From contig CAMPBR010000002.1 of the NCBI GenBank assembly GCA_946639185.1, forward strand, positions 1,097 through 65,096: a stretch of 64,000 bases of DNA, given 5' to 3'. Of this stretch, positions 1 to 64,000 are shown one piece after another. Each line of letters starts with the position of its first letter. Within the stretch, counting starts at the first letter, position 1. The DNA is from an uncultured Mycoplasmatota bacterium. Lineage in GTDB: Bacteria > Bacillota_I > Bacilli_A > RF39 > UBA660. Position numbers and translations under genes: made by a program. The notes beneath the pieces were generated by a model. The model had not been told where the DNA came from and searched no databases. It saw nothing but the letters and a program-made list of their open reading frames with translations.

Positions 1-668
1 TTCAAGAATTTTTAGATGGAGTATTTGGTAAATGGGGTGATTTTGTTATTAGAGATAAAATTTATCAAAATCATAATAATAATGATGAAATTGCATCCAT
101 TAAAGATTTTTATGGAAATAATTCAGCAGGGCCAATTGAAAGAGCTGCTTTAGCACATAATTGTATGAAATTACTAGGAGCTGAAGATTATTTAGTGTTA
201 GGTGGCATTAGAAAAGATAATGACCAAGTATTTACTCCATATGCTTATAATGTAGTTAAAAATGTAAAAGGCAACTTTATGTTATATGATCCATTTGATG
301 CAGTTAAACTTGAAGATGGTAATACTATTGCACGAGCTGATTTAATTGAAAACTTACATGATATAAATGATTTTAATTCACATAGTTTTGAATTTAAGTC
401 TTTTTTACATAATGTTTCGAAGTATGATAATCATAAAAATGAATATATATCACCTAATTATTATAAAAATATGAATAATAATTTGAGTAGTAAAGCAGAT
501 GAAATGATTAGACAAATGGAACAAGGAATTGATGTTGAGGGAACTGGAGAATATAATAATCAAAATACTTATAGTAAACAAATGGGTTATACAATGTTTG
601 GAATAGTAGGTTTAATATCTATTATAAGTATTATTGGAATTGTAATATTAGGCGTAATGTTTAGATGA
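1..668 (+). CDS. Hypothetical protein, 5'-truncated by the window edge. The reading frame is open from nt 3 and the C-terminus is a hydrophobic membrane anchor.
   Basis: The frame of ORF 165..668 has no stop back to position 3. The C-terminal ~25 residues are hydrophobic (GIVGLISIISIIGIVILGVMF). I recognised no motif. Confidence 0.45.
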   Translation, partial: QEFLDGVFGKWGDFVIRDKIYQNHNNNDEIASIKDFYGNNSAGPIERAALAHNCMKLLGAEDYLVLGGIRKDNDQVFTPYAYNVVKNVKGNFMLYDPFDAVKLEDGNTIARADLIENLHDINDFNSHSFEFKSFLHNVSKYDNHKNEYISPNYYKNMNNNLSSKADEMIRQMEQGIDVEGTGEYNNQNTYSKQMGYTMFGIVGLISIISIIGIVILGVMFR

Positions 669-698
669 ATATTTATTTAATATTATTTGGAGGTATAA

Positions 699-908
699 AT
701 GGATAAATCGTTTTTGAATATTGATGAAGAATATGAATATTATAGTAAATTGTATTATGAAAGGTTTAAAAAGAAGGCTTTTATAGCTATGCCAGGTGGT
801 TCTAAAGAAAAAACTATAGAAGCTATAAAAAAATCGTTAGAACAAAATAGAGATTTATTAAATGAAATATTTTATCCTAATTCTAGTGATAAAAATATTT
901 TATATTAG
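699..908 (+). CDS. Small hypothetical protein (69 aa)
   Basis: ORF with an upstream GGAGG-like SD (ttggaggtataaATG). No recognisable motif. Confidence 0.35.
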   Translation: MDKSFLNIDEEYEYYSKLYYERFKKKAFIAMPGGSKEKTIEAIKKSLEQNRDLLNEIFYPNSSDKNILY

Positions 909-931
909 TCATGTATAAAGGAGAATGAGAT

Positions 932-1207
932 ATGAAAAAGAAAGAGGAAAAGGCTCCATTTAAAGTAGGCGATATATACGTTTTTCCTGAAAAGCCTGAA
1001 ATAGTTAAATATCTAGAAGAAATACGTCAAGAAGTTAATAAGGAATTGGTAAAGCAAGGAGCAGCATATGAGGTACATGGAAAAGTATTAGTGCCTTTGG
1101 AAAGTTTTGATCTAAAGTATCAAATAGAAAAGCGAATTCTAAAAGAAAGATATGGAATTGATTGGCAATCACCAGTAGATAGAAGTAAAAATATGAAATT
1201 AGATTAA
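932..1207 (+). CDS. Small conserved protein of unknown function (91 aa), paralog A of 3115..3342
   Basis: SD aaggagaatgagatATG. The C-terminal half aligns clearly with ORF 3115..3342 (LKERYGIDWQSPVDRSKNMKLD versus LKERYGIDWKSPADLNPEMKFD). A rho-independent terminator follows. Confidence 0.55.
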   Translation: MKKKEEKAPFKVGDIYVFPEKPEIVKYLEEIRQEVNKELVKQGAAYEVHGKVLVPLESFDLKYQIEKRILKERYGIDWQSPVDRSKNMKLD

Positions 1208-1240
1208 TATAAAAAAAGAATTGGTACTTTCAATTCTTTT

Positions 1241-1708
1241 TTAATACATTAATTTAATAGCTTTATAGTAAGATTCAGTTGGTTTACGATGATTTAAATA
1301 ATCTATTGCATTTTTTTTAATATTATAGATTTTAGATAGGTTTGTAAGTATTAAAATTTCTTCTTCTTGAGTAACACCTGTTTTATAATTTATAAATTTT
1401 TTATAGATAGTTGGACTTACTCCAACTATTTTTTTAAATGTTTCAGAAAAATATTCTAGTGAATTAAATCCATTTTTTAAACCTATTGATAAAAAGTAAT
1501 TGTCATCTCTAAATAAAGATAGGCTATTAAGTATTCTTATTGAGTTTATATATTCGTGAATTGATATAGATAATTCTTTTTTAAAACGTTTTATTATGTA
1601 TGTTTTATCAAAATGAAATTGCATGCTTAATTCATCAATAGTTATTTCTTTATTGATGAATTCATTTAAATATTCGATTATATTACATACTAATTCATTT
1701 GAATACAT
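1241..1708 (-). CDS. AraC/XylS-family HTH transcriptional regulator (155 aa, short form)
   Basis: The C-terminal region carries the typical AraC HTH signature (GLKNGFNSLEYFSETFKKIVGVSPTIYKK). It is transcribed divergently from the ATPase gene. Confidence 0.75.
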   Translation of the reverse strand: MYSNELVCNIIEYLNEFINKEITIDELSMQFHFDKTYIIKRFKKELSISIHEYINSIRILNSLSLFRDDNYFLSIGLKNGFNSLEYFSETFKKIVGVSPTIYKKFINYKTGVTQEEEILILTNLSKIYNIKKNAIDYLNHRKPTESYYKAIKLMY

Positions 1709-1818
1709 AATTTTGCCTCCAGCTACATTATAACATGTTTTTTAATAAAAAGCCATTTTTGTTTAAATTGCTATAAAAATTACATGATATATTATTACAC
1801 GAAAGGGAGGGATACTAT

Positions 1819-3099
1819 ATGTATTCAAGATGGGCTACATTTGAAGAATTAACTTCAATGCTAACAAAAATTAATTTAGAAAGTGATATTAACAAGTCTG
1901 GTATACCAATGGTATATAACGGAAAGGATGTTTATATTAAAGATGATGATTCACACACATTGGTAATTGGTTCTACTGGTTCAGGTAAAACACAATCAAT
2001 TTTATTACCACAAACAAAGCTAGCCATTAAAGCAGGAGAATCATTGTTAGTACATGATGTAAATGGTGAAATATATAGTAAAGTAAGTTCTGATTTAAAG
2101 AATGCAAATTATAACACAATAATTATTAATTTAGTTGATACTTTAAAAAGTGATAAATTTAATATTTTAACTTTACCTTATACATTATATAAGAATGGTG
2201 ATAAAGATAAAGCTGTTGATATGTTAGAAAATATTGCTTATTATTTCGTATCTAATGAAAAAGTAAATAACACTAGTGATCCATTCTGGGTAAATTCAGC
2301 TTGTTCATTATTTATTGGATTAGCATTATACTTATTTGAAAATGAAAAAGAAGAAAATATTAATATAAATAAGATCTTTGAGTTATCTACAGAATTTGAT
2401 AAGATTTGTGATTTTATTAAAACAATTAGTAAGTCTTCACCAATTTATATTAATTTATCACCAATCGTACTTGCACCTAACGAAACTAAAGGAAGCATAC
2501 TTGCTGTTTTTGGGCAACGAATGAGATACTTTGTTACTAAGAAACAATTATCACAAGTTTTATCTGATGAAACATTAGATTTAAAAAAGATACTTGCTGA
2601 AAAAACAGCTATATTTGTTATAAGTAACAATGATTTAGCATCTCGTAGATTAACACCATTAATTATTGATGAAATTTATAATATGTTTAAAATCAATGAA
2701 AGTAATAGAAGATTTAATTTTATATTAGATGAATTTGAAAACTTTATACCTATTAAAGATTTCAATAATATGGTTACTTTATTAAGAAGTTATAATATAA
2801 AAATGACTGTATTTATTAGAAGCTTCTTAGATTTAAAAAATGTATATGGTGGTGAAAACACCGAATTACTTAAAATAGCTTTTGGAAATATTATTTATTT
2901 GATGGCTAATGATATAGAAACACTAGATGAAATATCTAAAATGTGTGGAAAACAAAAAGTAGATGGTGAATTTATACCATTAATATCAGCAGAAGAATTA
3001 AAATTATTAGAACCATTTGAAGCCGTAATTTTAATTCCTAGACTTAATCCATATAAGACTAAGTTAATTCCAGATTACAAAATAGATTGGAATAAATAG
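1819..3099 (+). CDS. Soluble VirD4/TraG/TraD-family (type IV coupling-protein-like) P-loop ATPase with no transmembrane segments
   Basis: Strong SD (aagggagggatactatATG). The Walker A context HTLVIGSTGSGKTQSILLPQ, the downstream DPFW motif and the Walker B segment NFILDEFENF are all typical of the T4SS-DNA_transf/TraG family. No N-terminal hydrophobic helices. Confidence 0.65.
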   Translation: MYSRWATFEELTSMLTKINLESDINKSGIPMVYNGKDVYIKDDDSHTLVIGSTGSGKTQSILLPQTKLAIKAGESLLVHDVNGEIYSKVSSDLKNANYNTIIINLVDTLKSDKFNILTLPYTLYKNGDKDKAVDMLENIAYYFVSNEKVNNTSDPFWVNSACSLFIGLALYLFENEKEENININKIFELSTEFDKICDFIKTISKSSPIYINLSPIVLAPNETKGSILAVFGQRMRYFVTKKQLSQVLSDETLDLKKILAEKTAIFVISNNDLASRRLTPLIIDEIYNMFKINESNRRFNFILDEFENFIPIKDFNNMVTLLRSYNIKMTVFIRSFLDLKNVYGGENTELLKIAFGNIIYLMANDIETLDEISKMCGKQKVDGEFIPLISAEELKLLEPFEAVILIPRLNPYKTKLIPDYKIDWNK

Positions 3100-3114
3100 A
3101 AACTAATAAAGGGG

Positions 3115-3342
3115 GTGAATAAAATGAATAATAATGTTAATAAGTATTTAGATGAAATTAAAGAAGAAGTAGATGCATATTTAATTAAAGAAGGAGCTAT
3201 GACTGTTAAAAATGGTGAAAAAATAGCTTTACCTGGAAGCTGTAACATAAGATGGAAACTAGAAAAGAAATTATTAAAGGAAAGATATGGCATTGATTGG
3301 AAATCACCAGCTGATCTTAATCCAGAAATGAAATTTGATTAA
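3115..3342 (+). CDS. Small conserved protein (75 aa), paralog B of 932..1207
   Basis: SD agggggtgaataaaATG. Alignable with ORF 932..1207 over its whole length. Confidence 0.55.
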   Translation: MNKMNNNVNKYLDEIKEEVDAYLIKEGAMTVKNGEKIALPGSCNIRWKLEKKLLKERYGIDWKSPADLNPEMKFD

Positions 3343-3367
3343 TAAATGATATAGGGGGGTAGAAAAT

Positions 3368-3586
3368 ATGAAAGTATTCGTTGAAATTGATGGTAATTAT
3401 GTATTATTATCAGATGAATTAAATAAGGATAGCTTTGATAACTATTTGATTAGAGAAGATGTAATTAATCAAGCTATGGATAGATTACATGAATATAAGA
3501 TGAAATTAGAAATGGAAAGACATTTAGAAAATCCAGTTAAAATGAAAAAACTTGGTATTCATACTAGTATGAACCAAAGTGCTTAA
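3368..3586 (+). CDS. Small hypothetical protein (72 aa)
   Basis: SD ggggggtagaaaatATG. No motif. Confidence 0.35.
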   Translation: MKVFVEIDGNYVLLSDELNKDSFDNYLIREDVINQAMDRLHEYKMKLEMERHLENPVKMKKLGIHTSMNQSA

Positions 3587-3684
3587 TATTATAAGTTTAC
3601 ATATGTTTACATGCCATTTTCAATAATAACTGTCAATAAAATATAAATGCTGTATAATAAAATCAAGAAAGTAGGTAATAAAAT

Positions 3685-4620
3685 ATGGAAAAAGAAAAGG
3701 TAACTTTAGAAGAATTTAATGAAGCTATTGATAATGCTAAAGATAATTCTAATAGTTTTGAGTTTACAGATATAGATGGTAATACTCAAACAGTAGATTT
3801 AAGTGAATCTACAGAATTTGTTTCTAAAGTAAATGAAGAAGTAAAAAAATCAGATAAACCATTTAGTGATAAGACACTAGCTACAATTAGTGATATATCT
3901 GGTATGGTTAATAAAAGGGTTAGTGGAGTAATAACTGCTGTTTCTAAAGCTTCTAAAGAATTAGTAGCTCAAAAAAAGGTAATAGGACAAGGTTTTGTTA
4001 TTGGATTTATGGTAGCTACTGGTATTGCTTCAATTGGTAAATCTGATTTAGCACCAGAAAATACATTTGGTGGTAGATTATTAAAGGAAATTGGTTATGA
4101 GATGGATTTTGTTCCGGTGGCTAATGATGTTACAGATTATGTTGCTGGTTCTATTAATAGAGCTTTAAAGCATTATCAAGATAGTAAAGGAACAAATGAA
4201 TTTTCTAGAATTGTAGGATTTAATGAAAATAAAGAACAACAAAATGATGATGTATATGGAATGACTCAAGATCAATTAGATGCTTTAAATATTGTATATG
4301 GTGATAATACTAAAGAAGAAATTCAAAATATGTTAAACGATCAATCTAAATCAAATGAAACAATTGAGTTAACTGACAAACAAAAAGCAGATATTCAAAA
4401 AACACAAGAAGCTTATCAAGAAATGTATAATAAACAAGTTGCTGGAGAAGAAGTTCCAACAAACAGTGAAATACGAGATAAGATTGTTGAATATGCTAAC
4501 AAAGATAGTGAAGCTATATTGAACGAGCAATTACAATTTACAGGAGCACAAAAAGAACAAATTCAGAGTTTTGAACAAAACTTAGAAGAATATAAAGAAG
4601 AATCTGGAAGGAGTAGATAA
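3685..4620 (+). CDS. Hypothetical protein (311 aa), acidic and Gln/Glu-rich with one central hydrophobic/amphipathic segment
   Basis: A promoter-like TGcTGTATAAT lies upstream, with SD aagtaggtaataaaatATG. No recognisable catalytic motif. Confidence 0.5.
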   Translation: MEKEKVTLEEFNEAIDNAKDNSNSFEFTDIDGNTQTVDLSESTEFVSKVNEEVKKSDKPFSDKTLATISDISGMVNKRVSGVITAVSKASKELVAQKKVIGQGFVIGFMVATGIASIGKSDLAPENTFGGRLLKEIGYEMDFVPVANDVTDYVAGSINRALKHYQDSKGTNEFSRIVGFNENKEQQNDDVYGMTQDQLDALNIVYGDNTKEEIQNMLNDQSKSNETIELTDKQKADIQKTQEAYQEMYNKQVAGEEVPTNSEIRDKIVEYANKDSEAILNEQLQFTGAQKEQIQSFEQNLEEYKEESGRSR

Positions 4621-4622
4621 TT

Positions 4623-4859
4623 GTGGAAAATAATATAGATAATATTATTACTCTTGATGGTAAAGATAAATATATGGTTATGGATCAAGGTAACTATAAT
4701 GGAAAAGCTTATTATTTATTAACTAAACTTAATGAAAAAGAAGAATTAACAAGTGTTGTTAGTATCGTAGAAAATGATAATGGTAAAATTGAATCTGTAA
4801 CTGATTCAAAGTTACTACAAGCATTAATTAAATATTTTAATGATAGAGCTAGTAAATAA
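4623..4859 (+). CDS. Small hypothetical protein (78 aa), GTG start, translationally coupled to the upstream gene
   Basis: GTG at 4623 lies immediately after the upstream stop. SD ggaaggagtagataattGTG. Confidence 0.4.
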   Translation: MENNIDNIITLDGKDKYMVMDQGNYNGKAYYLLTKLNEKEELTSVVSIVENDNGKIESVTDSKLLQALIKYFNDRASK

Positions 4860-4891
4860 TATATTTAATTGTTTGAAAGTGGGGTGTCAAC

Positions 4892-6979
4892 ATGTCAGAA
4901 CTTTTTAGAGAAGATAATACACGTGAAGATTATCAACGAGCTGGAATAAAGCTAGAAATTGCTAATATAGATATTTCTGATTTATATGATAAAAAGATTA
5001 TTACAAAGGATGATTTAGAAAGATTAAGGAATAAATATATTAATAAAATAGGTGATTTATTGTTAGTAGAAAGTCGCTATATGCGAGATTATATAGATTA
5101 TTCAAAATTAGAAAAAATACAAGAATATTTTAGAAATTTAAATTGTACAATTTTTGATAAGAAAGTATATCGTGAATCTCAAAATCGTAATGTTTTAGAA
5201 GAAGATATATACGATTATTCTGATGTGGCTAATAAAACTACTATTTATGAATTAAATCAACAGAAAGTACTATCAAAACAAGCAGTTGATAAACTAGTAA
5301 ATAATGGAGTTTTTTATCTTGATGATATATTAAAATTGACTAATGAAGAATTGTGTAATTGTATTGGTAAGAATGCTTATAATAAAATTTTGGGATATTT
5401 AGATGAAAACAATCTTAAATTACTTGAACAAAAAATTGATATATCTGAATATCAAAAAGATCAGTTAAGTCGAGAGTATTATAGTATATATAGAGAAATA
5501 ACTCCGGAGAGTTTTGGTAAGAATGACTTACGTATCTATTGGCCAAAGTATATTAATAAAGAAAATGTTCTTGATTCTATTGAAATTATGTATAATACAT
5601 ATATGGATATATTTGATAGAAAATTAGGATATGATCAAGCTTATGATGAGTTGAAGCATCTTCCTTATGTTAGCTATGAAATAGGAAGCTTTGCAGCGAG
5701 CCTCAAATTTAAGTTTTTTAAGTATTTCGGTAGATATGCTAAAGAAGTATATGGAATTGATAATTTGGAAGAATATGTTTCTAATAAAAAATTATTTAAA
5801 GATAGTTATGAATTATTTATGAAGTATAAAAATAATGAAATAACTATTAAAGAATATGCTGAAAAAGTTGAACAAATGAATTTTGAGGATTATGATATAA
5901 GGGGTGATGGTAGTAAAGTTTTTGATTACCTTGCTGATGATTCGCGCAAAAGTAGTTTTTGTGCAGTAGCTAGTTATTATGCAAAAAATGTTAAAAAAGA
6001 ACAAGATATACTTCATAATGCTGATTTTCGTTCACATACTTTAAGTTTAATTGAAAATTTAACTGATGAAAAAGAAATATTTGATATAGTTAATCAATAT
6101 GCAAGTTATAGATCTATTTCTATCAGTAATACTATCAAAAATGCTGAAAGATTTACTGACCATTTTGTTGTAACATATATTGATAATAATTATAAGAATT
6201 TAACTGAAGAAGAAAGAAAGCTTAAAATAATAACATTGTTAGAAAAAATTGACAAAGTAATTGATACATATAATATTAATAAAGTAGAATATAAAGAAAA
6301 AGAAAAACAAGAAAAAATTGAAGCTAAAAATTTAGAACGTTCTAATTACTTAAAGAGTATATATGATGAATCAATATTAATTGTAAATAATTTTATGCAA
6401 GAAAATTTAAGTATAAAAGATTTTGTAAAAAACAGTGGAATAACAGATCAACAATTTGAAGAAGCTCTTGAATCAGTAAAAGAATTTAATAATGATTTTT
6501 ATATGAAATATGTTGATTATATGGATAAAAAATCTAAGCAAAGTTATGCTGTTATATTAAAAAGGGCTAAAGTAACAGCTGACGAAATTATGCATGGCTT
6601 AACTAATCCTGAAACAAATCAAACAAGAGAATACGATATATTAGATTATTATATGCGTAACTCTATGGATTTAGATATGTTTGTAAATTTTGTTAATAGT
6701 TCTAAAGATAAATTTAGTGATAAAGAATATCGTGCAATTGTGCAATTTTCTAATAAAAACTATAATCAAAAGGATGAAAGAAAAATAATTTATGAATCTA
6801 AGATGATAATAGGTGGAGTAGAGATAACCCCTGAAATGAAGAAAGAAGTTATAAAATATTTAACTGATATTCACGCCCCATATAATTTAAAAATATTTAA
6901 AATTGCATTACGTCGTAAATTAGCAGGTGTATTAGAAGATGAAAATAGTGTTAAAGATTCTAACACAAGAGTTAAATAA
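4892..6979 (+). CDS. Large hypothetical protein (695 aa) with N-terminal tandem helix-hairpin-helix modules like the RNA-polymerase alpha-CTD
   Basis: SD aaagtggggtgtcaacATG. Residues ~120-180 (IYELNQQKVLSKQAVDKLVNNGVFYLDDILKLTNEELCNCIGKNAYNKILGYLDENNL) follow the alphaCTD/HhH pattern I.EL...LS....L...G...L.DLL.LT.EEL..I.G....EI...L. The rest is alpha-helical with no motif I recognise. A terminator follows. Confidence 0.5.
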   Translation: MSELFREDNTREDYQRAGIKLEIANIDISDLYDKKIITKDDLERLRNKYINKIGDLLLVESRYMRDYIDYSKLEKIQEYFRNLNCTIFDKKVYRESQNRNVLEEDIYDYSDVANKTTIYELNQQKVLSKQAVDKLVNNGVFYLDDILKLTNEELCNCIGKNAYNKILGYLDENNLKLLEQKIDISEYQKDQLSREYYSIYREITPESFGKNDLRIYWPKYINKENVLDSIEIMYNTYMDIFDRKLGYDQAYDELKHLPYVSYEIGSFAASLKFKFFKYFGRYAKEVYGIDNLEEYVSNKKLFKDSYELFMKYKNNEITIKEYAEKVEQMNFEDYDIRGDGSKVFDYLADDSRKSSFCAVASYYAKNVKKEQDILHNADFRSHTLSLIENLTDEKEIFDIVNQYASYRSISISNTIKNAERFTDHFVVTYIDNNYKNLTEEERKLKIITLLEKIDKVIDTYNINKVEYKEKEKQEKIEAKNLERSNYLKSIYDESILIVNNFMQENLSIKDFVKNSGITDQQFEEALESVKEFNNDFYMKYVDYMDKKSKQSYAVILKRAKVTADEIMHGLTNPETNQTREYDILDYYMRNSMDLDMFVNFVNSSKDKFSDKEYRAIVQFSNKNYNQKDERKIIYESKMIIGGVEITPEMKKEVIKYLTDIHAPYNLKIFKIALRRKLAGVLEDENSVKDSNTRVK

Positions 6980-7004
6980 TTTATGACAGAATTTTAAGAT
7001 AATA

Positions 7005-7031
7005 AGAAACTAGTAATAGTTTCTTTTTTTA
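7005..7031 (+). terminator. Rho-independent terminator
   Basis: Stem agaaact/agtttct around loop agtaat, then a T7 run. Confidence 0.6.
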
Positions 7032-7068
7032 TTTCATAAGTTTAAATGAATAGAAAGAGAGTGTTTAT

Positions 7069-8544
7069 ATGGATAAAAATGAAATTATAAAGAATATTGC
7101 CTTGCGTACTGGTGGAGATATTTATTTAGGAGTAGTAGGTGCGGTTAGAACTGGTAAGAGTACTTTTATTAAGAAGGTTGTTGAAAACTTAATTGTTCCC
7201 AATATTACGGATGAATATGAACGTAAAAGAGCGTTAGATGAAGTACCACAAAGTGCTCAAGGAAAAACGATTATGACAACAGAACCTAAGTTTGTTCCTA
7301 ATACAGCTGCTAAAGTACATATTGATGACTTTGACTGTAATATTAGGCTTGTTGATTGTGTTGGTTATTTAATTAATGATTGTAAGGGTGCAGAAGATGA
7401 AAATGGCCCACGCCTTGTTAAAACTCCTTGGTATGATGATCCTATAGCTTTTAGAGAAGCAGCTGAAATTGGTACTGAAAAAGTAATTAAAGATCATTCT
7501 ACTATTGGAATTGTAGTTACTACTGATGGATCTATCTTGGATTTTAATAGAAGTGATTACATAGAAGCAGAAACTAGGGTTTTAAATGAACTAAGAGAAC
7601 TTGGAAAACCATATATCGTTATCGTTAATTCTACACATCCAACATTACCTGATACTTTAAAAATATGTGATAGTATAAAGAATGAATATAATGTACCAGT
7701 TCTTCCTATTAATGTTGAAGAAATGAATAGTAAAGATATGTATGATATTTTAAGAGAAGCCTTATATGAATTTCCAATATTAGAAGTAAAAGTTAATATG
7801 CCAGAATGGATAGCTATTTTAAAACCAAATAATGAAATTAAGAAGAGTTATATTGATTCGATTAAAGAAAGTGTTTTTGAAATAGATAAACTAAGAGATG
7901 TTGAAAAAATTAATAATAATTTTATAAACAATGATAATATCTCAAAATCATATTTAAAAGAATTAGATCCAGCATTAGGTAGTGTAACTATAAATTTAGA
8001 AGCTCCTGAAGAGTTATATAATAAAGTTTTAACTGATATTATTCATATTGATGTTACTAATAAAGCTAATCTTTTATCATTATTTCAGGATTATAGTGAA
8101 GCTAAAAAAGAATATGATCAAATTAAATATGCTTTAAAACAAGTAAAACAAACTGGTTATGGAGTTGCTTCTCCAACACTAGATGATATGAAACTTGCTA
8201 CTCCGGAAATAACTAAACAAGGTTCAAGATATGGAGTTAAACTACGTGCTACTGCTCCTTCTATACATATGATTAGAGTGGATGTTAATTCAACATTTGA
8301 ACCTATTATTGGTAGTGAAGTTCAAAGTAAAGAATTAATTGATTATTTAACTAAAGATAAAGATACTAATCCAACAGGTATTTGGAAAAGTGAAATCTTT
8401 GGAAGAAGTCTAGATTCTATTGTACAAGAAGGGATCCAATCTAAAATAAGTATGATGCCTGATAATATTAGATATAAACTTCAAAATACATTAACTAAGA
8501 TTGTTAATAAGGGTTCTAATAATATGATTGCTTTTGTGTTATAA
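7069..8544 (+). CDS. spoIVA: Stage IV sporulation protein A (spore-coat morphogenetic ATPase)
   Basis: The N-terminus IALRTGGDIYLGVVGAVRTGKSTFIKK is the hallmark SpoIVA Walker A region. Length 491 aa. hup lies downstream, as in Bacillus. Confidence 0.9.
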   Translation: MDKNEIIKNIALRTGGDIYLGVVGAVRTGKSTFIKKVVENLIVPNITDEYERKRALDEVPQSAQGKTIMTTEPKFVPNTAAKVHIDDFDCNIRLVDCVGYLINDCKGAEDENGPRLVKTPWYDDPIAFREAAEIGTEKVIKDHSTIGIVVTTDGSILDFNRSDYIEAETRVLNELRELGKPYIVIVNSTHPTLPDTLKICDSIKNEYNVPVLPINVEEMNSKDMYDILREALYEFPILEVKVNMPEWIAILKPNNEIKKSYIDSIKESVFEIDKLRDVEKINNNFINNDNISKSYLKELDPALGSVTINLEAPEELYNKVLTDIIHIDVTNKANLLSLFQDYSEAKKEYDQIKYALKQVKQTGYGVASPTLDDMKLATPEITKQGSRYGVKLRATAPSIHMIRVDVNSTFEPIIGSEVQSKELIDYLTKDKDTNPTGIWKSEIFGRSLDSIVQEGIQSKISMMPDNIRYKLQNTLTKIVNKGSNNMIAFVL

Positions 8545-8568
8545 GATAGATTATTCTATCTTTTTTTC
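8544..8568 (+). terminator. Rho-independent terminator after spoIVA
   Basis: Stem agatag/ctatct followed by a T7 run. Confidence 0.55.
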
Positions 8569-8602
8569 TTGTTTTGTACTATAATATGTGTTGGTGAAGT
8601 TT

Positions 8603-9058
8603 ATGAATTTAGAAAAAGATAAATATATTATTGTAGAGATTATTCCTACTAGCTTAAAAAAAGAAAATGGACAAGTAGTAGAACTTACTGCTTTAAAAGT
8701 AGATGGATTAAAGCTAATTGATAGATTTAATTATCGTTTAAATAAAGATAATGTATCTATAAAAGAATTTACTGATATGTGTAGTTATGACGATGATAAG
8801 TTTACATATTTAGATCAAAGTAGTGATATTTTAAATGAATTTAAAAATTGGGTAGAAGATTTACCTATATTTATAATTGATAATACTTATACCTTAAATT
8901 ATTTTGATGATTTAGATAATAAACTTGAACTAGTATTTCCTTATTTAGACCTTGATTTTAATGGCAATGTTATCCAAGAAATGATTGATAAATATAAGCT
9001 AGAAGCCAGTAACTATATGGTCGATTTAGTATATGAAGCAATTATTAGACATTTTTAG
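8603..9058 (+). CDS. Hypothetical protein (~151 aa). The likely start is the ATG at 8603; the longer ORF begins at 8588.
   Basis: GGTGAAG lies 5-8 nt upstream of ATG 8603. No confident motif. Confidence 0.45.
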   Translation: MNLEKDKYIIVEIIPTSLKKENGQVVELTALKVDGLKLIDRFNYRLNKDNVSIKEFTDMCSYDDDKFTYLDQSSDILNEFKNWVEDLPIFIIDNTYTLNYFDDLDNKLELVFPYLDLDFNGNVIQEMIDKYKLEASNYMVDLVYEAIIRHF

Positions 9059-9172
9059 TTAAATTTGTCTTTTTTTTTCTTTAAAATTGTTGATTTTGTT
9101 ATAATTTAATGCTATTCTTAATATGTAAGCATAGTATGTGCTTAATAAATTAAATAATATGGAGGTTTTTAC

Positions 9173-9445
9173 ATGAAAAAAGCAGAATTAGTTGAAGCAA
9201 TTGCTGCACAAACTGGTTTAACTAAAGCAGACGCAGATCGTGCTGTTAAAGCATTTGCTGATGTTGTTACAGGAGCATTAAAAAAAGGAGATAAAGTAGC
9301 TGTTCCAGGATTCGGAACTTTCTCAGTAGCTAAGAGAGCTGCACGTGAAGGACGTAATCCACAAACTGGAGCTAAAGTTACTATTAAAGCTAGTCAATCA
9401 GCTAAATTTAAACAAGCTTCAGCATTAAAAGAAGCTCTTAACTAA
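9173..9445 (+). CDS. hup: DNA-binding protein HU
   Basis: The 90-aa sequence [28 protein letters not shown]...[21 protein letters not shown] is canonical HU. GC content is visibly above background, consistent with a highly expressed gene. A terminator follows. Confidence 0.92.
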
Positions 9446-9462
9446 TATTTTTTAGTGGTTTA

Positions 9463-9490
9463 AGGATGTATGAACATCCTTTTTCTTTTG
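9463..9490 (+). terminator. Rho-independent terminator after hup
   Basis: Stem aaggatgt/acatcctt around loop atga, then TTTTTCTTTT. Confidence 0.7.
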
Positions 9491-9524
9491 TGTAAACTTT
9501 GATATAATAATAGTAGGTGATAGT

Positions 9525-10616
9525 ATGCTAGATAAAGCATTAAAATTTTTAAAGAAAATAGAGAGCAATGGTTACGAAGCATATATTGTTGGAGGATTTG
9601 TAAGAGATTATTTACTTGGAATAGAATCTAGTGATATAGATATATGTACTAATGCTAGGCCAAGTGATATAAGAAGAATATTTAAAGATAGTTGTATGCC
9701 TAATGAAGATTATGGTTCTGTTGTTGTTAATACTAAGAATTTAAGATGTGAAGTAACAACATTTAGAAAAGAGATAACTTATGTTAATAATCGTAAACCA
9801 GTAGAATATGTTTATATAGATGATTTATTAGAAGATTTAAAAAGAAGAGATTTTACAATTAATACTATATGTATGAATAAAAATGGTGAAATAATTGATT
9901 TATTAGATGGACAAAAAGATTTAAAAAACTTAGAGATAAATACAGTAGGAAGTTCTAAGTTTAAATTTACTGAAGATTCACTTCGTATTTTACGAGCAAT
10001 TAGATTTGCTACAACTCTAAATTTTAAATTAAATGAAAATGTGAAAAAAGCCATTATTGAAACTAAGCATTTACTTAAAAACTTGTCATATGAAAGAAAA
10101 AAGATGGAACTTGATAAAATATTTTCAAGTATTCATGTTAAATACGGAGTTAAGTTATTAATAGAATTAGGTTTAGATGAAGAATTAGAATTATATAATT
10201 TAAAAAGTATAAGGAATTTTAATAATTTAATTGGTACTTGGACACAACTTGATGTAAGTAATATTTATCCATTTACAAAAAATGAAAAAGATATGATGGA
10301 GGATATTAAAGAAGTATTAGAACTTGATAATTTAAATCCATTAGTATTATATAAATATGGATCTTATGTTAATACGATAGCTGGCGATTTAAAAGGTATA
10401 GATAGAAAAGTAATAATTTCTAAATATGGAAGCTTAGCTATTAAAGATAAAAGTGAGATTAAGATAACTGGTAATGATATAATGGAAATTCTTAATAAAA
10501 AGCCAGGAGTTTATTTAAAAAATATTTTTTCTGATATAGAAAGAAAAATAATTCTAGGAATGTTAGATAATGACAAAAAAGTATTAAAAGAATATATTAT
10601 TAATAATTATAAATAG
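9525..10616 (+). CDS. cca: CCA-adding tRNA nucleotidyltransferase (short form, no HD domain)
   Basis: N-terminal polymerase-beta-type motif YIVGGFVRDYLLG...DIDICT. 363 aa. Confidence 0.8.
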   Translation: MLDKALKFLKKIESNGYEAYIVGGFVRDYLLGIESSDIDICTNARPSDIRRIFKDSCMPNEDYGSVVVNTKNLRCEVTTFRKEITYVNNRKPVEYVYIDDLLEDLKRRDFTINTICMNKNGEIIDLLDGQKDLKNLEINTVGSSKFKFTEDSLRILRAIRFATTLNFKLNENVKKAIIETKHLLKNLSYERKKMELDKIFSSIHVKYGVKLLIELGLDEELELYNLKSIRNFNNLIGTWTQLDVSNIYPFTKNEKDMMEDIKEVLELDNLNPLVLYKYGSYVNTIAGDLKGIDRKVIISKYGSLAIKDKSEIKITGNDIMEILNKKPGVYLKNIFSDIERKIILGMLDNDKKVLKEYIINNYK

Positions 10617-10666
10617 TAGACTTTTAATAAAAGTTTGATATAATAGACACTTAGGAGGTACGGGAT

Positions 10667-11344
10667 ATGAAAACAAGTAAATTAGTAGCAATGCTAAAAA
10701 AGGGTAATTTTGTTGTTCCTATTTATTTATTTCAATTAAGAGATAAAATAAAACTTGATATGGAAGAATTTATGTTTTTAATATATTTAACTAATTTAGG
10801 AGAAAATATATTATTTGATGTTAATAGATTTTCTAGTGATTTAAATATTAGTGTACCTATAATATTATCTTATATTGATGATTTAACTGAAAAGAAATAT
10901 GTAAGTGTTGATGTTAGAAAAAATGATAAGAATGTAATGGAAGAATATGTTAATTTAGATTTATTTTATGATAAATTAACTAATTTTATGATAGATGATA
11001 TAAATCATGATAATGAAGAGGTTACTGATAAGAGTAATGTGTTTGAAGCAATTGAAAAAGAATTTGCTAGACCACTAACTCCTGTTGAATTTGAAATAGT
11101 TCACGCTTGGTTAGAACAAGGTACTAGTGAAGAACTTATATTAGAAGCTTTAAAAGAAGCTGTATATAGTGGTGTTAGTAATTTAAGATATATTGATAAA
11201 ATAATTTATGAGTGGACTAAGAATGGTATTAAAACTAGATTAGATGTTGAAAATAATCGTAAGAATTTTAAACAAAGACAAGAGAAAAAAGAAAAACTAG
11301 AATTATTTGATTACGATTGGTTTGAAGATGGAGAAGATGAATAA
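10667..11344 (+). CDS. dnaD: DnaD-family replication initiation / membrane attachment protein
   Basis: The C-terminal DnaD-like domain carries YIDKIIYEWTKNGIKT. It sits immediately upstream of nth, as in B. subtilis. Confidence 0.65.
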   Translation: MKTSKLVAMLKKGNFVVPIYLFQLRDKIKLDMEEFMFLIYLTNLGENILFDVNRFSSDLNISVPIILSYIDDLTEKKYVSVDVRKNDKNVMEEYVNLDLFYDKLTNFMIDDINHDNEEVTDKSNVFEAIEKEFARPLTPVEFEIVHAWLEQGTSEELILEALKEAVYSGVSNLRYIDKIIYEWTKNGIKTRLDVENNRKNFKQRQEKKEKLELFDYDWFEDGEDE

Positions 11345-11963
11345 TATTAATAAAATAGAAGATTATCTAGATAGTTTATATCCTAATCCTAAATGTGAAC
11401 TTAATTATAATAAAGATTATGAATTATTAATAGCTATTGTTTTAAGTGCGCAAGCTACTGATAAAAGTGTTAATTTAGTTACTCCTAAATTATTTAGTAA
11501 ATATCCTAATTTAAAACTATTAAAAGAAGCTAATATAGATGATATTATATCTATTATTAGATCTATTGGTACATATAATAGAAAAGCTTTTTATGTAAAA
11601 GAAATAGCTAGAATACTTGATGAAGAATGTAATGGAGTAGTGCCAACTGATAGAGATTTATTAGAAAGTATGCCTGGTGTTGGTAGAAAGGTAGTAAATG
11701 TTTTCTTGAGTGAGTTTTATCATTTACCTAATATAGCTGTTGATACTCATGTCAATAGGGTTAGTAAGAGATTAGGTTTAGCTAAAGAAAAAGATGATGT
11801 TTTAAAAGTTGAAAGAAGATTAGAAAAATGTTTTTCAAAAGATAATTGGGCTAAAAGACATCTTCAATTAGTATTATTTGGAAGATATCATTGTAAAAGT
11901 ATTAGACCTAATTGTGATAATTGTTTATTAAAAGATATATGTAAGTATAAAGAAAAAAAGTAG
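11337..11963 (+). CDS. nth: Endonuclease III (DNA-(apurinic/apyrimidinic site) lyase)
   Basis: LIAIVLSAQATDKSVN, a helix-hairpin-helix GVGRKVVNVFL and a C-terminal 4Fe-4S cluster CKSIRPNCDNCLLKDIC. I chose the ATG at 11337 because GGAGAAG precedes it; the ORF track opens earlier, at 11307. Confidence 0.85.
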   Translation: MNNINKIEDYLDSLYPNPKCELNYNKDYELLIAIVLSAQATDKSVNLVTPKLFSKYPNLKLLKEANIDDIISIIRSIGTYNRKAFYVKEIARILDEECNGVVPTDRDLLESMPGVGRKVVNVFLSEFYHLPNIAVDTHVNRVSKRLGLAKEKDDVLKVERRLEKCFSKDNWAKRHLQLVLFGRYHCKSIRPNCDNCLLKDICKYKEKK

Positions 11964-11980
11964 CTCAGCTACTTTTTTAT
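11953..11980. terminator. Bidirectional terminator between nth (+) and mscL (-)
   Basis: Stem gtagc/gctac flanked by an A7 run and a T6 run. Confidence 0.55.
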
Positions 11981-12363
11981 TTGTTTTTTAATTCATTTAA
12001 GATTTGTTCAAGTAATTCTGTTTCGGTAGGACCTGTAGGTACTTGTTTTTCTTCTTCTTTCTTTTTACCAATTGACATTATTTTATTAACAACTTTTAAT
12101 AGTGTAAATAATACAAATGCCATTATTATAAAATTAATTATAGATGTTAGAAAATCTCCCCAATTAATATATTGTCCACCATAAATTTTTAATTTTCCTG
12201 CTACTTCAGCACCACCAATACCATTTATTAATGGATTAATAACATCATTAGTTAAAGCAGTAACGATATTACCAAATGCAGCACCTATAATAACACCTAC
12301 TGCCATATCCATTACATTTCCTCTTAATATAAATTCTTTAAATTCTTTAGCAAAATTTCTCAT
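11977..12363 (-). CDS. mscL: Large-conductance mechanosensitive channel
   Basis: MRNFAKEFKEFILRGNVMDMAVGVIIGAAFGNIV is canonical MscL. 128 aa. Confidence 0.88.
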   Translation of the reverse strand: MRNFAKEFKEFILRGNVMDMAVGVIIGAAFGNIVTALTNDVINPLINGIGGAEVAGKLKIYGGQYINWGDFLTSIINFIIMAFVLFTLLKVVNKIMSIGKKKEEEKQVPTGPTETELLEQILNELKNK

Positions 12364-12452
12364 ATTATCCTCCTTATGTTTATTATAATCTTTTTAGATT
12401 TTCTAAACAAGCATAATTATTAAAATAATACATATACTTTATTGGTGATTAT

Positions 12453-13178
12453 ATGCCTTTTTTAATTAGTTTTTTAGCTGGATGTAGTACTTTAATAGGT
12501 TATTTGTTTATATTCTTAAATGGGCATAAAAACTATGTTTTAACGGGTTCTTTAAGTTTTGCTAGTGGAGTTATGTTTTATGTATCATTATTTGATTTAA
12601 TACCAGAAGGTATTAAACTTATAAGTAAAAATTATTTTATATTATTTTCTTTTGGTTTAACTTTATTTTTTTTATCTTTTGGTATTATATTATCATATTA
12701 TTTAGATAAATTTATTCCAGATAATGATTCTTATTTATATAGAATTGGTCTTATTTCTATGATAGCTATAATTATTCACAATATCCCCGAAGGTATGGCT
12801 ACTTATTTAGCATCAAGTTATGATTTAAAACTTGGTTATATATTAGCTATATCTATAGCTTTACATAATATACCTGAAGGTATTAGTATAAGTATACCTA
12901 TTTATTATAGTACAAGTAGTAAATTAAAGGCTTTTTTATATACTTTTATATCAGGCTTTAGTGAACTTATTGGTTCTTTAATTGCTAGTACTTTTATTTC
13001 TTGTGTTAATTTTGTTTTTATGGGATGTTTATATTCTTTAATTGCTGGGATTATGCTTTATATTAGTATGTGCACTTTATTACCTGCTAGTTTTAAATAT
13101 AATAATATAATATTTTCTATCATTATATTTATTTTTGGTATTATTTTTATTAGATTTAGTATTGTTTTAATTAAATGA
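12453..13178 (+). CDS. ZIP-family (ZupT-like) divalent metal transporter
   Basis: Polytopic membrane protein with two HNIPEG motifs (IIHNIPEGMA and LHNIPEGISI), which are diagnostic of ZIP/ZupT. Confidence 0.7.
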   Translation: MPFLISFLAGCSTLIGYLFIFLNGHKNYVLTGSLSFASGVMFYVSLFDLIPEGIKLISKNYFILFSFGLTLFFLSFGIILSYYLDKFIPDNDSYLYRIGLISMIAIIIHNIPEGMATYLASSYDLKLGYILAISIALHNIPEGISISIPIYYSTSSKLKAFLYTFISGFSELIGSLIASTFISCVNFVFMGCLYSLIAGIMLYISMCTLLPASFKYNNIIFSIIIFIFGIIFIRFSIVLIK

Positions 13179-13205
13179 AAAAAAGCTCTTTCGAGCTTTT
13201 TATTG
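13178..13205. terminator. Bidirectional terminator between the zupT-like gene (+) and ponA (-)
   Basis: Stem aaagctc/gagcttt around loop tttc, with A and T runs on either side. Confidence 0.6.
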
Positions 13206-15794
13206 TTTTGGTGAAGCAGTTGGTGAAGTAGTAGGTGATGTTGTTGGATTAGTAGTTTGAGGCGTATATGTAAATTCATATGTAGCTGCATCAGAATGAT
13301 TATTTGTATAATTTTCATATGTTGTTACTACTTTATATGTTCCTGAAATATTAGTGTTTGCAGTTATTGAATAAGAATTATCAGTAACAAATCCTAATAA
13401 TACATCTCCATAATATACATTATATCCAAATGCTCCGTAGCTTTCTTCACTATCTGCTGGAGTAGCTACTTTATCCCAAGTTATATTTATTTTTTCTTTC
13501 TTTTCATCATAAGTTACTTTTAAGTTTTTAACTTTATCTAATTTATTATATGCTGTAGATACTGTTGTAGGTTCATGACCTTTTTTAAAGTATTCACATA
13601 CTAATTGATCTTCTGGGGTATATTGACTAGGAAGTGTAGCTTCCATATGTCCTTTTTCTACACAAACTCTCGATACACTACTTGGTACTGTGAATTCTTT
13701 ATTATCTCTTGTAAATATTATTCCTCCAATTGCTTGGAATAATCTCTTTCTTTGTACAACCGCTGTTACTGATGAATTGTAGTTACAATTATCCATGTTT
13801 TCATAACCATACCACATAGCTATTGAATATTCTGGATCATATCCAACTAACCATGCATCGTTAACACCATCAGTTATGTGACATTTTTGCTTAACTGTTG
13901 GATCAAAATTTGTTGTACCTGTTTTAGCTGCTACATGAACACCATTCATTTTAGCACCACTACTTAATCCATTTTCAACAGCTGTTTCTAGCATACTTGT
14001 TATCATATAAGCAGTAGCTTCACTCATAGCTTTTTTACCTTCAACTTTAATTGTTTTAACTTCATTATTATTACGATAAACAATTTTGTTTATAGTAGTT
14101 GGTTCATAATATGTACCACCATTAGCAAAGGCAGCATATGCAGCAGCCATTTGTAGTGGAGTAGTACCATCGAATGCTCCAAGCGCATGAGATTCATATA
14201 CGATACCATTTGAAGTTTGAGGTTTAATTCCTAAGTTTGTAGCAAATTCATAAATTTTATTATTACCAGCTTCACTAGCTACAGTTTGGAATGCTTTTAA
14301 AGCTGGGATATTTCTTGATTGAGCAAGTGCAGTACGCATACTTATTTGACCCATGAAGCCACCGTCAGAGTTACCGATTACTTGACCAGTTGAATATTGC
14401 CATGGTTCATCAACTATTTGTTGATATGTTGACCAGTTTAGATATTCGATAGCTGGACCATAATCGAATATTGGTTTAGCAGTTGAACCGATTTGTTTTT
14501 TACCTTGAGTAGCTAAATTTAATCCAAGTGTTCCTTTATTACGTCCACCGGCTAGAGCTACAACTTTACCAGTATCAACATCTATAATAGCAGCAGCACC
14601 TTGAACTGCATCATTATGCCATGAGAATGTTTCACCACTCATTATTTTATCGATACCTTCTTGTTTAGATCTATCCATATTAGTATAAACTAAAACAGAA
14701 GTAGTATTTGGATTGATTCCATATTTATTTTTTAACTCATCATATACTGCTTTAGTATATGCGCCATATTTTGAATTACCATTTGATGGATTTAATAGAG
14801 AAGAAACTGGTATGTTACTAGCTATATCTGCTTCTTCTTGAGTAATGTAGCCATGATGTACCATTAATCTAAGTACTGTATTACGTCTATTATAACTTGC
14901 TTCTGGATGATAAATTGGGTTATATTTTGTTGGATTATTAAATATTCCTACTAAAAGTGCAGCTTCTGATAAATTTAACTCAGTTACACTTTTACTAAAT
15001 AATGTTTGACTTGCTTCTTCAACACCCCAAGCATTATTACCTAAATCATAATTATTAACATAGTATTCAATAATTTCTTCTTTACTATAATTTTTTTCTA
15101 ATTTGAATACTGAAATATATATATCTTCGAATTTACGAATAATTCCATCTAATCCATGACTTCTTTTTTGGGCTGGATCAGTAAAAGTATTTTTACTTAA
15201 TTGCATTGTTAGGGTTGAAGCACCACCGGCATTTTTACCAAGTACTTGACCAATACTAGCTTTAATAAAACGAGGAGCATCAAATCCATTATGTTGGAAG
15301 TATCTTGAGTCTTCTGTAGCAATTAAAGCATCTATAAATACTTCTGGTAAATCATCGTAACTAATGTTTTCTCTTTTTTGCTCTCCTAATTTAGCAAAGT
15401 CTACACCATTCATATCATAAAAGATACTTGATTCTTTTTTATTAAGTTTACTAATATCAAAATCAGGTGAGATTTTAACTATCATAATACAGAAGATAGC
15501 TACTCCAGTACATATTAAAATAGCAAATACAAAGAATATTATTAAAATGATATTTAATATTTTTCTTCTTTTTTTATGACTTTTAACATTATCTAATAAT
15601 CTAGCTATACCTAATATAATAAGTACACCTACTAGTAATACTATAGTAAATTCTAAACCAAATGTTATATAGCAAGCTACTAGTAATGCTAATAATATAC
15701 TTAATATTATTAACATAGGTTTATCTATATTTTTCATTACTCTTTCTATAATATTTTTACTTTTAGTCTTATGACTATTTTTCTTCTTTGCCAT
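13200..15794 (-). CDS. ponA: Class A penicillin-binding protein 1A/1B (glycosyltransferase + transpeptidase)
   Basis: The GT51 motif EDSRYFQHNGFD, the SxxK active site GSTAKP and a KTGT motif are present. There is an N-terminal membrane anchor and a C-terminal Thr/Pro-rich tail. The start overlaps recU, as in Bacillus. Confidence 0.85.
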   Translation of the reverse strand: MAKKKNSHKTKSKNIIERVMKNIDKPMLIILSILLALLVACYITFGLEFTIVLLVGVLIILGIARLLDNVKSHKKRRKILNIILIIFFVFAILICTGVAIFCIMIVKISPDFDISKLNKKESSIFYDMNGVDFAKLGEQKRENISYDDLPEVFIDALIATEDSRYFQHNGFDAPRFIKASIGQVLGKNAGGASTLTMQLSKNTFTDPAQKRSHGLDGIIRKFEDIYISVFKLEKNYSKEEIIEYYVNNYDLGNNAWGVEEASQTLFSKSVTELNLSEAALLVGIFNNPTKYNPIYHPEASYNRRNTVLRLMVHHGYITQEEADIASNIPVSSLLNPSNGNSKYGAYTKAVYDELKNKYGINPNTTSVLVYTNMDRSKQEGIDKIMSGETFSWHNDAVQGAAAIIDVDTGKVVALAGGRNKGTLGLNLATQGKKQIGSTAKPIFDYGPAIEYLNWSTYQQIVDEPWQYSTGQVIGNSDGGFMGQISMRTALAQSRNIPALKAFQTVASEAGNNKIYEFATNLGIKPQTSNGIVYESHALGAFDGTTPLQMAAAYAAFANGGTYYEPTTINKIVYRNNNEVKTIKVEGKKAMSEATAYMITSMLETAVENGLSSGAKMNGVHVAAKTGTTNFDPTVKQKCHITDGVNDAWLVGYDPEYSIAMWYGYENMDNCNYNSSVTAVVQRKRLFQAIGGIIFTRDNKEFTVPSSVSRVCVEKGHMEATLPSQYTPEDQLVCEYFKKGHEPTTVSTAYNKLDKVKNLKVTYDEKKEKINITWDKVATPADSEESYGAFGYNVYYGDVLLGFVTDNSYSITANTNISGTYKVVTTYENYTNNHSDAATYEFTYTPQTTNPTTSPTTSPTASPKQ

Positions 15795-16374
15795 AATTTA
15801 CCTCCATATATTTTTTTATGATTTTCAAGTAATCTAATCTTGGCGAAAATTTTTCTTCTATTTCATATCCTTTTTCTTTAAAGTAGTCATATGGAATAGA
15901 TTTTCTTTCATTATTATCTATAAAGTTAAAGAAATCGCTAGCAAATAATAAATAAGTTTTATTATATTCATTAAATCTTACTATTAAAAAACATATTCCA
16001 CCATTATTTAAAATATTTCTTAAATGCTTTATTTGATGAAGATGTATATTTTCTAGCGGAAAATAAGATTTATTATTTGTTTCTTTAGCTTCAAAATCAA
16101 TATATTTACCACTATACAGTCCATTATAGTCTGTCGTAGATGGACTTTCAAAATAAGCTTCTTTAATTTTGATTTTATTTACTTTATTTATCTTGGTTGG
16201 ATAGTCTACTTTTACTATTTTAATAGGAGTAGGCTTTTTATATATGTAAGCTTGATTTGTGTCGATATAATATTGATTTGATAGATTGATATCATTTTCT
16301 AAATTCATACCACGATTACTATGAAGTGTTTTTTTCTCTTTTAAAATCTCTCTTAAAGGATTTATTGTATTCAT
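15775..16374 (-). CDS. recU: Holliday-junction resolvase RecU
   Basis: NRGMNLENDINLSNQYY ... KKPTPIKIVKVDYP ... TTDYNGLYSGKYIDFEAKET ... GGICFLIVRF matches B. subtilis RecU almost motif for motif. It overlaps the ponA start by 20 nt. Confidence 0.88.
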   Translation of the reverse strand: MNTINPLREILKEKKTLHSNRGMNLENDINLSNQYYIDTNQAYIYKKPTPIKIVKVDYPTKINKVNKIKIKEAYFESPSTTDYNGLYSGKYIDFEAKETNNKSYFPLENIHLHQIKHLRNILNNGGICFLIVRFNEYNKTYLLFASDFFNFIDNNERKSIPYDYFKEKGYEIEEKFSPRLDYLKIIKKYMEVNYGKEEK

Positions 16375-16511
16375 CTAATCACCTATCTAGTTAATTATAC
16401 AATATTTTTATATTTTTTTCTACTATTTATAGCAAATGTTTTGTCTTGTTTTGTCGATTTACTTTATTTTACATATATAAATGTTTATAATACTTTTTAA
16501 AGGAGGATTTT

Positions 16512-16604
16512 ATGTCAAATACTGATTTATTAGAAATACTTAATCGTATGAATAATAAAGTTTTAGAATGTAAATTGGCATTGTATAAAGATATTACTAA
16601 TTGA
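16512..16604 (+). CDS. Possible 30-aa micro-protein (MSNTDLLEILNRMNNKVLECKLALYKDITN)
   Basis: A perfect SD (aaaggaggattttATG) sits 7 nt upstream. It lies in the recU-upstream intergenic region and was not in the ORF track because it is under the length cutoff. Confidence 0.3.
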   Translation: MSNTDLLEILNRMNNKVLECKLALYKDITN

Positions 16605-16662
16605 CTTTTTTATTAAAATACTGTATAATAAAGCCACTTTATACAAAAAGGGGGATGTTACG

Positions 16663-17190
16663 ATGTTTGGATTATATGTTCTAACTACTGCTATTAGTGG
16701 TGGAGTTTTTTATTTAACTTCAAAGGCTTATGATGGTTATTTAAAGCGTAATCATTATATATCTACAACAGGTGAAAAAAAATTAGCTGAACTTAATTTT
16801 GAAATTTTGTCTTATGCTTTTAAAGCATTAATGCCAGGATATAATATTTATATGGCTGTTAAAATGTTATGGGATGGACCTAAACAATTTGAAGCTCAAG
16901 CTTTAGAATCTTTAAAAAAGGGTAAGATTCGTGAAATGACTGATGAAGAAATAGAAAATGAAGAAGCTTTAGAATCTTATGAATTGGTCGACAATAATTA
17001 TAATAATACTGAAAATGAAACTTTTTTGGTTGATGCTACAACAATTAAGCAACATTCAAGTGTTAAATCTTATAATGAGTTAACTGCAGAAGAAAAATTA
17101 GCTTTTTTAAGACAAGAACAAGCTTTTCTTCTTGAAAGTTCTGAAGAGAAAAAAGAAGCTCCAGTTCAGTTTAAATTAGGACAAAAATAG
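16663..17190 (+). CDS. Hypothetical membrane-anchored protein (175 aa)
   Basis: SD aaagggggatgttacgATG. N-terminal hydrophobic helix. No motif. Confidence 0.45.
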   Translation: MFGLYVLTTAISGGVFYLTSKAYDGYLKRNHYISTTGEKKLAELNFEILSYAFKALMPGYNIYMAVKMLWDGPKQFEAQALESLKKGKIREMTDEEIENEEALESYELVDNNYNNTENETFLVDATTIKQHSSVKSYNELTAEEKLAFLRQEQAFLLESSEEKKEAPVQFKLGQK

Positions 17191-17278
17191 TGCTTTTCAC
17201 TATTTTTTTCTTTTATGCTATATATTGACAATTTACCTTAATTTTGGGATAATATTAGCGTAAGGGATTGGTGATAAG

Positions 17279-17611
17279 ATGCAAGGAAAAATTTCTTTAA
17301 CACCTCAAGAAATACTAAAGAAAGAATTTAAAATTGACATGAGAGGTTATTCTCTTAAAGAAGTAGATCAATTCTTAGATGAAATTATTGGGGATTATGA
17401 ACAATTTAATGTAATAATTGAAAATTATGAAGCAAAGATAGAAGAATACTTAAAGGAAATTATGAATTTGAAACAAGAACTTCGTAATGTTAAAATGAGT
17501 ATTGATGTTGCTAAAACAGGGGATAAGGAAGTAACTAATCTTGATGTTTTAAGAAGAATTTCAAATTTAGAAAAAATTGTTTACGGAAAAGATAAGGATA
17601 TGGAAGATTAA
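17279..17611 (+). CDS. gpsB: Cell-cycle/divisome protein GpsB (DivIVA-domain)
   Basis: ISLTPQEILKKEFKIDMRGYSLKEVDQFLDEIIGDYE is the DivIVA/GpsB N-terminal domain. 110 aa. rnpB is adjacent, as in B. subtilis. Confidence 0.8.
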   Translation: MQGKISLTPQEILKKEFKIDMRGYSLKEVDQFLDEIIGDYEQFNVIIENYEAKIEEYLKEIMNLKQELRNVKMSIDVAKTGDKEVTNLDVLRRISNLEKIVYGKDKDMED

Positions 17612-17957
17612 AATACTTTGACAAACGCTATATTCTAGTAATATAGAGGAAAGTCCATGCTCACACAGTACTGTGATGTCTGTAGTGTTCGTGCTAGGGG
17701 AATAAATAACCCTAGGTAGCAATAGCTAACGGCGATAACTATTCCTAAACTTCGGCATGGAATAGTATCATAAAGTGCCACAGTGACGATGCTTTTTTGA
17801 AAAAAGAAGAGTGAAACGATGGTAAACCCCACGAGTGAGAAACCCAAAATTGGTAGGGGAGTCTTAACGAAAGAATCGAATGGAGTTAAGGACCGAAAGG
17901 TAGATAGATGTTTGTCACCTCTAAAGAGGTACAGAACATGGCTTATAAAGTATTTTT
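17612..17957 (+). ncRNA. rnpB: RNase P RNA, type B (Bacillus-type)
   Basis: The conserved blocks AGAGGAAAGUCCAUGCUCACACAG, GUAGUGUUCGUGCUAGGG, AGUGCCACAGUGACGAUG, GGUAAACCCCACGAGUGAGAAACCCAAAAUUGGUAGGGGA and ACAGAACAUGGCUUAUAAAG align almost base for base with the B. subtilis RNase P RNA. A P1 helix is formed by AUACUUUGACAAAC at the 5' end and GUUUGUCA...AAAGUAU at the 3' end. The ends are approximate to +/-10 nt. Confidence 0.88.
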
Positions 17958-17982
17958 TTATTTTGTTAGAAGGTGAATAACT

Positions 17983-18492
17983 TTGAAAGAAATAGGAGAG
18001 TTTTTAAAGCAAGCAAGAATATCTAATGGTGTTAGTTTAGATGAAGCTTGTGAGGATTTAAACTTAACTAATGATTATTTAGAAAATTTAGAAGAAGGTA
18101 ACGTTAGAGCATTTAAAGATGTATATGCTTTAAAAGAATCTGTTAGAGAATATAGTAAATATTTAGGACTTGATCCTGATAAAATAATGGATGAATTTAA
18201 TGACTTTATGTTTGAACACACATCTAAGATATCTTTAGATGATATAATTGAAGCAAGAAAAATTTCCAAAGAAATAGATGAAAAGAATAAAGTTATTTCT
18301 CCATATACTAAAATTCCAAAAAAGAAAATAGATTTAAGTAAAATTAAGTGGAAAAAGATTATTACTATTATTGGCGCTTTAGTATTAATAGTAGTGGCAA
18401 TTATTATATTTTATAAACTTAATGATAAAGAAGAAAAGATAACTAATGAATTAATGGGAAGGGTTAGTGAATATTATGAATTTTCCAACTAA
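17983..18492 (+). CDS. RodZ-like protein: an XRE-type HTH, one transmembrane helix and a short C-terminus. TTG start.
   Basis: N-terminal HTH (FLKQARISNGVSLDEACEDLNLTNDYLENLEEG) followed by a TM segment (IITIIGALVLIVVAIIIF). It sits upstream of pgsA, as ymfM/rodZ does in Bacillus. Confidence 0.55.
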   Translation: MKEIGEFLKQARISNGVSLDEACEDLNLTNDYLENLEEGNVRAFKDVYALKESVREYSKYLGLDPDKIMDEFNDFMFEHTSKISLDDIIEARKISKEIDEKNKVISPYTKIPKKKIDLSKIKWKKIITIIGALVLIVVAIIIFYKLNDKEEKITNELMGRVSEYYEFSN

Positions 18493-19078
18493 ATTAACAG
18501 TAACTAGAATTGTTTTATCAATTTTAATAATGATTATTATGGTATTTCCATTTGAAACAATTGGTATTAGTTTACCCACTTTAAGAACTGGAGTAGATAT
18601 TAGTGTTAAGTATCTTGTATGTTGTTTATTGTTTATTGTAGCTAGTTTAACTGATTTTTTTGATGGATATTTAGCTAGAAAGAATAATCAAGTTACTGAT
18701 TTAGGAAAAATGTTAGATTCAATAGCTGATAAGATTTTAGTTAATCCAGTTTTAGTTATTTTTGCAAGTGAGGGAATTATTAGTCCAATCGTACCAGTAG
18801 TCGTAGTTACACGTGATATAGTAGTTAATGCTATTAAGATGGAAGCTGCATCTCATGGTAAAGTAGTTGCAGCAATTGGATCTGGAAAAATTAAAGCCGC
18901 TGCACTTATGGTTGGTATTGTTTTATTATTTATAAGTGATGTACCATTTATTTATATTAATGTTAGAATAGATTTATTACTTATCTATTTTGCAACAATT
19001 ATGTCACTTGTATCAATGGTTCAATATTATAATTTAAATAAGCATCTTTTTAAGAAAGAAGATACTGAAACAATTTAG
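18476..19078 (+). CDS. pgsA: CDP-diacylglycerol--glycerol-3-phosphate 3-phosphatidyltransferase
   Basis: The CDP-alcohol phosphatidyltransferase motif DFFDGYLARKNNQVTDLGKMLDSIADK is present. I chose the ATG at 18476 (MNFPTKLTVTRIVL...); the ORF track starts 9 nt earlier. Confidence 0.85.
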   Translation: MNFPTKLTVTRIVLSILIMIIMVFPFETIGISLPTLRTGVDISVKYLVCCLLFIVASLTDFFDGYLARKNNQVTDLGKMLDSIADKILVNPVLVIFASEGIISPIVPVVVVTRDIVVNAIKMEAASHGKVVAAIGSGKIKAAALMVGIVLLFISDVPFIYINVRIDLLLIYFATIMSLVSMVQYYNLNKHLFKKEDTETI

Positions 19079-19100
19079 TAGCGAAAGCTACTTTTTTTTT
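19077..19100 (+). terminator. Rho-independent terminator after pgsA
   Basis: Stem agtagc/gctact around loop gaaa, then a T9 run. Confidence 0.7.
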
Positions 19101-19187
19101 GAAAAAATGTATAAAAATCTTTTGAAAAATTAAAATTTCTATATAGAATAAGGATTTTTCATTGCTTTTTCTAAATGAAAAATCAAT

Positions 19188-19201
19188 AAAACAAATGTTC
19201 G
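19188..19201 (+). promoter_or_regulatory. Possible degenerate LexA (Cheo/SOS) box upstream of recA
   Basis: AAAACAAATGTTCG set against the consensus CGAACNNNNGTTCG. The right half is perfect; the left half matches 3 of 5 positions. Confidence 0.3.
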
Positions 19202-19209
19202 AAAAAAGC

Positions 19210-19238
19210 TTGCATTTTTATTTAAAGTAGTGTATGAT
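19210..19238 (+). promoter_or_regulatory. Sigma-A-type promoter of recA
   Basis: TTGCAT, a 17-nt spacer, then TATGAT, about 30 nt upstream of the recA SD (aggagaggaaaaattATG). Confidence 0.5.
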
Positions 19239-19270
19239 TAATTTGTAAGCCAAGAAGGAGAGGAAAAATT

Positions 19271-20287
19271 ATGACAAAAAATACTGATAAAGATGAAGCA
19301 TTACAAAAAGTATTAAGTGATATAGAAAAACAATTTGGTAAAGGTGCGGTTATGAAGTTAGGAGATAGTTCACATATGGAATTAGATGTAACTTCTAGTG
19401 GTAGTTTATCTTTAGATATACAATTAGGTGTAGGTGGATATCCTAAGGGAAGAATTATAGAAATTTATGGACCAGAATCTTCTGGTAAAACTACTTTAGC
19501 ATTACATGCAATTGCTGAAGTTCAAAAAACTGGAGGACGTGCTGCATTTATAGATGCTGAACATGCACTTGATCCGGTTTATGCTAAAAGTTTAGGTGTA
19601 GATATTAATGAATTATTACTTGCTCAACCAGATACTGGTGAACAAGCACTTGAAATTTGTGAAGCACTTGTTAGAAGTGAAGCTGTTAATATAGTTGTTA
19701 TTGACTCAGTTGCTGCATTAGTTCCGAAAGCAGAAATTGATGGGGAAATGGGAGACAGCCATGTTGGACTTCAAGCTAGATTAATGAGTCAAGCTCTTCG
19801 TAAATTAGCAGGTACTATTAATAAAACACAAACTACTGCAATTTTTATTAATCAATTACGTGAAAAAGTTGGAGTTATGTTTGGTAATCCTGAAACTACT
19901 ACTGGTGGTAGAGCTTTAAAATTTTATGCTAGTGTTAGACTTGATGTAAGACGTAGTGAAGCATTAAAGATTGGGGATAATATTATTGGTAATAGAACTA
20001 CTATTAAAGTTGTTAAGAACAAAGTTGCTCCTCCATTTAAAACAGCTGTTGTTGATATTATGTATGGAGAAGGTATTAGCCATGAAGGTGAAATTATCGA
20101 TTTAGGTAGTGAATGTGGTGTTATTGAAAAATCTGGTGCTTGGTATTCATATAATGGTGAAAAAATTGGCCAAGGTAAAGAAAATGTTAAATTATTCTTA
20201 AAAGATCATCCTGAAATTAGAGATGAAGTAGAAACTAAGATTAGAGAATACTACGGAATAAATAAAGATAAAAAATCAAAGAAGTAA
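19271..20287 (+). CDS. recA: Recombinase RecA
   Basis: Walker [14 protein letters not shown], the L2 loop and the overall 338-aa sequence are canonical RecA. Confidence 0.97.
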
Positions 20288-20313
20288 AAGATGTTTACCA
20301 ACATCTTTTTTTA
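20287..20313 (+). terminator. Rho-independent terminator after recA
   Basis: Stem aaagatgtt/aacatcttt followed by a T7 run. Confidence 0.7.
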
Positions 20314-20411
20314 AGTTTAATTATCTTGACTAATTTTATATTTGAATTTACAATATAGTTAGAAGTTATGATTTATAATTTTAAATTTTAAATATAGAAT
20401 GGAGGGATAAT

Positions 20412-21971
20412 ATGCCAAGACCAAATCCGGTCAACTCCATTTTGCTCGTTGTAATTGGATTAGTTGTAGGTTTTATAGTAAACCTAATTGTAAATTCTTT
20501 TCGTGAAAATAACGCTAATAAAAAAGCAGATAACATCTTAGAAAAAGCTAGACGTGATGCTGAAAAAGTAAAAAGAGATCAAGTTTTAGAAACAAAAGAA
20601 GAAATCCATAAAATGAAAATGGATTATGAAAAAGAATTAAAAGAGAAAAAACAGGAGTTAAAAGAATCTGAAGATAGATTAATGCTTCGTGAACAAAATA
20701 TGGATAAACGTGATGAACTATATCAAAAGCGTGAATCTACATTAGATGAAAGAGAAAATAAGTTATTTGAAAAACAAAAAGAAATCCAAGATGAACAAGT
20801 AAAAGTGGAAGAAATTAAACAACAACAATTAGATTTACTTGAAAATATTTCAGGAATCAGTAAAGAAAAAGCTAAAGAAATGGTAATGACAAAAGTAAGA
20901 GAAGCTATGTCTATGGAAATAGCTGCTTACATTAAAGAAAGAGAAAATGAAGCTAAGCTTGAAGTTGATAAGAAAGCTAGAAATTTATTAGTTTCATCAA
21001 TGCAAAAATTTGCCTCAGATGTAGCTAATGAACAAACAGTTACAGTAGTTACTTTACCAAATGATGAATTAAAAGGAAGAATCATTGGTAGAGAAGGTAG
21101 AAATATTCGTACTTTAGAAGCTATTACAGGAGTAGATTTAATTATTGATGATACACCTGAAGCTGTAGTACTTTCAAGTTTCGATCCTTTAAGAAGAGAA
21201 ATTGCGAGAGTTACTCTTGAAACATTATTAAAAGATGGAAGAATTCATCCTACAAGAATTGAAGAAGTTTATGATAAAACTTGTAAGGATATGAAAGCTA
21301 AAATTATTGAATATGGTAATAATGCTTTATTTGAATTGGGTCTTACAAAAGTAGAGCCTGATTTAATTGAGATATTAGGTAGACTTCATTTTAGAACAAG
21401 TTATGGTCAAAATGTTTTACAACATTCAATAGAAGTAGCTCATTTATGTGGAATTATAGCTGGTGAATTAGGTGAAAATGTTACTTTAGCTAAGAGAGCT
21501 GGTTTATTCCATGATATTGGAAAAGCTATTGATCATGAAATTGAAGGAAGTCACGTAGATATTGGCGTTGATATCGCCAAGAAATATCATGAACCAGAAA
21601 CAGTTATTAATGCAATCGCATCTCACCATGGTGATTGTGATGCTACTTCAGTAATTTCTGTAGTAGTAGCAGTTGCTGATGCACTTTCTGCATCACGTCC
21701 TGGTGCTAGAAATGATTCGTTAGAAAATTACATTAAACGTCTTGAACAATTAGAAGCAGTTGGAAACGATATTGAAGGTGTTGAAAAAACATTTGCTGTT
21801 CAAGCTGGACGTGAACTTAGAGTTATTGTTAAACCAGAAGAAATTGATGATTTAACTGCTCATAAAGTGGCTCGTGATATTAAGGATAAAATTGAAGAAA
21901 CAATGCAATATCCTGGAACAATTAAAATCACAGTTATTCGTGAGGTTCGTGCACAAGAAGAAGCTAAATAG
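20412..21971 (+). CDS. rny: Ribonuclease Y
   Basis: N-terminal TM helix, a long coiled coil, a KH domain ([24 protein letters not shown]) and an HD domain ([10 protein letters not shown]...HDIGKA). Confidence 0.9.
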
Positions 21972-22042
21972 TTTCTTCTTTTTCTATACTTTTTTATTAA
22001 AATATGATATAGTTGTTCTAGAATAGAAAAAGGAATGATTGT

Positions 22043-22906
22043 ATGCAAACATATGAAAGAAAAAGTCATAAATTAGGTAAAATAATTAGTGCTTCAGTAA
22101 TGGGTGTTAGTTTTATATGTATTATTGTTTTTTCTGTATTATTATACTTGGATAATAGTAAGAAACCGTTAATTAAGTATCCATTATATGAATTGTCTAC
22201 TAGGGATTGGACTAGTGGTAATGTTGTTATTAAAGTTACTAATGATTTAAAAAATGTCAATCCTAAAATAGAAGCATATTCATTTGATGGTGGGAAAAAC
22301 TTTCAAGAAAGCAATGAGTATGAAGCATTAGAAAATGGTAATTTTATTTTAGTAGTTAGAGATATAAATGGTAGACTTAGTAAATCAGTAATTGTAGCTA
22401 TTAGAAATATTGATAAAGATAGTCCACAAATAAATTTTGAAAATCCAACTACAGTTCAATTAAATAGTCCTTTTTCAGTTAGAACTGGTGTTGTTGTTAC
22501 TGAAAATGGTTCAGGACTTGCTAATAGTTATGTAGCTACTCCTAATACTATTGATACTAAAACAGAAGGTACTTATGAAGTTACTTATACAGCTGTTGAT
22601 AAAGTAGGTAATTACTCTGAAAAAACACGTACTATTATTGTTAAGGATGTAGTAGGTAGAACTTATTATAGATCTCGTTCTATATTTCAAGAAAGTTATC
22701 AATGTGAACCATATATGTGTAATTGTTTTAAACCAGCTACTGATATAGGTACATGTCCTACTGGATTTACTTTGAATGATGAAGCTAAATGCTGTAATAC
22801 TTGTTATAAAACTTGTAAGAAAACAGTATATGGAGAATGGAGTGAATGGAGTAAAGATAAAGTTACTCCAAGTGCCGTACTAGAAGTTGAAACTAAAATG
22901 GAATAA
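22043..22906 (+). CDS. Membrane-anchored protein with two Ig-like (DUF5011-like) domains and a Cys-rich C-terminal module
   Basis: N-terminal TM helix. The Ig-like signature TEGTYEVTYTAVDKVGNYSEKTRTIIV is present. The C-terminal 70 aa hold 11 Cys (CEPYMCNCF...CPTGF...CCNTCYKTCKK). Confidence 0.5.
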   Translation: MQTYERKSHKLGKIISASVMGVSFICIIVFSVLLYLDNSKKPLIKYPLYELSTRDWTSGNVVIKVTNDLKNVNPKIEAYSFDGGKNFQESNEYEALENGNFILVVRDINGRLSKSVIVAIRNIDKDSPQINFENPTTVQLNSPFSVRTGVVVTENGSGLANSYVATPNTIDTKTEGTYEVTYTAVDKVGNYSEKTRTIIVKDVVGRTYYRSRSIFQESYQCEPYMCNCFKPATDIGTCPTGFTLNDEAKCCNTCYKTCKKTVYGEWSEWSKDKVTPSAVLEVETKME

Positions 22907-22942
22907 AAAAATAATCCACAAATTTGTGGATTATTTTTATTT
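22906..22942. terminator. Bidirectional terminator between 22043..22906 (+) and rnj (-)
   Basis: The perfect palindrome AATAATCCACAAATTTGTGGATTATT flanked by A6 and T5. Confidence 0.7.
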
Positions 22943-24615
22943 TATCTTTGTACATCGATTATTACTGGTAAGATAATTGGTCTACGTCCAGTTTTTTCTT
23001 CGATAAATGGAATTAAATCATTAGTTATTTTAGCTTTTATATCATTTATTCCATCTCTAGTTTTTAAAGATTCTATTATAGTTTTTTCTGAAACATTTTC
23101 TATTTCATGAATTAGTTCTTCATTTTCATTTACCATGATGAATCCACGAGTAGTAATATTTGGTTTAATTAATAGATTACGTTTTTTCATATCGATATTA
23201 GCTATTACTACTAAGATACCATCATTAGACATTATTTTTCTATCTTTTAATACAACACTTCCAACTTCTCCAACACGATTTCCATCAACATAAATGTCAT
23301 CTCCTGGAACTGTTTCTTTTGCTTTAGTAATAACATGGTCTTTTAATATTAACATTTCACCATTTCTTAAAACAAAAGTATTTTCTTTTGGAATTCCACA
23401 AGCTTGACCAATATTAGCATGTTTTTTTAACATTCTATAATCACCATGGAATGGCATTAAATATTTTGGCTTAGCAAGTCTAATCATTAATTTTAATTCT
23501 TCTTCATTAGCATGTCCTGATGTGTGTAATTCTCTTAATGAATCAGTAGTTAATACTTTGATTCCTTTTAAATATAATTTATTTATTGTTCTAGAAATAC
23601 TTAATTGGTTTCCAGGAATTGCACTAGATGAGAATATTACTATATCATCTGGTCTTAATGATACTTGTCTAAATGTACCATCTGCCATTCTTGATAAAGC
23701 AGCTAGTGGTTCTCCTTGAGATCCTGTACATAAGATACATACTTCACTAGGTTTTAAGCTTTTAGCTTCATCTGGTGTGATAATAATTTCTTTATGATTT
23801 ATATATCCACCTTCAATAGAAATTTTAATGTTATTATCCATACTTCTACCAAATACACAGACTTTTCTATTATGCTTATAACAAGTTTCAATAATATGTT
23901 TTAATCTATATATATTTGAGGCAAATGTTGCTATTAAAATTCTATTATTTGCATATTTATCAAATACACTATTAAGTGCATTATCGACTTTAGATTCACT
24001 TATTGACATACCTTCATTTAAAGCATTTGTAGAATCTGCTATAAGTAAATCAACACCATCTTCTCCTAAATGTACAATTTTTTGTAAATCAGCCATTGGT
24101 CCAATAGGTGTTAAATCAAATTTAAAGTCTCCTGTAGTTATAACACTACCATTTACTGTTTTTAGGTAAATTCCGTGTGAGTCTGGAATAGAGTGTGTCA
24201 TTTTAAAGAATTGAATCTCAAAATGTTTAGTTTTTAACACATCTTTATCGGTATAACTATATAAGTTATCATAACGAATATTGCGATCTTCTAACTTAAT
24301 AGCTATTAATTGTTTAGCCTGATTTGGGGCGTAAATAGCCGGTATGTTTACAGCTTGTAATAGGAACGGAATAGCTCCTATGTGGTCTTCATGACCATGT
24401 GTAATAATTAAAGCTTTAATTTTATCTTCATTTTGTTTTAAGAAAGTATAATCAGGTAAAACGTAATCGATTCCTAATAATTCTTCCTCTGCAAAACTAA
24501 TACCCGCATCTATAATAATAATTTCATCTTCATGCATTAAACAATACATGTTTTTTCCGACTTCACCTAAACCACCTAAAACAATAATTTTTGTTTCACT
24601 ATTGTTTTGGTTCAT
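22942..24615 (-). CDS. rnj: Ribonuclease J (metallo-beta-lactamase/beta-CASP RNase)
   Basis: ITHGHEDHIGAIPFL is the MBL motif. The beta-CASP layout and the 557-aa length are typical of RNase J1/J2. Confidence 0.88.
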   Translation of the reverse strand: MNQNNSETKIIVLGGLGEVGKNMYCLMHEDEIIIIDAGISFAEEELLGIDYVLPDYTFLKQNEDKIKALIITHGHEDHIGAIPFLLQAVNIPAIYAPNQAKQLIAIKLEDRNIRYDNLYSYTDKDVLKTKHFEIQFFKMTHSIPDSHGIYLKTVNGSVITTGDFKFDLTPIGPMADLQKIVHLGEDGVDLLIADSTNALNEGMSISESKVDNALNSVFDKYANNRILIATFASNIYRLKHIIETCYKHNRKVCVFGRSMDNNIKISIEGGYINHKEIIITPDEAKSLKPSEVCILCTGSQGEPLAALSRMADGTFRQVSLRPDDIVIFSSSAIPGNQLSISRTINKLYLKGIKVLTTDSLRELHTSGHANEEELKLMIRLAKPKYLMPFHGDYRMLKKHANIGQACGIPKENTFVLRNGEMLILKDHVITKAKETVPGDDIYVDGNRVGEVGSVVLKDRKIMSNDGILVVIANIDMKKRNLLIKPNITTRGFIMVNENEELIHEIENVSEKTIIESLKTRDGINDIKAKITNDLIPFIEEKTGRRPIILPVIIDVQR

Positions 24616-24776
24616 TTTTATAAACTCCTTTCTTTTTAAGTTCTAAGAACTAACCACGTAACATTATACTAAATTTTTAATGATTTGTCTAGTCTTAGGA
24701 ATATTAGAAGGCTAAACTAATAGATATGTCTTTTATTTTATAGTGATGTTTGATATAATTTTATTATGAATGGAGG

Positions 24777-25835
24777 ATGGATATGGGCTTATTTAATAAG
24801 ATTAAGAATATGTTTTCTAATAAACAAGAAGAAACTGAATTAATAAATGAAAATGTAGATTTAGAAGAAGCAAAAAAAGAAAATGTAAAAGCTGAAAAAA
24901 GAGAGGAAACAAAAGTAAAAGTATATGAAAAAGGTCTTACTAAAACAAGAAATACTTTTGTATCTAGTTTAATAAATTTAACTAATAAATATGCTCGTAT
25001 TAATGAAGAATATTTCGAAGAATTAGAAGAAATATTAATTATGGCAGATATTGGTGTTAATACGGTTATGGAATTTATGGATAGATTAAGAGATAGAGTT
25101 AATAAAGAGAAGATTACCGATCCTAATTTATTAAAAGAAGTTATAGTAGATGAATTATTTATTATATATGTTAATGATGATATTTTGGAAAGTAAGATTA
25201 AGTATGCTAGTAGCGGTCCAACTGTTTTGTTATTTGTTGGTGTTAATGGAGTAGGAAAAACTACTACTATTGCTAAACTTGCTAATAAAATGGTTGATTC
25301 TGGTAAGAAAGTATTATTAGTTGCTGGTGATACTTTTAGAGCAGGAGCTACTAAACAATTAGAAGAATGGGCAACTCGCGTAGGAGCATCTTTTGTAGGA
25401 AAAGAAGAAGGCGCTGATCCAGCAGCAGTTGTATTTGATGGAATAAAGAAAGCTAAAGAAGAGAATTATGATGTTGTATTTATAGATACAGCAGGTAGAC
25501 TTCAAAATAAAGTTAATCTTATGAAAGAATTAGAAAAGATTAATCGTGTTATAACTCGTGAAATACCTGATGCTCCTCATGAAACACTACTTGTAATCGA
25601 TGCTACTACTGGTCAAAATGGAATTAGCCAAGCTAAAAGTTTTAAAGAAATAACTAATATAACTGGTATAGTATTAACTAAGTTAGATGGTACAGCTAAA
25701 GGTGGTATAGTTTTAGCTATTAAAGATGAAGTAAATATTCCAGTTAAATATATAGGGTTTGGTGAAACTAAGGACGATTTACAAGCTTTTGATATAGAAG
25801 ATTATATATATGGATTATTTAAGGATATGATGTAG
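24777..25835 (+). CDS. ftsY: Signal recognition particle receptor FtsY
   Basis: The SRP-GTPase NG domain carries GVNGVGKTTTIAKLA, DTAGR and TKLDG. The N-terminal region is acidic. Confidence 0.9.
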   Translation: MDMGLFNKIKNMFSNKQEETELINENVDLEEAKKENVKAEKREETKVKVYEKGLTKTRNTFVSSLINLTNKYARINEEYFEELEEILIMADIGVNTVMEFMDRLRDRVNKEKITDPNLLKEVIVDELFIIYVNDDILESKIKYASSGPTVLLFVGVNGVGKTTTIAKLANKMVDSGKKVLLVAGDTFRAGATKQLEEWATRVGASFVGKEEGADPAAVVFDGIKKAKEENYDVVFIDTAGRLQNKVNLMKELEKINRVITREIPDAPHETLLVIDATTGQNGISQAKSFKEITNITGIVLTKLDGTAKGGIVLAIKDEVNIPVKYIGFGETKDDLQAFDIEDYIYGLFKDMM

Positions 25836-25836
25836 T

Positions 25837-26127
25837 ATGGATAAAACAATATATTATAATGTGTTATATGATTATTATGGATCATTATTAACTGATAAGC
25901 AAAAGAGTTATTATGAAGATTATTATTTTAATGATCTATCACTTTCTGAAATAGCTGAAAATAATAATGTTAGTAGAAATGCTGTTCATAATCAGTTAAA
26001 AATAGTAATAGAAAAATTAGAATTTTATGAAAATAATTTAAAACTCTATGAAAAATCAAAAAAAATTGGTACAATATTAAAGAGACTAGACGAAAAGACT
26101 AAAAAAGAAATAGAAGAATTAATATAG
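25837..26127 (+). CDS. ylxM: YlxM/UPF0122 putative SRP-associated DNA-binding protein
   Basis: LYDYYGSLLTDKQKSYYEDYYFNDLSLSEIAENNNVSRNAV aligns residue for residue with B. subtilis YlxM. Confidence 0.75.
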   Translation: MDKTIYYNVLYDYYGSLLTDKQKSYYEDYYFNDLSLSEIAENNNVSRNAVHNQLKIVIEKLEFYENNLKLYEKSKKIGTILKRLDEKTKKEIEELI

Positions 26128-26138
26128 GGGTTGATATT

Positions 26139-27893
26139 GTGTTTAAGAATATTCTTTATGTAGGGGATGTAGATGTTGAAATTGCTTTATTAGAAGATGC
26201 TTCTATTAATACTGATATTATGAATATGCCAATAGTATTAGTAGATAGTGAAAAAGCCATTCTAGCTGAAATTAAGGAAATGAATCCTAAAAGTGTTAAG
26301 GCTAAAATGTTAGGTGAGCTTGTTGATGGTAAATTTATTGGTGGTATTTTAAGAAAACCAAATCTAACAGCTACTATTCGTAGTTTAACACCTGATGAAT
26401 TAAGATATATTGTAGGTGAAGCTAATAAAGGAAATTTATTATTAGGAATAAGCCCATTTTATAATAAACAAAATGTGTATGTTGAATTAAATGAATTATT
26501 TAGTAAACATTTATGTGTATTTGGTAATACTGGATCAGGTAAAAGTTGCGGTGTATCTAGAATTATTCAAAATATATTTACAAACAAGGATTTTGTTCCA
26601 TATAAATCTAATTTTTTAATATTTGATTCATCAAGTGAGTACTATACAGCATTTTCTAGTATAAATAGTATTAATCCTAATTATAATTATAGATTTATTA
26701 CTACTAATAATAAGAGTCCATATCCACATGAAATACTTAGTATTCCATTATGGTTACTTAACGTAGAAGATATAAGCTTATTATTAAATGTTAATACATA
26801 TACACAAATATCTATTCTAGAAAAGACTTTAAAATTGGTTAAGATATTTGCTGAATCTAGTGATAAAGCTATTGAATATCAAAACCATTTAATAGCTAGT
26901 GCGATTATGACAATTCTTTATTCTAATCAGGGATCTGCTAGTAAAAGAGATGAAATCTTCTCATTATTTAATACATGTCAAACAGAAGCATTTAATTTAA
27001 ATGCTACTGTACAAGGTATTGGATATACAAGAAGATTACAAGAATGTTTCTTAATAGATAATTCAGATAATTTCTCAGAAAGAGTATTACTTACAGAATA
27101 TGTTAATAAATATATAAGACCTGATTTAAATCAATATGAACCAGAAAAAGTTGAAAAGTATGGTTTAGTTGAATTAGAAAAAGCTTTAAACTTTGCTTTA
27201 ATTAGTGAAGGTTGGTTAAGAAATAAAAATGTATATGCTGATGCTATTACATTAAAAGTTAAATTACATGAATTAGTAATTGGTCCTAATAGTAAGTTCT
27301 TTAATTATAGTGAATTTGTTACATTAGATCAATTTATTAGTAAATTAATAGTTAAGAATAATAAGAAATATCAAATTATTAATATTAACTTAGAAGATGT
27401 AGATGATAGTTTTGCTAAAGCTATTGTTAAAGTTATGTCTAGAATGGTATTTGATCTTTCTAAAAGAATTGAAAGAGGTAGTTTACCTTTTAATATAATT
27501 CTAGAAGAAGCACATAGATATGTACAAAGAGATTCAGATACTCAATTATTTGGATATAATATATTTGATAGAATTGCTAAAGAAGGACGTAAATATGGCG
27601 TTTTATTATCTTTAATAAGTCAAAGACCAGTTGAACTTTCTGATACAGTTATTTCTCAATGCTCTAACTTTATTATATTTAAGATGAGCCATCCTAGAGA
27701 TATTGAATATATTACTAAGATGATTCCAAATATAACAGATGATACAATTGAAAAACAAAAAGCTTTACAAGTTGGTAACTGTTTAGCCTTTGGTAGTGGA
27801 TTTAGAATACCTATTATAGTAAGACTTGATATGCCTAATCCAATGCCTCAAAGTAACAGCTGTGATGTTGTAGAGAAGTGGACAAGTAGATAG
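26139..27893 (+). CDS. HerA/FtsK-superfamily (DUF87-like) P-loop ATPase, orphan. GTG start.
   Basis: Walker A VFGNTGSGKSCGV, Walker B NIILEEAHRYV and the sensor motif LISQRP are present. The N-terminal ~120 aa suggest a HAS-barrel-like domain. The gene has its own terminator. No NurA-like partner is adjacent. Confidence 0.6.
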   Translation: MFKNILYVGDVDVEIALLEDASINTDIMNMPIVLVDSEKAILAEIKEMNPKSVKAKMLGELVDGKFIGGILRKPNLTATIRSLTPDELRYIVGEANKGNLLLGISPFYNKQNVYVELNELFSKHLCVFGNTGSGKSCGVSRIIQNIFTNKDFVPYKSNFLIFDSSSEYYTAFSSINSINPNYNYRFITTNNKSPYPHEILSIPLWLLNVEDISLLLNVNTYTQISILEKTLKLVKIFAESSDKAIEYQNHLIASAIMTILYSNQGSASKRDEIFSLFNTCQTEAFNLNATVQGIGYTRRLQECFLIDNSDNFSERVLLTEYVNKYIRPDLNQYEPEKVEKYGLVELEKALNFALISEGWLRNKNVYADAITLKVKLHELVIGPNSKFFNYSEFVTLDQFISKLIVKNNKKYQIININLEDVDDSFAKAIVKVMSRMVFDLSKRIERGSLPFNIILEEAHRYVQRDSDTQLFGYNIFDRIAKEGRKYGVLLSLISQRPVELSDTVISQCSNFIIFKMSHPRDIEYITKMIPNITDDTIEKQKALQVGNCLAFGSGFRIPIIVRLDMPNPMPQSNSCDVVEKWTSR

Positions 27894-27914
27894 AGACTTA
27901 GGTCTCTTTTTTTG
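27892..27914 (+). terminator. Rho-independent terminator after the HerA-like gene
   Basis: Stem agagac/gtctct around loop ttag, then a T7 run. Confidence 0.65.
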
Positions 27915-27920
27915 TGGGAT

Positions 27921-27948
27921 AAAAAAATGCTTGACTTTTTTTTATTTT
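27921..27948 (+). promoter_or_regulatory. Near-consensus sigma-A promoter with extended -10, driving the secreted-protein cluster
   Basis: TTGACT, a 16-nt spacer, then TGtTATAAT. Confidence 0.6.
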
Positions 27949-27991
27949 GTGTTATAATATCAGCTAAACTTATTTATGGGGGGTTTGTGGT

Positions 27992-29554
27992 ATGAAAAAA
28001 TGGGGGTCAAAACATACTAACAACAACGATAGAACTAAGTTATTAATTTATATGTTAAAACATAAAAATAGAAATATTTATGCAGCAAGTTTATTAGCAC
28101 TTGCTACTATATTAATGATTGCTCAAGCTAAGAAAGATAATATTGAAGATACGGATTTAAGTGATATAGCACTTGAGCAAGAAAGTACAATTGATATGAG
28201 TAATGAAATTATTGAAGAAATAGATAATGAATTACAACAAGAAATAACTCCAGATGATAATAGTGTTATCTATTATACAGATTGGAGTTATTTTCATATT
28301 AAACACATAGGCAATAAAAAAGTGGTAGAAAGTCACCACTATTCAGATTATATATATAATGAAGAAACTGGAAATTATGAAGCTACATGTTTAGAATGTG
28401 GACACGTTGATACTAAGAAACATGTAGAAGAAGTTAGTATAGAAAGTTCAGTAGAAAATTCTAAACCTGTTTCTACAAGTAATAAAGATAATAATAAAGT
28501 TAATGATTCTAGTAATACTAGTAGTACTACTACAACAAATAATTCTAATAATAATGTAGCAGAAGAAAGTAATACTAATCAAGAAACTAATAATGGAAAT
28601 AATAACAACAATAATAATACAGAAGGAACTAAACCAACACCAAAACCTGTACATCAACATACATGGTCAGGTTGGTCATACTATAATGATAGTCAAGAAG
28701 TAAGTAGTTGTTCTGATTGTAATGAAAAGAAATATCAATCACATAGTTATGGTTCTTATTCATATAATCAAGCTAGTGGTTTAGAAGAAGCTACCTGTTC
28801 ATCTTGTGGACACGTTATAACAAGATCACATACACATCAATTTAGTGGATGGGTTGCTGATAATGATTCAACACACTCAAGAACATGTACTGTAAATGGT
28901 GATAATACTAAAGAAACAGTTAGTCACAATTATTCATTAATTGGACAAGATGGTGTTAATGATACATATAGATGTTCTGATTGTGGACATACAATGGCAC
29001 TTCCACATTCACATACATTTAATGGAACTAATACTAGAACTATAGGTAGCGCTTCTGAATGTTACCAAACATATCAAGTATGTTCTGGATGTGGTAATGA
29101 AGTAGTTATTGAGACAAAAACATCTCATAATTATGGGGCACCAACAACATCAGAAAGTGGTGGAATGATATATGAAGTATATACATGTTCAGATTGTGGA
29201 TATTCATATCAAGAAGAACATGGACATACAGCTTCATATGTTGAACGAGTAGAAGATGTTGGTAGTGATGATGTATGTTATCGTGTATATCTACATTGTG
29301 ATTATCCTGGATGTAGTCAACACGAAGATATTCTTCAAGGAGAATATGGACATAATTATCAACATGGTAGTGAAACAGTATTTGATACAACTATCGAATT
29401 CGATGAATGTACTCGTTGTCATAAAGTGATAAATGAAGTTGAAACAATAAATACAGGAGCTAAAGTAAATTTCTTTAATATTTTCGATTATCTATATGAT
29501 GACAAATTATTAGCTAAAGAAGATAAAGAGAAAACTTTAAGTTTAAAAATATAA
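27992..29554 (+). CDS. Secreted or membrane-anchored protein built from about eight tandem Cys/His-rich modules, possibly extracellular zinc-ribbon-like
   Basis: N-terminal signal/anchor (IYAASLLALATILMIAQA). The recurring unit is H-x-[YFW]...C-x-x-C-G-[HYN]-x(5-8)-H-x-H, for example ATCLECGHVDTKKH, SCSDCNEKKYQSH, ATCSSCGHVITRSHTH, YRCSDCGHTMALPHSH, VCSGCGNEV and YTCSDCGYSYQEEHGH. An Asn/Thr-rich linker is also present. Confidence 0.55.
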   Translation: MKKWGSKHTNNNDRTKLLIYMLKHKNRNIYAASLLALATILMIAQAKKDNIEDTDLSDIALEQESTIDMSNEIIEEIDNELQQEITPDDNSVIYYTDWSYFHIKHIGNKKVVESHHYSDYIYNEETGNYEATCLECGHVDTKKHVEEVSIESSVENSKPVSTSNKDNNKVNDSSNTSSTTTTNNSNNNVAEESNTNQETNNGNNNNNNNTEGTKPTPKPVHQHTWSGWSYYNDSQEVSSCSDCNEKKYQSHSYGSYSYNQASGLEEATCSSCGHVITRSHTHQFSGWVADNDSTHSRTCTVNGDNTKETVSHNYSLIGQDGVNDTYRCSDCGHTMALPHSHTFNGTNTRTIGSASECYQTYQVCSGCGNEVVIETKTSHNYGAPTTSESGGMIYEVYTCSDCGYSYQEEHGHTASYVERVEDVGSDDVCYRVYLHCDYPGCSQHEDILQGEYGHNYQHGSETVFDTTIEFDECTRCHKVINEVETINTGAKVNFFNIFDYLYDDKLLAKEDKEKTLSLKI

Positions 29555-29574
29555 AAAAGAAAGGATGAAAGGGT

Positions 29575-30351
29575 ATGAAAAATAAAAAGTGGTATCAAAA
29601 AATAAGTAACTGGATTTTTATACTACTAGTAATGATATTATTACCAATATTGCTTATTAATATTTATATCATGATACAAGCAAATAATGATAATGATAAA
29701 GTACCTAGTGTATTTGGTTATAAACCATTTATTGTATTATCTGGTTCGATGGAAACTAAAATACATGTTGGTGACTTAATCATTACTAAAGAAATAGATC
29801 CAACTACTTTGGTAGTAAATGACGTTATAGCATTTAGAGACCAAGAAAATACCGTTACTACACATAGAATTATAGATATTGTAGAAAAAGATGGTGTTAC
29901 TTATTTTATAACTAAAGGTGATAATAATAATTCACAAGACCAAAATCTTGTAGAATATAAAGATGTTGAAGGTTTATATATCACACGTATTCCTAGTGTT
30001 GGTAATATGTTAAATGAAATTTCTAAACCAACAACAGTAGTAATTATTGGATTAGGATTAACAGTAGTATTTATACTAGCTTTCCAAATATCTAATAATA
30101 AATATAAAGATCAAGAAAAACAAGAATTTTTAGAATATAAGAAGATGAAAGAAAAGGAACAAAAAGAAAAAGAAGCAAAAGAGTCTTTAGAAGCAAAACA
30201 AACAAAAACTTCTAAAAAAACTACTGCTAAGAAATCTACTTCCAAAAAAGAAGAAAGTACTCCTAAGAAACAATCTTCTAAGACTACTAGCAAAAAGACT
30301 AGTACTAAAAGTACACAGTCTAAAAAGGTAGTTTCTAAAAAAACTAAATAA
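29575..30351 (+). CDS. sipW: SipW-type (archaeal/ER-type) signal peptidase I with a C-terminal Lys/Thr/Ser-rich tail of about 90 aa
   Basis: One TM helix, then the catalytic region LSGSMETKIHVGDLIITKEI ... VTTHRIIDI ... ITKGDNN. Tail: KKTTAKKSTSKKEESTPKKQSSKTTSKKTSTKSTQSKKVVSKKTK. Confidence 0.75.
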   Translation: MKNKKWYQKISNWIFILLVMILLPILLINIYIMIQANNDNDKVPSVFGYKPFIVLSGSMETKIHVGDLIITKEIDPTTLVVNDVIAFRDQENTVTTHRIIDIVEKDGVTYFITKGDNNNSQDQNLVEYKDVEGLYITRIPSVGNMLNEISKPTTVVIIGLGLTVVFILAFQISNNKYKDQEKQEFLEYKKMKEKEQKEKEAKESLEAKQTKTSKKTTAKKSTSKKEESTPKKQSSKTTSKKTSTKSTQSKKVVSKKTK

Positions 30352-30482
30352 TAATTTAACTACTCTGGTATTTGAACTACCTCAAGTAAATTTGGGTAAA
30401 CATTCTTAGGAGTGTTTACATAGATAGGATATATCTTTGGATATACTCCTAAGAAAGTTTTATTATGGGGGAGGTGAATCAA

Positions 30483-31067
30483 ATGACTAAAAAATTATCA
30501 ATCTTAGCTGCATTAGTATTAGCTGTTTTAGTAACTGCTAACTCTGTAGGTGGTACATACGCTAAGTATACTAGTACTTTTACTGGTGCTACATCATCTG
30601 CAAGAGTTGCTAAATGGGCTTTCGAAATTAATGATACTGCTGTAACAAATTCATTTACTTTCAATTTATTTGAAACTGTAAATGATACTAATGTTGCAAC
30701 TGGTACTAACGAAAATATAATTGCACCTGGTACATCTGGTTCATTTGCTATCAAATTAGCTAATAAGTCAGAAGTTAATGCAGTTTATACAGTAGATTAT
30801 ACAGTTACAAATGCAGCTAATATCCCAGTAGAATTTAGTATCGATGGTACTACTTGGACTACTGATTTAGCTGATGTAACTACACCAGTAGCTATCAATA
30901 TGAATGCTGATACTACTATCACAGTTCAATGGAGATGGGCATTCGTTGGTACTGGTAGTGCTAACTATGCTGATACTCAAACTGATGCTACTGATACTAC
31001 TTTAGGTATTGCTGGTACTGGTACTATTTCAGTTCAAGCTAATATTACTGCTACTCAAGTTGACTAA
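30483..31067 (+). CDS. TasA/camelysin-like secreted protein with a SipW-cognate signal peptide
   Basis: Strong SD (gggggaggtgaatcaaATG). The signal peptide ends in VGGTYAKYTSTFTG, comparable to the TasA GGTWAAFND motif. The C-terminal TITVQWRWAF resembles the TasA LQFSFEATQWNG strand. 194 aa. Confidence 0.55.
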   Translation: MTKKLSILAALVLAVLVTANSVGGTYAKYTSTFTGATSSARVAKWAFEINDTAVTNSFTFNLFETVNDTNVATGTNENIIAPGTSGSFAIKLANKSEVNAVYTVDYTVTNAANIPVEFSIDGTTWTTDLADVTTPVAINMNADTTITVQWRWAFVGTGSANYADTQTDATDTTLGIAGTGTISVQANITATQVD

Positions 31068-31165
31068 TAATAGATAGAAAGTTATTTTTATAACTTTCTG
31101 CTAAGTTCATTATTAGTAATGAATTTAGTAGAGCGTTATTAAATGCTAGAGAGGGGGAATTTATT

Positions 31166-33970
31166 ATGAATAATAATATATCTGATAATAAAAGAAATAA
31201 AAAAGTTATTATTAAGATAATTATGCTTATTGTGATTATCCTTCTTTTAGTATGTAGTTGTACTGCTACTAGATATTTTGGTAGAATTGGAAAACGTAAT
31301 TTGGAATTAAATAAAGATATTAATAATAAACCAGAACTTCCAATTATAAATAATGAAAACTTAAAATTTGATTTAGATAGTGATACTAATATTACTATTA
31401 GCGGTGATAAATATAAAATTAGTTATACAACTAAAGGTGTTAAATTAAAAAATCTAACATGTTCTACATCTGATTCTAAAATCGCTACATGTTATGTAGA
31501 AGATGGATATATAGTAGTTGTACCTAAAGGAAATGGTACAGTTGATATTATATTAGAAGGTATTACTAATGATACTAGATATCAATCTACTACTACAATA
31601 ACTGTTGGTAATAGTGAAGCATCTAGTAGTAATAATGATAGTAATGATGGTAACAATAGTAGTAATGGTAATAGTGGTACTAATACTAATACTCAAGTAG
31701 ATCCTGGTACTACTAGTGGTGGTAATACTGATGTTACTCCTGAAGTTGGAGATATAGTTGTAGATAGTGATTCTAGATTAAAATCTTTAACTGTTGGATC
31801 TTATTTATTAAAACCAAGTTTTAATTCTGAAGTTTATGATTATGTAGTTACTGTTGATAGCAGTGTTAACAAAGTTAATATTAAAGCTAAAACTAATTCA
31901 AATAGAGCTAAAATATTATCTGGTACTGGTAATATTAGATTAAATAGTAATTCGACTATAGTTTCTATTATTGTAGAAGCAGAAGATGGAACTACTAGTA
32001 CATATACAGTTAAGATTAATAAAAAAGATAATCCTACTGTTTTATCAAATGATGCGACTTTAAAGAAATTAGAAGCTACTAATTATACTTTAAATCCAAC
32101 TTTTGAAAGTAATACATTTAATTATGTTTTAGAAGTTGGATATAATGTAAATAGTTTAGATTTAACAGCTATAGCTAACTCTGAATATGCTAATGTAACT
32201 ATTAAAAATAATTTTAATTTTGTTACTGGAAATAATATAGTAGAAATAGTAGTAGTTGCAGAAGATGGAACTACTAATACTTATAAAATAACTGTTAATA
32301 AACAAGCTAAAGAAGAAGCATCTAAAGCTTCACTTAAAGATATTAAAATTAATGGTAATTCAATTAATAACTTTGATTCTAATGTTTTAACATATAATGT
32401 TACAGTAGATTCAAATACTAATAGTTTAAATATTGAAGGTATACCAGAATATGATAATACTAGTGTTGTAGTAACTGGTAATACTAATCTTAATCCAGGT
32501 ACTAATACAGTAGCTATTCTAGTTACTGGTAGTGATGGAAGTAGTAAAACTTATAATATTATAGTTAATAAAGAGAAAGATAGTACTAATACATTAACTA
32601 GTTTAGGAATTAAGAATTATTTATTAAATGAAGTATTTAGTGAAAATAAATTTAATTATTCTGTTAATGTAGGAGCTGATGTTACTGACTTAGAAGTTTT
32701 ATATACTAAGAAAGATTCTAGAGAAACAGTAGAAATTACTGGTAATACTAATATTGGTGTTAGTGGAAGTGAAATTTTAGTTAAAGTAATAGCTGAAGAT
32801 GGTATTTATAATACTTATAAGATTACAGTAATTAAAGCTATAGATCTTTCTCAATATTATATTTATTCAATAGAAAATTATACTCTAGGATATAATCCTA
32901 GTAATGATAATTCTAAAACTATTATTATTAATAATAATATTTTAGAAGGAAGTGTAGTAGTAGAAAAAACAAATTCATCTATTACATTAACTGATAGTAA
33001 TAATTCTAAAGTTGTTTTAACTTATAATGATTTAGATATTACTTATATTGAAGATACAACTCTTTCTTCATTAGCATTTAAAGTTAATTATACTTCTAGT
33101 GGTGTTAAGACTATTAATGTTACAGGTAGTATAGGAAATAATATTATTAAGACATATGATATTACTTTAAATATTACTAAACAATTTAATGTAGTATTAG
33201 ATGCTAATAATGGATTCTTTACTGAATTATCTGATAAGTATGAATTTATTGTTGATGATGGTGAAATGTTTGATTTAAGTATCTATAATACAGCATATAA
33301 ATTAGTTGATGATACTAGTTGTTTAACTTATAAGTTTATTGGTTATGATATAGATAAAACTAGTAATACTCCATTATATGAAGTTGATAGTTTATCTAGT
33401 ATTAGTATAACTAGTGATATAACTTTATATGCGGTATATAGTACTACAGATACTACTACATATGTATCTACTAATAATAGATTATATTTAACTAATATTG
33501 ATTTATTTGTACTTGAAGATGGTACTAAGAATTTAATATATCCTGGTACTAATGGATCATATGTTATGAGAATTAAAAATACAACTAATGATAAAGTAGT
33601 AATTGATTCAATTAAATTAGAAGAAAATAATATATGTATTGATAGTAATACTTGTGTCAATATGGGATATAAAGTTAGATATACAGAAAATAATAGTAAT
33701 ATTTATTCTTATGCGATAGGCTCTAGTAATAATTATAGAGTTATCTATAAAGAAGGAACTAGTGTAGATGCTAATTTTAATAATTTAGAATTAAATCCAG
33801 GAGAAGAGACAGAAATAACTTTATTCTGGATGTGGGCTTATTCAGAGTCTAGTAGTCAAGATAATATTGATACTAGTATTGGTAATTATATGAATTCTCA
33901 TCCAAACCTAACTTATGATATAACAGTATCATTTACATATTCTAAAGAAAGTAGTCAGTGTGGTAACTAA
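31166..33970 (+). CDS. Giant SipW-cognate surface protein: N-terminal anchor, five cadherin-like repeats and a C-terminal TasA-like domain
   Basis: Five ~90-aa repeats each end in ...AEDGTT(S/N)TYK(I/V)T(V/I)NK. The C-terminal region (NGSYVMRIKNTTNDKV ... ETEITLFWMWAY) parallels ORF 30483..31067 (TSGSFAIKLANKSEVN ... TITVQWRWAF). Confidence 0.6.
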   Translation: MNNNISDNKRNKKVIIKIIMLIVIILLLVCSCTATRYFGRIGKRNLELNKDINNKPELPIINNENLKFDLDSDTNITISGDKYKISYTTKGVKLKNLTCSTSDSKIATCYVEDGYIVVVPKGNGTVDIILEGITNDTRYQSTTTITVGNSEASSSNNDSNDGNNSSNGNSGTNTNTQVDPGTTSGGNTDVTPEVGDIVVDSDSRLKSLTVGSYLLKPSFNSEVYDYVVTVDSSVNKVNIKAKTNSNRAKILSGTGNIRLNSNSTIVSIIVEAEDGTTSTYTVKINKKDNPTVLSNDATLKKLEATNYTLNPTFESNTFNYVLEVGYNVNSLDLTAIANSEYANVTIKNNFNFVTGNNIVEIVVVAEDGTTNTYKITVNKQAKEEASKASLKDIKINGNSINNFDSNVLTYNVTVDSNTNSLNIEGIPEYDNTSVVVTGNTNLNPGTNTVAILVTGSDGSSKTYNIIVNKEKDSTNTLTSLGIKNYLLNEVFSENKFNYSVNVGADVTDLEVLYTKKDSRETVEITGNTNIGVSGSEILVKVIAEDGIYNTYKITVIKAIDLSQYYIYSIENYTLGYNPSNDNSKTIIINNNILEGSVVVEKTNSSITLTDSNNSKVVLTYNDLDITYIEDTTLSSLAFKVNYTSSGVKTINVTGSIGNNIIKTYDITLNITKQFNVVLDANNGFFTELSDKYEFIVDDGEMFDLSIYNTAYKLVDDTSCLTYKFIGYDIDKTSNTPLYEVDSLSSISITSDITLYAVYSTTDTTTYVSTNNRLYLTNIDLFVLEDGTKNLIYPGTNGSYVMRIKNTTNDKVVIDSIKLEENNICIDSNTCVNMGYKVRYTENNSNIYSYAIGSSNNYRVIYKEGTSVDANFNNLELNPGEETEITLFWMWAYSESSSQDNIDTSIGNYMNSHPNLTYDITVSFTYSKESSQCGN
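31770..32830 (+). repeat. Five tandem ~270-bp coding repeats (cadherin-like beta-sandwich modules) inside ORF 31166..33970
   Basis: DNA-level recurrences such as gcagaagatggaactactagtacatatacagttaagattaataaa, gcagaagatggaactactaatacttataaaataactgttaataaa and gctgaagatggtatttataatacttataagattacagtaattaaa. Confidence 0.55.
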
Positions 33971-34458
33971 TGAAAACTATTAGAAGAATAATAAAGTGGT
34001 TAGTATTAATTATATTATTACTTATTATGACATTTAATATGTATAGTTATATTAATGTTAAAGTTTTAGGTAATAAATTAAATACAGTAGGTGGATATTC
34101 TATTTTACAAGTTGTATCTCCATCTATGGAACCAACTATTCATGTTGGCAGTTTAGTATTAATTAATACAAAAGAAAGTAATTATAAAGTAAATGATATA
34201 GTTACTTATGAAGATGAGAATGGGTTGTTGGTTACCCATAGAATTATTGATATAGATGATGATTTTATGGTAACTAAGGGTGATAATAATGATAGTGATG
34301 ATGGTTTAATTAGTTTAGATGTTATTAAAGGAAAACTAATTTATCAATCACATATAGTAGGAGAAATTATTACAATTCTACAAAATAAAATAGTATTAAT
34401 ATTAATATTTATAATAGGAATACTTGGATGTGTAGAATTAGATAATAAAAAAGAATAA
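33970..34458 (+). CDS. Second SipW-type signal peptidase I (162 aa, no Lys-rich tail)
   Basis: VVSPSMEPTIHVGSLVLINTKE ... LVTHRIIDI ... VTKGDNN is paralogous to 29575..30351. The start overlaps the upstream stop (ATGA). Confidence 0.72.
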   Translation: MKTIRRIIKWLVLIILLLIMTFNMYSYINVKVLGNKLNTVGGYSILQVVSPSMEPTIHVGSLVLINTKESNYKVNDIVTYEDENGLLVTHRIIDIDDDFMVTKGDNNDSDDGLISLDVIKGKLIYQSHIVGEIITILQNKIVLILIFIIGILGCVELDNKKE

Positions 34459-34474
34459 AGAAAGGAAGATTAAT

Positions 34475-35026
34475 ATGAATATGTTACTGCATAGTAAGAC
34501 ATTTAAGAAAAACTTACTTAAATGGATAATTATATATTTTGGTGTAATTGCACTGTTTACTAGTGTAGTCACATATTCAAAATATATATCTAGTCAAGTA
34601 GCAGGATCGACTGCTAGTATAGCTAAGTTCCAAGTAGATATAATAAAAACTAAGATATGTTCTACGTTGGATACAGAACGTTGTAATTACTATGATACAG
34701 ATGGTAATTTACTTAATGAAGAATATAAGTTTAAACCATATGATTCTTTAGATTTTTACTTCAATGTTGATACACAAGAATTAGAGGTTTCTACTAAACT
34801 TGTTCTTACTATTCATGTAGATTCATCTAAAGTAAAAGTTATTTCTATAAATGGAGAAGAACAAGAAGAAGATAGATCTTTAATAACACTAATAGATCCT
34901 AAGATGGATATGGGTACTATTAAAGAATATATAATTAGAGTAGAGCCTAAGGGAACTTTGTATGAAAGTGAAGTTAATATGACTGAAGCAATTAAAATAG
35001 ATTATTCAGCTGTACAAATAGATTAA
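34475..35026 (+). CDS. Small putative SipW-cognate secreted protein (183 aa)
   Basis: A TM/signal segment is followed by TYSKYISSQVAGSTASIAKF, which resembles the TYAKYTSTFTGATSSARVAKW of the TasA-like protein. Confidence 0.45.
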   Translation: MNMLLHSKTFKKNLLKWIIIYFGVIALFTSVVTYSKYISSQVAGSTASIAKFQVDIIKTKICSTLDTERCNYYDTDGNLLNEEYKFKPYDSLDFYFNVDTQELEVSTKLVLTIHVDSSKVKVISINGEEQEEDRSLITLIDPKMDMGTIKEYIIRVEPKGTLYESEVNMTEAIKIDYSAVQID

Positions 35027-35042
35027 TAAGAAAGGTGGGATT

Positions 35043-36617
35043 TTGGTGAAAACTAAATTAAGAATTTATGTAGTTATATTACTTATTTGCTTTTTTAATA
35101 TTTCATGTTTTTCTGTTTTTCCAGAATCTCATGCTAAATATATTAAGGAAGAAGTAGATAAACTTACTTATGATGCTACTTTATATAAACTAACTGGTAA
35201 TTATAAAACTATAGGTATTAATAGAAATAGATCTACATCAACAACTGGTTATTTCTATATCTTATTTGATAGAAATACACTTATGTATGATAATGACACT
35301 ACTGATAATTATACGATTACAGTAGGATCTAATAATACTAGTACTTCTAGTATTTGTAAAATTGATTCTATTATATCTAGTGGTACTAATAGTAAAGTAA
35401 GTGATTATATATATGATGTTACATATGACCATAATGATAGTAATACAATTACTATAAATGTTATATGTGATATGGATGAAGAATACTATTTTAGTAATCC
35501 AAGTGATTATATAAATGTATCTTTATCAGTATCAGAAAATATCGATGGTGAAAAGACATTTACTTATATTAATACATCATATGTATTAACAACATATCAA
35601 GAGTATTATGAAGTATATGGATCTTTATACAATAAAGCTTTATATTTTATAAGAAATACATATGCTGATGATAGTTCATTAAGAGAAGTTGCTATGAGTT
35701 ATTTCAATTCAGTATTTTTAACTGATAGTGATATAGAAACTAAAACATTAGATGGATTTAATTATGATAGTTCTACTGGTACTTTCAGTTTAAGTAGTGA
35801 TTTCTTAAAATATGCTAGAACATATTATAGTACTACTAATGGTAATGGAAAATATTATTTCTATTTTGATAGTAGTAGTACTGATAGTAGTGCATTAAAT
35901 AGTTTATTTGAATATTATTTAAGTAAATATACTAATTTTAATGAAAGTGATTATAATGAATTAATAACATATGTTAATACTAAACCTAATGGTATTTTAG
36001 ATGTATTAACTAGTGGTTTAACTGGATTCTCTGTAGTAGATGATACAGCTTATAATCATAAGATATTATCATTTAAGGATTCTATTATTAATATAGCTAA
36101 CTATGTTAATAATCCAACTCCTGTTTCAGTAATAGCTATTAATAATGATAAAGTTTTTAATATGAAAGCTTATTTAAGAAATTATATTAATAATTATGAA
36201 GGTTTATCAGATACTGTTAAATCTGGATTAATAAATAATATAATTAGTGATGCTAATTATCAATTAAGTTTATTAGTGACAGCTAATGCTACTAATAATG
36301 GTACTCAATCAACAAACGATAGTTTCTCTGAATTATTCTTTGATACATTTGGTGAAGCTGGTCAAGAAGAAAAGATTATGGCAAATGTTTATGCTGATGG
36401 AGTTGAAGCTATTACGTATGTTAAGTTCTATAACTTAGAAGAAGGTAATACTGTTATATATACTTCACCAACTGAAATAACTGAAACTGATTATAATAGT
36501 TTTGTAGATGAAGTACATGAAGATGTATATGGTGAACCATTAGATACAGATTTACCATTACCGGATGCAACTTTAGAAAATGGATTCTATACATATGATT
36601 ATGTTATTGAAGAGTAA
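35043..36617 (+). CDS. Putative SipW-cognate secreted protein (524 aa), Ser/Thr/Asn/Tyr-rich. TTG or GTG start.
   Basis: SD aaaggtgggattTTG. The signal segment is followed by PESHAKYIKEE. A terminator follows. Confidence 0.45.
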   Translation: MVKTKLRIYVVILLICFFNISCFSVFPESHAKYIKEEVDKLTYDATLYKLTGNYKTIGINRNRSTSTTGYFYILFDRNTLMYDNDTTDNYTITVGSNNTSTSSICKIDSIISSGTNSKVSDYIYDVTYDHNDSNTITINVICDMDEEYYFSNPSDYINVSLSVSENIDGEKTFTYINTSYVLTTYQEYYEVYGSLYNKALYFIRNTYADDSSLREVAMSYFNSVFLTDSDIETKTLDGFNYDSSTGTFSLSSDFLKYARTYYSTTNGNGKYYFYFDSSSTDSSALNSLFEYYLSKYTNFNESDYNELITYVNTKPNGILDVLTSGLTGFSVVDDTAYNHKILSFKDSIINIANYVNNPTPVSVIAINNDKVFNMKAYLRNYINNYEGLSDTVKSGLINNIISDANYQLSLLVTANATNNGTQSTNDSFSELFFDTFGEAGQEEKIMANVYADGVEAITYVKFYNLEEGNTVIYTSPTEITETDYNSFVDEVHEDVYGEPLDTDLPLPDATLENGFYTYDYVIEE

Positions 36618-36640
36618 GTAAAACTTACTCTTTTTTTATT
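36612..36640 (+). terminator. Rho-independent terminator
   Basis: Stem gagtaag/cttactc followed by a T7 run. Confidence 0.65.
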
Positions 36641-36689
36641 TTCTTTTTTTGATTAGTTTGATATAATTTTTTTAGATTAGAGATGATAC

Positions 36690-37352
36690 ATGATGGGAAA
36701 AGAAAAATATTCAACATCTTTTTTGGAATTTTTAGAACCAAATAAGAATAAAGCTATAGCTGTTATTTCTAAGTGTCAATATGCTATTAATATAGATAGT
36801 GGTACTCATGAAGGAATGCTTGCTGATTTAATATCAAATATTAGACCTAGATTTTCTAAAAATAATTTTTCTATAGGGGATTGTATAATAATACTTGCAG
36901 ATAATGGTTATCCAGGTATTATATATATAGAACTTCCAAAAAGTCAAACGATAAGTTTAGAACAATATAATTGTTTAAGTGAAATACTTTATTATATTAA
37001 GAATTATAATCGTATATGTGCTTGGGAAAGACCTGGTTATGAATATGAAATAAATGTTAAGAATGGTAATAATGATATTGATATTAAGAAGAATTATGCT
37101 AATGATATAGATGGTTTATTAAAAATATTAAATAATTATGTTATTAATGATAATACTTTTTATAAAGAAAGAATTATAGGTAGAAAGTTTGATAATAAAG
37201 AAGAATATGTTGATAAAATAATTGAGTCTATGGATAGTGATACTAATAATTTAAAATATAAGGGTTATAGTAGTTTACCTATACTTATATTATTTTCTAC
37301 ATTTACTTCAATTACTGTTTTAATATTAGCTATATTTCTAATAATAGACTAG
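36690..37352 (+). CDS. Hypothetical protein (220 aa) with a C-terminal TM anchor
   Basis: The C-terminal hydrophobic helix is LPILILFSTFTSITVLILAIFLII. No motif. Confidence 0.4.
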   Translation: MMGKEKYSTSFLEFLEPNKNKAIAVISKCQYAINIDSGTHEGMLADLISNIRPRFSKNNFSIGDCIIILADNGYPGIIYIELPKSQTISLEQYNCLSEILYYIKNYNRICAWERPGYEYEINVKNGNNDIDIKKNYANDIDGLLKILNNYVINDNTFYKERIIGRKFDNKEEYVDKIIESMDSDTNNLKYKGYSSLPILILFSTFTSITVLILAIFLIID

Positions 37353-37412
37353 TTTTACTGGTCTTTTTTATATGTTTTTAGTATAATAATATTATGTGCT
37401 AGGAGGGATAAT

Positions 37413-38720
37413 ATGTTTGAATCACTTGGAGATAGACTACAAAATGCTCTTCATAAAATAAAGGGATATGGAAAAATAACTGAAGATAATATATCTGATA
37501 TGATGCGTGAAATTAGACTTGCATTATTAGAGGCAGATGTTAATTATCAAGTAGTAAAAGAGTTTACAAATACCGTTAAAGAGAAAGCTTTAGGTGAGGA
37601 AGTACAAAAATCAATTAAGCCTGGAGATTTGTTTGTTAAAATTGTACAAGATGAATTAACTGAATTATTAGGTGGAGAAAGTTCTCCTTTAAATACAAAT
37701 GGTAATCCAGCTATTTTAATGTTAGTTGGTTTACAAGGTTCAGGTAAAACTACTACTATTGGTAAGTTAGCTAATTATTTAAGAAAAAAACATGCTAAAA
37801 AGCCTCTTCTTGTTGCTTGTGATGTATATCGTCCAGCTGCTATTGATCAATTAAAACAATTAGGTAAACAACTTAATATAGAAGTATATGAAGAAGGAAA
37901 AGATGATCCTGTTAAGATTAGTAAAAATGCTATTAATTATGCTAAAGAAAATGGATATGATTATGTATTAATAGATACTGCTGGACGACTTCATATTGAT
38001 AGCGAATTAATGGAAGAAGTTAAAAATATTAGTTTAGAAGTTAAACCTCAAGAAATATTATTAGTAATTGATTCTATGATGGGTCAAGATGCTATTAATG
38101 TTATTAATGGATTTAATGATGCTCTAAAATTAACTGGTGTTATTTTAACTAAGTTAGATGGGGATACTAGAGGTGGAGTTGCTTTATCTGTTAGACATTT
38201 AACTAATGTTCCAATTAAGTTTATTGGTGTTTCTGAAAAATTAGATGGTTTAGATATGTTTGACCCAGAAAGAATGGCTGGAAGAATTTTAGGTATGGGT
38301 GATATTGTTTCACTTGTTGAAAAAGCTCAAGAAGCAATTTCAGAAGAAGAAGCTATGGATACTGCTAAAAAAATGCAATCTGGTAAGTATGATTTAGAAG
38401 ATTTCTTAAAACAAATGAAACAAATTAAGAAATTAGGACCACTTGAAAATATTATTAAGATGTTACCAGGAGCTAAAAAAATGGGACTTAATAATGTTAA
38501 TATTGATCCTAAACAAATGGCTCATGTTGAAGCTATAGTTTTATCTATGACGCCATATGAAAGACGTCATCCTGAAATAATTAAAGCAAGTAGAAAAACT
38601 AGAATTGCTAAAGGATGTGGATTATCAGTTTCAGAAGTAAATAAACTTTTAATGCAATTTGATAACATGAAAAAAATGATGAAACAAATGACATCAGGTA
38701 ATATGAAATTACCTTTCTAG
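37413..38720 (+). CDS. ffh: Signal recognition particle protein Ffh
   Basis: The NG domain carries GLQGSGKTTTIGKLA, DTAGR and TKLDG, and the C-terminal M domain is Met-rich. Confidence 0.92.
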   Translation: MFESLGDRLQNALHKIKGYGKITEDNISDMMREIRLALLEADVNYQVVKEFTNTVKEKALGEEVQKSIKPGDLFVKIVQDELTELLGGESSPLNTNGNPAILMLVGLQGSGKTTTIGKLANYLRKKHAKKPLLVACDVYRPAAIDQLKQLGKQLNIEVYEEGKDDPVKISKNAINYAKENGYDYVLIDTAGRLHIDSELMEEVKNISLEVKPQEILLVIDSMMGQDAINVINGFNDALKLTGVILTKLDGDTRGGVALSVRHLTNVPIKFIGVSEKLDGLDMFDPERMAGRILGMGDIVSLVEKAQEAISEEEAMDTAKKMQSGKYDLEDFLKQMKQIKKLGPLENIIKMLPGAKKMGLNNVNIDPKQMAHVEAIVLSMTPYERRHPEIIKASRKTRIAKGCGLSVSEVNKLLMQFDNMKKMMKQMTSGNMKLPF

Positions 38721-38729
38721 GGGGAAATT

Positions 38730-39110
38730 ATGGAACGTATCGTAACAATTAAATGTAGTGATCCATATACTAATAGTGAGTTATGGAATGGAAAAGTATT
38801 AGTTGATGATGGTAATATTGAAGGAATAAGTAATAATATTGATATTACTTATATAAGTGGACACTTCTTATTAGATGGTATCACTCTTTCTTTAATTAGA
38901 AATAATTGTGAAGATGAAATTTATAATTTAGGAAAAATTAAATCGGATGATGGAATAGATTATTATGATGGTACTTGTACTAATGTTTTTAATAAGCAAT
39001 ATAAAAGAATGATATCTTTTGAAGAAGATAATGATTTAATTGAAGCTAAAGTAATAGGTTTAAAGAAAAAAATAAATGATTATAAAAAAAATATAGTTGT
39101 TGGGATATAA
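38730..39110 (+). CDS. Hypothetical protein (126 aa) in the position where rpsP normally follows ffh
   Basis: SD ctagggggaaattATG. It does not resemble ribosomal protein S16. Confidence 0.4.
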   Translation: MERIVTIKCSDPYTNSELWNGKVLVDDGNIEGISNNIDITYISGHFLLDGITLSLIRNNCEDEIYNLGKIKSDDGIDYYDGTCTNVFNKQYKRMISFEEDNDLIEAKVIGLKKKINDYKKNIVVGI

Positions 39111-39138
39111 AGAAATGTAAACATTTCTTTTTCTTTTA
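39110..39138 (+). terminator. Rho-independent terminator
   Basis: Stem agaaatgt/acatttct followed by TTTTCTTTT. Confidence 0.6.
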
Positions 39139-39200
39139 GGCCAAAGAATTATGAACTAATAGTTATTCTTCATACTATAAAGTAGATAGGAGGAAAAACT

Positions 39201-39545
39201 ATGTTTAGTAGATGTTATGAAAGAGATAACGATATAAACAATACATTTATAGCTGATAATATGGATGTTGATATGAATGCAAATTATATGAATAATATGT
39301 CTATGCCTATGAATATGGATCCAGGTATGCAAATAAATGGAGGCATTCAACCACCAATTATTGAGCCAATGCAAGAAAATATTGTTAATCGTACTATCAT
39401 TCATGAAGTTCCACATATATGTCCTAAACAAACTAGAATAATAAATCATCATGTATTTAAACACACTTATCAACCATCTTATTCTTGTTGTGAAGAAAAT
39501 GTATGTAGCGAGATTCAATGTGGTAGTTGTTGTAATTTTAGATAA
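39201..39545 (+). CDS. Possible CotD-family spore-coat protein, Met/Asn/His/Cys-rich
   Basis: Strong SD (ataggaggaaaaactATG). IIHEVPHICPKQTRIINHHVFKHTYQPSY fits the CotD-like H..P.I.P.QT..IN.H.F.H.Y.P pattern. Cys-rich C-terminus (CCEENVCSEIQCGSCCNF). A terminator follows. Confidence 0.45.
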   Translation: MFSRCYERDNDINNTFIADNMDVDMNANYMNNMSMPMNMDPGMQINGGIQPPIIEPMQENIVNRTIIHEVPHICPKQTRIINHHVFKHTYQPSYSCCEENVCSEIQCGSCCNFR

Positions 39546-39568
39546 AAGCCTGTTTAGGCTTTTTTCTT
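39544..39568 (+). terminator. Rho-independent terminator
   Basis: Stem aaagcct/aggcttt around loop gttt, then a T6 run. Confidence 0.65.
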
Positions 39569-39611
39569 TTATTATAATAATGGTATAATATATGTAGAAA
39601 GGAATGATTAT

Positions 39612-41780
39612 ATGGTAGTTAAAGTACTTGTTGAATTATCTAATAAAAATATTGATAGAACTTTTGATTATATCGTTCCTAAAACTTTAGAAAATGATAT
39701 TAAAATTGGAATTAGAGTTAAAGTACCATTTGCGCATCAAGAACTTGAAGGTTTTGTTTTAGAAATAAGTAATTGCAGTGAATATAATGATTTAAAAGAG
39801 ATTATTGATGTTGTTGATAATGATATTATTCTAAATAAAGAATTATTAGAACTTGGTAAATATATGCAATCTACTTTATTATGTACATTAATATCTTGTT
39901 ATCAAGCAATGTTACCAAAAGCTTTAAAAGCTAAGAATGGAGTTAATATTGGAAAGAAAATAGACACTTATTTAACACTTTCTAATATTCCTTTTACAAA
40001 AATTACGACTAAGCAGGCTGAAGTTATTAATTTTGTAAAAACTAATGGTAGAGTTTTAAAGAAAGAGGCTAATTTAATATCTACTTCAAGTGTTAAAACG
40101 TTATTAAAAAATGGTGTTTTAATAGAAGAATGCGAAGAAGTTTATAGACTTAAACATGATAGTGATAAGTGTCAAAAGCATGAACTAACTTGTTGTCAAC
40201 AAGATGCTGTGGATAAAGTTATGTCAAGTGAAAATAAAAGCGATGTTTTCTTAATTCATGGAGTTACTGGTAGTGGAAAAACCGAAATATATATGGAAAT
40301 TATTGAAAATATGTTAAAAAAAGGTAAATCTAGTATTATGTTAGTACCTGAAATATCTTTGACAGAACAAATTGTGTCAAGATTTAAGAAAAGATTTACG
40401 TCTGATATAGCTATTTTACATAGTAGACTTAGTGAAGGTGAAAAGTATGATGAATGGCGTAGAATTGCTAAAGGAGAAGTTAAAATAGTAATTGGGGCAA
40501 GAAGTGCTGTTTTTGCTCCGTTATCAAATATTGGAGTTATCATAATTGATGAAGAGCATACTGATAGTTATAAACAAGATAGTGCTAATCCTAAATATCA
40601 TGCTTTAGATATTGCTAAATGGAGAAGTAGCTATGGATCATTTCCAGTAGTTTTAGGAAGTGCTACTCCAACACTAGAAAGTTATGCTAGAAGTGAAAAA
40701 GGACTTTACACTTTGATTACACTTGATAAACGTGTTAATGGACAAAATCTTCCAGAAACAATTATTGTTGATATGAATAAAGAAATGAAACGAAAAAGTG
40801 GAAGTTTTTCTAAAAAATTGGTCGAATCCATGGAAGATACTTTTTCTAGAGGTGAACAAGTAATACTGTTACTTAATAGACGTGGTTATTCATCTTTTAT
40901 AACATGTAAAAATTGTGGATATGTTTCTAAATGTCCTAATTGTGATATTACTTTAACTTATCATAAAAGTAGTAACACTTTACGCTGCCATTATTGTGGA
41001 TATGGAACTAAACTTGACGTAAAGTGTCCTAATTGCCATGAGGAAGCTATTTCTACTTTAGGTCTTGGTACAGAAAAAGTGGAAGAGGAATTGAATAAAA
41101 TGTTTCCAGATAAAAAAGTTATTAGAATGGATTATGATACTACTAGTAAGAAAGGTAGCCATGAAAAAATAATTAATGCTTTTCAAAATCATGAATATGA
41201 TATTTTACTTGGTACGCAAATGATAGCTAAGGGACTTGATTTTCCTAATGTAACATTAGTTGGTGTTATTAATGCTGATACTAGTTTAAATATTCCTGAT
41301 TTTAGAAGTAGTGAAACTACCTTTGATCTTTTATGTCAAGTAGCAGGTAGAAGTGGTAGAGGAGATAAAAAAGGAAAAGTTTTAATTCAAACTTTTAATC
41401 CAGAACATTATGCAATTACTTATGCTAAGAATCATGACTATTTAGGATTTTATAAACAAGAGATGTCTATTAGAAGAACTCTTGGTTATTCTCCATATTA
41501 TTTTTTAACGTCAATTAAAATATCTAGTAAAGATTATGAAGAAGCTCGTGATATTAGTAATAAAATTGGTGTTTATTTAAAGAAAAATCTTTTAAAAACA
41601 GTTGTGCTTGGACCAAGTGTTGCAGCAGTTTTTAGAATAAATAATGTATATCGTTTTCAAATAGTATTAAAATATAAAAAAGAAGATAATTTGTATAAAA
41701 CTTTAAATGATTTAATAGAACATTATAAAACTAATAATAATATTAAAATTGATATAGATTTTAATCCAATACATATATAG
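39612..41780 (+). CDS. priA: Primosomal protein N' (replication restart helicase PriA)
   Basis: Walker A GVTGSGKTE, DEEH, and the Cys4 zinc ribbons CKNCGYVSKCPNCD...CHYCGY...CPNC. Confidence 0.88.
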   Translation: MVVKVLVELSNKNIDRTFDYIVPKTLENDIKIGIRVKVPFAHQELEGFVLEISNCSEYNDLKEIIDVVDNDIILNKELLELGKYMQSTLLCTLISCYQAMLPKALKAKNGVNIGKKIDTYLTLSNIPFTKITTKQAEVINFVKTNGRVLKKEANLISTSSVKTLLKNGVLIEECEEVYRLKHDSDKCQKHELTCCQQDAVDKVMSSENKSDVFLIHGVTGSGKTEIYMEIIENMLKKGKSSIMLVPEISLTEQIVSRFKKRFTSDIAILHSRLSEGEKYDEWRRIAKGEVKIVIGARSAVFAPLSNIGVIIIDEEHTDSYKQDSANPKYHALDIAKWRSSYGSFPVVLGSATPTLESYARSEKGLYTLITLDKRVNGQNLPETIIVDMNKEMKRKSGSFSKKLVESMEDTFSRGEQVILLLNRRGYSSFITCKNCGYVSKCPNCDITLTYHKSSNTLRCHYCGYGTKLDVKCPNCHEEAISTLGLGTEKVEEELNKMFPDKKVIRMDYDTTSKKGSHEKIINAFQNHEYDILLGTQMIAKGLDFPNVTLVGVINADTSLNIPDFRSSETTFDLLCQVAGRSGRGDKKGKVLIQTFNPEHYAITYAKNHDYLGFYKQEMSIRRTLGYSPYYFLTSIKISSKDYEEARDISNKIGVYLKKNLLKTVVLGPSVAAVFRINNVYRFQIVLKYKKEDNLYKTLNDLIEHYKTNNNIKIDIDFNPIHI

Positions 41781-41785
41781 TAATT

Positions 41786-41817
41786 AAATCACCATAATAA
41801 AAATGGTGATTTTTTTT
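41786..41817 (+). terminator. Rho-independent terminator after priA
   Basis: Stem aaatcaccat/atggtgattt followed by a T8 run. Confidence 0.65.
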
Positions 41818-43083
41818 ATGTTTAATAATTATAAGATTGTAGAAAAAAATGGCGAAAAAATACTTATTTTGTATATCGATTCTTTCTATGAATTTGGAAT
41901 AGATTTTAGAAAAAATAATAATAATAGTAATATGAAGAATGAAATAAAAAAAATAATTAGAAAAATTAATTTTACTGGTGAAAAAATCGCATTAATGTTA
42001 GGTGGAATTATGCTTGCTACTATATTAGTATTTGAGAATCCTAAGATTAGTAATAATTTGGACTTAGTATATGTTACAGATAATATTTTATCTATTAATC
42101 AAGTTCAAGATAATAAAAAGGAAAGTAAAACAATTGAAAATAATAAAATAGAAGATACAATTGTTTTAGAAAATGTTACCAAAGATAAAAAGGTAGAAGA
42201 AAAAAATGAAAAAACAATTGAAAAAAATGTAGAAAATATGAATGTTATAGAAAAAGAAGAAATTAAAGAAAAAGAAAAGGTAGAAGAAAATGTTACGCCT
42301 TTTAAACAGCTTATAACTGTATATCGTAAAAATGGATCTGTTTTAGAACTAGATTTAGAAGATTATTTAATAGGTGTTGTTGCGAGTGAAATGCCTGCTA
42401 GTTTTAATATGGAAGCATTAAAAGCCCAAGCTATTATTTCTAGAACTTATACTTTAAAAAGTATTGAGATTGGTAGAAGATTAACAGATGATGTTTCTAC
42501 TCAAACATATAAAGATAATAGTGAATTAAAAGAAATGTGGGGAAGTTCTTATGAAAAGTATTATTCTAAAGTAAGAGATGCTGTTCTTAGCACTGATGGT
42601 TTAGCTATATATTATAATAATAAATACATAGATGCGGTTTTTCATTCAACTAGTAATGGTAAAACAGAAGATGCTAGTTATGTATGGAAAAATAGTGTGC
42701 CATATTTAAAAAGTGTTGATAGCCATTGGGATATAGATAGTAGTTCTTATTTAAGAAGTGAGGAAAAAGATTTAGATAATGTTTTAAATATTTTAGGTGT
42801 TAATTCTAATTCATTTGATATTGTTTCTCGTGATGACAGTGGTAGAGTATTAGAAATAAAAGTTGGAGATAAGAGTTATAGTGGTGTTGAATTTAGAAAT
42901 TTATTAGGACTTAGAAGTGCAGATTTTGATATCGAAATTATGGAAAATAAGTTAAAAATTACAACACGTGGATATGGGCATGGTGTTGGACTTAGTCAGT
43001 ATGGAGCTAATGGTATGGCAAAAGCAGGCTATAATTTTACCGATATAATAAAGCACTATTATAGTGATGTTGAAATAAAATAA
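41818..43083 (+). CDS. SpoIID/LytB-domain protein (sporulation lytic transglycosylase-like)
   Basis: The C-terminal motif TRGYGHGVGLSQYGANGMAKAGYNFTDIIKHYY is the SpoIID/LytB signature. There is an N-terminal TM helix. I moved the start to the ATG at 41818 because the ORF-track start at 41803 lies inside the priA terminator. Confidence 0.72.
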   Translation: MFNNYKIVEKNGEKILILYIDSFYEFGIDFRKNNNNSNMKNEIKKIIRKINFTGEKIALMLGGIMLATILVFENPKISNNLDLVYVTDNILSINQVQDNKKESKTIENNKIEDTIVLENVTKDKKVEEKNEKTIEKNVENMNVIEKEEIKEKEKVEENVTPFKQLITVYRKNGSVLELDLEDYLIGVVASEMPASFNMEALKAQAIISRTYTLKSIEIGRRLTDDVSTQTYKDNSELKEMWGSSYEKYYSKVRDAVLSTDGLAIYYNNKYIDAVFHSTSNGKTEDASYVWKNSVPYLKSVDSHWDIDSSSYLRSEEKDLDNVLNILGVNSNSFDIVSRDDSGRVLEIKVGDKSYSGVEFRNLLGLRSADFDIEIMENKLKITTRGYGHGVGLSQYGANGMAKAGYNFTDIIKHYYSDVEIK

Positions 43084-43151
43084 TAAAATTAGTATTTTAA
43101 ATTTTTACTTTATGTGTTATTATTAACTTAGAGTAAGAAAGTAGGTAAATT

Positions 43152-44303
43152 ATGGATCGTGGTTATGTAAAAAATAACTTCATTGACGACGACATAAATA
43201 ATTCAAAAGAAAAAAATCAAGCTCTAGATAATTTAAACAGATTAAAAATTGAAATTGGTGATACTACAGCTGTTGCAGAACTCATGGTTTTAGTATCATC
43301 TTTTTTATCAGAAAATGAAATACCTGAAGAAATAAGAAAAGAAATTGTTGATACTTGTAATCAATTTGATGAAATGATTGATGTCAAAATAGCTAAAAGT
43401 AAACTTGAAGAATGCCTAAAAAAATTTGAAATAGAAACAGAAGAAAATGATAAAAGTATCGATAATTATCAATCTTTATCAGATGATGATGTAGTGGTTG
43501 AAGGACCAAAAGATGATATATTTATTGATGATTTAAATGATTCTAAAATAGATAATTCTAAATTATTTGAAGTTAATAATGATGGCACTGTTCAAGTTAA
43601 TGGTAATTTTAATGATAAAAATTCTATGAATTTTGCTATTATGATGACTATGTCATTGTTAGTTGCTAATGATAGTAAAATAAAACCTAATTTAGATATG
43701 AAATTTATTAAGAATGATGATAAAGATAAATTTAAAATTATTTATGGAAATTTTCCAATTATTAATCATCCAGATAATAGACTTAATTCTGAATTAGTTT
43801 CTAATATTACTAAATTATCAAATACATATAAATCTCAAGTTAATTATATGAATCTTTTAGAAAAAACTTCTCCTGAAATAAAAGAAGCTATGGTAATTAT
43901 TTATAATTATGTATTAAATAGAGAAGGCTCTTTTCAAATGGCTATTAGAGATAATGGAAAGAAACATGATATGGCATTTGGTATGGATGATAATTATAGC
44001 GATATTATAGATGCATTTAATATCAATGGAGCTTATGTTTCATATGATAGTAATGAACGTGCTATTATTACAGTAAATGAAACTCTTCCAGGAAATCAAT
44101 TGTTGATACTTAATACTACGCATGAAACTTTAGGGTTTAATTTAGAAGAAGAATTTAATACTTCATTAGTAAGTGATAATCAATATGTTAAAAAGATGGA
44201 TAAAAAAGAGGCAGCTAATGTAAATTTTGTGGTATTAATCATTCTAGCTATTGTTGAAACTTTAATAATTGCTGGATATTTTATATTCGTGGGTAATAAA
44301 TAA
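43152..44303 (+). CDS. Hypothetical protein (383 aa) with a C-terminal TM anchor
   Basis: Acidic and Asn-rich, with a C-terminal hydrophobic helix. No motif. Confidence 0.42.
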   Translation: MDRGYVKNNFIDDDINNSKEKNQALDNLNRLKIEIGDTTAVAELMVLVSSFLSENEIPEEIRKEIVDTCNQFDEMIDVKIAKSKLEECLKKFEIETEENDKSIDNYQSLSDDDVVVEGPKDDIFIDDLNDSKIDNSKLFEVNNDGTVQVNGNFNDKNSMNFAIMMTMSLLVANDSKIKPNLDMKFIKNDDKDKFKIIYGNFPIINHPDNRLNSELVSNITKLSNTYKSQVNYMNLLEKTSPEIKEAMVIIYNYVLNREGSFQMAIRDNGKKHDMAFGMDDNYSDIIDAFNINGAYVSYDSNERAIITVNETLPGNQLLILNTTHETLGFNLEEEFNTSLVSDNQYVKKMDKKEAANVNFVVLIILAIVETLIIAGYFIFVGNK

Positions 44304-44328
44304 AATAGGTATTATTACCTATTTTTTT
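44302..44328 (+). terminator. Rho-independent terminator
   Basis: Stem aaataggta/tacctattt followed by a T6 run. Confidence 0.6.
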
Positions 44329-44356
44329 ATGATATAATAATTTCATTGGTGATAAC

Positions 44357-44938
44357 ATGAAAAGAAGATTTATAATATTAGGAACAATTATTTTAATCAT
44401 AGTTTTACTTGGGATATTTTGCTATTCTAAGGATAATATTAGATTAAAACTTGATTATGAATTAATAAATAAAGTAGAACTTGCTAAAAATAAAAAAATA
44501 AAAGTTAATATACCTATTGATAATAGAGTTAAATATGTAAAAAGCGGTAAAGAATTAATTAAATTATTAAAGACTGGTACAGGTATTATTTATATGGGAT
44601 ATGAGACTTGTCCTTGGTGTAGAAATGCTTTACCTGTTTTAATTGATAGTGTTACTTCTAATAATTTAAATGAATTTTATTATGTAGATATTCATGATGT
44701 ATCTTTTAGTGATGTTAAAGATGAATTATATGAAGTATTAGATAGTTATTTAAAAGTTAAGGATGATGGTGAAAAAGTATTAGCTGTTCCTGATGTATAT
44801 GCAATTAAGAATGGTAAAATATTTTCTCATCATAGAGGATGCGTAGAAAGTTATAATAATCCTTTTAAAAAAATGAATGATGAACAAATAAATGAATTAA
44901 GAAGCATTTATAATGAAATGATAAAGGAGATAAAATAA
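44357..44938 (+). CDS. Membrane-anchored thioredoxin-fold protein with a CPWC motif (putative thiol-disulfide oxidoreductase)
   Basis: N-terminal TM helix, then YMGYETCPWCRNALPVL, which is a CxxC in a thioredoxin-like context. Confidence 0.45.
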   Translation: MKRRFIILGTIILIIVLLGIFCYSKDNIRLKLDYELINKVELAKNKKIKVNIPIDNRVKYVKSGKELIKLLKTGTGIIYMGYETCPWCRNALPVLIDSVTSNNLNEFYYVDIHDVSFSDVKDELYEVLDSYLKVKDDGEKVLAVPDVYAIKNGKIFSHHRGCVESYNNPFKKMNDEQINELRSIYNEMIKEIK

Positions 44939-45876
44939 TGGATAAATTAAAAATATTATTTATGGGTACACCTGATTTTAGTGTTAATGTACTTGAAGGA
45001 TTAATAAAAAATTATGATGTTGTTGGTGTTGTTACACAACCAGATAAAGAAGTTGGAAGACATAAAGAATTAAAAGCTCCTCCTGTAAAAGTAGTTGCTA
45101 ATAAATATAACATTCCTGTTTTTCAACCTAATAGAATTAAACAAGAATATGAGTGCTTATTGAATTTAGATGTTGATATGATAGTTACATGTGCTTATGG
45201 ACAAATTATTCCTAAGGTACTTTTAGATTTTCCTAAATATGGATGTATTAATGTACATGCATCTTTACTTCCAAAGCTTAGAGGTGGTGCTCCAATTCAT
45301 AAGGCTATTATTAATAATTATGCTAGAACTGGCGTTACTATTATGTATATGGTTGAAAAGATGGATGCTGGTGATATTATTAGTCAAGTTGAAACAGAGA
45401 TTTTACCTAGTGATAATTTAGAAAGTTTACATGATAGATTAAGCATTTTAGGAACTAAATTATTACTTGAAACTATACCTAATATTGTTAGTGGAAATAT
45501 TAATCCAATTAAACAAGATGAAAGTGAAGTTACATATGCTTGGAATATAACTAGAGAAGAAGAACATATTGATTTTAATAAGAGCAAGATTGATGTATTT
45601 AATCAAATTAGAGGTTTATCTCCACATCCAGGAGCTTATGCCATGTTAGATGGAAATATAGTTAAAATATATGCTTCACGTATAAGTGATAGTTTCTTTA
45701 CTACGTTAAAGAATGGTGAAATAGGCAAGATTTATAAAGATGGTATAGGTGTTTCATGTAAAGATGGAGAAGTAATTATAACTGAAATCCAATTTGCTGG
45801 TAAAAAACGTATGAAAGTAGTAGATTATTTAAATGGTAGTGATGGTACTAAGTTAATTGGTAAAGTTTTTGAATAG
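44938..45876 (+). CDS. fmt: Methionyl-tRNA formyltransferase
   Basis: KILFMGTPDFSV, HASLLPKLRGGAPI and the SLHD motif are present. 312 aa. Confidence 0.88.
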   Translation: MDKLKILFMGTPDFSVNVLEGLIKNYDVVGVVTQPDKEVGRHKELKAPPVKVVANKYNIPVFQPNRIKQEYECLLNLDVDMIVTCAYGQIIPKVLLDFPKYGCINVHASLLPKLRGGAPIHKAIINNYARTGVTIMYMVEKMDAGDIISQVETEILPSDNLESLHDRLSILGTKLLLETIPNIVSGNINPIKQDESEVTYAWNITREEEHIDFNKSKIDVFNQIRGLSPHPGAYAMLDGNIVKIYASRISDSFFTTLKNGEIGKIYKDGIGVSCKDGEVIITEIQFAGKKRMKVVDYLNGSDGTKLIGKVFE

Positions 45877-45883
45877 GTGAATT

Positions 45884-46651
45884 ATGGATGAATTAAAAAG
45901 AATTATAGATTATTTTAAAAATAAAAATAATAATAATGATGATGATAATGAAAAAAGAAAACATTCACTTACTATGTTAGCTATTTATGGGATATTTTTA
46001 ATAGTAGTTATTATATTTGTAAGAGTAGGATCTGATTCTACTAATGAAGTAGAAAAAGAAAATATAACTAATGAAAAACAAGAAGTTAAAGAAGAGGTAA
46101 AAAAAGAATCTGAAATAGAAAAGAAAGGTAGTATGTCTACTTTAAATGATGTTAATTATGGATATATGTATACAGTAACTATAGATGGTGTGGTTGAGAC
46201 GTATATTGGTAAAAGAATTGATGATAAAGAAAAGTTTTCTTATAGTAAAAATGATGAAGTAAAAGAATATGCTATTAAGGATGATAATTATTTTATTTTG
46301 GATGGTGATACTTATCATATTATTGATAAACTCAATAATAGCTTTAAGTATTGTGATGTTGATAAAGTATTATTACTTATTGAAAATATTGAGCCAACTG
46401 TTTCTGATAATATGCTGATTTTTAATGTAGAAAATAAGCAAATTTCTCGTATTTTTAATGAAACTATGAGTACTGATAATAGTGGTTTAAATACTATTAT
46501 TATTAGTACGAATGGTAGTGATATTAGTGAAATTAATTTAGACTTTTCTAACTATATTTCATCTTTAGAAAATAGTGGCCATACTATGAGTATTAAAATG
46601 GAATTTGTTAATGTTGGTACGGTTGAAGATTTTACTATAAAATTAAAGTAA
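45884..46651 (+). CDS. Hypothetical membrane-anchored protein (255 aa)
   Basis: N-terminal TM helix. No motif. Confidence 0.42.
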   Translation: MDELKRIIDYFKNKNNNNDDDNEKRKHSLTMLAIYGIFLIVVIIFVRVGSDSTNEVEKENITNEKQEVKEEVKKESEIEKKGSMSTLNDVNYGYMYTVTIDGVVETYIGKRIDDKEKFSYSKNDEVKEYAIKDDNYFILDGDTYHIIDKLNNSFKYCDVDKVLLLIENIEPTVSDNMLIFNVENKQISRIFNETMSTDNSGLNTIIISTNGSDISEINLDFSNYISSLENSGHTMSIKMEFVNVGTVEDFTIKLK

Positions 46652-46705
46652 AAAACTAGAGATTATCGTTTAAGATAATCTCTTTTTATGTTATAATTAT
46701 GTAGA

Positions 46706-47737
46706 GTGGTGATTTGGGTGAATAATATATATAATTTAACTTTAATAGATTTAGAAGAATACTTTTTAAGTATTGGAGAAAAGAAATTTAAAGGACAACA
46801 AGTATTTGATTGGTTATATCGTAAAAAGGTTAAATCTTTTGATGAAATGACTAATCTAAAAAAAGAAATTATTGAGGTACTTAAAAATAATTTTACTATG
46901 AATACTGTTTCTATTACTAAAGTAGAAAGAGATGTCGATGTTAACAAATATTTATTTAAGCTTAATGATAATGAGAAAGTAGAAGCTGTACTTATGAATC
47001 ATTTGTATGGAAATAGTTTATGTATTTCTACACAAGTTGGATGTAATATGGGATGCAAGTTCTGTGAAAGTGGAAGACTTAAAAAGGTAAGAAACTTAGA
47101 AACTCATGAAATGATTGAACAAATTCTACTGGTAGAAGAAGAATGTGGTAAAAGAATTAGTCATATTGTTATTATGGGAATTGGTGAACCATTTGATAAT
47201 TATGATAATTTAATTAAGTTTATTGAAATAGTTAATAATCCTAAAGGATTAGAACTTGGTAGTAGACATATTACAGTTTCTACTTGTGGTTTAGTGCCTA
47301 AGATTAAAGAATTTACTAAACTTCCTTATCAAGTTAATTTAGCTATAAGTTTACATGCTCCAAATAATGAGATTAGGGGAAGTATAATGCCTATTAATAA
47401 AGCATATCCTTTAGATGTATTAATTCCAACTTTAAAAGATTATATTAAAGAAACTAATAGACGTGTTACTTTTGAATATATTTTATTAGATGAAATTAAT
47501 GATACTAAAGAGTGTGCACAAGAATTATGTGATTTAGTTAGAGGTATGAATTGTTATATTAATCTTATTCCTTATAATGAAACTAATAATATTTCATATA
47601 AACGTTCAAAAAAAGAGAAAATTTCTGCATTTTATGATATACTAAAGAAGAATAGAATTAATGTTACTGTAAGGAGAGAATATGGAAGTAATATTAGTGC
47701 AGCATGTGGGCAATTAAGAAGCAAGAAGGAGGATTAA
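46706..47737 (+). CDS. rlmN: 23S rRNA (A2503-C2)/tRNA methyltransferase RlmN (radical SAM). GTG start; an alternative GTG lies at 46718.
   Basis: The radical-SAM CNMGCKFC motif is present, with a conserved C-terminal Cys (ACGQL). Confidence 0.85.
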   Translation: MVIWVNNIYNLTLIDLEEYFLSIGEKKFKGQQVFDWLYRKKVKSFDEMTNLKKEIIEVLKNNFTMNTVSITKVERDVDVNKYLFKLNDNEKVEAVLMNHLYGNSLCISTQVGCNMGCKFCESGRLKKVRNLETHEMIEQILLVEEECGKRISHIVIMGIGEPFDNYDNLIKFIEIVNNPKGLELGSRHITVSTCGLVPKIKEFTKLPYQVNLAISLHAPNNEIRGSIMPINKAYPLDVLIPTLKDYIKETNRRVTFEYILLDEINDTKECAQELCDLVRGMNCYINLIPYNETNNISYKRSKKEKISAFYDILKKNRINVTVRREYGSNISAACGQLRSKKED

Positions 47738-47738
47738 T

Positions 47739-48497
47739 ATGAAATCGTTTTTTCTAACAGATAGTGGTAAGGTACGTAGTCATAATGAAGATAGTGTGAT
47801 TATTGTACGTAATATAGATGATGATTATTTATTAGCTGTTGCTGATGGAATGGGAGGACATAGTTGTGGAGAAGTTGCTTCATCCATAGCTATTAGCTAT
47901 TTAGGAAAACACTTCCAAGATACATTTAAAAATATGAGTAAAGAGAAAGCTATTGCTTGGATGAGAGCAGCTGTTCAAGAAATAAATAAACAAATATTTG
48001 AACATGAAAAAAATCATACAGAAACTACTGGAATGGGTACTACATTAGTAATGGCTATTAGTACTAAGGATTACGTATTATTTGGTAATATTGGTGATTC
48101 AAGTGGTTTTGCTATGAAAAATAATAAACTTCATAAAATAACTTATGATCATACTTTAGTTAATTTGCTTGTAACAGCTGGTGAACTTACAGAAGAAGAA
48201 GCTAAAGATCATCCTAAGAAAAATGTACTTATGAAAGCATTAGGAGCTAATAATCCAATTGAAGTAGATATTTTTGATTGTGATAATGATATAAGTGATA
48301 TATTACTTTGTAGTGATGGGCTTACTAATATGTTAGAAATGGATAATATTGAAAGAGTATTACTTTCTGATTATACAACTGAAGATAAAGTACTTAGATT
48401 AATGAAAAAAGCTATTAATCGCGGTGGTACTGATAATATTAGTATTGCTTATTTAGATAGAAGTGATAAAAAAGAGGAAGAAGGTCGTAGTGAATGA
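47739..48497 (+). CDS. prpC: PP2C-family Ser/Thr phosphatase
   Basis: LAVADGMGGH and LLCSDGL are present. It is adjacent to, and overlaps, the kinase gene. Confidence 0.82.
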   Translation: MKSFFLTDSGKVRSHNEDSVIIVRNIDDDYLLAVADGMGGHSCGEVASSIAISYLGKHFQDTFKNMSKEKAIAWMRAAVQEINKQIFEHEKNHTETTGMGTTLVMAISTKDYVLFGNIGDSSGFAMKNNKLHKITYDHTLVNLLVTAGELTEEEAKDHPKKNVLMKALGANNPIEVDIFDCDNDISDILLCSDGLTNMLEMDNIERVLLSDYTTEDKVLRLMKKAINRGGTDNISIAYLDRSDKKEEEGRSE

Positions 48498-50293
48498 TCG
48501 AAAAGGGGCAAAAAATTAATGATCGATATGAAATCATTAAGTCAATAGGTGAAGGTGGAATGGCTAATGTTTATTTAGCCTATGATACTATTTTGGATAG
48601 ACGTGTTGCGGTAAAGGTTTTAAGAGGAGATTTATCTAATGATGAAAAATTTGTTAGAAGATTTCAAAGAGAAGCTCTTTCAGCATCAAGTCTTTCTCAT
48701 CCTAATATAGTTGAAATGTATGATGTAGGTGAAGATAATGGAATATACTATATCATTATGGAATATATTGAGGGAAAAACATTAAAACAATTAATTAAAA
48801 AACGTGGGGCTTTAACTTTATCTGAAGCTATTGATATTATGCTTCAAATAACTGATGGTATAAGTGAGGCTCATAATAGTTATATTATTCATAGAGATTT
48901 AAAACCTCAAAATATTATGATTAAAGATGATGGTTCTATTAAAATTACTGATTTTGGTATTGCGATGGCACTTAATTCAACACAACTTACTCAAACTAAT
49001 TCAGTAATGGGTAGTGTTCATTATCTACCACCAGAACAAGCTAGTGGTAAGGGTTCTACTATTAGAAGTGATATTTATTCAATGGGTATTTTATTCTATG
49101 AACTTTTAACTGGTAATTTACCATTTAGAGGAGATAATGCTGTTGAAATAGCTTTAAAACAAATGCGTGATGAGATTCCTAGCGTTCGTAAAAAGAATCC
49201 ATCAATCCCACAAAGTGTGGAAAACGTTATTATAAAAGCTACAGCTAAAAATCCTAAAAATAGATATAGTGATAGTAAAGAAATGCATGCTGATTTATTA
49301 ACTGTACTTAATGATGATAGAATTAATGAAGAAAAGATTAAATTTAAATATCCAGAACATGAAGTAGAAGAAAATACTGCAGTTTTAGATGAAGTAAAAG
49401 AAAAAACTCAAGAAAAATTAAAAGAAGAAAAAGAAGTTTCCAAAGATGAAACTGAAGAAATAGATGAATTAATCTTTGATAAAGATGATAAACAAATAAA
49501 AAATACTAATAAGATAATTTTAGTATTAGCTATTATCTTCTCAGTTATAGTAATAGCTTTATTATCAATAGTTTTAATTATTCCTATATTTACTAAAGTT
49601 CCTGATGTTACAGTACCTGATGTTAGTGGATTAAGTGTTGTTAGCGCTGAAAAGAAACTTAAAAAAGCAGGATTTGAAGTGGCTTTAGAAACAGTAAAAG
49701 AAGAAAATGAAAAGGTTGAAAAAGGTAAAGTTATTAAGACTGAACCTCAAGCTGAAAGAACTATTAAAAAAGGAAGTACAATTACTATTTATGAATCTTT
49801 AGGTGAAGAAACTTACACTGTTGAAGATTATACTGGTAGTAATTATATTGAAATTAAAACTTTACTTGTTAATGTACATGGCTTAGATGTAAAAATTGAA
49901 GAAAAAGATGTTGATTCATCAACTAATTATGGTGAGCAAGAAATTATTGATCAAAGTGTTAAAGCTGGTACTGTTGTTGGAAAAGGAGATACTATAATTT
50001 TATATATTCCTAATGTACTTGAAACATATCCAGATATGGATGGATGGACTGTTAATGAAGTAGAAGATTTCTGTGCTAAATATGAATTAAAATGTACAAT
50101 TAAGTATGAAGAAACAACTGATTTTGAAGAAGGTGCTTTAATTTCACAATCTAGAACTATGAAAGATATAATAGCTAAGGGAGCAACATTTGTTGTTAAA
50201 TTTGCTAAGAAACCAACAACTTCTACTGATAAAACTGATAATATATCCGGACCAGTAGAAGAGGAAACTAATAAAAGTAAAACTACTCAATAA
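48494..50293 (+). CDS. prkC: Ser/Thr protein kinase with C-terminal PASTA repeats
   Basis: Hanks kinase motifs are present (GEGGMANVY, HRDLKPQN, DFGIA), followed by a TM helix and three PASTA-like repeats. Confidence 0.88.
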   Translation: MIEKGQKINDRYEIIKSIGEGGMANVYLAYDTILDRRVAVKVLRGDLSNDEKFVRRFQREALSASSLSHPNIVEMYDVGEDNGIYYIIMEYIEGKTLKQLIKKRGALTLSEAIDIMLQITDGISEAHNSYIIHRDLKPQNIMIKDDGSIKITDFGIAMALNSTQLTQTNSVMGSVHYLPPEQASGKGSTIRSDIYSMGILFYELLTGNLPFRGDNAVEIALKQMRDEIPSVRKKNPSIPQSVENVIIKATAKNPKNRYSDSKEMHADLLTVLNDDRINEEKIKFKYPEHEVEENTAVLDEVKEKTQEKLKEEKEVSKDETEEIDELIFDKDDKQIKNTNKIILVLAIIFSVIVIALLSIVLIIPIFTKVPDVTVPDVSGLSVVSAEKKLKKAGFEVALETVKEENEKVEKGKVIKTEPQAERTIKKGSTITIYESLGEETYTVEDYTGSNYIEIKTLLVNVHGLDVKIEEKDVDSSTNYGEQEIIDQSVKAGTVVGKGDTIILYIPNVLETYPDMDGWTVNEVEDFCAKYELKCTIKYEETTDFEEGALISQSRTMKDIIAKGATFVVKFAKKPTTSTDKTDNISGPVEEETNKSKTTQ

Positions 50294-50310
50294 TAATATT
50301 AGGGGGTATT

Positions 50311-51144
50311 ATGGAAGGACAGATTGTTAAGATATTAAGTAATTTATATACTGTTAATTCTAATGGGAAAGATTATCTTTGCCATGTTAGAGGAAGATTT
50401 CGTAATGATAAAATCACGCCAACTGTAGGTGATTATGTAAAGTTTGATGTAGAAAACTGTTATATAATGGAAATTCTTCCTCGCAAAAATACTCTTTTAA
50501 GACCATTAGTATCTAATATTGATAGATGTATTATTGTTACTAGTTGTAAGAAACCTGATTTTAGTTCTAATTTACTTGATAAATTAATAGTTGTCTTAGA
50601 ATATAATAATATCGAGCCTGTTATTTGTTTTACTAAATTAGATTTATTAAATGATAGTGAATTAAAAGAAATTAATATTATTAGAGATTATTATACTAGT
50701 ATTGGTTATATTGTTTTAGATAATCAAAATATAGAAGAAGTAAAAGAAATATTAAAGAATAAGACTGTTGCTTTAACTGGTCAAACAGGAGCTGGTAAGT
50801 CTTCTTTAATAAATAAACTTGATCCTAATTTAAAGTTAGAAACAGGTGAAATATCCATTGCTCTTGGAAGAGGGAAACATACAACTCGTCATGTTGAACT
50901 TATAGAAATGTTTGGAGGTAAAATACTTGATACTCCAGGTTTTTCTTCTATTGATTTAAATAGTTTGACCAAAGAAGATATTAAGAATGGATTTATTGAA
51001 TTTAGTAATTTTAACTGTTTATATAGTGATTGTATGCATATAAGAGAATCAGAATGTAAAGTTATAGAAGCAGTTAAAAATGGTGAAATATTAGAAAGTA
51101 GATATGAAAACTATAAAAAGTTTATAAATCCTGATGGGAGGTAA
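50311..51144 (+). CDS. rsgA: Ribosome small-subunit biogenesis GTPase RsgA (CpgA)
   Basis: A circularly permuted GTPase carrying TKLDL and GQTGAGKSSLIN, with a C-terminal zinc-binding Cys/His cluster (CLYSDCMHIRESEC). Confidence 0.85.
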   Translation: MEGQIVKILSNLYTVNSNGKDYLCHVRGRFRNDKITPTVGDYVKFDVENCYIMEILPRKNTLLRPLVSNIDRCIIVTSCKKPDFSSNLLDKLIVVLEYNNIEPVICFTKLDLLNDSELKEINIIRDYYTSIGYIVLDNQNIEEVKEILKNKTVALTGQTGAGKSSLINKLDPNLKLETGEISIALGRGKHTTRHVELIEMFGGKILDTPGFSSIDLNSLTKEDIKNGFIEFSNFNCLYSDCMHIRESECKVIEAVKNGEILESRYENYKKFINPDGR

Positions 51145-51146
51145 AC

Positions 51147-51776
51147 ATGAAAATTTCAACTTCTTTTTTATCTTGTAAGAATTTAGAAAAGGGTATAAAA
51201 GAACTTAATTTTACGGATACAGATTATATTCATGTTGATTTTATAGATGGTAAGTTTGTTGTTGGTAAGACTATTCCTTTTAGAAAACTAAAGAAAATTC
51301 CAAAACTTTCTTCTAAAAGATTAGATGTTCATTTAATGACTGATAAACTTGATAAATATATAAAAAAGTTTTCAATACTTAATTGTGAATATATTACTTT
51401 TCATGTAGAAGCAACAAAACAAGTAGAAAAATATATTAGTATGATTCATAGTTATGGTATTAAATGTGGATTAGCTATTAATCCTAGTACTAGTATTGAA
51501 GAAGTTATTCCATATCTTGATATGGTTGATTTAGTATTAGTTATGAGTGTAGTACCTGGATATGGTGGTCAAAGCTTTATAGAAGAAACTACTAATAAAT
51601 TATTAGAATTAAAAAAATATATCCAAAAGGAAAAATTAGACATTATTATTAATGTCGATGGTGGCATTAATAATGAAACTATTGGTAAAGTAAAAGATTA
51701 TGTTGATATGGTTGTATCAGGATCTTATATTACTAATAGTAGTAATTATCAAGAAAAAATAGATACTTTAAGATAA
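51147..51776 (+). CDS. rpe: Ribulose-phosphate 3-epimerase
   Basis: ISTSFLS ... HVDFIDGKFV ... VDLVLVMSVVPGYGGQ are RPE signatures. Confidence 0.85.
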   Translation: MKISTSFLSCKNLEKGIKELNFTDTDYIHVDFIDGKFVVGKTIPFRKLKKIPKLSSKRLDVHLMTDKLDKYIKKFSILNCEYITFHVEATKQVEKYISMIHSYGIKCGLAINPSTSIEEVIPYLDMVDLVLVMSVVPGYGGQSFIEETTNKLLELKKYIQKEKLDIIINVDGGINNETIGKVKDYVDMVVSGSYITNSSNYQEKIDTLR

Positions 51777-51808
51777 GTATCTATTTTTTTATAAAAAAAA
51801 ATAAGTGA

Positions 51809-52000
51809 TTATTCACTTACTTCTTCTATTTTTTCACTTTTTCTAGCTGTTCTTAATTCTCTTGCACTAACTCTAACTTTAGTTCCATCTTCTAATCTAA
51901 CTACTTGAAGATTAACTCCTTGTTTTTTACGAGTAGCGTTTAAAGCATGAGAACGTTTGTTACCGAATAAAGGTTTTCTATTTGTAGCTTTAACTGCCAT
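51809..52000 (-). CDS. rpmB: 50S ribosomal protein L28
   Basis: MAVKATNRKPLFGNKRSHALNATRKK... I trimmed the ORF to the conserved Met; the ORF track extends a further 8 codons upstream. Confidence 0.85.
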   Translation of the reverse strand: MAVKATNRKPLFGNKRSHALNATRKKQGVNLQVVRLEDGTKVRVSARELRTARKSEKIEEVSE

Positions 52001-52188
52001 TTTATTCCCTCCTTTGATATGCATATCAACTTGCTCTTATAACTTTACCATAAAAAGTCATTTAAGTCAAACATTTAAGTAAAAAAATTAAATTTGTTGA
52101 ATTTTTGATATTAATAGAAAATACTAGTAGAATAAAGATATTTTATTTATTGAAAATTAATTTTTCTATTCTTTTTTACCTTTAATAT

Positions 52189-52262
52189 TTGAAAATGGTG
52201 ATTTGTTTATAAATTTATTGTGTGTTATAGTGTCGTTACTGGAGGAAAAAAATATGGATTTT
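52189..52262 (+). promoter_or_regulatory. Copy A of a duplicated promoter/leader element: -35 TTGTTT, a 17-nt spacer, an extended -10 TGtTATAGT, a 22-nt leader and a GGAGG SD, followed by the 13-codon mini-ORF MDFYGKIKSELLY (52254..52295) ahead of dnaE
   Basis: About 75% identical over ~70 nt to 61151..61216. The -35/-10 geometry and the leader ACTGGAGGAAAAA-ATATG are shared between the two copies. Confidence 0.5.
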
Positions 52263-52373
52263 TATGGAAAAATAAAAAGTGAATTATTATATTGATAAAA
52301 ATATTTGTAGAAGTATGTATATTCTAGTGTAATTTAGGTATTTTGTGTTAAAATATAAATAGGGAGGGATATT

Positions 52374-55310
52374 ATGTATACACCACTATATGTTAAAACT
52401 AATTATTCACTATTATCTAGTTTAATAACAGTAGATAAATATATAGAATATAGTAAAAAGCATAATATCAAATCTCTTGCTATAACAGATAATAATATGT
52501 TTCTAACAATGGAATTTTATAAAAAATGTATAAATAATAATATAAAACCAATTATCGGATTAGAACTTAATATAAATGATAAAATATTGGTTATATATGC
52601 TAAAGATTATATAGGTTATCAAACTTTAATTAAACTATCTACTATTCAAGAATCAAGAAAAGTAGAAATAGACGATATAAAGACTTATCATAATAATATA
52701 ATTGGAGTTGTTCCATTTATTTATAATGATTTATATAATTCTTTATTTAATATCATAGAAGATTTATATATAGGGTATAGTAATAAACAAGAAGAAAGGG
52801 AAGCTAGTCTTTTTTGTAAAAAAATAGTTTTCTTTAGAAAAAATTTATATATAGAAGAATCTGATAAAGAATTTTTAAAATATTTATATATGATTCGCGA
52901 TGGTAAGACTATTTTAGATGATACTAATTATATGGTAGATGATTATTATTTAGATATACCTGATATTTATTTATATACTAGTAATGAAAATTTATTTAAT
53001 ACTGATAGAATTGCCAGCAAATGTAATTTAGAATTTCCTAAAAGTGAATTATTATTACCAATATATTCAGAAACTAATGGATTATCTAGTTTTGATTATT
53101 TAAAAGGATTGTCTTCTTTTGGACTTAATAAAAGACTTAATGGCATGGTTAGAGAAAGATATATTAATCGTTTAAATTATGAACTTGATATTATTAATAA
53201 GATGGGATTTTCTAATTATTTTTTAGTTGTTTATGATTTTATTAGATATGCAAAAAAGAATAAGATTTTAGTTGGACCAGGAAGAGGTAGTGGAGCTGGA
53301 TCTTTAGTATGTTATTCTTTAGGTATTACGGATATTGATCCTTTAAAGTATGATTTATTATTTGAAAGATTTTTAAATCCAGAACGTGTTACTATGCCTG
53401 ATATTGATACTGACTTTCCAGACAAATATCGTGATCAAGTAATAAATTATGTTGTAGATAAATATGGAAAAAAGCGTGTAAGTGGAATAGTTACTTTTGG
53501 TACTCTTGCTGCTAAACAAGCATTACGTGATACAGCCAGAGTTTTAAATATTCCTTCTTATCAAGTTGATTTAGTTACTAAGAGGATTCCTACATTTACT
53601 AAGTTAAAACTATCTGATTTTTATAATAATGATAAAGAATTTGCTAGTCTTATTGATAGTGATTCTAAACTTAAATTAATGTTTAAAGTGGCTTCATTTA
53701 TTGAAGGATATCCAAGGCATACTTCAAGTCATGCAGCTGGTATTATTATGTCTAAAAAAGATTTAGATGAAGTTATTCCATTAACTATTTCAGATGGTAT
53801 GTACTTATCTGGATATACTATGGAATATTTAGAAGAATTAGGTCTTTTAAAAATGGATTTCTTAGGATTAAAAACTTTAACTACAATTATGAATATTATT
53901 TCTGATATAAAGAAAAATGAAGGAGTAGATATTGATTTTAATAAGATACCTCTTGATGATAAAAATGTATTAGAATTATTTAGTAAAGCACTAACAGTAG
54001 GTATATTCCAATTTGAAAGTGAAGGAATGAAAAATTTCTTAAGAAAATTAAAGCCTAATAGTTTTGAAGATATTTTTGCTGCTATTGCGTTATTTAGACC
54101 AGGACCAGCGGATAATATTGATACTTATATTAGAAGAAAATATGGAAAAGAAAAAATTGATTATATTGATCCATCATTAGAACCAATTTTAAAGAATACT
54201 TATGGTATTATTATTTATCAGGAACAAATTATGCAGATTGCTGTTAAATTAGCTAATTATAGTTTGGGAGAAGCTGATATCTTAAGAAGAGCTATGAGTA
54301 AAAAGAAAAAAGATATTTTAATTAAAGAAGAAGAAAAGTTTATTTACCGTAGTTGTGAAAATGGATATAGTAGAGAAGTAGCTAAAAAAGTATATGATTT
54401 AATACTTAAATTTGCGGGATATGGATTTAATAGAAGTCACTCTGTTGCTTATTCGATGGTAGCTTATAAAATGGCATATTTAAAATATTATTATCCTAAA
54501 TATTTTTATGCAAGTTTACTTTCTTCAGTAATAGGAGCTACTATAAAAGAAAGTGATTATATAAGAGAAGCTAAGATTAGCGGAATCAGTATATTAAAAC
54601 CAGATATTAATAAAAGTGGAGTAAATTATACAGTATCCAAAGAAGGCATCTATTATCCAATAACTGGTATTAATGGAATTGGCAGTATTATAGGAAAACA
54701 AATAGTTGATAATAAGAATGGCACTTATACTGATATTTTTGACTTTTTAATTAAGAATAGTAATGTTAATAAAAAGGTATTGGAATCATTAATAATGGCT
54801 GGATGCTTTGATAGTTTTAAACTTACTAGAAAAACATTAATGGAAAATTTAGATGAACTTCTTAATTATCAAGAATTAGTTAGTACGTTGGATAAAGATT
54901 TTGTTTTAAAACCAGAACTTGAAAATATGCAAGAATATACTAATGATGAACTTATAGGAATAGAAAAAGAATTATTTGGTTTTTATTTAAGTAATCATCC
55001 AGTGGCTAATTATAAAGCTAAATTCGATAATATAATTTCTTTAGAAGAAGTACCAAATTATTTTAATAAGAACATAAATTGTGTAGTATTAGTTGAAAAA
55101 GTAAAGACTATAAATACTAAAAAGGGTGATACTATGATGTTCTTAGATGGTAGTGATGAATACTTAAAAAGAGATTTTACTTTGTTTCCTAAAATTTATC
55201 AAAAATATAAGAATATTAGAGTAGGAGATATAGTAAAAATAAGTGGAAAAGTAGAAAGAAGATATGATGCTTATCAAATAATAGTAGATACTATTGAAAA
55301 ATTAAATTAA
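52374..55310 (+). CDS. dnaE: DNA polymerase III alpha subunit, DnaE-type (compact, 978 aa)
   Basis: N-terminal PHP domain. The PolIIIA signature GPGRGSGAGSLVCYSLGITDIDPL...ERFLNPERVTMPDIDTDF is present, with an OB fold at the C-terminus. Confidence 0.87.
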   Translation: MYTPLYVKTNYSLLSSLITVDKYIEYSKKHNIKSLAITDNNMFLTMEFYKKCINNNIKPIIGLELNINDKILVIYAKDYIGYQTLIKLSTIQESRKVEIDDIKTYHNNIIGVVPFIYNDLYNSLFNIIEDLYIGYSNKQEEREASLFCKKIVFFRKNLYIEESDKEFLKYLYMIRDGKTILDDTNYMVDDYYLDIPDIYLYTSNENLFNTDRIASKCNLEFPKSELLLPIYSETNGLSSFDYLKGLSSFGLNKRLNGMVRERYINRLNYELDIINKMGFSNYFLVVYDFIRYAKKNKILVGPGRGSGAGSLVCYSLGITDIDPLKYDLLFERFLNPERVTMPDIDTDFPDKYRDQVINYVVDKYGKKRVSGIVTFGTLAAKQALRDTARVLNIPSYQVDLVTKRIPTFTKLKLSDFYNNDKEFASLIDSDSKLKLMFKVASFIEGYPRHTSSHAAGIIMSKKDLDEVIPLTISDGMYLSGYTMEYLEELGLLKMDFLGLKTLTTIMNIISDIKKNEGVDIDFNKIPLDDKNVLELFSKALTVGIFQFESEGMKNFLRKLKPNSFEDIFAAIALFRPGPADNIDTYIRRKYGKEKIDYIDPSLEPILKNTYGIIIYQEQIMQIAVKLANYSLGEADILRRAMSKKKKDILIKEEEKFIYRSCENGYSREVAKKVYDLILKFAGYGFNRSHSVAYSMVAYKMAYLKYYYPKYFYASLLSSVIGATIKESDYIREAKISGISILKPDINKSGVNYTVSKEGIYYPITGINGIGSIIGKQIVDNKNGTYTDIFDFLIKNSNVNKKVLESLIMAGCFDSFKLTRKTLMENLDELLNYQELVSTLDKDFVLKPELENMQEYTNDELIGIEKELFGFYLSNHPVANYKAKFDNIISLEEVPNYFNKNINCVVLVEKVKTINTKKGDTMMFLDGSDEYLKRDFTLFPKIYQKYKNIRVGDIVKISGKVERRYDAYQIIVDTIEKLN

Positions 55311-55376
55311 TGGTTGAAAAAGCTTCAAATACTATATTATTTATGATATATTATTTAAAGAAAAGGTAGTGGTAGT

Positions 55377-56207
55377 ATGCGACTTCATTTTAAAACAAAT
55401 GATTATTTACTTACTTGGAATTTATTATATGGGGCTTCATTTTCACAATCTGTTCATAATTTTAAAACTAAGCTATATAAAACTCATAAGAGACAATATA
55501 AAAGTATCCAAAAAGATATGAAGGAAATGTTATCGGATATAAAGAATTTTATACCTGATGATGAAACTTTATATAATTATGTTTTCGAGACAGAATTATT
55601 TGTAAGACTTAAAGAAGATACAGATAGACATAGATTAGAACTTTTAAAAATTTGGGATCAAAATAAGAAAGCAGCTAACGATATATTAAAACAAATTTTA
55701 AAATTGAATTTTAAAGAAGATTATAGTGTAGTAGTACTTCATCCAGTTATGGATACAGTATTAGTAGAAAAAGGAAGTACTACTATTGGGTGGGGTACTA
55801 AAAAAGATTTAGTTGATCCTTTAATGACATTAACTAATATAGTTTATACTGTAGTAAAAAATGAAACACATTTTTTTGAAAAGAAATATAAGGATATAGT
55901 TAATGCTGTTTTAGAACTTGCTATAGGTAATGAATTCTATGCAAGATTATCTGGTAAAAGTGCTTATTTAAAAGGAGATAATTCTTTAACATATTTAAAA
56001 AGGCAAATTTATCCATATTGGTTAATGTATTTAGGATGTGAAAAAGAAGATTTTACAAGTTATATGATGCGTGATAAAGTTTCATTTGATATAGATAAAT
56101 ATAAAGTGGAAAAAGAATTAAGAAATTTAAATTTATTAGAATTTATAGAATTTTGTATTCAAAATCAATTTAAAATAATACGTATAAATCAATTAGAGAT
56201 TATTTAA
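55377..56207 (+). CDS. Hypothetical protein (276 aa) encoded between dnaE and polC
   Basis: SD aaaaggtagtggtagtATG. No motif. A terminator-like hairpin follows. Confidence 0.42.
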   Translation: MRLHFKTNDYLLTWNLLYGASFSQSVHNFKTKLYKTHKRQYKSIQKDMKEMLSDIKNFIPDDETLYNYVFETELFVRLKEDTDRHRLELLKIWDQNKKAANDILKQILKLNFKEDYSVVVLHPVMDTVLVEKGSTTIGWGTKKDLVDPLMTLTNIVYTVVKNETHFFEKKYKDIVNAVLELAIGNEFYARLSGKSAYLKGDNSLTYLKRQIYPYWLMYLGCEKEDFTSYMMRDKVSFDIDKYKVEKELRNLNLLEFIEFCIQNQFKIIRINQLEII

Positions 56208-56240
56208 TAGATTTCATTATTGAAATCTATTTTAATTAGG
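56208..56240 (+). terminator. Hairpin and T-rich tract, probably a weak terminator
   Basis: Stem atagatttca/tgaaatctat followed by TTTAATT. Confidence 0.35.
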
Positions 56241-56250
56241 GGGTGATGAC

Positions 56251-59200
56251 ATGAAGGAAGACAAGATAAAAATCCTATTTGAACAGATTAATCTAGATAG
56301 TGAAACAAAAGAAAAATTAAAAGATATGTCTTTAGATAAAGTAAAAGTAAATGAAAAAAATGCTACTTGGACTTTTGTTTTAAAAAATGATAGTATTCTT
56401 GATATAGAAGATTATATAAAGTTAGAAGAATTAGGAAATCATGCTTTTAAAAATATAAAGAAAGTTTATTTTGAAATAGTACCTAAATGTAAAGATTTAA
56501 CAAAATTACAAGATTATTATAATTATGCTTTAGCTAAATTAAAAAATGTATTAATATTTTCTGATATATTTAATAATAGATTAGATGTACATAATATGAC
56601 TGTAGAAGTAGTTAATATAGAAGAAGAAAAACAATTAAAAGAGATACTTCCTAAAATTAATTCTTTACTTAATTTATATGGTTTTGATGTATCACTTACT
56701 ATCTATTTAAATATGGATGATAATGATATAAAAGATATTATTAATAAAGATTTAAGAGAAGCTACTAAGAATGTAGTTGTTACTACTCCTAGTGAAACAT
56801 TAAGTGAAAAGAAAGATTTTACTAAGTTTAAAAGAAGACCTAAAATTGAAGATGATAAAGAAAATCCTAATGTAGTAGTTGGAAGAGTAATAGAAACTAC
56901 TCCAACTAGTATTAAAAACTTAGTAGGTGAACAAGATGATGTAACTGTAGAAGGTTATGTGTTTGGAATTGATTATTTTGAATCTACTAAGAGTGATTTT
57001 AGAATTATAACTTTAAAGATTACTGATTATACTGATAGTATTTATTGTAAAGTTTTCTGTAAGGGCAATGAAATTTATGGTGAAAGAAAGAAAGCTTTAA
57101 AAGAAAAGAAATGGTATGTTATTCGTGGAGATATAAAGAAAGATCAATGGTCTAATTTTGAAGAAGTATTAAATGTTACTGATATTAATATCTTAGAAAG
57201 AAGCGAAGAAAAAAGAGTAGACAATGCTCCTATAAAAAGAGTTGAACTACATGCTCATACTATGATGAGTCAAATGGATGGTATTACTAAACTTGATTTA
57301 GGTAAACATACATGTGAACTTGTTGAAAGATGTATAGATATGGGTTATAGAGGAGTTGCTATTACTGATCATAATGGATGTCAAGCTTTTCCTATTTCGT
57401 TTGGTATTATAAAAGGATATAATAAAAAAGTTAGAGGTAAGATTAAAGATAAAATAGTAGAACTTGAATCTACTTTAAGTGAATTAACTGATGAAGAAGA
57501 AAAGAAAAAAGTAGAAGAAGAGTTAGAATTAAAAAAAGAAGAATTAAAAAATCCACCTATATTTAAAGGGTTATATGGGACTGAGTTAACGTTAGTAGAT
57601 GATACAGTAAATATTGTTGTTAGACCAACTGAAGATAGTTTAATTGATTCTACTTATGTTGTATTCGATACTGAAACTACTGGTTTTAATGCTGGTGGTG
57701 CTGACCAGATGATTGAAATTGGTGCTGTTAAACTTAAGAACGGTGAAATAATAGATAGATTTGATGAGTTAATTGATCCTAAACGTCATATTCCAGATAA
57801 GATTACTGAACTTACTTTAATTAGTGATGATATGGTTAAAGGATGTAGAAGTGAAGAGGAAGTTACTAAAAGCTTCATGGAATGGACTGGTAATTTACCA
57901 ATGGTTGCTCATAATGCAAAGTTTGATATTTCATTTATTTCTAGCGCTATGAAAAAATATAATCTTGGTGAATTTACTAATACAGTAGTAGATACATTAG
58001 AATTATCTAGAACACTAGATCAAGGTTATGCGAGACATAGTTTATCAGCTTTAGTAAAAAGATATGATGTACCTTGGGATGAAGAATCTCATCATAGAGC
58101 AGATTACGATGCTGAAGGAACTGCTTTAGTTTTTGCTAAAATGTTAAAGAAGTTAGAAATGCAAAAGTTTGAAAAGATTACTGATTTAGATAAGTTAATA
58201 TCTAAAGATGAAATCCACAAGTTTGGTAGAACTTTCCATTTCAATGCTATAGCTTTAAATAAAACCGGTTTAAAAAATTTATTTACAATTATATCTTTAG
58301 CTAATACAGTTTATTTATATAAGACTCCTAGAATTCTTCGTAGTAAGCTTCAAGAATTAAGAGAAGGCTTATTAATAGGTAGTGGATGTTATGAATCTGA
58401 AGTATTTAATGAAGCTAGAAGTAAAGAAGGAGAAGAATTAACTAATATTATTAATTTCTATGATTATGTTGAAGTTCAACCACCAGAAGTATATGATCAC
58501 CTACTTCAAACTGGAGACTTTAAAGACAAAGAAGAATTACAGAATCATATTAAAAAAATAATAGATGAAACAATGGCAGCTGGTAAGATTATAGTAGCAA
58601 CAGGAGACGTGCATCATTTTGATCCTGAAGATAAGATTTATCGTAAGATAATAGTTAATCAAAAAGTACCTGGTGGTGGAAGACACCCACTTGCTAAAAA
58701 GGATATTACGGAAATACCTAGTCAACATTTTAGAACTACAGAAGAAATGTTAGAAAACTTTAATTTCTTAGATAAAGATTTAGCTTATAAAATAGTTGTT
58801 GAAAATACTAATAAAGTACTTGATATGGTAGAAGAAATTGAAGTTATTCCTGATACTGGTGGAACACCATTTTCTCCTCGTGTAAAGGCAGATGATGGAG
58901 AAACTTATCTTGATTGTCCTAGAGTAGTAACAGATCTTGTTTATACAAGAGCTAAAGATTGGTATGGAGAACCACTTCCATATTCAATAGAAGAGCGAAT
59001 TGCTACTGAGTTATATGGAGATATCGTTTTAACATCTGTTAAATATAATCTTGGTAGTGATGCTAAAAAAGAAGATATATTTAAAAAACTTCATGACGTA
59101 ATTGTTGCTGGTAAAGATTCTGTTAATAATTATGTTAAAGATTATTTAAAGAAAACTAGTGAAGAAGAACTTGATGATAAAGCATTAGAAACTAAGTTAA

Positions 59201-61020
59201 AGAAATCTTTAGGTGGAGTTATTGGTGCAGGATTCGATCCAATTTACTTAATTGCCCAAAGACTTGTTAAACACTCTAATGATGAAGGATATTTAGTTGG
59301 TTCCCGTGGATCAGTTGGATCTAGTTTCGTTGCTACAATGATGGGAATTACTGAGGTTAATCCGTTATCAGCTCATTATAGATGTAAGAATTGTAAGACT
59401 AGTATATTTGAAGATGATAATGGTAATAGTTTAGGAGCTACATATTCGAGTGGATTTGATTTACCTGATAAAGTATGTCCTAATTGTGGTAAACCAATGT
59501 ATAAAGATGGACAAGATATGCCGTTTGCGACATTCTTAGGATTTAATGCTGATAAAGTACCTGATATTGATTTAAACTTCTCAGATTTAAATCAAGCATC
59601 AACTCATGCTTATACTAAGGTATTATTCGGAGCTGATAATGTATATCGTGCTGGTACTATTGGTACTGTTGCTGATAAAACAGCATTTGGTTTTGTAAAA
59701 GGATATTGTGAAGATAAAGGTTATACTATGCGTACTGCAGAAGTTGAACGTTTAGCTATTGGATGTACTGGTGTTAAAAGAACTACTGGGCAACATCCTG
59801 GTGGAATTGTAGTTATTCCTGATTATATGGATTGTTTTGATTTCACACCATTCCAATTTCCTGCAGAAGATCCTAATTCTCCATGGAGAACAACGCACTT
59901 TGATTACCACTCAATTGAAGAGTGTGTATTAAAACTGGATATTTTAGGACATTCTGATCCAACACAACTTCGTTTAATTCAACTTCAATCTGGAACTGAT
60001 ATTATGGCTGTTCCACTTGATGATAAAGATACAATGAGTATATTTACATCTCCTGATGTTTTAGGGGTTACAAAAGATGAAATTATGTGTAATACAGGAA
60101 CGTTAGGTATTCCAGAGTTTGGTACACCATTTACTATTCAGTTAGTTGAAGATACTAAACCAACAACATTCGGAGAACTTATAAAAATATCTGGTTTATC
60201 ACACGGTACTGATGTTTGGTTAGGAAATGCAAAGGACTTATGTACACCAGATGAAAATGGAAATATCTTAGTTCCATTTAAAGAGACTATTGGCTGTCGT
60301 GATGATATCATGGTTTATTTAATGTATCATGGTGTAAAACCAATTAAAGCATTTAAGATAATGGAGTTTGTTCGTAAAGGTAAAGCTTCAAAAGACCCTG
60401 AAACATGGAAAGAACATGTTAAGACGATGCAAGAAGCTGATATTCCAGAATGGTTTATAGAGTCTTGTCGTAAGATTAAATACATGTTCCCAAAAGCCCA
60501 TGCTGCTGCTTACGTTATTAGTGCGTTTAGAATTGCTTGGTATAAAGTTCATATGCCAGTATATTATTACGCATCATGGTTTTCTTGTAAGGCAACTGAT
60601 GTTGATGTTGAAGCAATGATAGCTGGATATGATGCTATTAAGACTAGAATACTAGATATTCAAGCTAAAGGTTATGAAGCAAGTAATAAAGAAAATGGAC
60701 AACTTGAAAGTTTAAAACTTGCTTTAGAAGCTACTGCTCGTAAAATAGTTTTCACACCAATTGATTTATATAAGAGTGAAGCAACAGTTTGGAAAGCAGA
60801 TGGTGATAAAAATGTCATTCCACCATTCTTAGCTATTGATGGCTTAGGTGAAACAGTTGCTCAAAATATAGTTGAAGAAAGAAATAAAAAAGAATTTATT
60901 TCAATCGAAGACTTCCAAAAGAGATGTAAAGTTTCAGCTACATTAGTTGATAAAATGCGTAGTATGGGAATCTTAAAAGGATTACCTGAATCAAGCCAAA
61001 TGACATTATTTGAGTTATAG
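56251..61020 (+). CDS. polC: DNA polymerase III PolC-type (1589 aa, longer than most PolC)
   Basis: N-terminal PolC-specific domains, an OB fold, a PHP domain, the DEDDh proofreading exonuclease (VVFDTETTGF...HNAKFDISF...HRADYDA) and a zinc finger (CKNCK...CPNCG). Confidence 0.92.
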   Translation: MKEDKIKILFEQINLDSETKEKLKDMSLDKVKVNEKNATWTFVLKNDSILDIEDYIKLEELGNHAFKNIKKVYFEIVPKCKDLTKLQDYYNYALAKLKNVLIFSDIFNNRLDVHNMTVEVVNIEEEKQLKEILPKINSLLNLYGFDVSLTIYLNMDDNDIKDIINKDLREATKNVVVTTPSETLSEKKDFTKFKRRPKIEDDKENPNVVVGRVIETTPTSIKNLVGEQDDVTVEGYVFGIDYFESTKSDFRIITLKITDYTDSIYCKVFCKGNEIYGERKKALKEKKWYVIRGDIKKDQWSNFEEVLNVTDINILERSEEKRVDNAPIKRVELHAHTMMSQMDGITKLDLGKHTCELVERCIDMGYRGVAITDHNGCQAFPISFGIIKGYNKKVRGKIKDKIVELESTLSELTDEEEKKKVEEELELKKEELKNPPIFKGLYGTELTLVDDTVNIVVRPTEDSLIDSTYVVFDTETTGFNAGGADQMIEIGAVKLKNGEIIDRFDELIDPKRHIPDKITELTLISDDMVKGCRSEEEVTKSFMEWTGNLPMVAHNAKFDISFISSAMKKYNLGEFTNTVVDTLELSRTLDQGYARHSLSALVKRYDVPWDEESHHRADYDAEGTALVFAKMLKKLEMQKFEKITDLDKLISKDEIHKFGRTFHFNAIALNKTGLKNLFTIISLANTVYLYKTPRILRSKLQELREGLLIGSGCYESEVFNEARSKEGEELTNIINFYDYVEVQPPEVYDHLLQTGDFKDKEELQNHIKKIIDETMAAGKIIVATGDVHHFDPEDKIYRKIIVNQKVPGGGRHPLAKKDITEIPSQHFRTTEEMLENFNFLDKDLAYKIVVENTNKVLDMVEEIEVIPDTGGTPFSPRVKADDGETYLDCPRVVTDLVYTRAKDWYGEPLPYSIEERIATELYGDIVLTSVKYNLGSDAKKEDIFKKLHDVIVAGKDSVNNYVKDYLKKTSEEELDDKALETKLKKSLGGVIGAGFDPIYLIAQRLVKHSNDEGYLVGSRGSVGSSFVATMMGITEVNPLSAHYRCKNCKTSIFEDDNGNSLGATYSSGFDLPDKVCPNCGKPMYKDGQDMPFATFLGFNADKVPDIDLNFSDLNQASTHAYTKVLFGADNVYRAGTIGTVADKTAFGFVKGYCEDKGYTMRTAEVERLAIGCTGVKRTTGQHPGGIVVIPDYMDCFDFTPFQFPAEDPNSPWRTTHFDYHSIEECVLKLDILGHSDPTQLRLIQLQSGTDIMAVPLDDKDTMSIFTSPDVLGVTKDEIMCNTGTLGIPEFGTPFTIQLVEDTKPTTFGELIKISGLSHGTDVWLGNAKDLCTPDENGNILVPFKETIGCRDDIMVYLMYHGVKPIKAFKIMEFVRKGKASKDPETWKEHVKTMQEADIPEWFIESCRKIKYMFPKAHAAAYVISAFRIAWYKVHMPVYYYASWFSCKATDVDVEAMIAGYDAIKTRILDIQAKGYEASNKENGQLESLKLALEATARKIVFTPIDLYKSEATVWKADGDKNVIPPFLAIDGLGETVAQNIVEERNKKEFISIEDFQKRCKVSATLVDKMRSMGILKGLPESSQMTLFEL

Positions 61021-61043
61021 GAAGCAAGTGCTTCCTTTTTTTT
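61019..61043 (+). terminator. Rho-independent terminator after polC
   Basis: Stem ggaagc/gcttcc followed by a T9 run. Confidence 0.7.
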
Positions 61044-61150
61044 ATAAAATTTAAATTTTTTGAAAATTAATAATTAAAAATAGTTTTATGATGAAAAATA
61101 ATTTTTCTTTTATAGAAAAGTAATTTTTCATCTTTTATTTTTTTTAAAAC

Positions 61151-61216
61151 TTGAAAAGTGCGATTTGTCTTCTTTATTTTTCTATGTTATAGTGCTACTA
61201 CTGGAGGAAAAATATG
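61151..61216 (+). promoter_or_regulatory. Copy B of the duplicated promoter/leader element: -35 TTGTCT, a 17-nt spacer, TGtTATAGT and a GGAGG SD, driving the YhcG-like gene
   Basis: See copy A. Confidence 0.5.
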
Positions 61217-62131
61217 TTAAAGACTGAAAAATATTATAAAGATATAAAAGATAAAATTATTGATACTGAAACTACTATTAGAGTAAAGGATTATAGTAAG
61301 AATAAAGTAATATTAGAAAATTACTATGAAATAGGAAGATTAATAGTAGAAGCACAAGGAGGTGAAGAAAGGGCTAGGTATGGAGATGGACTAATTAAAG
61401 AATTTTCAAGTAGATTAGTTAATGAGGTAGGAAAAAAGTATAGCTATAGAACTTTATTTAGAATAAGGCAATTTTATATTTTGTTTAATAACGAAAAAGT
61501 GTCAGCAATGCCGACAATATTATCTTGGAGTCATTATACTGAACTATTGGTATTAGATGACTATGATGCTATTAATTATTATATTGATATTTCTATTAAA
61601 CAAAATCTAACTTATAGACAACTTCATGAAAAAATAAAAAATAAAGAATATGAAAGTTTATCTTTAGATACTAAACAAAAATTAATTGAAAATAAAAATC
61701 CAGAAATTACTGAATTAGTTAAAGAAACTATAATTATAAATAATCCTAAAAATATTGAAGTAATTAATGAAAAAAAACTTCAAAAATTGATAATGGAAGA
61801 TATCTATAGATTTTTGAATCAGTTTGGTAGTGGTTATATGTTTGTAGGAAATGAATATCCTCTTAAGATAGGAGATAGCTATTATAAGATTGATTTACTT
61901 TTATATAATGTAGAATATGAATCTTATGTAGTAGTTGAATTAAAAATAGGAAAGTTAAAGCACGAACATGTAGGACAGGTAGAATTATATATGAACTATA
62001 TTGATAAACATATTAAAAAGCCTTCTCATAATAAAACAATCGGAATAATATTATGTCATAAAAATAATAAATTAATAATGGAATATTGTAGTAATCCAAG
62101 TATTATTTCTAGAGAATATATTTTATGTTAA
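61214..62131 (+). CDS. YhcG-like protein: DUF1016-type N-terminal domain plus a C-terminal PD-(D/E)XK nuclease fold
   Basis: The C-terminal IDLLLYNVEYESYVVVELKIGK is a D...E.K restriction-endonuclease-like motif. The overall architecture matches the YhcG/DUF1016 family. Confidence 0.55.
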   Translation: MLKTEKYYKDIKDKIIDTETTIRVKDYSKNKVILENYYEIGRLIVEAQGGEERARYGDGLIKEFSSRLVNEVGKKYSYRTLFRIRQFYILFNNEKVSAMPTILSWSHYTELLVLDDYDAINYYIDISIKQNLTYRQLHEKIKNKEYESLSLDTKQKLIENKNPEITELVKETIIINNPKNIEVINEKKLQKLIMEDIYRFLNQFGSGYMFVGNEYPLKIGDSYYKIDLLLYNVEYESYVVVELKIGKLKHEHVGQVELYMNYIDKHIKKPSHNKTIGIILCHKNNKLIMEYCSNPSIISREYILC

Positions 62132-62197
62132 ATTGGTGTTTTCTCTTTATAAAATATGTTAGATATTGTATAATTATATTGATAGGAGAGTAGCATT

Positions 62198-64000
62198 ATG
62201 ATAGATATAAACAACTTAAATGAAAATCAAAGACAAGCAGTTACTACAACTGAAGGACCATTATTAATTCTAGCAGGAGCAGGATCTGGTAAAACGAAAG
62301 TTTTAACTACTAGAATTGCTTATTTAATAGAAGAAAAAAATGTTAGTCCATATAATATTTTAGCTATAACATTTACTAATAAAGCAGCAAAAGAGATGCA
62401 GTCACGTGTTATTAATTTAGTAGGAGAATATGCTAAAAATATGCAAGTATCAACATTCCATTCATTTGGACTTAGATTATTAAGAGAAAATTATGATAAA
62501 CTTGGATATGATAGAAATTTCGTTATTATGGATAGTGATGACTCACTAACTGTAGTAAAAAAAATATTAAAAGAATTAAATTTAGATCCTAAACAATATA
62601 ATCCTAATGCTATTAGAAATAAAATAAGTGGATGTAAGAATGAACTTATGAGTCCTAAAGATTATGAAAGATATGCATCTAGTGAATTTGAAAAAGTAGT
62701 ACTATCTGTATATGAAAAATATGAACATAAATTAAAAACAAATAATTCAGTAGATTTTGATGATTTATTAATATTACCTATTAAATTATTTAGAGAACAT
62801 GAAGATATATTAGATAAGTATCAAGAACATTTTAAATATATATTAGTAGATGAGTATCAAGATACAAATGAAGCTCAGTATATTTTAACTAAATTACTTG
62901 CATCTAAATATCGTAATTTATGTGTAGTTGGTGATGAAAATCAATCTATATATTCATTTAGAGGTGCAAATTATAGAAATATTTTGAATTTTGAAAAGGA
63001 TTATAAAGAAGCTAATGTTATTAAACTAGAACAGAATTATCGTTCTACTGAAAATATTTTAGATGCTGCGAATTCAGTCATAAAAAATAATGAAAGTAGA
63101 AAAGATAAAAATCTTTGGAGTGATAAAGGTAAAGGTGATAAGATTATTTATTATCGTAGCTATGATGAAAAAGATGAAGTTCATTATGTTGCATCAAATA
63201 TCAAACGATTAATTAGTGAAGGTAAAAATCCATCAGAAATAGCTATCCTTTATAGAACTAATGCTCAATCTAGAACTATGGAAGAAGAAATGTTAAAAGA
63301 AAATATTCCATATCATGTAGTTGGAAGTTTTCAATTCTATAGTCGTAAAGAAATTAAAGATTTGATGGCTTATTTAAGACTTATTCATAATGAAAAAGAT
63401 AATATTAGTTTAACTAGAGTTATTAATAGTCCTAAACGTGGAATTGGTTTAAAGACTATTTCTAATTTAACGGAAAAAGCTGATTTAGAAAATAAAAGTA
63501 TTTATGAAGTTATAAATAGTGGTAAAGAATTAGAGTTTAAAAAAGTTATTGAAGACTTAAAAAAAGTATCTGAAAATGTTACTTTAACTGAGTTAATTGA
63601 TAAAATATTAGATACAACTGGATATAGAAGAGAGCTTGAAAGTGAAAAAACTTTAGAAGCAGATATTAGACTTGAAAACTTAGAAGAATTTAAATCTATT
63701 ACTAAAGCATTTGAAGAAAGAGATGGACTTGTATCTTTAGAAGATTTCTTATTTGAAGTAAGTTTAGTGAGTGATAGAGATGAATATCAAGATAGTAGAG
63801 ATAAAGTTAGTTTAATGACAGTACATGCTGTTAAAGGACTTGAGTTTAATGATGTATTTGTAATTGGCTTAGAAGAAGGAATATTCCCACATATGAATTC
63901 TTTAATGGAAAACTCAGAATTAGAAGAAGAAAGAAGACTTATGTATGTAGCTATAACTAGAGCTAAAGAAAGACTTTATTTAGTTAATGCAAGACGTAGA
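62198..64000 (+). CDS. pcrA: ATP-dependent DNA helicase PcrA/UvrD, 3'-truncated by the window edge
   Basis: MIDINNLNENQRQAVTTTEGPLLILAGAGSGKTKVLTTRIAYLI is the PcrA N-terminus. Motifs Ia-VI follow, and the frame is open to the end of the window. Confidence 0.9.
   Translation, partial: MIDINNLNENQRQAVTTTEGPLLILAGAGSGKTKVLTTRIAYLIEEKNVSPYNILAITFTNKAAKEMQSRVINLVGEYAKNMQVSTFHSFGLRLLRENYDKLGYDRNFVIMDSDDSLTVVKKILKELNLDPKQYNPNAIRNKISGCKNELMSPKDYERYASSEFEKVVLSVYEKYEHKLKTNNSVDFDDLLILPIKLFREHEDILDKYQEHFKYILVDEYQDTNEAQYILTKLLASKYRNLCVVGDENQSIYSFRGANYRNILNFEKDYKEANVIKLEQNYRSTENILDAANSVIKNNESRKDKNLWSDKGKGDKIIYYRSYDEKDEVHYVASNIKRLISEGKNPSEIAILYRTNAQSRTMEEEMLKENIPYHVVGSFQFYSRKEIKDLMAYLRLIHNEKDNISLTRVINSPKRGIGLKTISNLTEKADLENKSIYEVINSGKELEFKKVIEDLKKVSENVTLTELIDKILDTTGYRRELESEKTLEADIRLENLEEFKSITKAFEERDGLVSLEDFLFEVSLVSDRDEYQDSRDKVSLMTVHAVKGLEFNDVFVIGLEEGIFPHMNSLMENSELEEERRLMYVAITRAKERLYLVNARRR

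Follow-up and report, generated by a model that had tools for sequence, protein, structure and literature searches.

A predicted membrane-tethered paralogue of a small secreted subunit, fused to Cadherin-like repeats, is a candidate anchor or terminator of TasA-like fibres in gut Bacilli

We analyzed a 64,000-nucleotide stretch of contig CAMPBR010000002.1 from an uncultured Mycoplasmatota bacterium (the window) and found that the 934-aa open reading frame at 31166-33970 of the forward strand, hereafter the giant, is a real and conserved gene. Judging by sequence comparison, its C-terminal domain is a true paralogue of the small secreted protein encoded next to it, and the two genes share a conserved operon that also encodes two signal peptidases of the SipW type. 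Our best reading, at about even odds, is that the giant serves as a membrane-tethered, acceptor-only anchor or terminator of fibres, carried on a stalk that spans the wall, in a system that is known from its genes alone. How TasA-type fibres are attached and how their growth ends is unsettled, and the role of TapA is debated. The cassette offers a simple, testable anchor candidate: a putative subunit paralogue in which the acceptor core is retained, the N-terminal segment is gone, and the membrane holds the protein in place.

The cassette comprises seven genes on the forward strand in the order Cys-rich membrane protein, SipW-like peptidase 1, small subunit, position-2 protein (here the giant), SipW-like peptidase 2, 183-aa protein, and variable large protein. 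It extends over 27992-36617 and is flanked by a promoter-like site, TTGACT-16-TATAAT with an upstream TG (27931..27958, a consensus match only), and by a closing terminator-like hairpin with an 11-pair stem and then a T run (36609..36633). A further terminator-like hairpin at 27892-27907 closes a HerA-like ATPase gene and precedes the promoter-like site. We rejected this ATPase (26139-27893) as a member of the system because its gene is closed by a separate terminator and was missing from 80 of 80 related loci. The 520-aa product of the first cassette gene (27992..29554) has a hydrophobic segment near its N-terminus and recurring Cys motifs; it matched an NCBIfam CxxC zinc-binding model below threshold (33 bits, cut-off 37). 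In 9 related loci, a homologue is encoded ahead of peptidase 1, one example being a 709-aa protein in locus L002 (E = 1.5e-40).

Both peptidases are SipW-type (archaeal/ER-type) signal peptidases I by TIGR02228 (cut-off 51.85 bits). Copy 1 (29575..30351; 92.3 bits) carries a Lys/Ser/Thr-rich C-terminal tail, and the start of copy 2 (33970..34458; 77.4 bits) overlaps the giant's stop codon. With the Bacillus SipW equivalog NF046067 (cut-off 190), they scored only 101 and 68 bits, so we call them SipW-like and not SipW orthologues. Homologues of both copies were found in 79 of 80 related loci. Downstream, the 183-aa protein (34475..35026) has a signal and first mature residues (TYS↓KYISSQVAGSTASIAKFQV; the arrow marks the end of the signal here and below) resembling those of the small subunit. 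It aligned with the small family in hhalign mainly over the N-terminal region (E = 1e-4, probability 56%) and has homologues at the same position in 35 loci, which makes it a candidate minor or initiator subunit. The last, variable gene (35043..36617) encodes a 524-aa protein with a similar N-terminus, ...SHA↓KYIK; it had no family match in Pfam or NCBIfam and homologues in only 4 loci, and we rejected it as a subunit paralogue for want of a significant match to the small family.

Related loci were gathered with the small-family alignment, starting from homologues of the small protein. The position-2 gene encodes the same kind of domain as the giant's C-terminus in 66 of 81 of them, spread over Bacilli and Clostridia, and its product is short in Clostridia (190-520 aa) and giant in gut Bacilli (700-1700 aa). 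The L002 cassette has an identical gene order, and its ortholog of the giant is 34% identical over the full length; a look-up of the exact 934-aa sequence found no record. The best reading of the 934-aa gene is an expanded gut-Bacilli version of a conserved position-2 gene. Carriers of the cassette include the cultured strains Lactonifactor longoviformis DSM 17459 and Lachnoclostridium sp. An138. The window also encodes PBP1A and a PASTA kinase, from which we conclude that the host, a Gram-positive of the gut, has a cell wall.

The small subunit (30483..31067; 194 aa, or 200 aa from an alternative start at 30465) is 100% identical to the library protein P0001, and we found 1838 relatives, none with a Pfam domain. 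It carries a SipW-class signal, ...VGGTYA↓KYTS, which aligns with ...GGGTWA↓AFND of TasA. Its AlphaFold model (pLDDT 78) has the TasA fibre 8AUR as its best PDB match in Foldseek, a weak one (E = 1.6e-3, TM 0.33-0.38), followed by the donor-strand pilins FimG and PapG. Residues 28-55 form a conserved N-terminal segment that is modelled with low confidence. In BsaA, subunits are locked by an Asn-Lys isopeptide bond with an N-E-K triad (PMC11580942); conserved residues of the small family include Asn94, Glu97, Lys28, and Lys44, and those of the giant Asn805 and Glu820.

The preliminary description had called the giant's C-terminal domain TasA/camelysin-like; its kinship with the small protein held, and membership of PF12389 (TasA/CalY, Peptidase_M73) did not. 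With E values as high as 10 allowed, PF12389 still matched neither the small protein nor the giant nor any of 62 members of the small family. Against an alignment of a 37-sequence TasA family, hhalign aligned the signal peptide alone for the small family (E = 0.026, probability 2%) and gave E = 0.72 for the C-terminal domain, and TasA was not found in a PDB-sequence profile search. We therefore rejected PF12389 membership for both proteins. Our use of "TasA-like" refers to the two SipW-type peptidases, the TasA-class signal of the small protein, and the weak top Foldseek match to 8AUR. Neither the small protein nor the C-terminal domain nor the Clostridial relatives of the two could be assigned to a named family by searches of Pfam, NCBIfam, and PDB sequences. 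Two protein families that curated libraries leave unnamed are thereby defined: the small subunit with its 1838 relatives, and the C-terminal domain with 101 representative clusters. Together, they point to a surface-fibre system that is likely to exist in uncultured gut Bacilli of low GC content.

The C-terminal domain, a predicted beta-sandwich, is encoded at 33440..33970 including the stop codon. BLASTP aligned giant residues 788-903 with the upstream 194/200-aa ORF (E = 1e-4, 28% identity). This resemblance, quoted motifs included, had been noticed in the preliminary description, and its E value is below the level at which the similarity was to be given up there (E > 0.01); the domain is shorter than was thought, at ~170 and not ~250 residues. 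Alignments of the domain and of the small family matched each other in hhalign (E = 1e-7, probability 94%). A word-indexed search with the domain missed even the giant itself, and we used exhaustive phmmer instead, with giant residues 755-934 as the query and 1.8 billion proteins as the library. This yielded 101 representative proteins, nearly all of them 800-1700 aa long with the domain at the C-terminus, and cross-matches to the small-family members P0215 and P0221 at library-wide E values of 8e-5 and 1e-3. The AlphaFold model (pLDDT 88.9, pTM 0.81) places the domain at about residues 764-932, and its order of secondary-structure elements is identical to that of the small-subunit model. Conserved in the domain are IYPG-G-Y, a Cys824/Cys830 pair, W-x-W, DT-IG, and Cys932, and four motifs are common to the small subunit and the domain, in the same order.

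This domain might instead be a ligand-binding jelly-roll displayed on a stalk, sharing ancestry with the small protein and acting outside the polymer, in which case the giant would be a stand-alone surface adhesin. Jelly-rolls that bind ligands or receptors head the PDB matches of the C-terminal model (Eph receptor ligand-binding domains, phage lambda gpJ, and the carbohydrate-binding module CBM61), TasA is not among its top 50, and a conserved Cys pair and an insertion in the domain are both missing from the small family. However, those matches are weak (TM about 0.3), the four small-subunit motifs are present in the same order, and the gene lies between the subunit and second peptidase genes in 66 of 81 loci, in Bacilli and Clostridia alike. 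The short forms are, moreover, nearly stalkless, so adhesin display is not the conserved function. We regard a stand-alone adhesin as quite unlikely.

In 26 of the 29 position-2 proteins that the small-family HMM matched, the match began at HMM position 41 at the earliest, and mostly not before 72. The giant's domain is, by this profile comparison, without the small subunit's N-terminal ~30-residue segment, the presumed donor strand. The preliminary description had asked whether the giant's own N-terminus, after SipW-type cleavage, can act as a donor strand; with that segment missing and no SipW-class signal found on the giant, the sequence supports neither the donor strand nor the cleavage. 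In place of such a signal is a lipobox or membrane anchor. Residues 1-32 (31166..31261) consist of a Lys/Arg-rich start, a hydrophobic segment, and a lipobox-like LVCSC, in which L-V-C-S-C32 matches the PROSITE PS51257 pattern as a regular expression; of 80 long family members, 71 match the same pattern. Among 66 position-2 proteins, 61 begin with a strongly hydrophobic N-terminal segment, and a GTYAKY-type signal is found in none. The lipobox is missing from 3 of 35 giants in the loci, and the L006 giant has no Cys at all. In the short Clostridial forms, a Lys/Arg-rich start is followed by one hydrophobic helix. Most likely, the giant is tethered by its N-terminus through a lipidated Cys or an uncleaved helix. 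The preliminary description had overlooked this anchor, which changes the interpretation of the giant.

Directly after the lipobox lies a conserved membrane-adjacent motif, TATRYFGRIG (31262..31291; family consensus xFFGKIG), identified by family comparison. Of 80 long family members, 76 have an FFGKIG-type motif, as do 38 of 66 position-2 proteins, the latter including some short Clostridial forms without Cys. This motif and the second peptidase gene mean that the anchor could be cleaved off, and only then does the earlier suggestion of a fibre tip or adhesin subunit survive. A SipW-like peptidase would cut the giant after its hydrophobic segment, the giant would enter the fibre via its C-terminal domain, or via the new FFGKIG-type N-terminus as a donor strand, and the Cadherin-like stalk would form a distal adhesin. 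The cassette has two peptidase paralogues, one overlapping the giant's stop codon, the motif is kept even without Cys, as a processing or recognition site might be, and Cadherin-like repeats are typical of adhesins. In archaeal TasA-like pili, AbpB has been proposed as a FimH-like adhesin-initiator (PMC9245690).

Several observations count against a cleaved tip. The GTYAKY-type signal, common to the small and 183-aa proteins, is found in 0 of 66 position-2 proteins, and the 183-aa and 524-aa proteins, which do carry the class signal, are better tip or initiator candidates. A Lys at position -3 makes a poor signal peptidase I site, and G-K-I-G has one there. In the base-growth model, the free donor strand is at the cell-proximal end of the fibre, where an acceptor-only domain would consequently sit (PMC11580942). 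Given the N-terminal membrane tether and the acceptor-only domain, a cell-proximal anchor or terminator fits better than a distal tip adhesin, and we think the cleaved tip unlikely.

Between its two ends, the giant is a succession of mostly beta-rich segments, giving the overall order anchor, FFGKIG-type motif, beta-rich segment, linker, four Cadherin-like repeats, beta segment, Flg_new-like domain, and C-terminal domain. The first beta-rich segment (residues ~60-150; 31343..31615) is Ig-like by eye and has no Pfam match; it is followed by a low-complexity linker rich in Ser, Asn, Gly, and Thr (residues 151-200; 31616..31765), as read from the sequence, with short tandem repeats at 31627-31693. 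Residues 1-200 are conserved in giants from 38 loci. The four Cadherin-like beta-sandwich repeats (residues 201-287, 295-380, 386-470, and 473-558; 31766..32839) were recovered by Pfam PF12733 as 4 stretches (85.8 bits, cut-off 24.2) and by an HMM built from the repeats themselves as 4 domains over residues 201-558 (iE 1e-37 to 1e-40). They are 27-40% identical to one another. Five such repeats had been described before; we found four, and rejected a fifth because the next best match of the repeat HMM had an iE of only 0.11. The repeats are visible in the DNA, as had been stated, as the four copies of repeat family D2 (spacings 279/270/264 nt), whose 52-nt core shows 71-79% identity with that of the reference copy. 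Residues 559-669 (32840..33172) form another beta-rich segment without a Pfam match. Residues 670-758 (33173..33439) scored below threshold against PF09479 (E = 0.02; 15.4 bits, cut-off 27), which we take as a weak resemblance to Flg_new (Listeria-Bacteroides repeat) and not as membership. Residues 558-755 are conserved in giants from 22 loci. Our full-text literature searches found no large protein in which such a domain is fused to Cadherin-like repeats, in agreement with the earlier claim that a fibre subunit with an adhesin stalk of its own was not known for TasA-type fibres.

From the homology, domain order, membrane-anchor features, missing N-terminal segment, and conserved synteny shown above, we infer fibre formation, donor-strand exchange, fibre polarity, wall spanning, and an anchoring role. 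The small subunit would be exported by its TasA-class signal peptide, which a SipW-type peptidase would then remove. It would then polymerise as its freed N-terminal segment enters the beta-sandwich of a neighbour, like TasA and BsaA; TasA polymerises through residues 28-38, directly after the SipW cut (PMC9674648). The giant's N-terminus would stay in the membrane via a lipidated Cys or an uncleaved helix, and its ~700 residues of beta-domains would form a stalk that may reach across the peptidoglycan. Its last ~170 residues would accept a donor strand and have none to give, so the giant would bind the N-terminal strand left free where the fibre is closest to the cell, ending growth and tethering the fibre to the membrane.

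An acceptor-only domain, a membrane tether, and this operon position would also suit a membrane-bound assembly platform or chaperone. Such a protein would bind the N-terminal segment of new small subunits transiently and prime polymerisation without becoming part of the fibre. TapA has been described as a strand-complementing chaperone (PMC10151520), and priming or templating has been proposed for TapA or CapP. Yet a platform has no obvious need for a 700-residue stalk or for protein lengths varying from 700 to 1700 aa, and TapA donates a strand and does not accept one (PMC9674648). We consider a platform or chaperone improbable.

The anchor or terminator reading may extend beyond the window. 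Clostridial position-2 proteins are almost without a stalk, whereas in gut Bacilli the stalk reaches 1500 residues, made of Cadherin-like repeats and other beta-domains. The short Clostridial forms are unable to span a thick wall, so wall spanning is not the stalk's general reason. We suggest, tentatively and with somewhat less conviction than for the giant itself, that TasA/BsaA-type donor-strand fibres of Gram-positive bacteria own a dedicated membrane-tethered, acceptor-only paralogue of the subunit that caps growth and anchors the fibre by taking up its last free donor strand, with the stalk setting the distance at which the fibre starts. BsaA oligomers have been reported as membrane-anchored, with the anchor protein not identified (PMC11580942). 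If our suggestion is true, the position-2 protein is a concrete candidate for the membrane anchor of TasA/BsaA-type fibres.

The cassette can be compared with several known systems. As in tapA-sipW-tasA of Bacillus subtilis, a SipW-type peptidase gene adjoins the gene for a small secreted subunit, here a predicted beta-sandwich, the signals are alike (...GGTWA↓AF in TasA, ...GGTYA↓KY in the small subunit), and the same operon encodes an accessory protein, whose presumed place is where the fibre meets the cell. In contrast, the cassette has two peptidase genes, there is no PF12389 match and no significant profile match beyond the signal peptide, and the accessory protein is membrane-tethered by its N-terminus. 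The giant, as a copy of the subunit core without the N-terminal strand region, would be an acceptor, whereas TapA has an unrelated fold and is thought to be a strand donor. The sipW-bsaA-bsaB-bsaC operon of Clostridium perfringens likewise combines remote kinship to TasA with several paralogues in a sipW operon, and heteropolymers of Bsa paralogues have already been suggested (Kivimaki et al., PMC11580942). BsaB, however, is a secreted paralogue; a membrane-tethered acceptor-only paralogue or a stalk fusion is not described there. Archaeal abpA/abpB pili also have a jelly-roll donor-strand pilin related to TasA by profile and structure only, and their operon encodes Pcal_0904, a protein with one N-terminal membrane helix and a large beta-rich ectodomain that has been suggested to help in anchoring (PMC9245690). 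They differ in the archaeal host and in having no dedicated signal peptidase, and a pilin-like domain has not been reported for Pcal_0904 (PMC9245690). With regard to PF12733 proteins, the giant's four repeats match well above the curated threshold, but the known family gives no information on the C-terminal subunit-like domain or the operon.

The likeness to chaperone-usher pili is one of mechanism and not of ancestry, as these are built by unrelated machinery, a periplasmic chaperone and an outer-membrane usher. FimH has two parts, a pilin domain that takes up a donor strand and offers none, and a non-pilin module to which this domain is fused. PapH ends pilus growth and anchors the pilus at the cell, but donates a strand and is not an acceptor. 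FimH is distal, whereas the tethering of the giant to the membrane by its N-terminus speaks for a place close to the cell.

The 934-aa protein (the giant; 31166-33970, + strand) had been described as carrying a C-terminal domain of ~250 aa that resembles the 194-aa small protein encoded just upstream (30483-31067, +). This similarity is real, and the homologous domain is shorter, at about 170 residues: with BLASTP, residues 83-171 of the small protein read from its alternative start (200 aa) aligned with giant residues 788-903 (E = 1e-4). A word-indexed homologue search with the C-terminal domain gave no match. An exhaustive search of 1.84 billion representative proteins gave 101 (E ≤ 0.001), nearly all with the domain at the C-terminus of a protein of 800-1700 aa, and the weakest of these include two proteins typical of the small family, P0215 (8e-5) and P0221 (1e-3). 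We then compared profiles of 39 C-terminal-domain sequences (alignment A2) and 62 small-family sequences (alignment A1), resulting in an E value of 1e-7 and a probability of 94%. Four motif blocks occur in identical order in the two families, namely F-x-F-x-L-F, I-A-P-G-T-x-G-S-F, W-R-W-A-F and T-D-T-x-L-G in the small family and L-Y-L-T-D-V-D-L-F, I-Y-P-G-A-x-G-S-Y, L-W-K-W-V and L-D-T-x-I-G in the C-terminal domain. AlphaFold models of the small protein and the C-terminal domain agree in strand order and in their single late helix.

In the C-terminal domain, the two Cys residues of I-C-x5-C-x-N-M-G-Y (giant 824 and 830) are invariant, and a third, three residues before the C-terminus (giant 932), is nearly so (window 33635-33961 for all three). 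None of them is present in the small family; they could form a disulfide bond and leave one Cys free or intermolecular. Asn94 is invariant in the small family (30483-31067) and Glu97, Lys28 and Lys44 are at least 90% conserved, while the giant's C-terminal domain (33440-33967) has Asn805 and Glu820. By analogy with the N-E-K triad of BsaA, these residues could provide an inter-subunit isopeptide lock. That the giant is a stand-alone adhesin, with ligand bound by this C-terminal jelly-roll, seems to us improbable.

The window is chromosomal DNA of a Gram-positive bacterium (GC content 23-32%), and its genes include ftsY, ylxM, ffh, priA and those for RNase J1, DnaE, PolC, a class A penicillin-binding protein and a PASTA kinase; the last two show that the host is walled. 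A + strand block between ylxM (25837-26127) and ffh (37413-38720) encodes a HerA-like ATPase (26139-27893), a Cys-rich 520-aa protein with an N-terminal hydrophobic segment (27992-29554), signal peptidase copy 1 (29575-30351), the small protein, the giant, signal peptidase copy 2 (33970-34458), and proteins of 183 aa (34475-35026), 524 aa (35043-36617) and 220 aa (36690-37352). The seven genes from 27992 to 36617 are bracketed by a promoter-like site (27931-27958) and a terminator-like hairpin (36609-36633). Both peptidases score above the curated cut-off of TIGR02228 (archaeal/ER-type signal peptidase I, where SipW belongs) and below that of the Bacillus SipW equivalog. Copy 1 has a Lys/Ser/Thr/Glu-rich C-terminal tail of ~70 residues after its second hydrophobic segment, and several of its orthologues exceed it in length (up to 411 aa); copy 2 has no such tail. 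The 520-aa protein, product of the cassette's first gene, combines an Asn/Ser/Thr-rich stretch with many C-x2-C...H motif repeats and has a sub-threshold match to a CxxC zinc-binding family. Just downstream of ffh, a 114-aa ORF (39201-39545) is Met/Asn/Pro-rich and ends in a Cys-rich tail (CxxxxC...CGSCCNF).

To find related loci, we used the small-family alignment to scan a set of genomes with one representative per species. This gave 80 loci, in whose ORFs we looked by HMM for the small family, the C-terminal domain and the peptidases. The loci belong to uncultured gut Bacilli (record titles Bacilli, Tenericutes, Acholeplasmatales and Erysipelotrichaceae) and to Clostridia (Oscillospiraceae, Lachnospiraceae and Christensenellaceae), and two are from cultured strains, Lactonifactor longoviformis DSM 17459 and Lachnoclostridium sp. 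An138. Seven (L031, L045, L050, L051, L057, L075 and L079) are in records titled Muribaculaceae (Bacteroidota) yet have a Firmicute-type cassette with giants; these contigs are probably mis-binned. Both peptidase genes were found in 79 of the 80 loci, and the recurrent order is peptidase, small subunit, position-2 gene (the giant being the window's version), peptidase and 183-aa-like gene. Homologues of the Cys-rich first gene occupy the equivalent place in 9 other loci, and the 524-aa gene has counterparts in 4. None of the 80 has the HerA-like ATPase gene or the 220-aa gene. The ATPase gene has a terminator-like hairpin of its own and probably lies outside the fibre cassette. Its product (DUF87, HerA/FtsK-like) weakly matches anti-phage HerA models, and no defence-system partner gene was seen beside it. 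The genes ylxM and ffh are normally neighbours in Firmicutes, and here the block from the ATPase gene to the 220-aa gene separates them. In locus L002 the full cassette lies in another chromosomal setting, between ileS and an S41 peptidase gene, and these two settings suggest that the cassette is island-like and movable. The L002 giant is 34% identical to that of the window over its whole length, with the same domain order.

Counting the window, the position-2 product carried the C-terminal-type domain in 66 of 81 loci. Short forms (190-520 aa) account for 31 of these products, and the other 35 are giants (about 700-1700 aa), which occur in Bacilli-type cassettes only. An N-terminal hydrophobic segment was present in 61 of these 66 proteins, and a GTYAKY-type signal in none. 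In 26 of the 29 cases where the small-family HMM matched a position-2 protein, the match did not begin before HMM position 41, and usually not before 72; such starts lie past the signal peptide and roughly 30 subsequent residues. Some Clostridial and some Bacilli loci have three to five tandem small-subunit paralogues ahead of the position-2 gene, as in L028 (1178-3294) and L062 (134-4301), which hints at mixed fibres. Several paralogues can occupy one operon and may form heteropolymers (PMC11580942).

The giant begins with a Lys/Arg-rich stretch followed by a strongly hydrophobic segment, LVCSC and TATRYFGRIG, unlike the signal ...GGTYA/KYTS, which the 183-aa protein has in common with the small protein. 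Of 80 long relatives, 71 fit the PROSITE lipobox pattern (typically LLITSC), and 76 have a FFGKIG-type motif just past the lipobox position. In some short position-2 forms the GKIG motif follows a plain membrane helix without Cys, and the L006 giant also lacks the Cys, so the conserved features are the membrane anchor and the membrane-adjacent motif. Judging from these sequences, lipidation is likely in most giants and not universal. The anchor might be removed, with the second peptidase perhaps cutting at or close to the conserved motif, which would make the giant the terminal adhesin proposed in the preliminary description, though we consider this unlikely. The Cadherin-like repeats, counted there as five, number four (giant residues 201-558); a beta-rich segment at residues ~60-150, Ig-like by eye and with no Pfam match, is not a fifth copy. 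Residues 559-758 hold a further beta-rich segment and a sub-threshold Flg_new-like domain.

A TasA/camelysin identity did not hold at the sequence level, as Pfam, NCBIfam and PDB-sequence searches connected neither the small protein, the C-terminal domain nor the Clostridial relatives to these families. We built a 37-sequence TasA family alignment from a query exactly matching PDB 8AUR. Against this profile, the small family aligned only in the signal peptide (...VsGTYAKYTS with ...GGGTWAAFND; E 0.026), and the C-terminal domain gave an E value of 0.72. "TasA-like" therefore refers to context (SipW-type peptidases, signal-peptide class and beta-sandwich subunit) and probable mechanism, family membership not being established. 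The BsaA and AbpA families are likewise only remote TasA relatives (PMC11580942, PMC9245690).

The donor strand of TasA consists of residues 28-38, which directly follow the SipW cleavage site and complete the next subunit; in the monomer the protein's own residues 48-61 fill the groove; TapA is thought to begin the fibre by strand donation (PMC9674648). Oligomers of C. perfringens BsaA behave as membrane-anchored, and the proposal is that the growing oligomer inserts its free N-terminal strand into a new monomer that SipW has yet to cut and that the signal peptide still holds (PMC11580942). Growth of this kind would leave a free donor strand at the cell-proximal end. A membrane-fixed giant that has an acceptor core and offers no strand itself would bind this end permanently, as terminator and anchor in one, and its stalk could place the acceptor domain beyond the wall. 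Both the giant and the short position-2 forms fit such a role, being membrane-fixed, with the acceptor core present and their own strand missing. Beyond these sequence features the role is inferred, and we give it an even chance. The tethered domain might instead be a transient assembly chaperone, which we think very improbable. Under the anchor and terminator reading, the 183-aa protein, which has its signal and first mature residues in common with the small subunit and no clear similarity in the core, is a candidate strand-donating initiator or tip.

The position-2 family is a sound, testable lead on fibre anchoring, but one that depends on sequence inference and an unproven link to TasA-type polymerisation. 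New here are a membrane-tethered subunit paralogue without the N-terminal segment, its conserved position with a SipW-like gene on either side, and its enlargement, by Cadherin-like repeats among others, into a giant. Full-text searches on SipW/TasA with donor strand, and on TasA-like or SipW with cadherin-like, gave no account of such a protein. The nearest systems are tapA-sipW-tasA, sipW-bsaA-bsaB-bsaC and the archaeal abp operon, and the nearest analogues in function are FimH and PapH of chaperone-usher pili.
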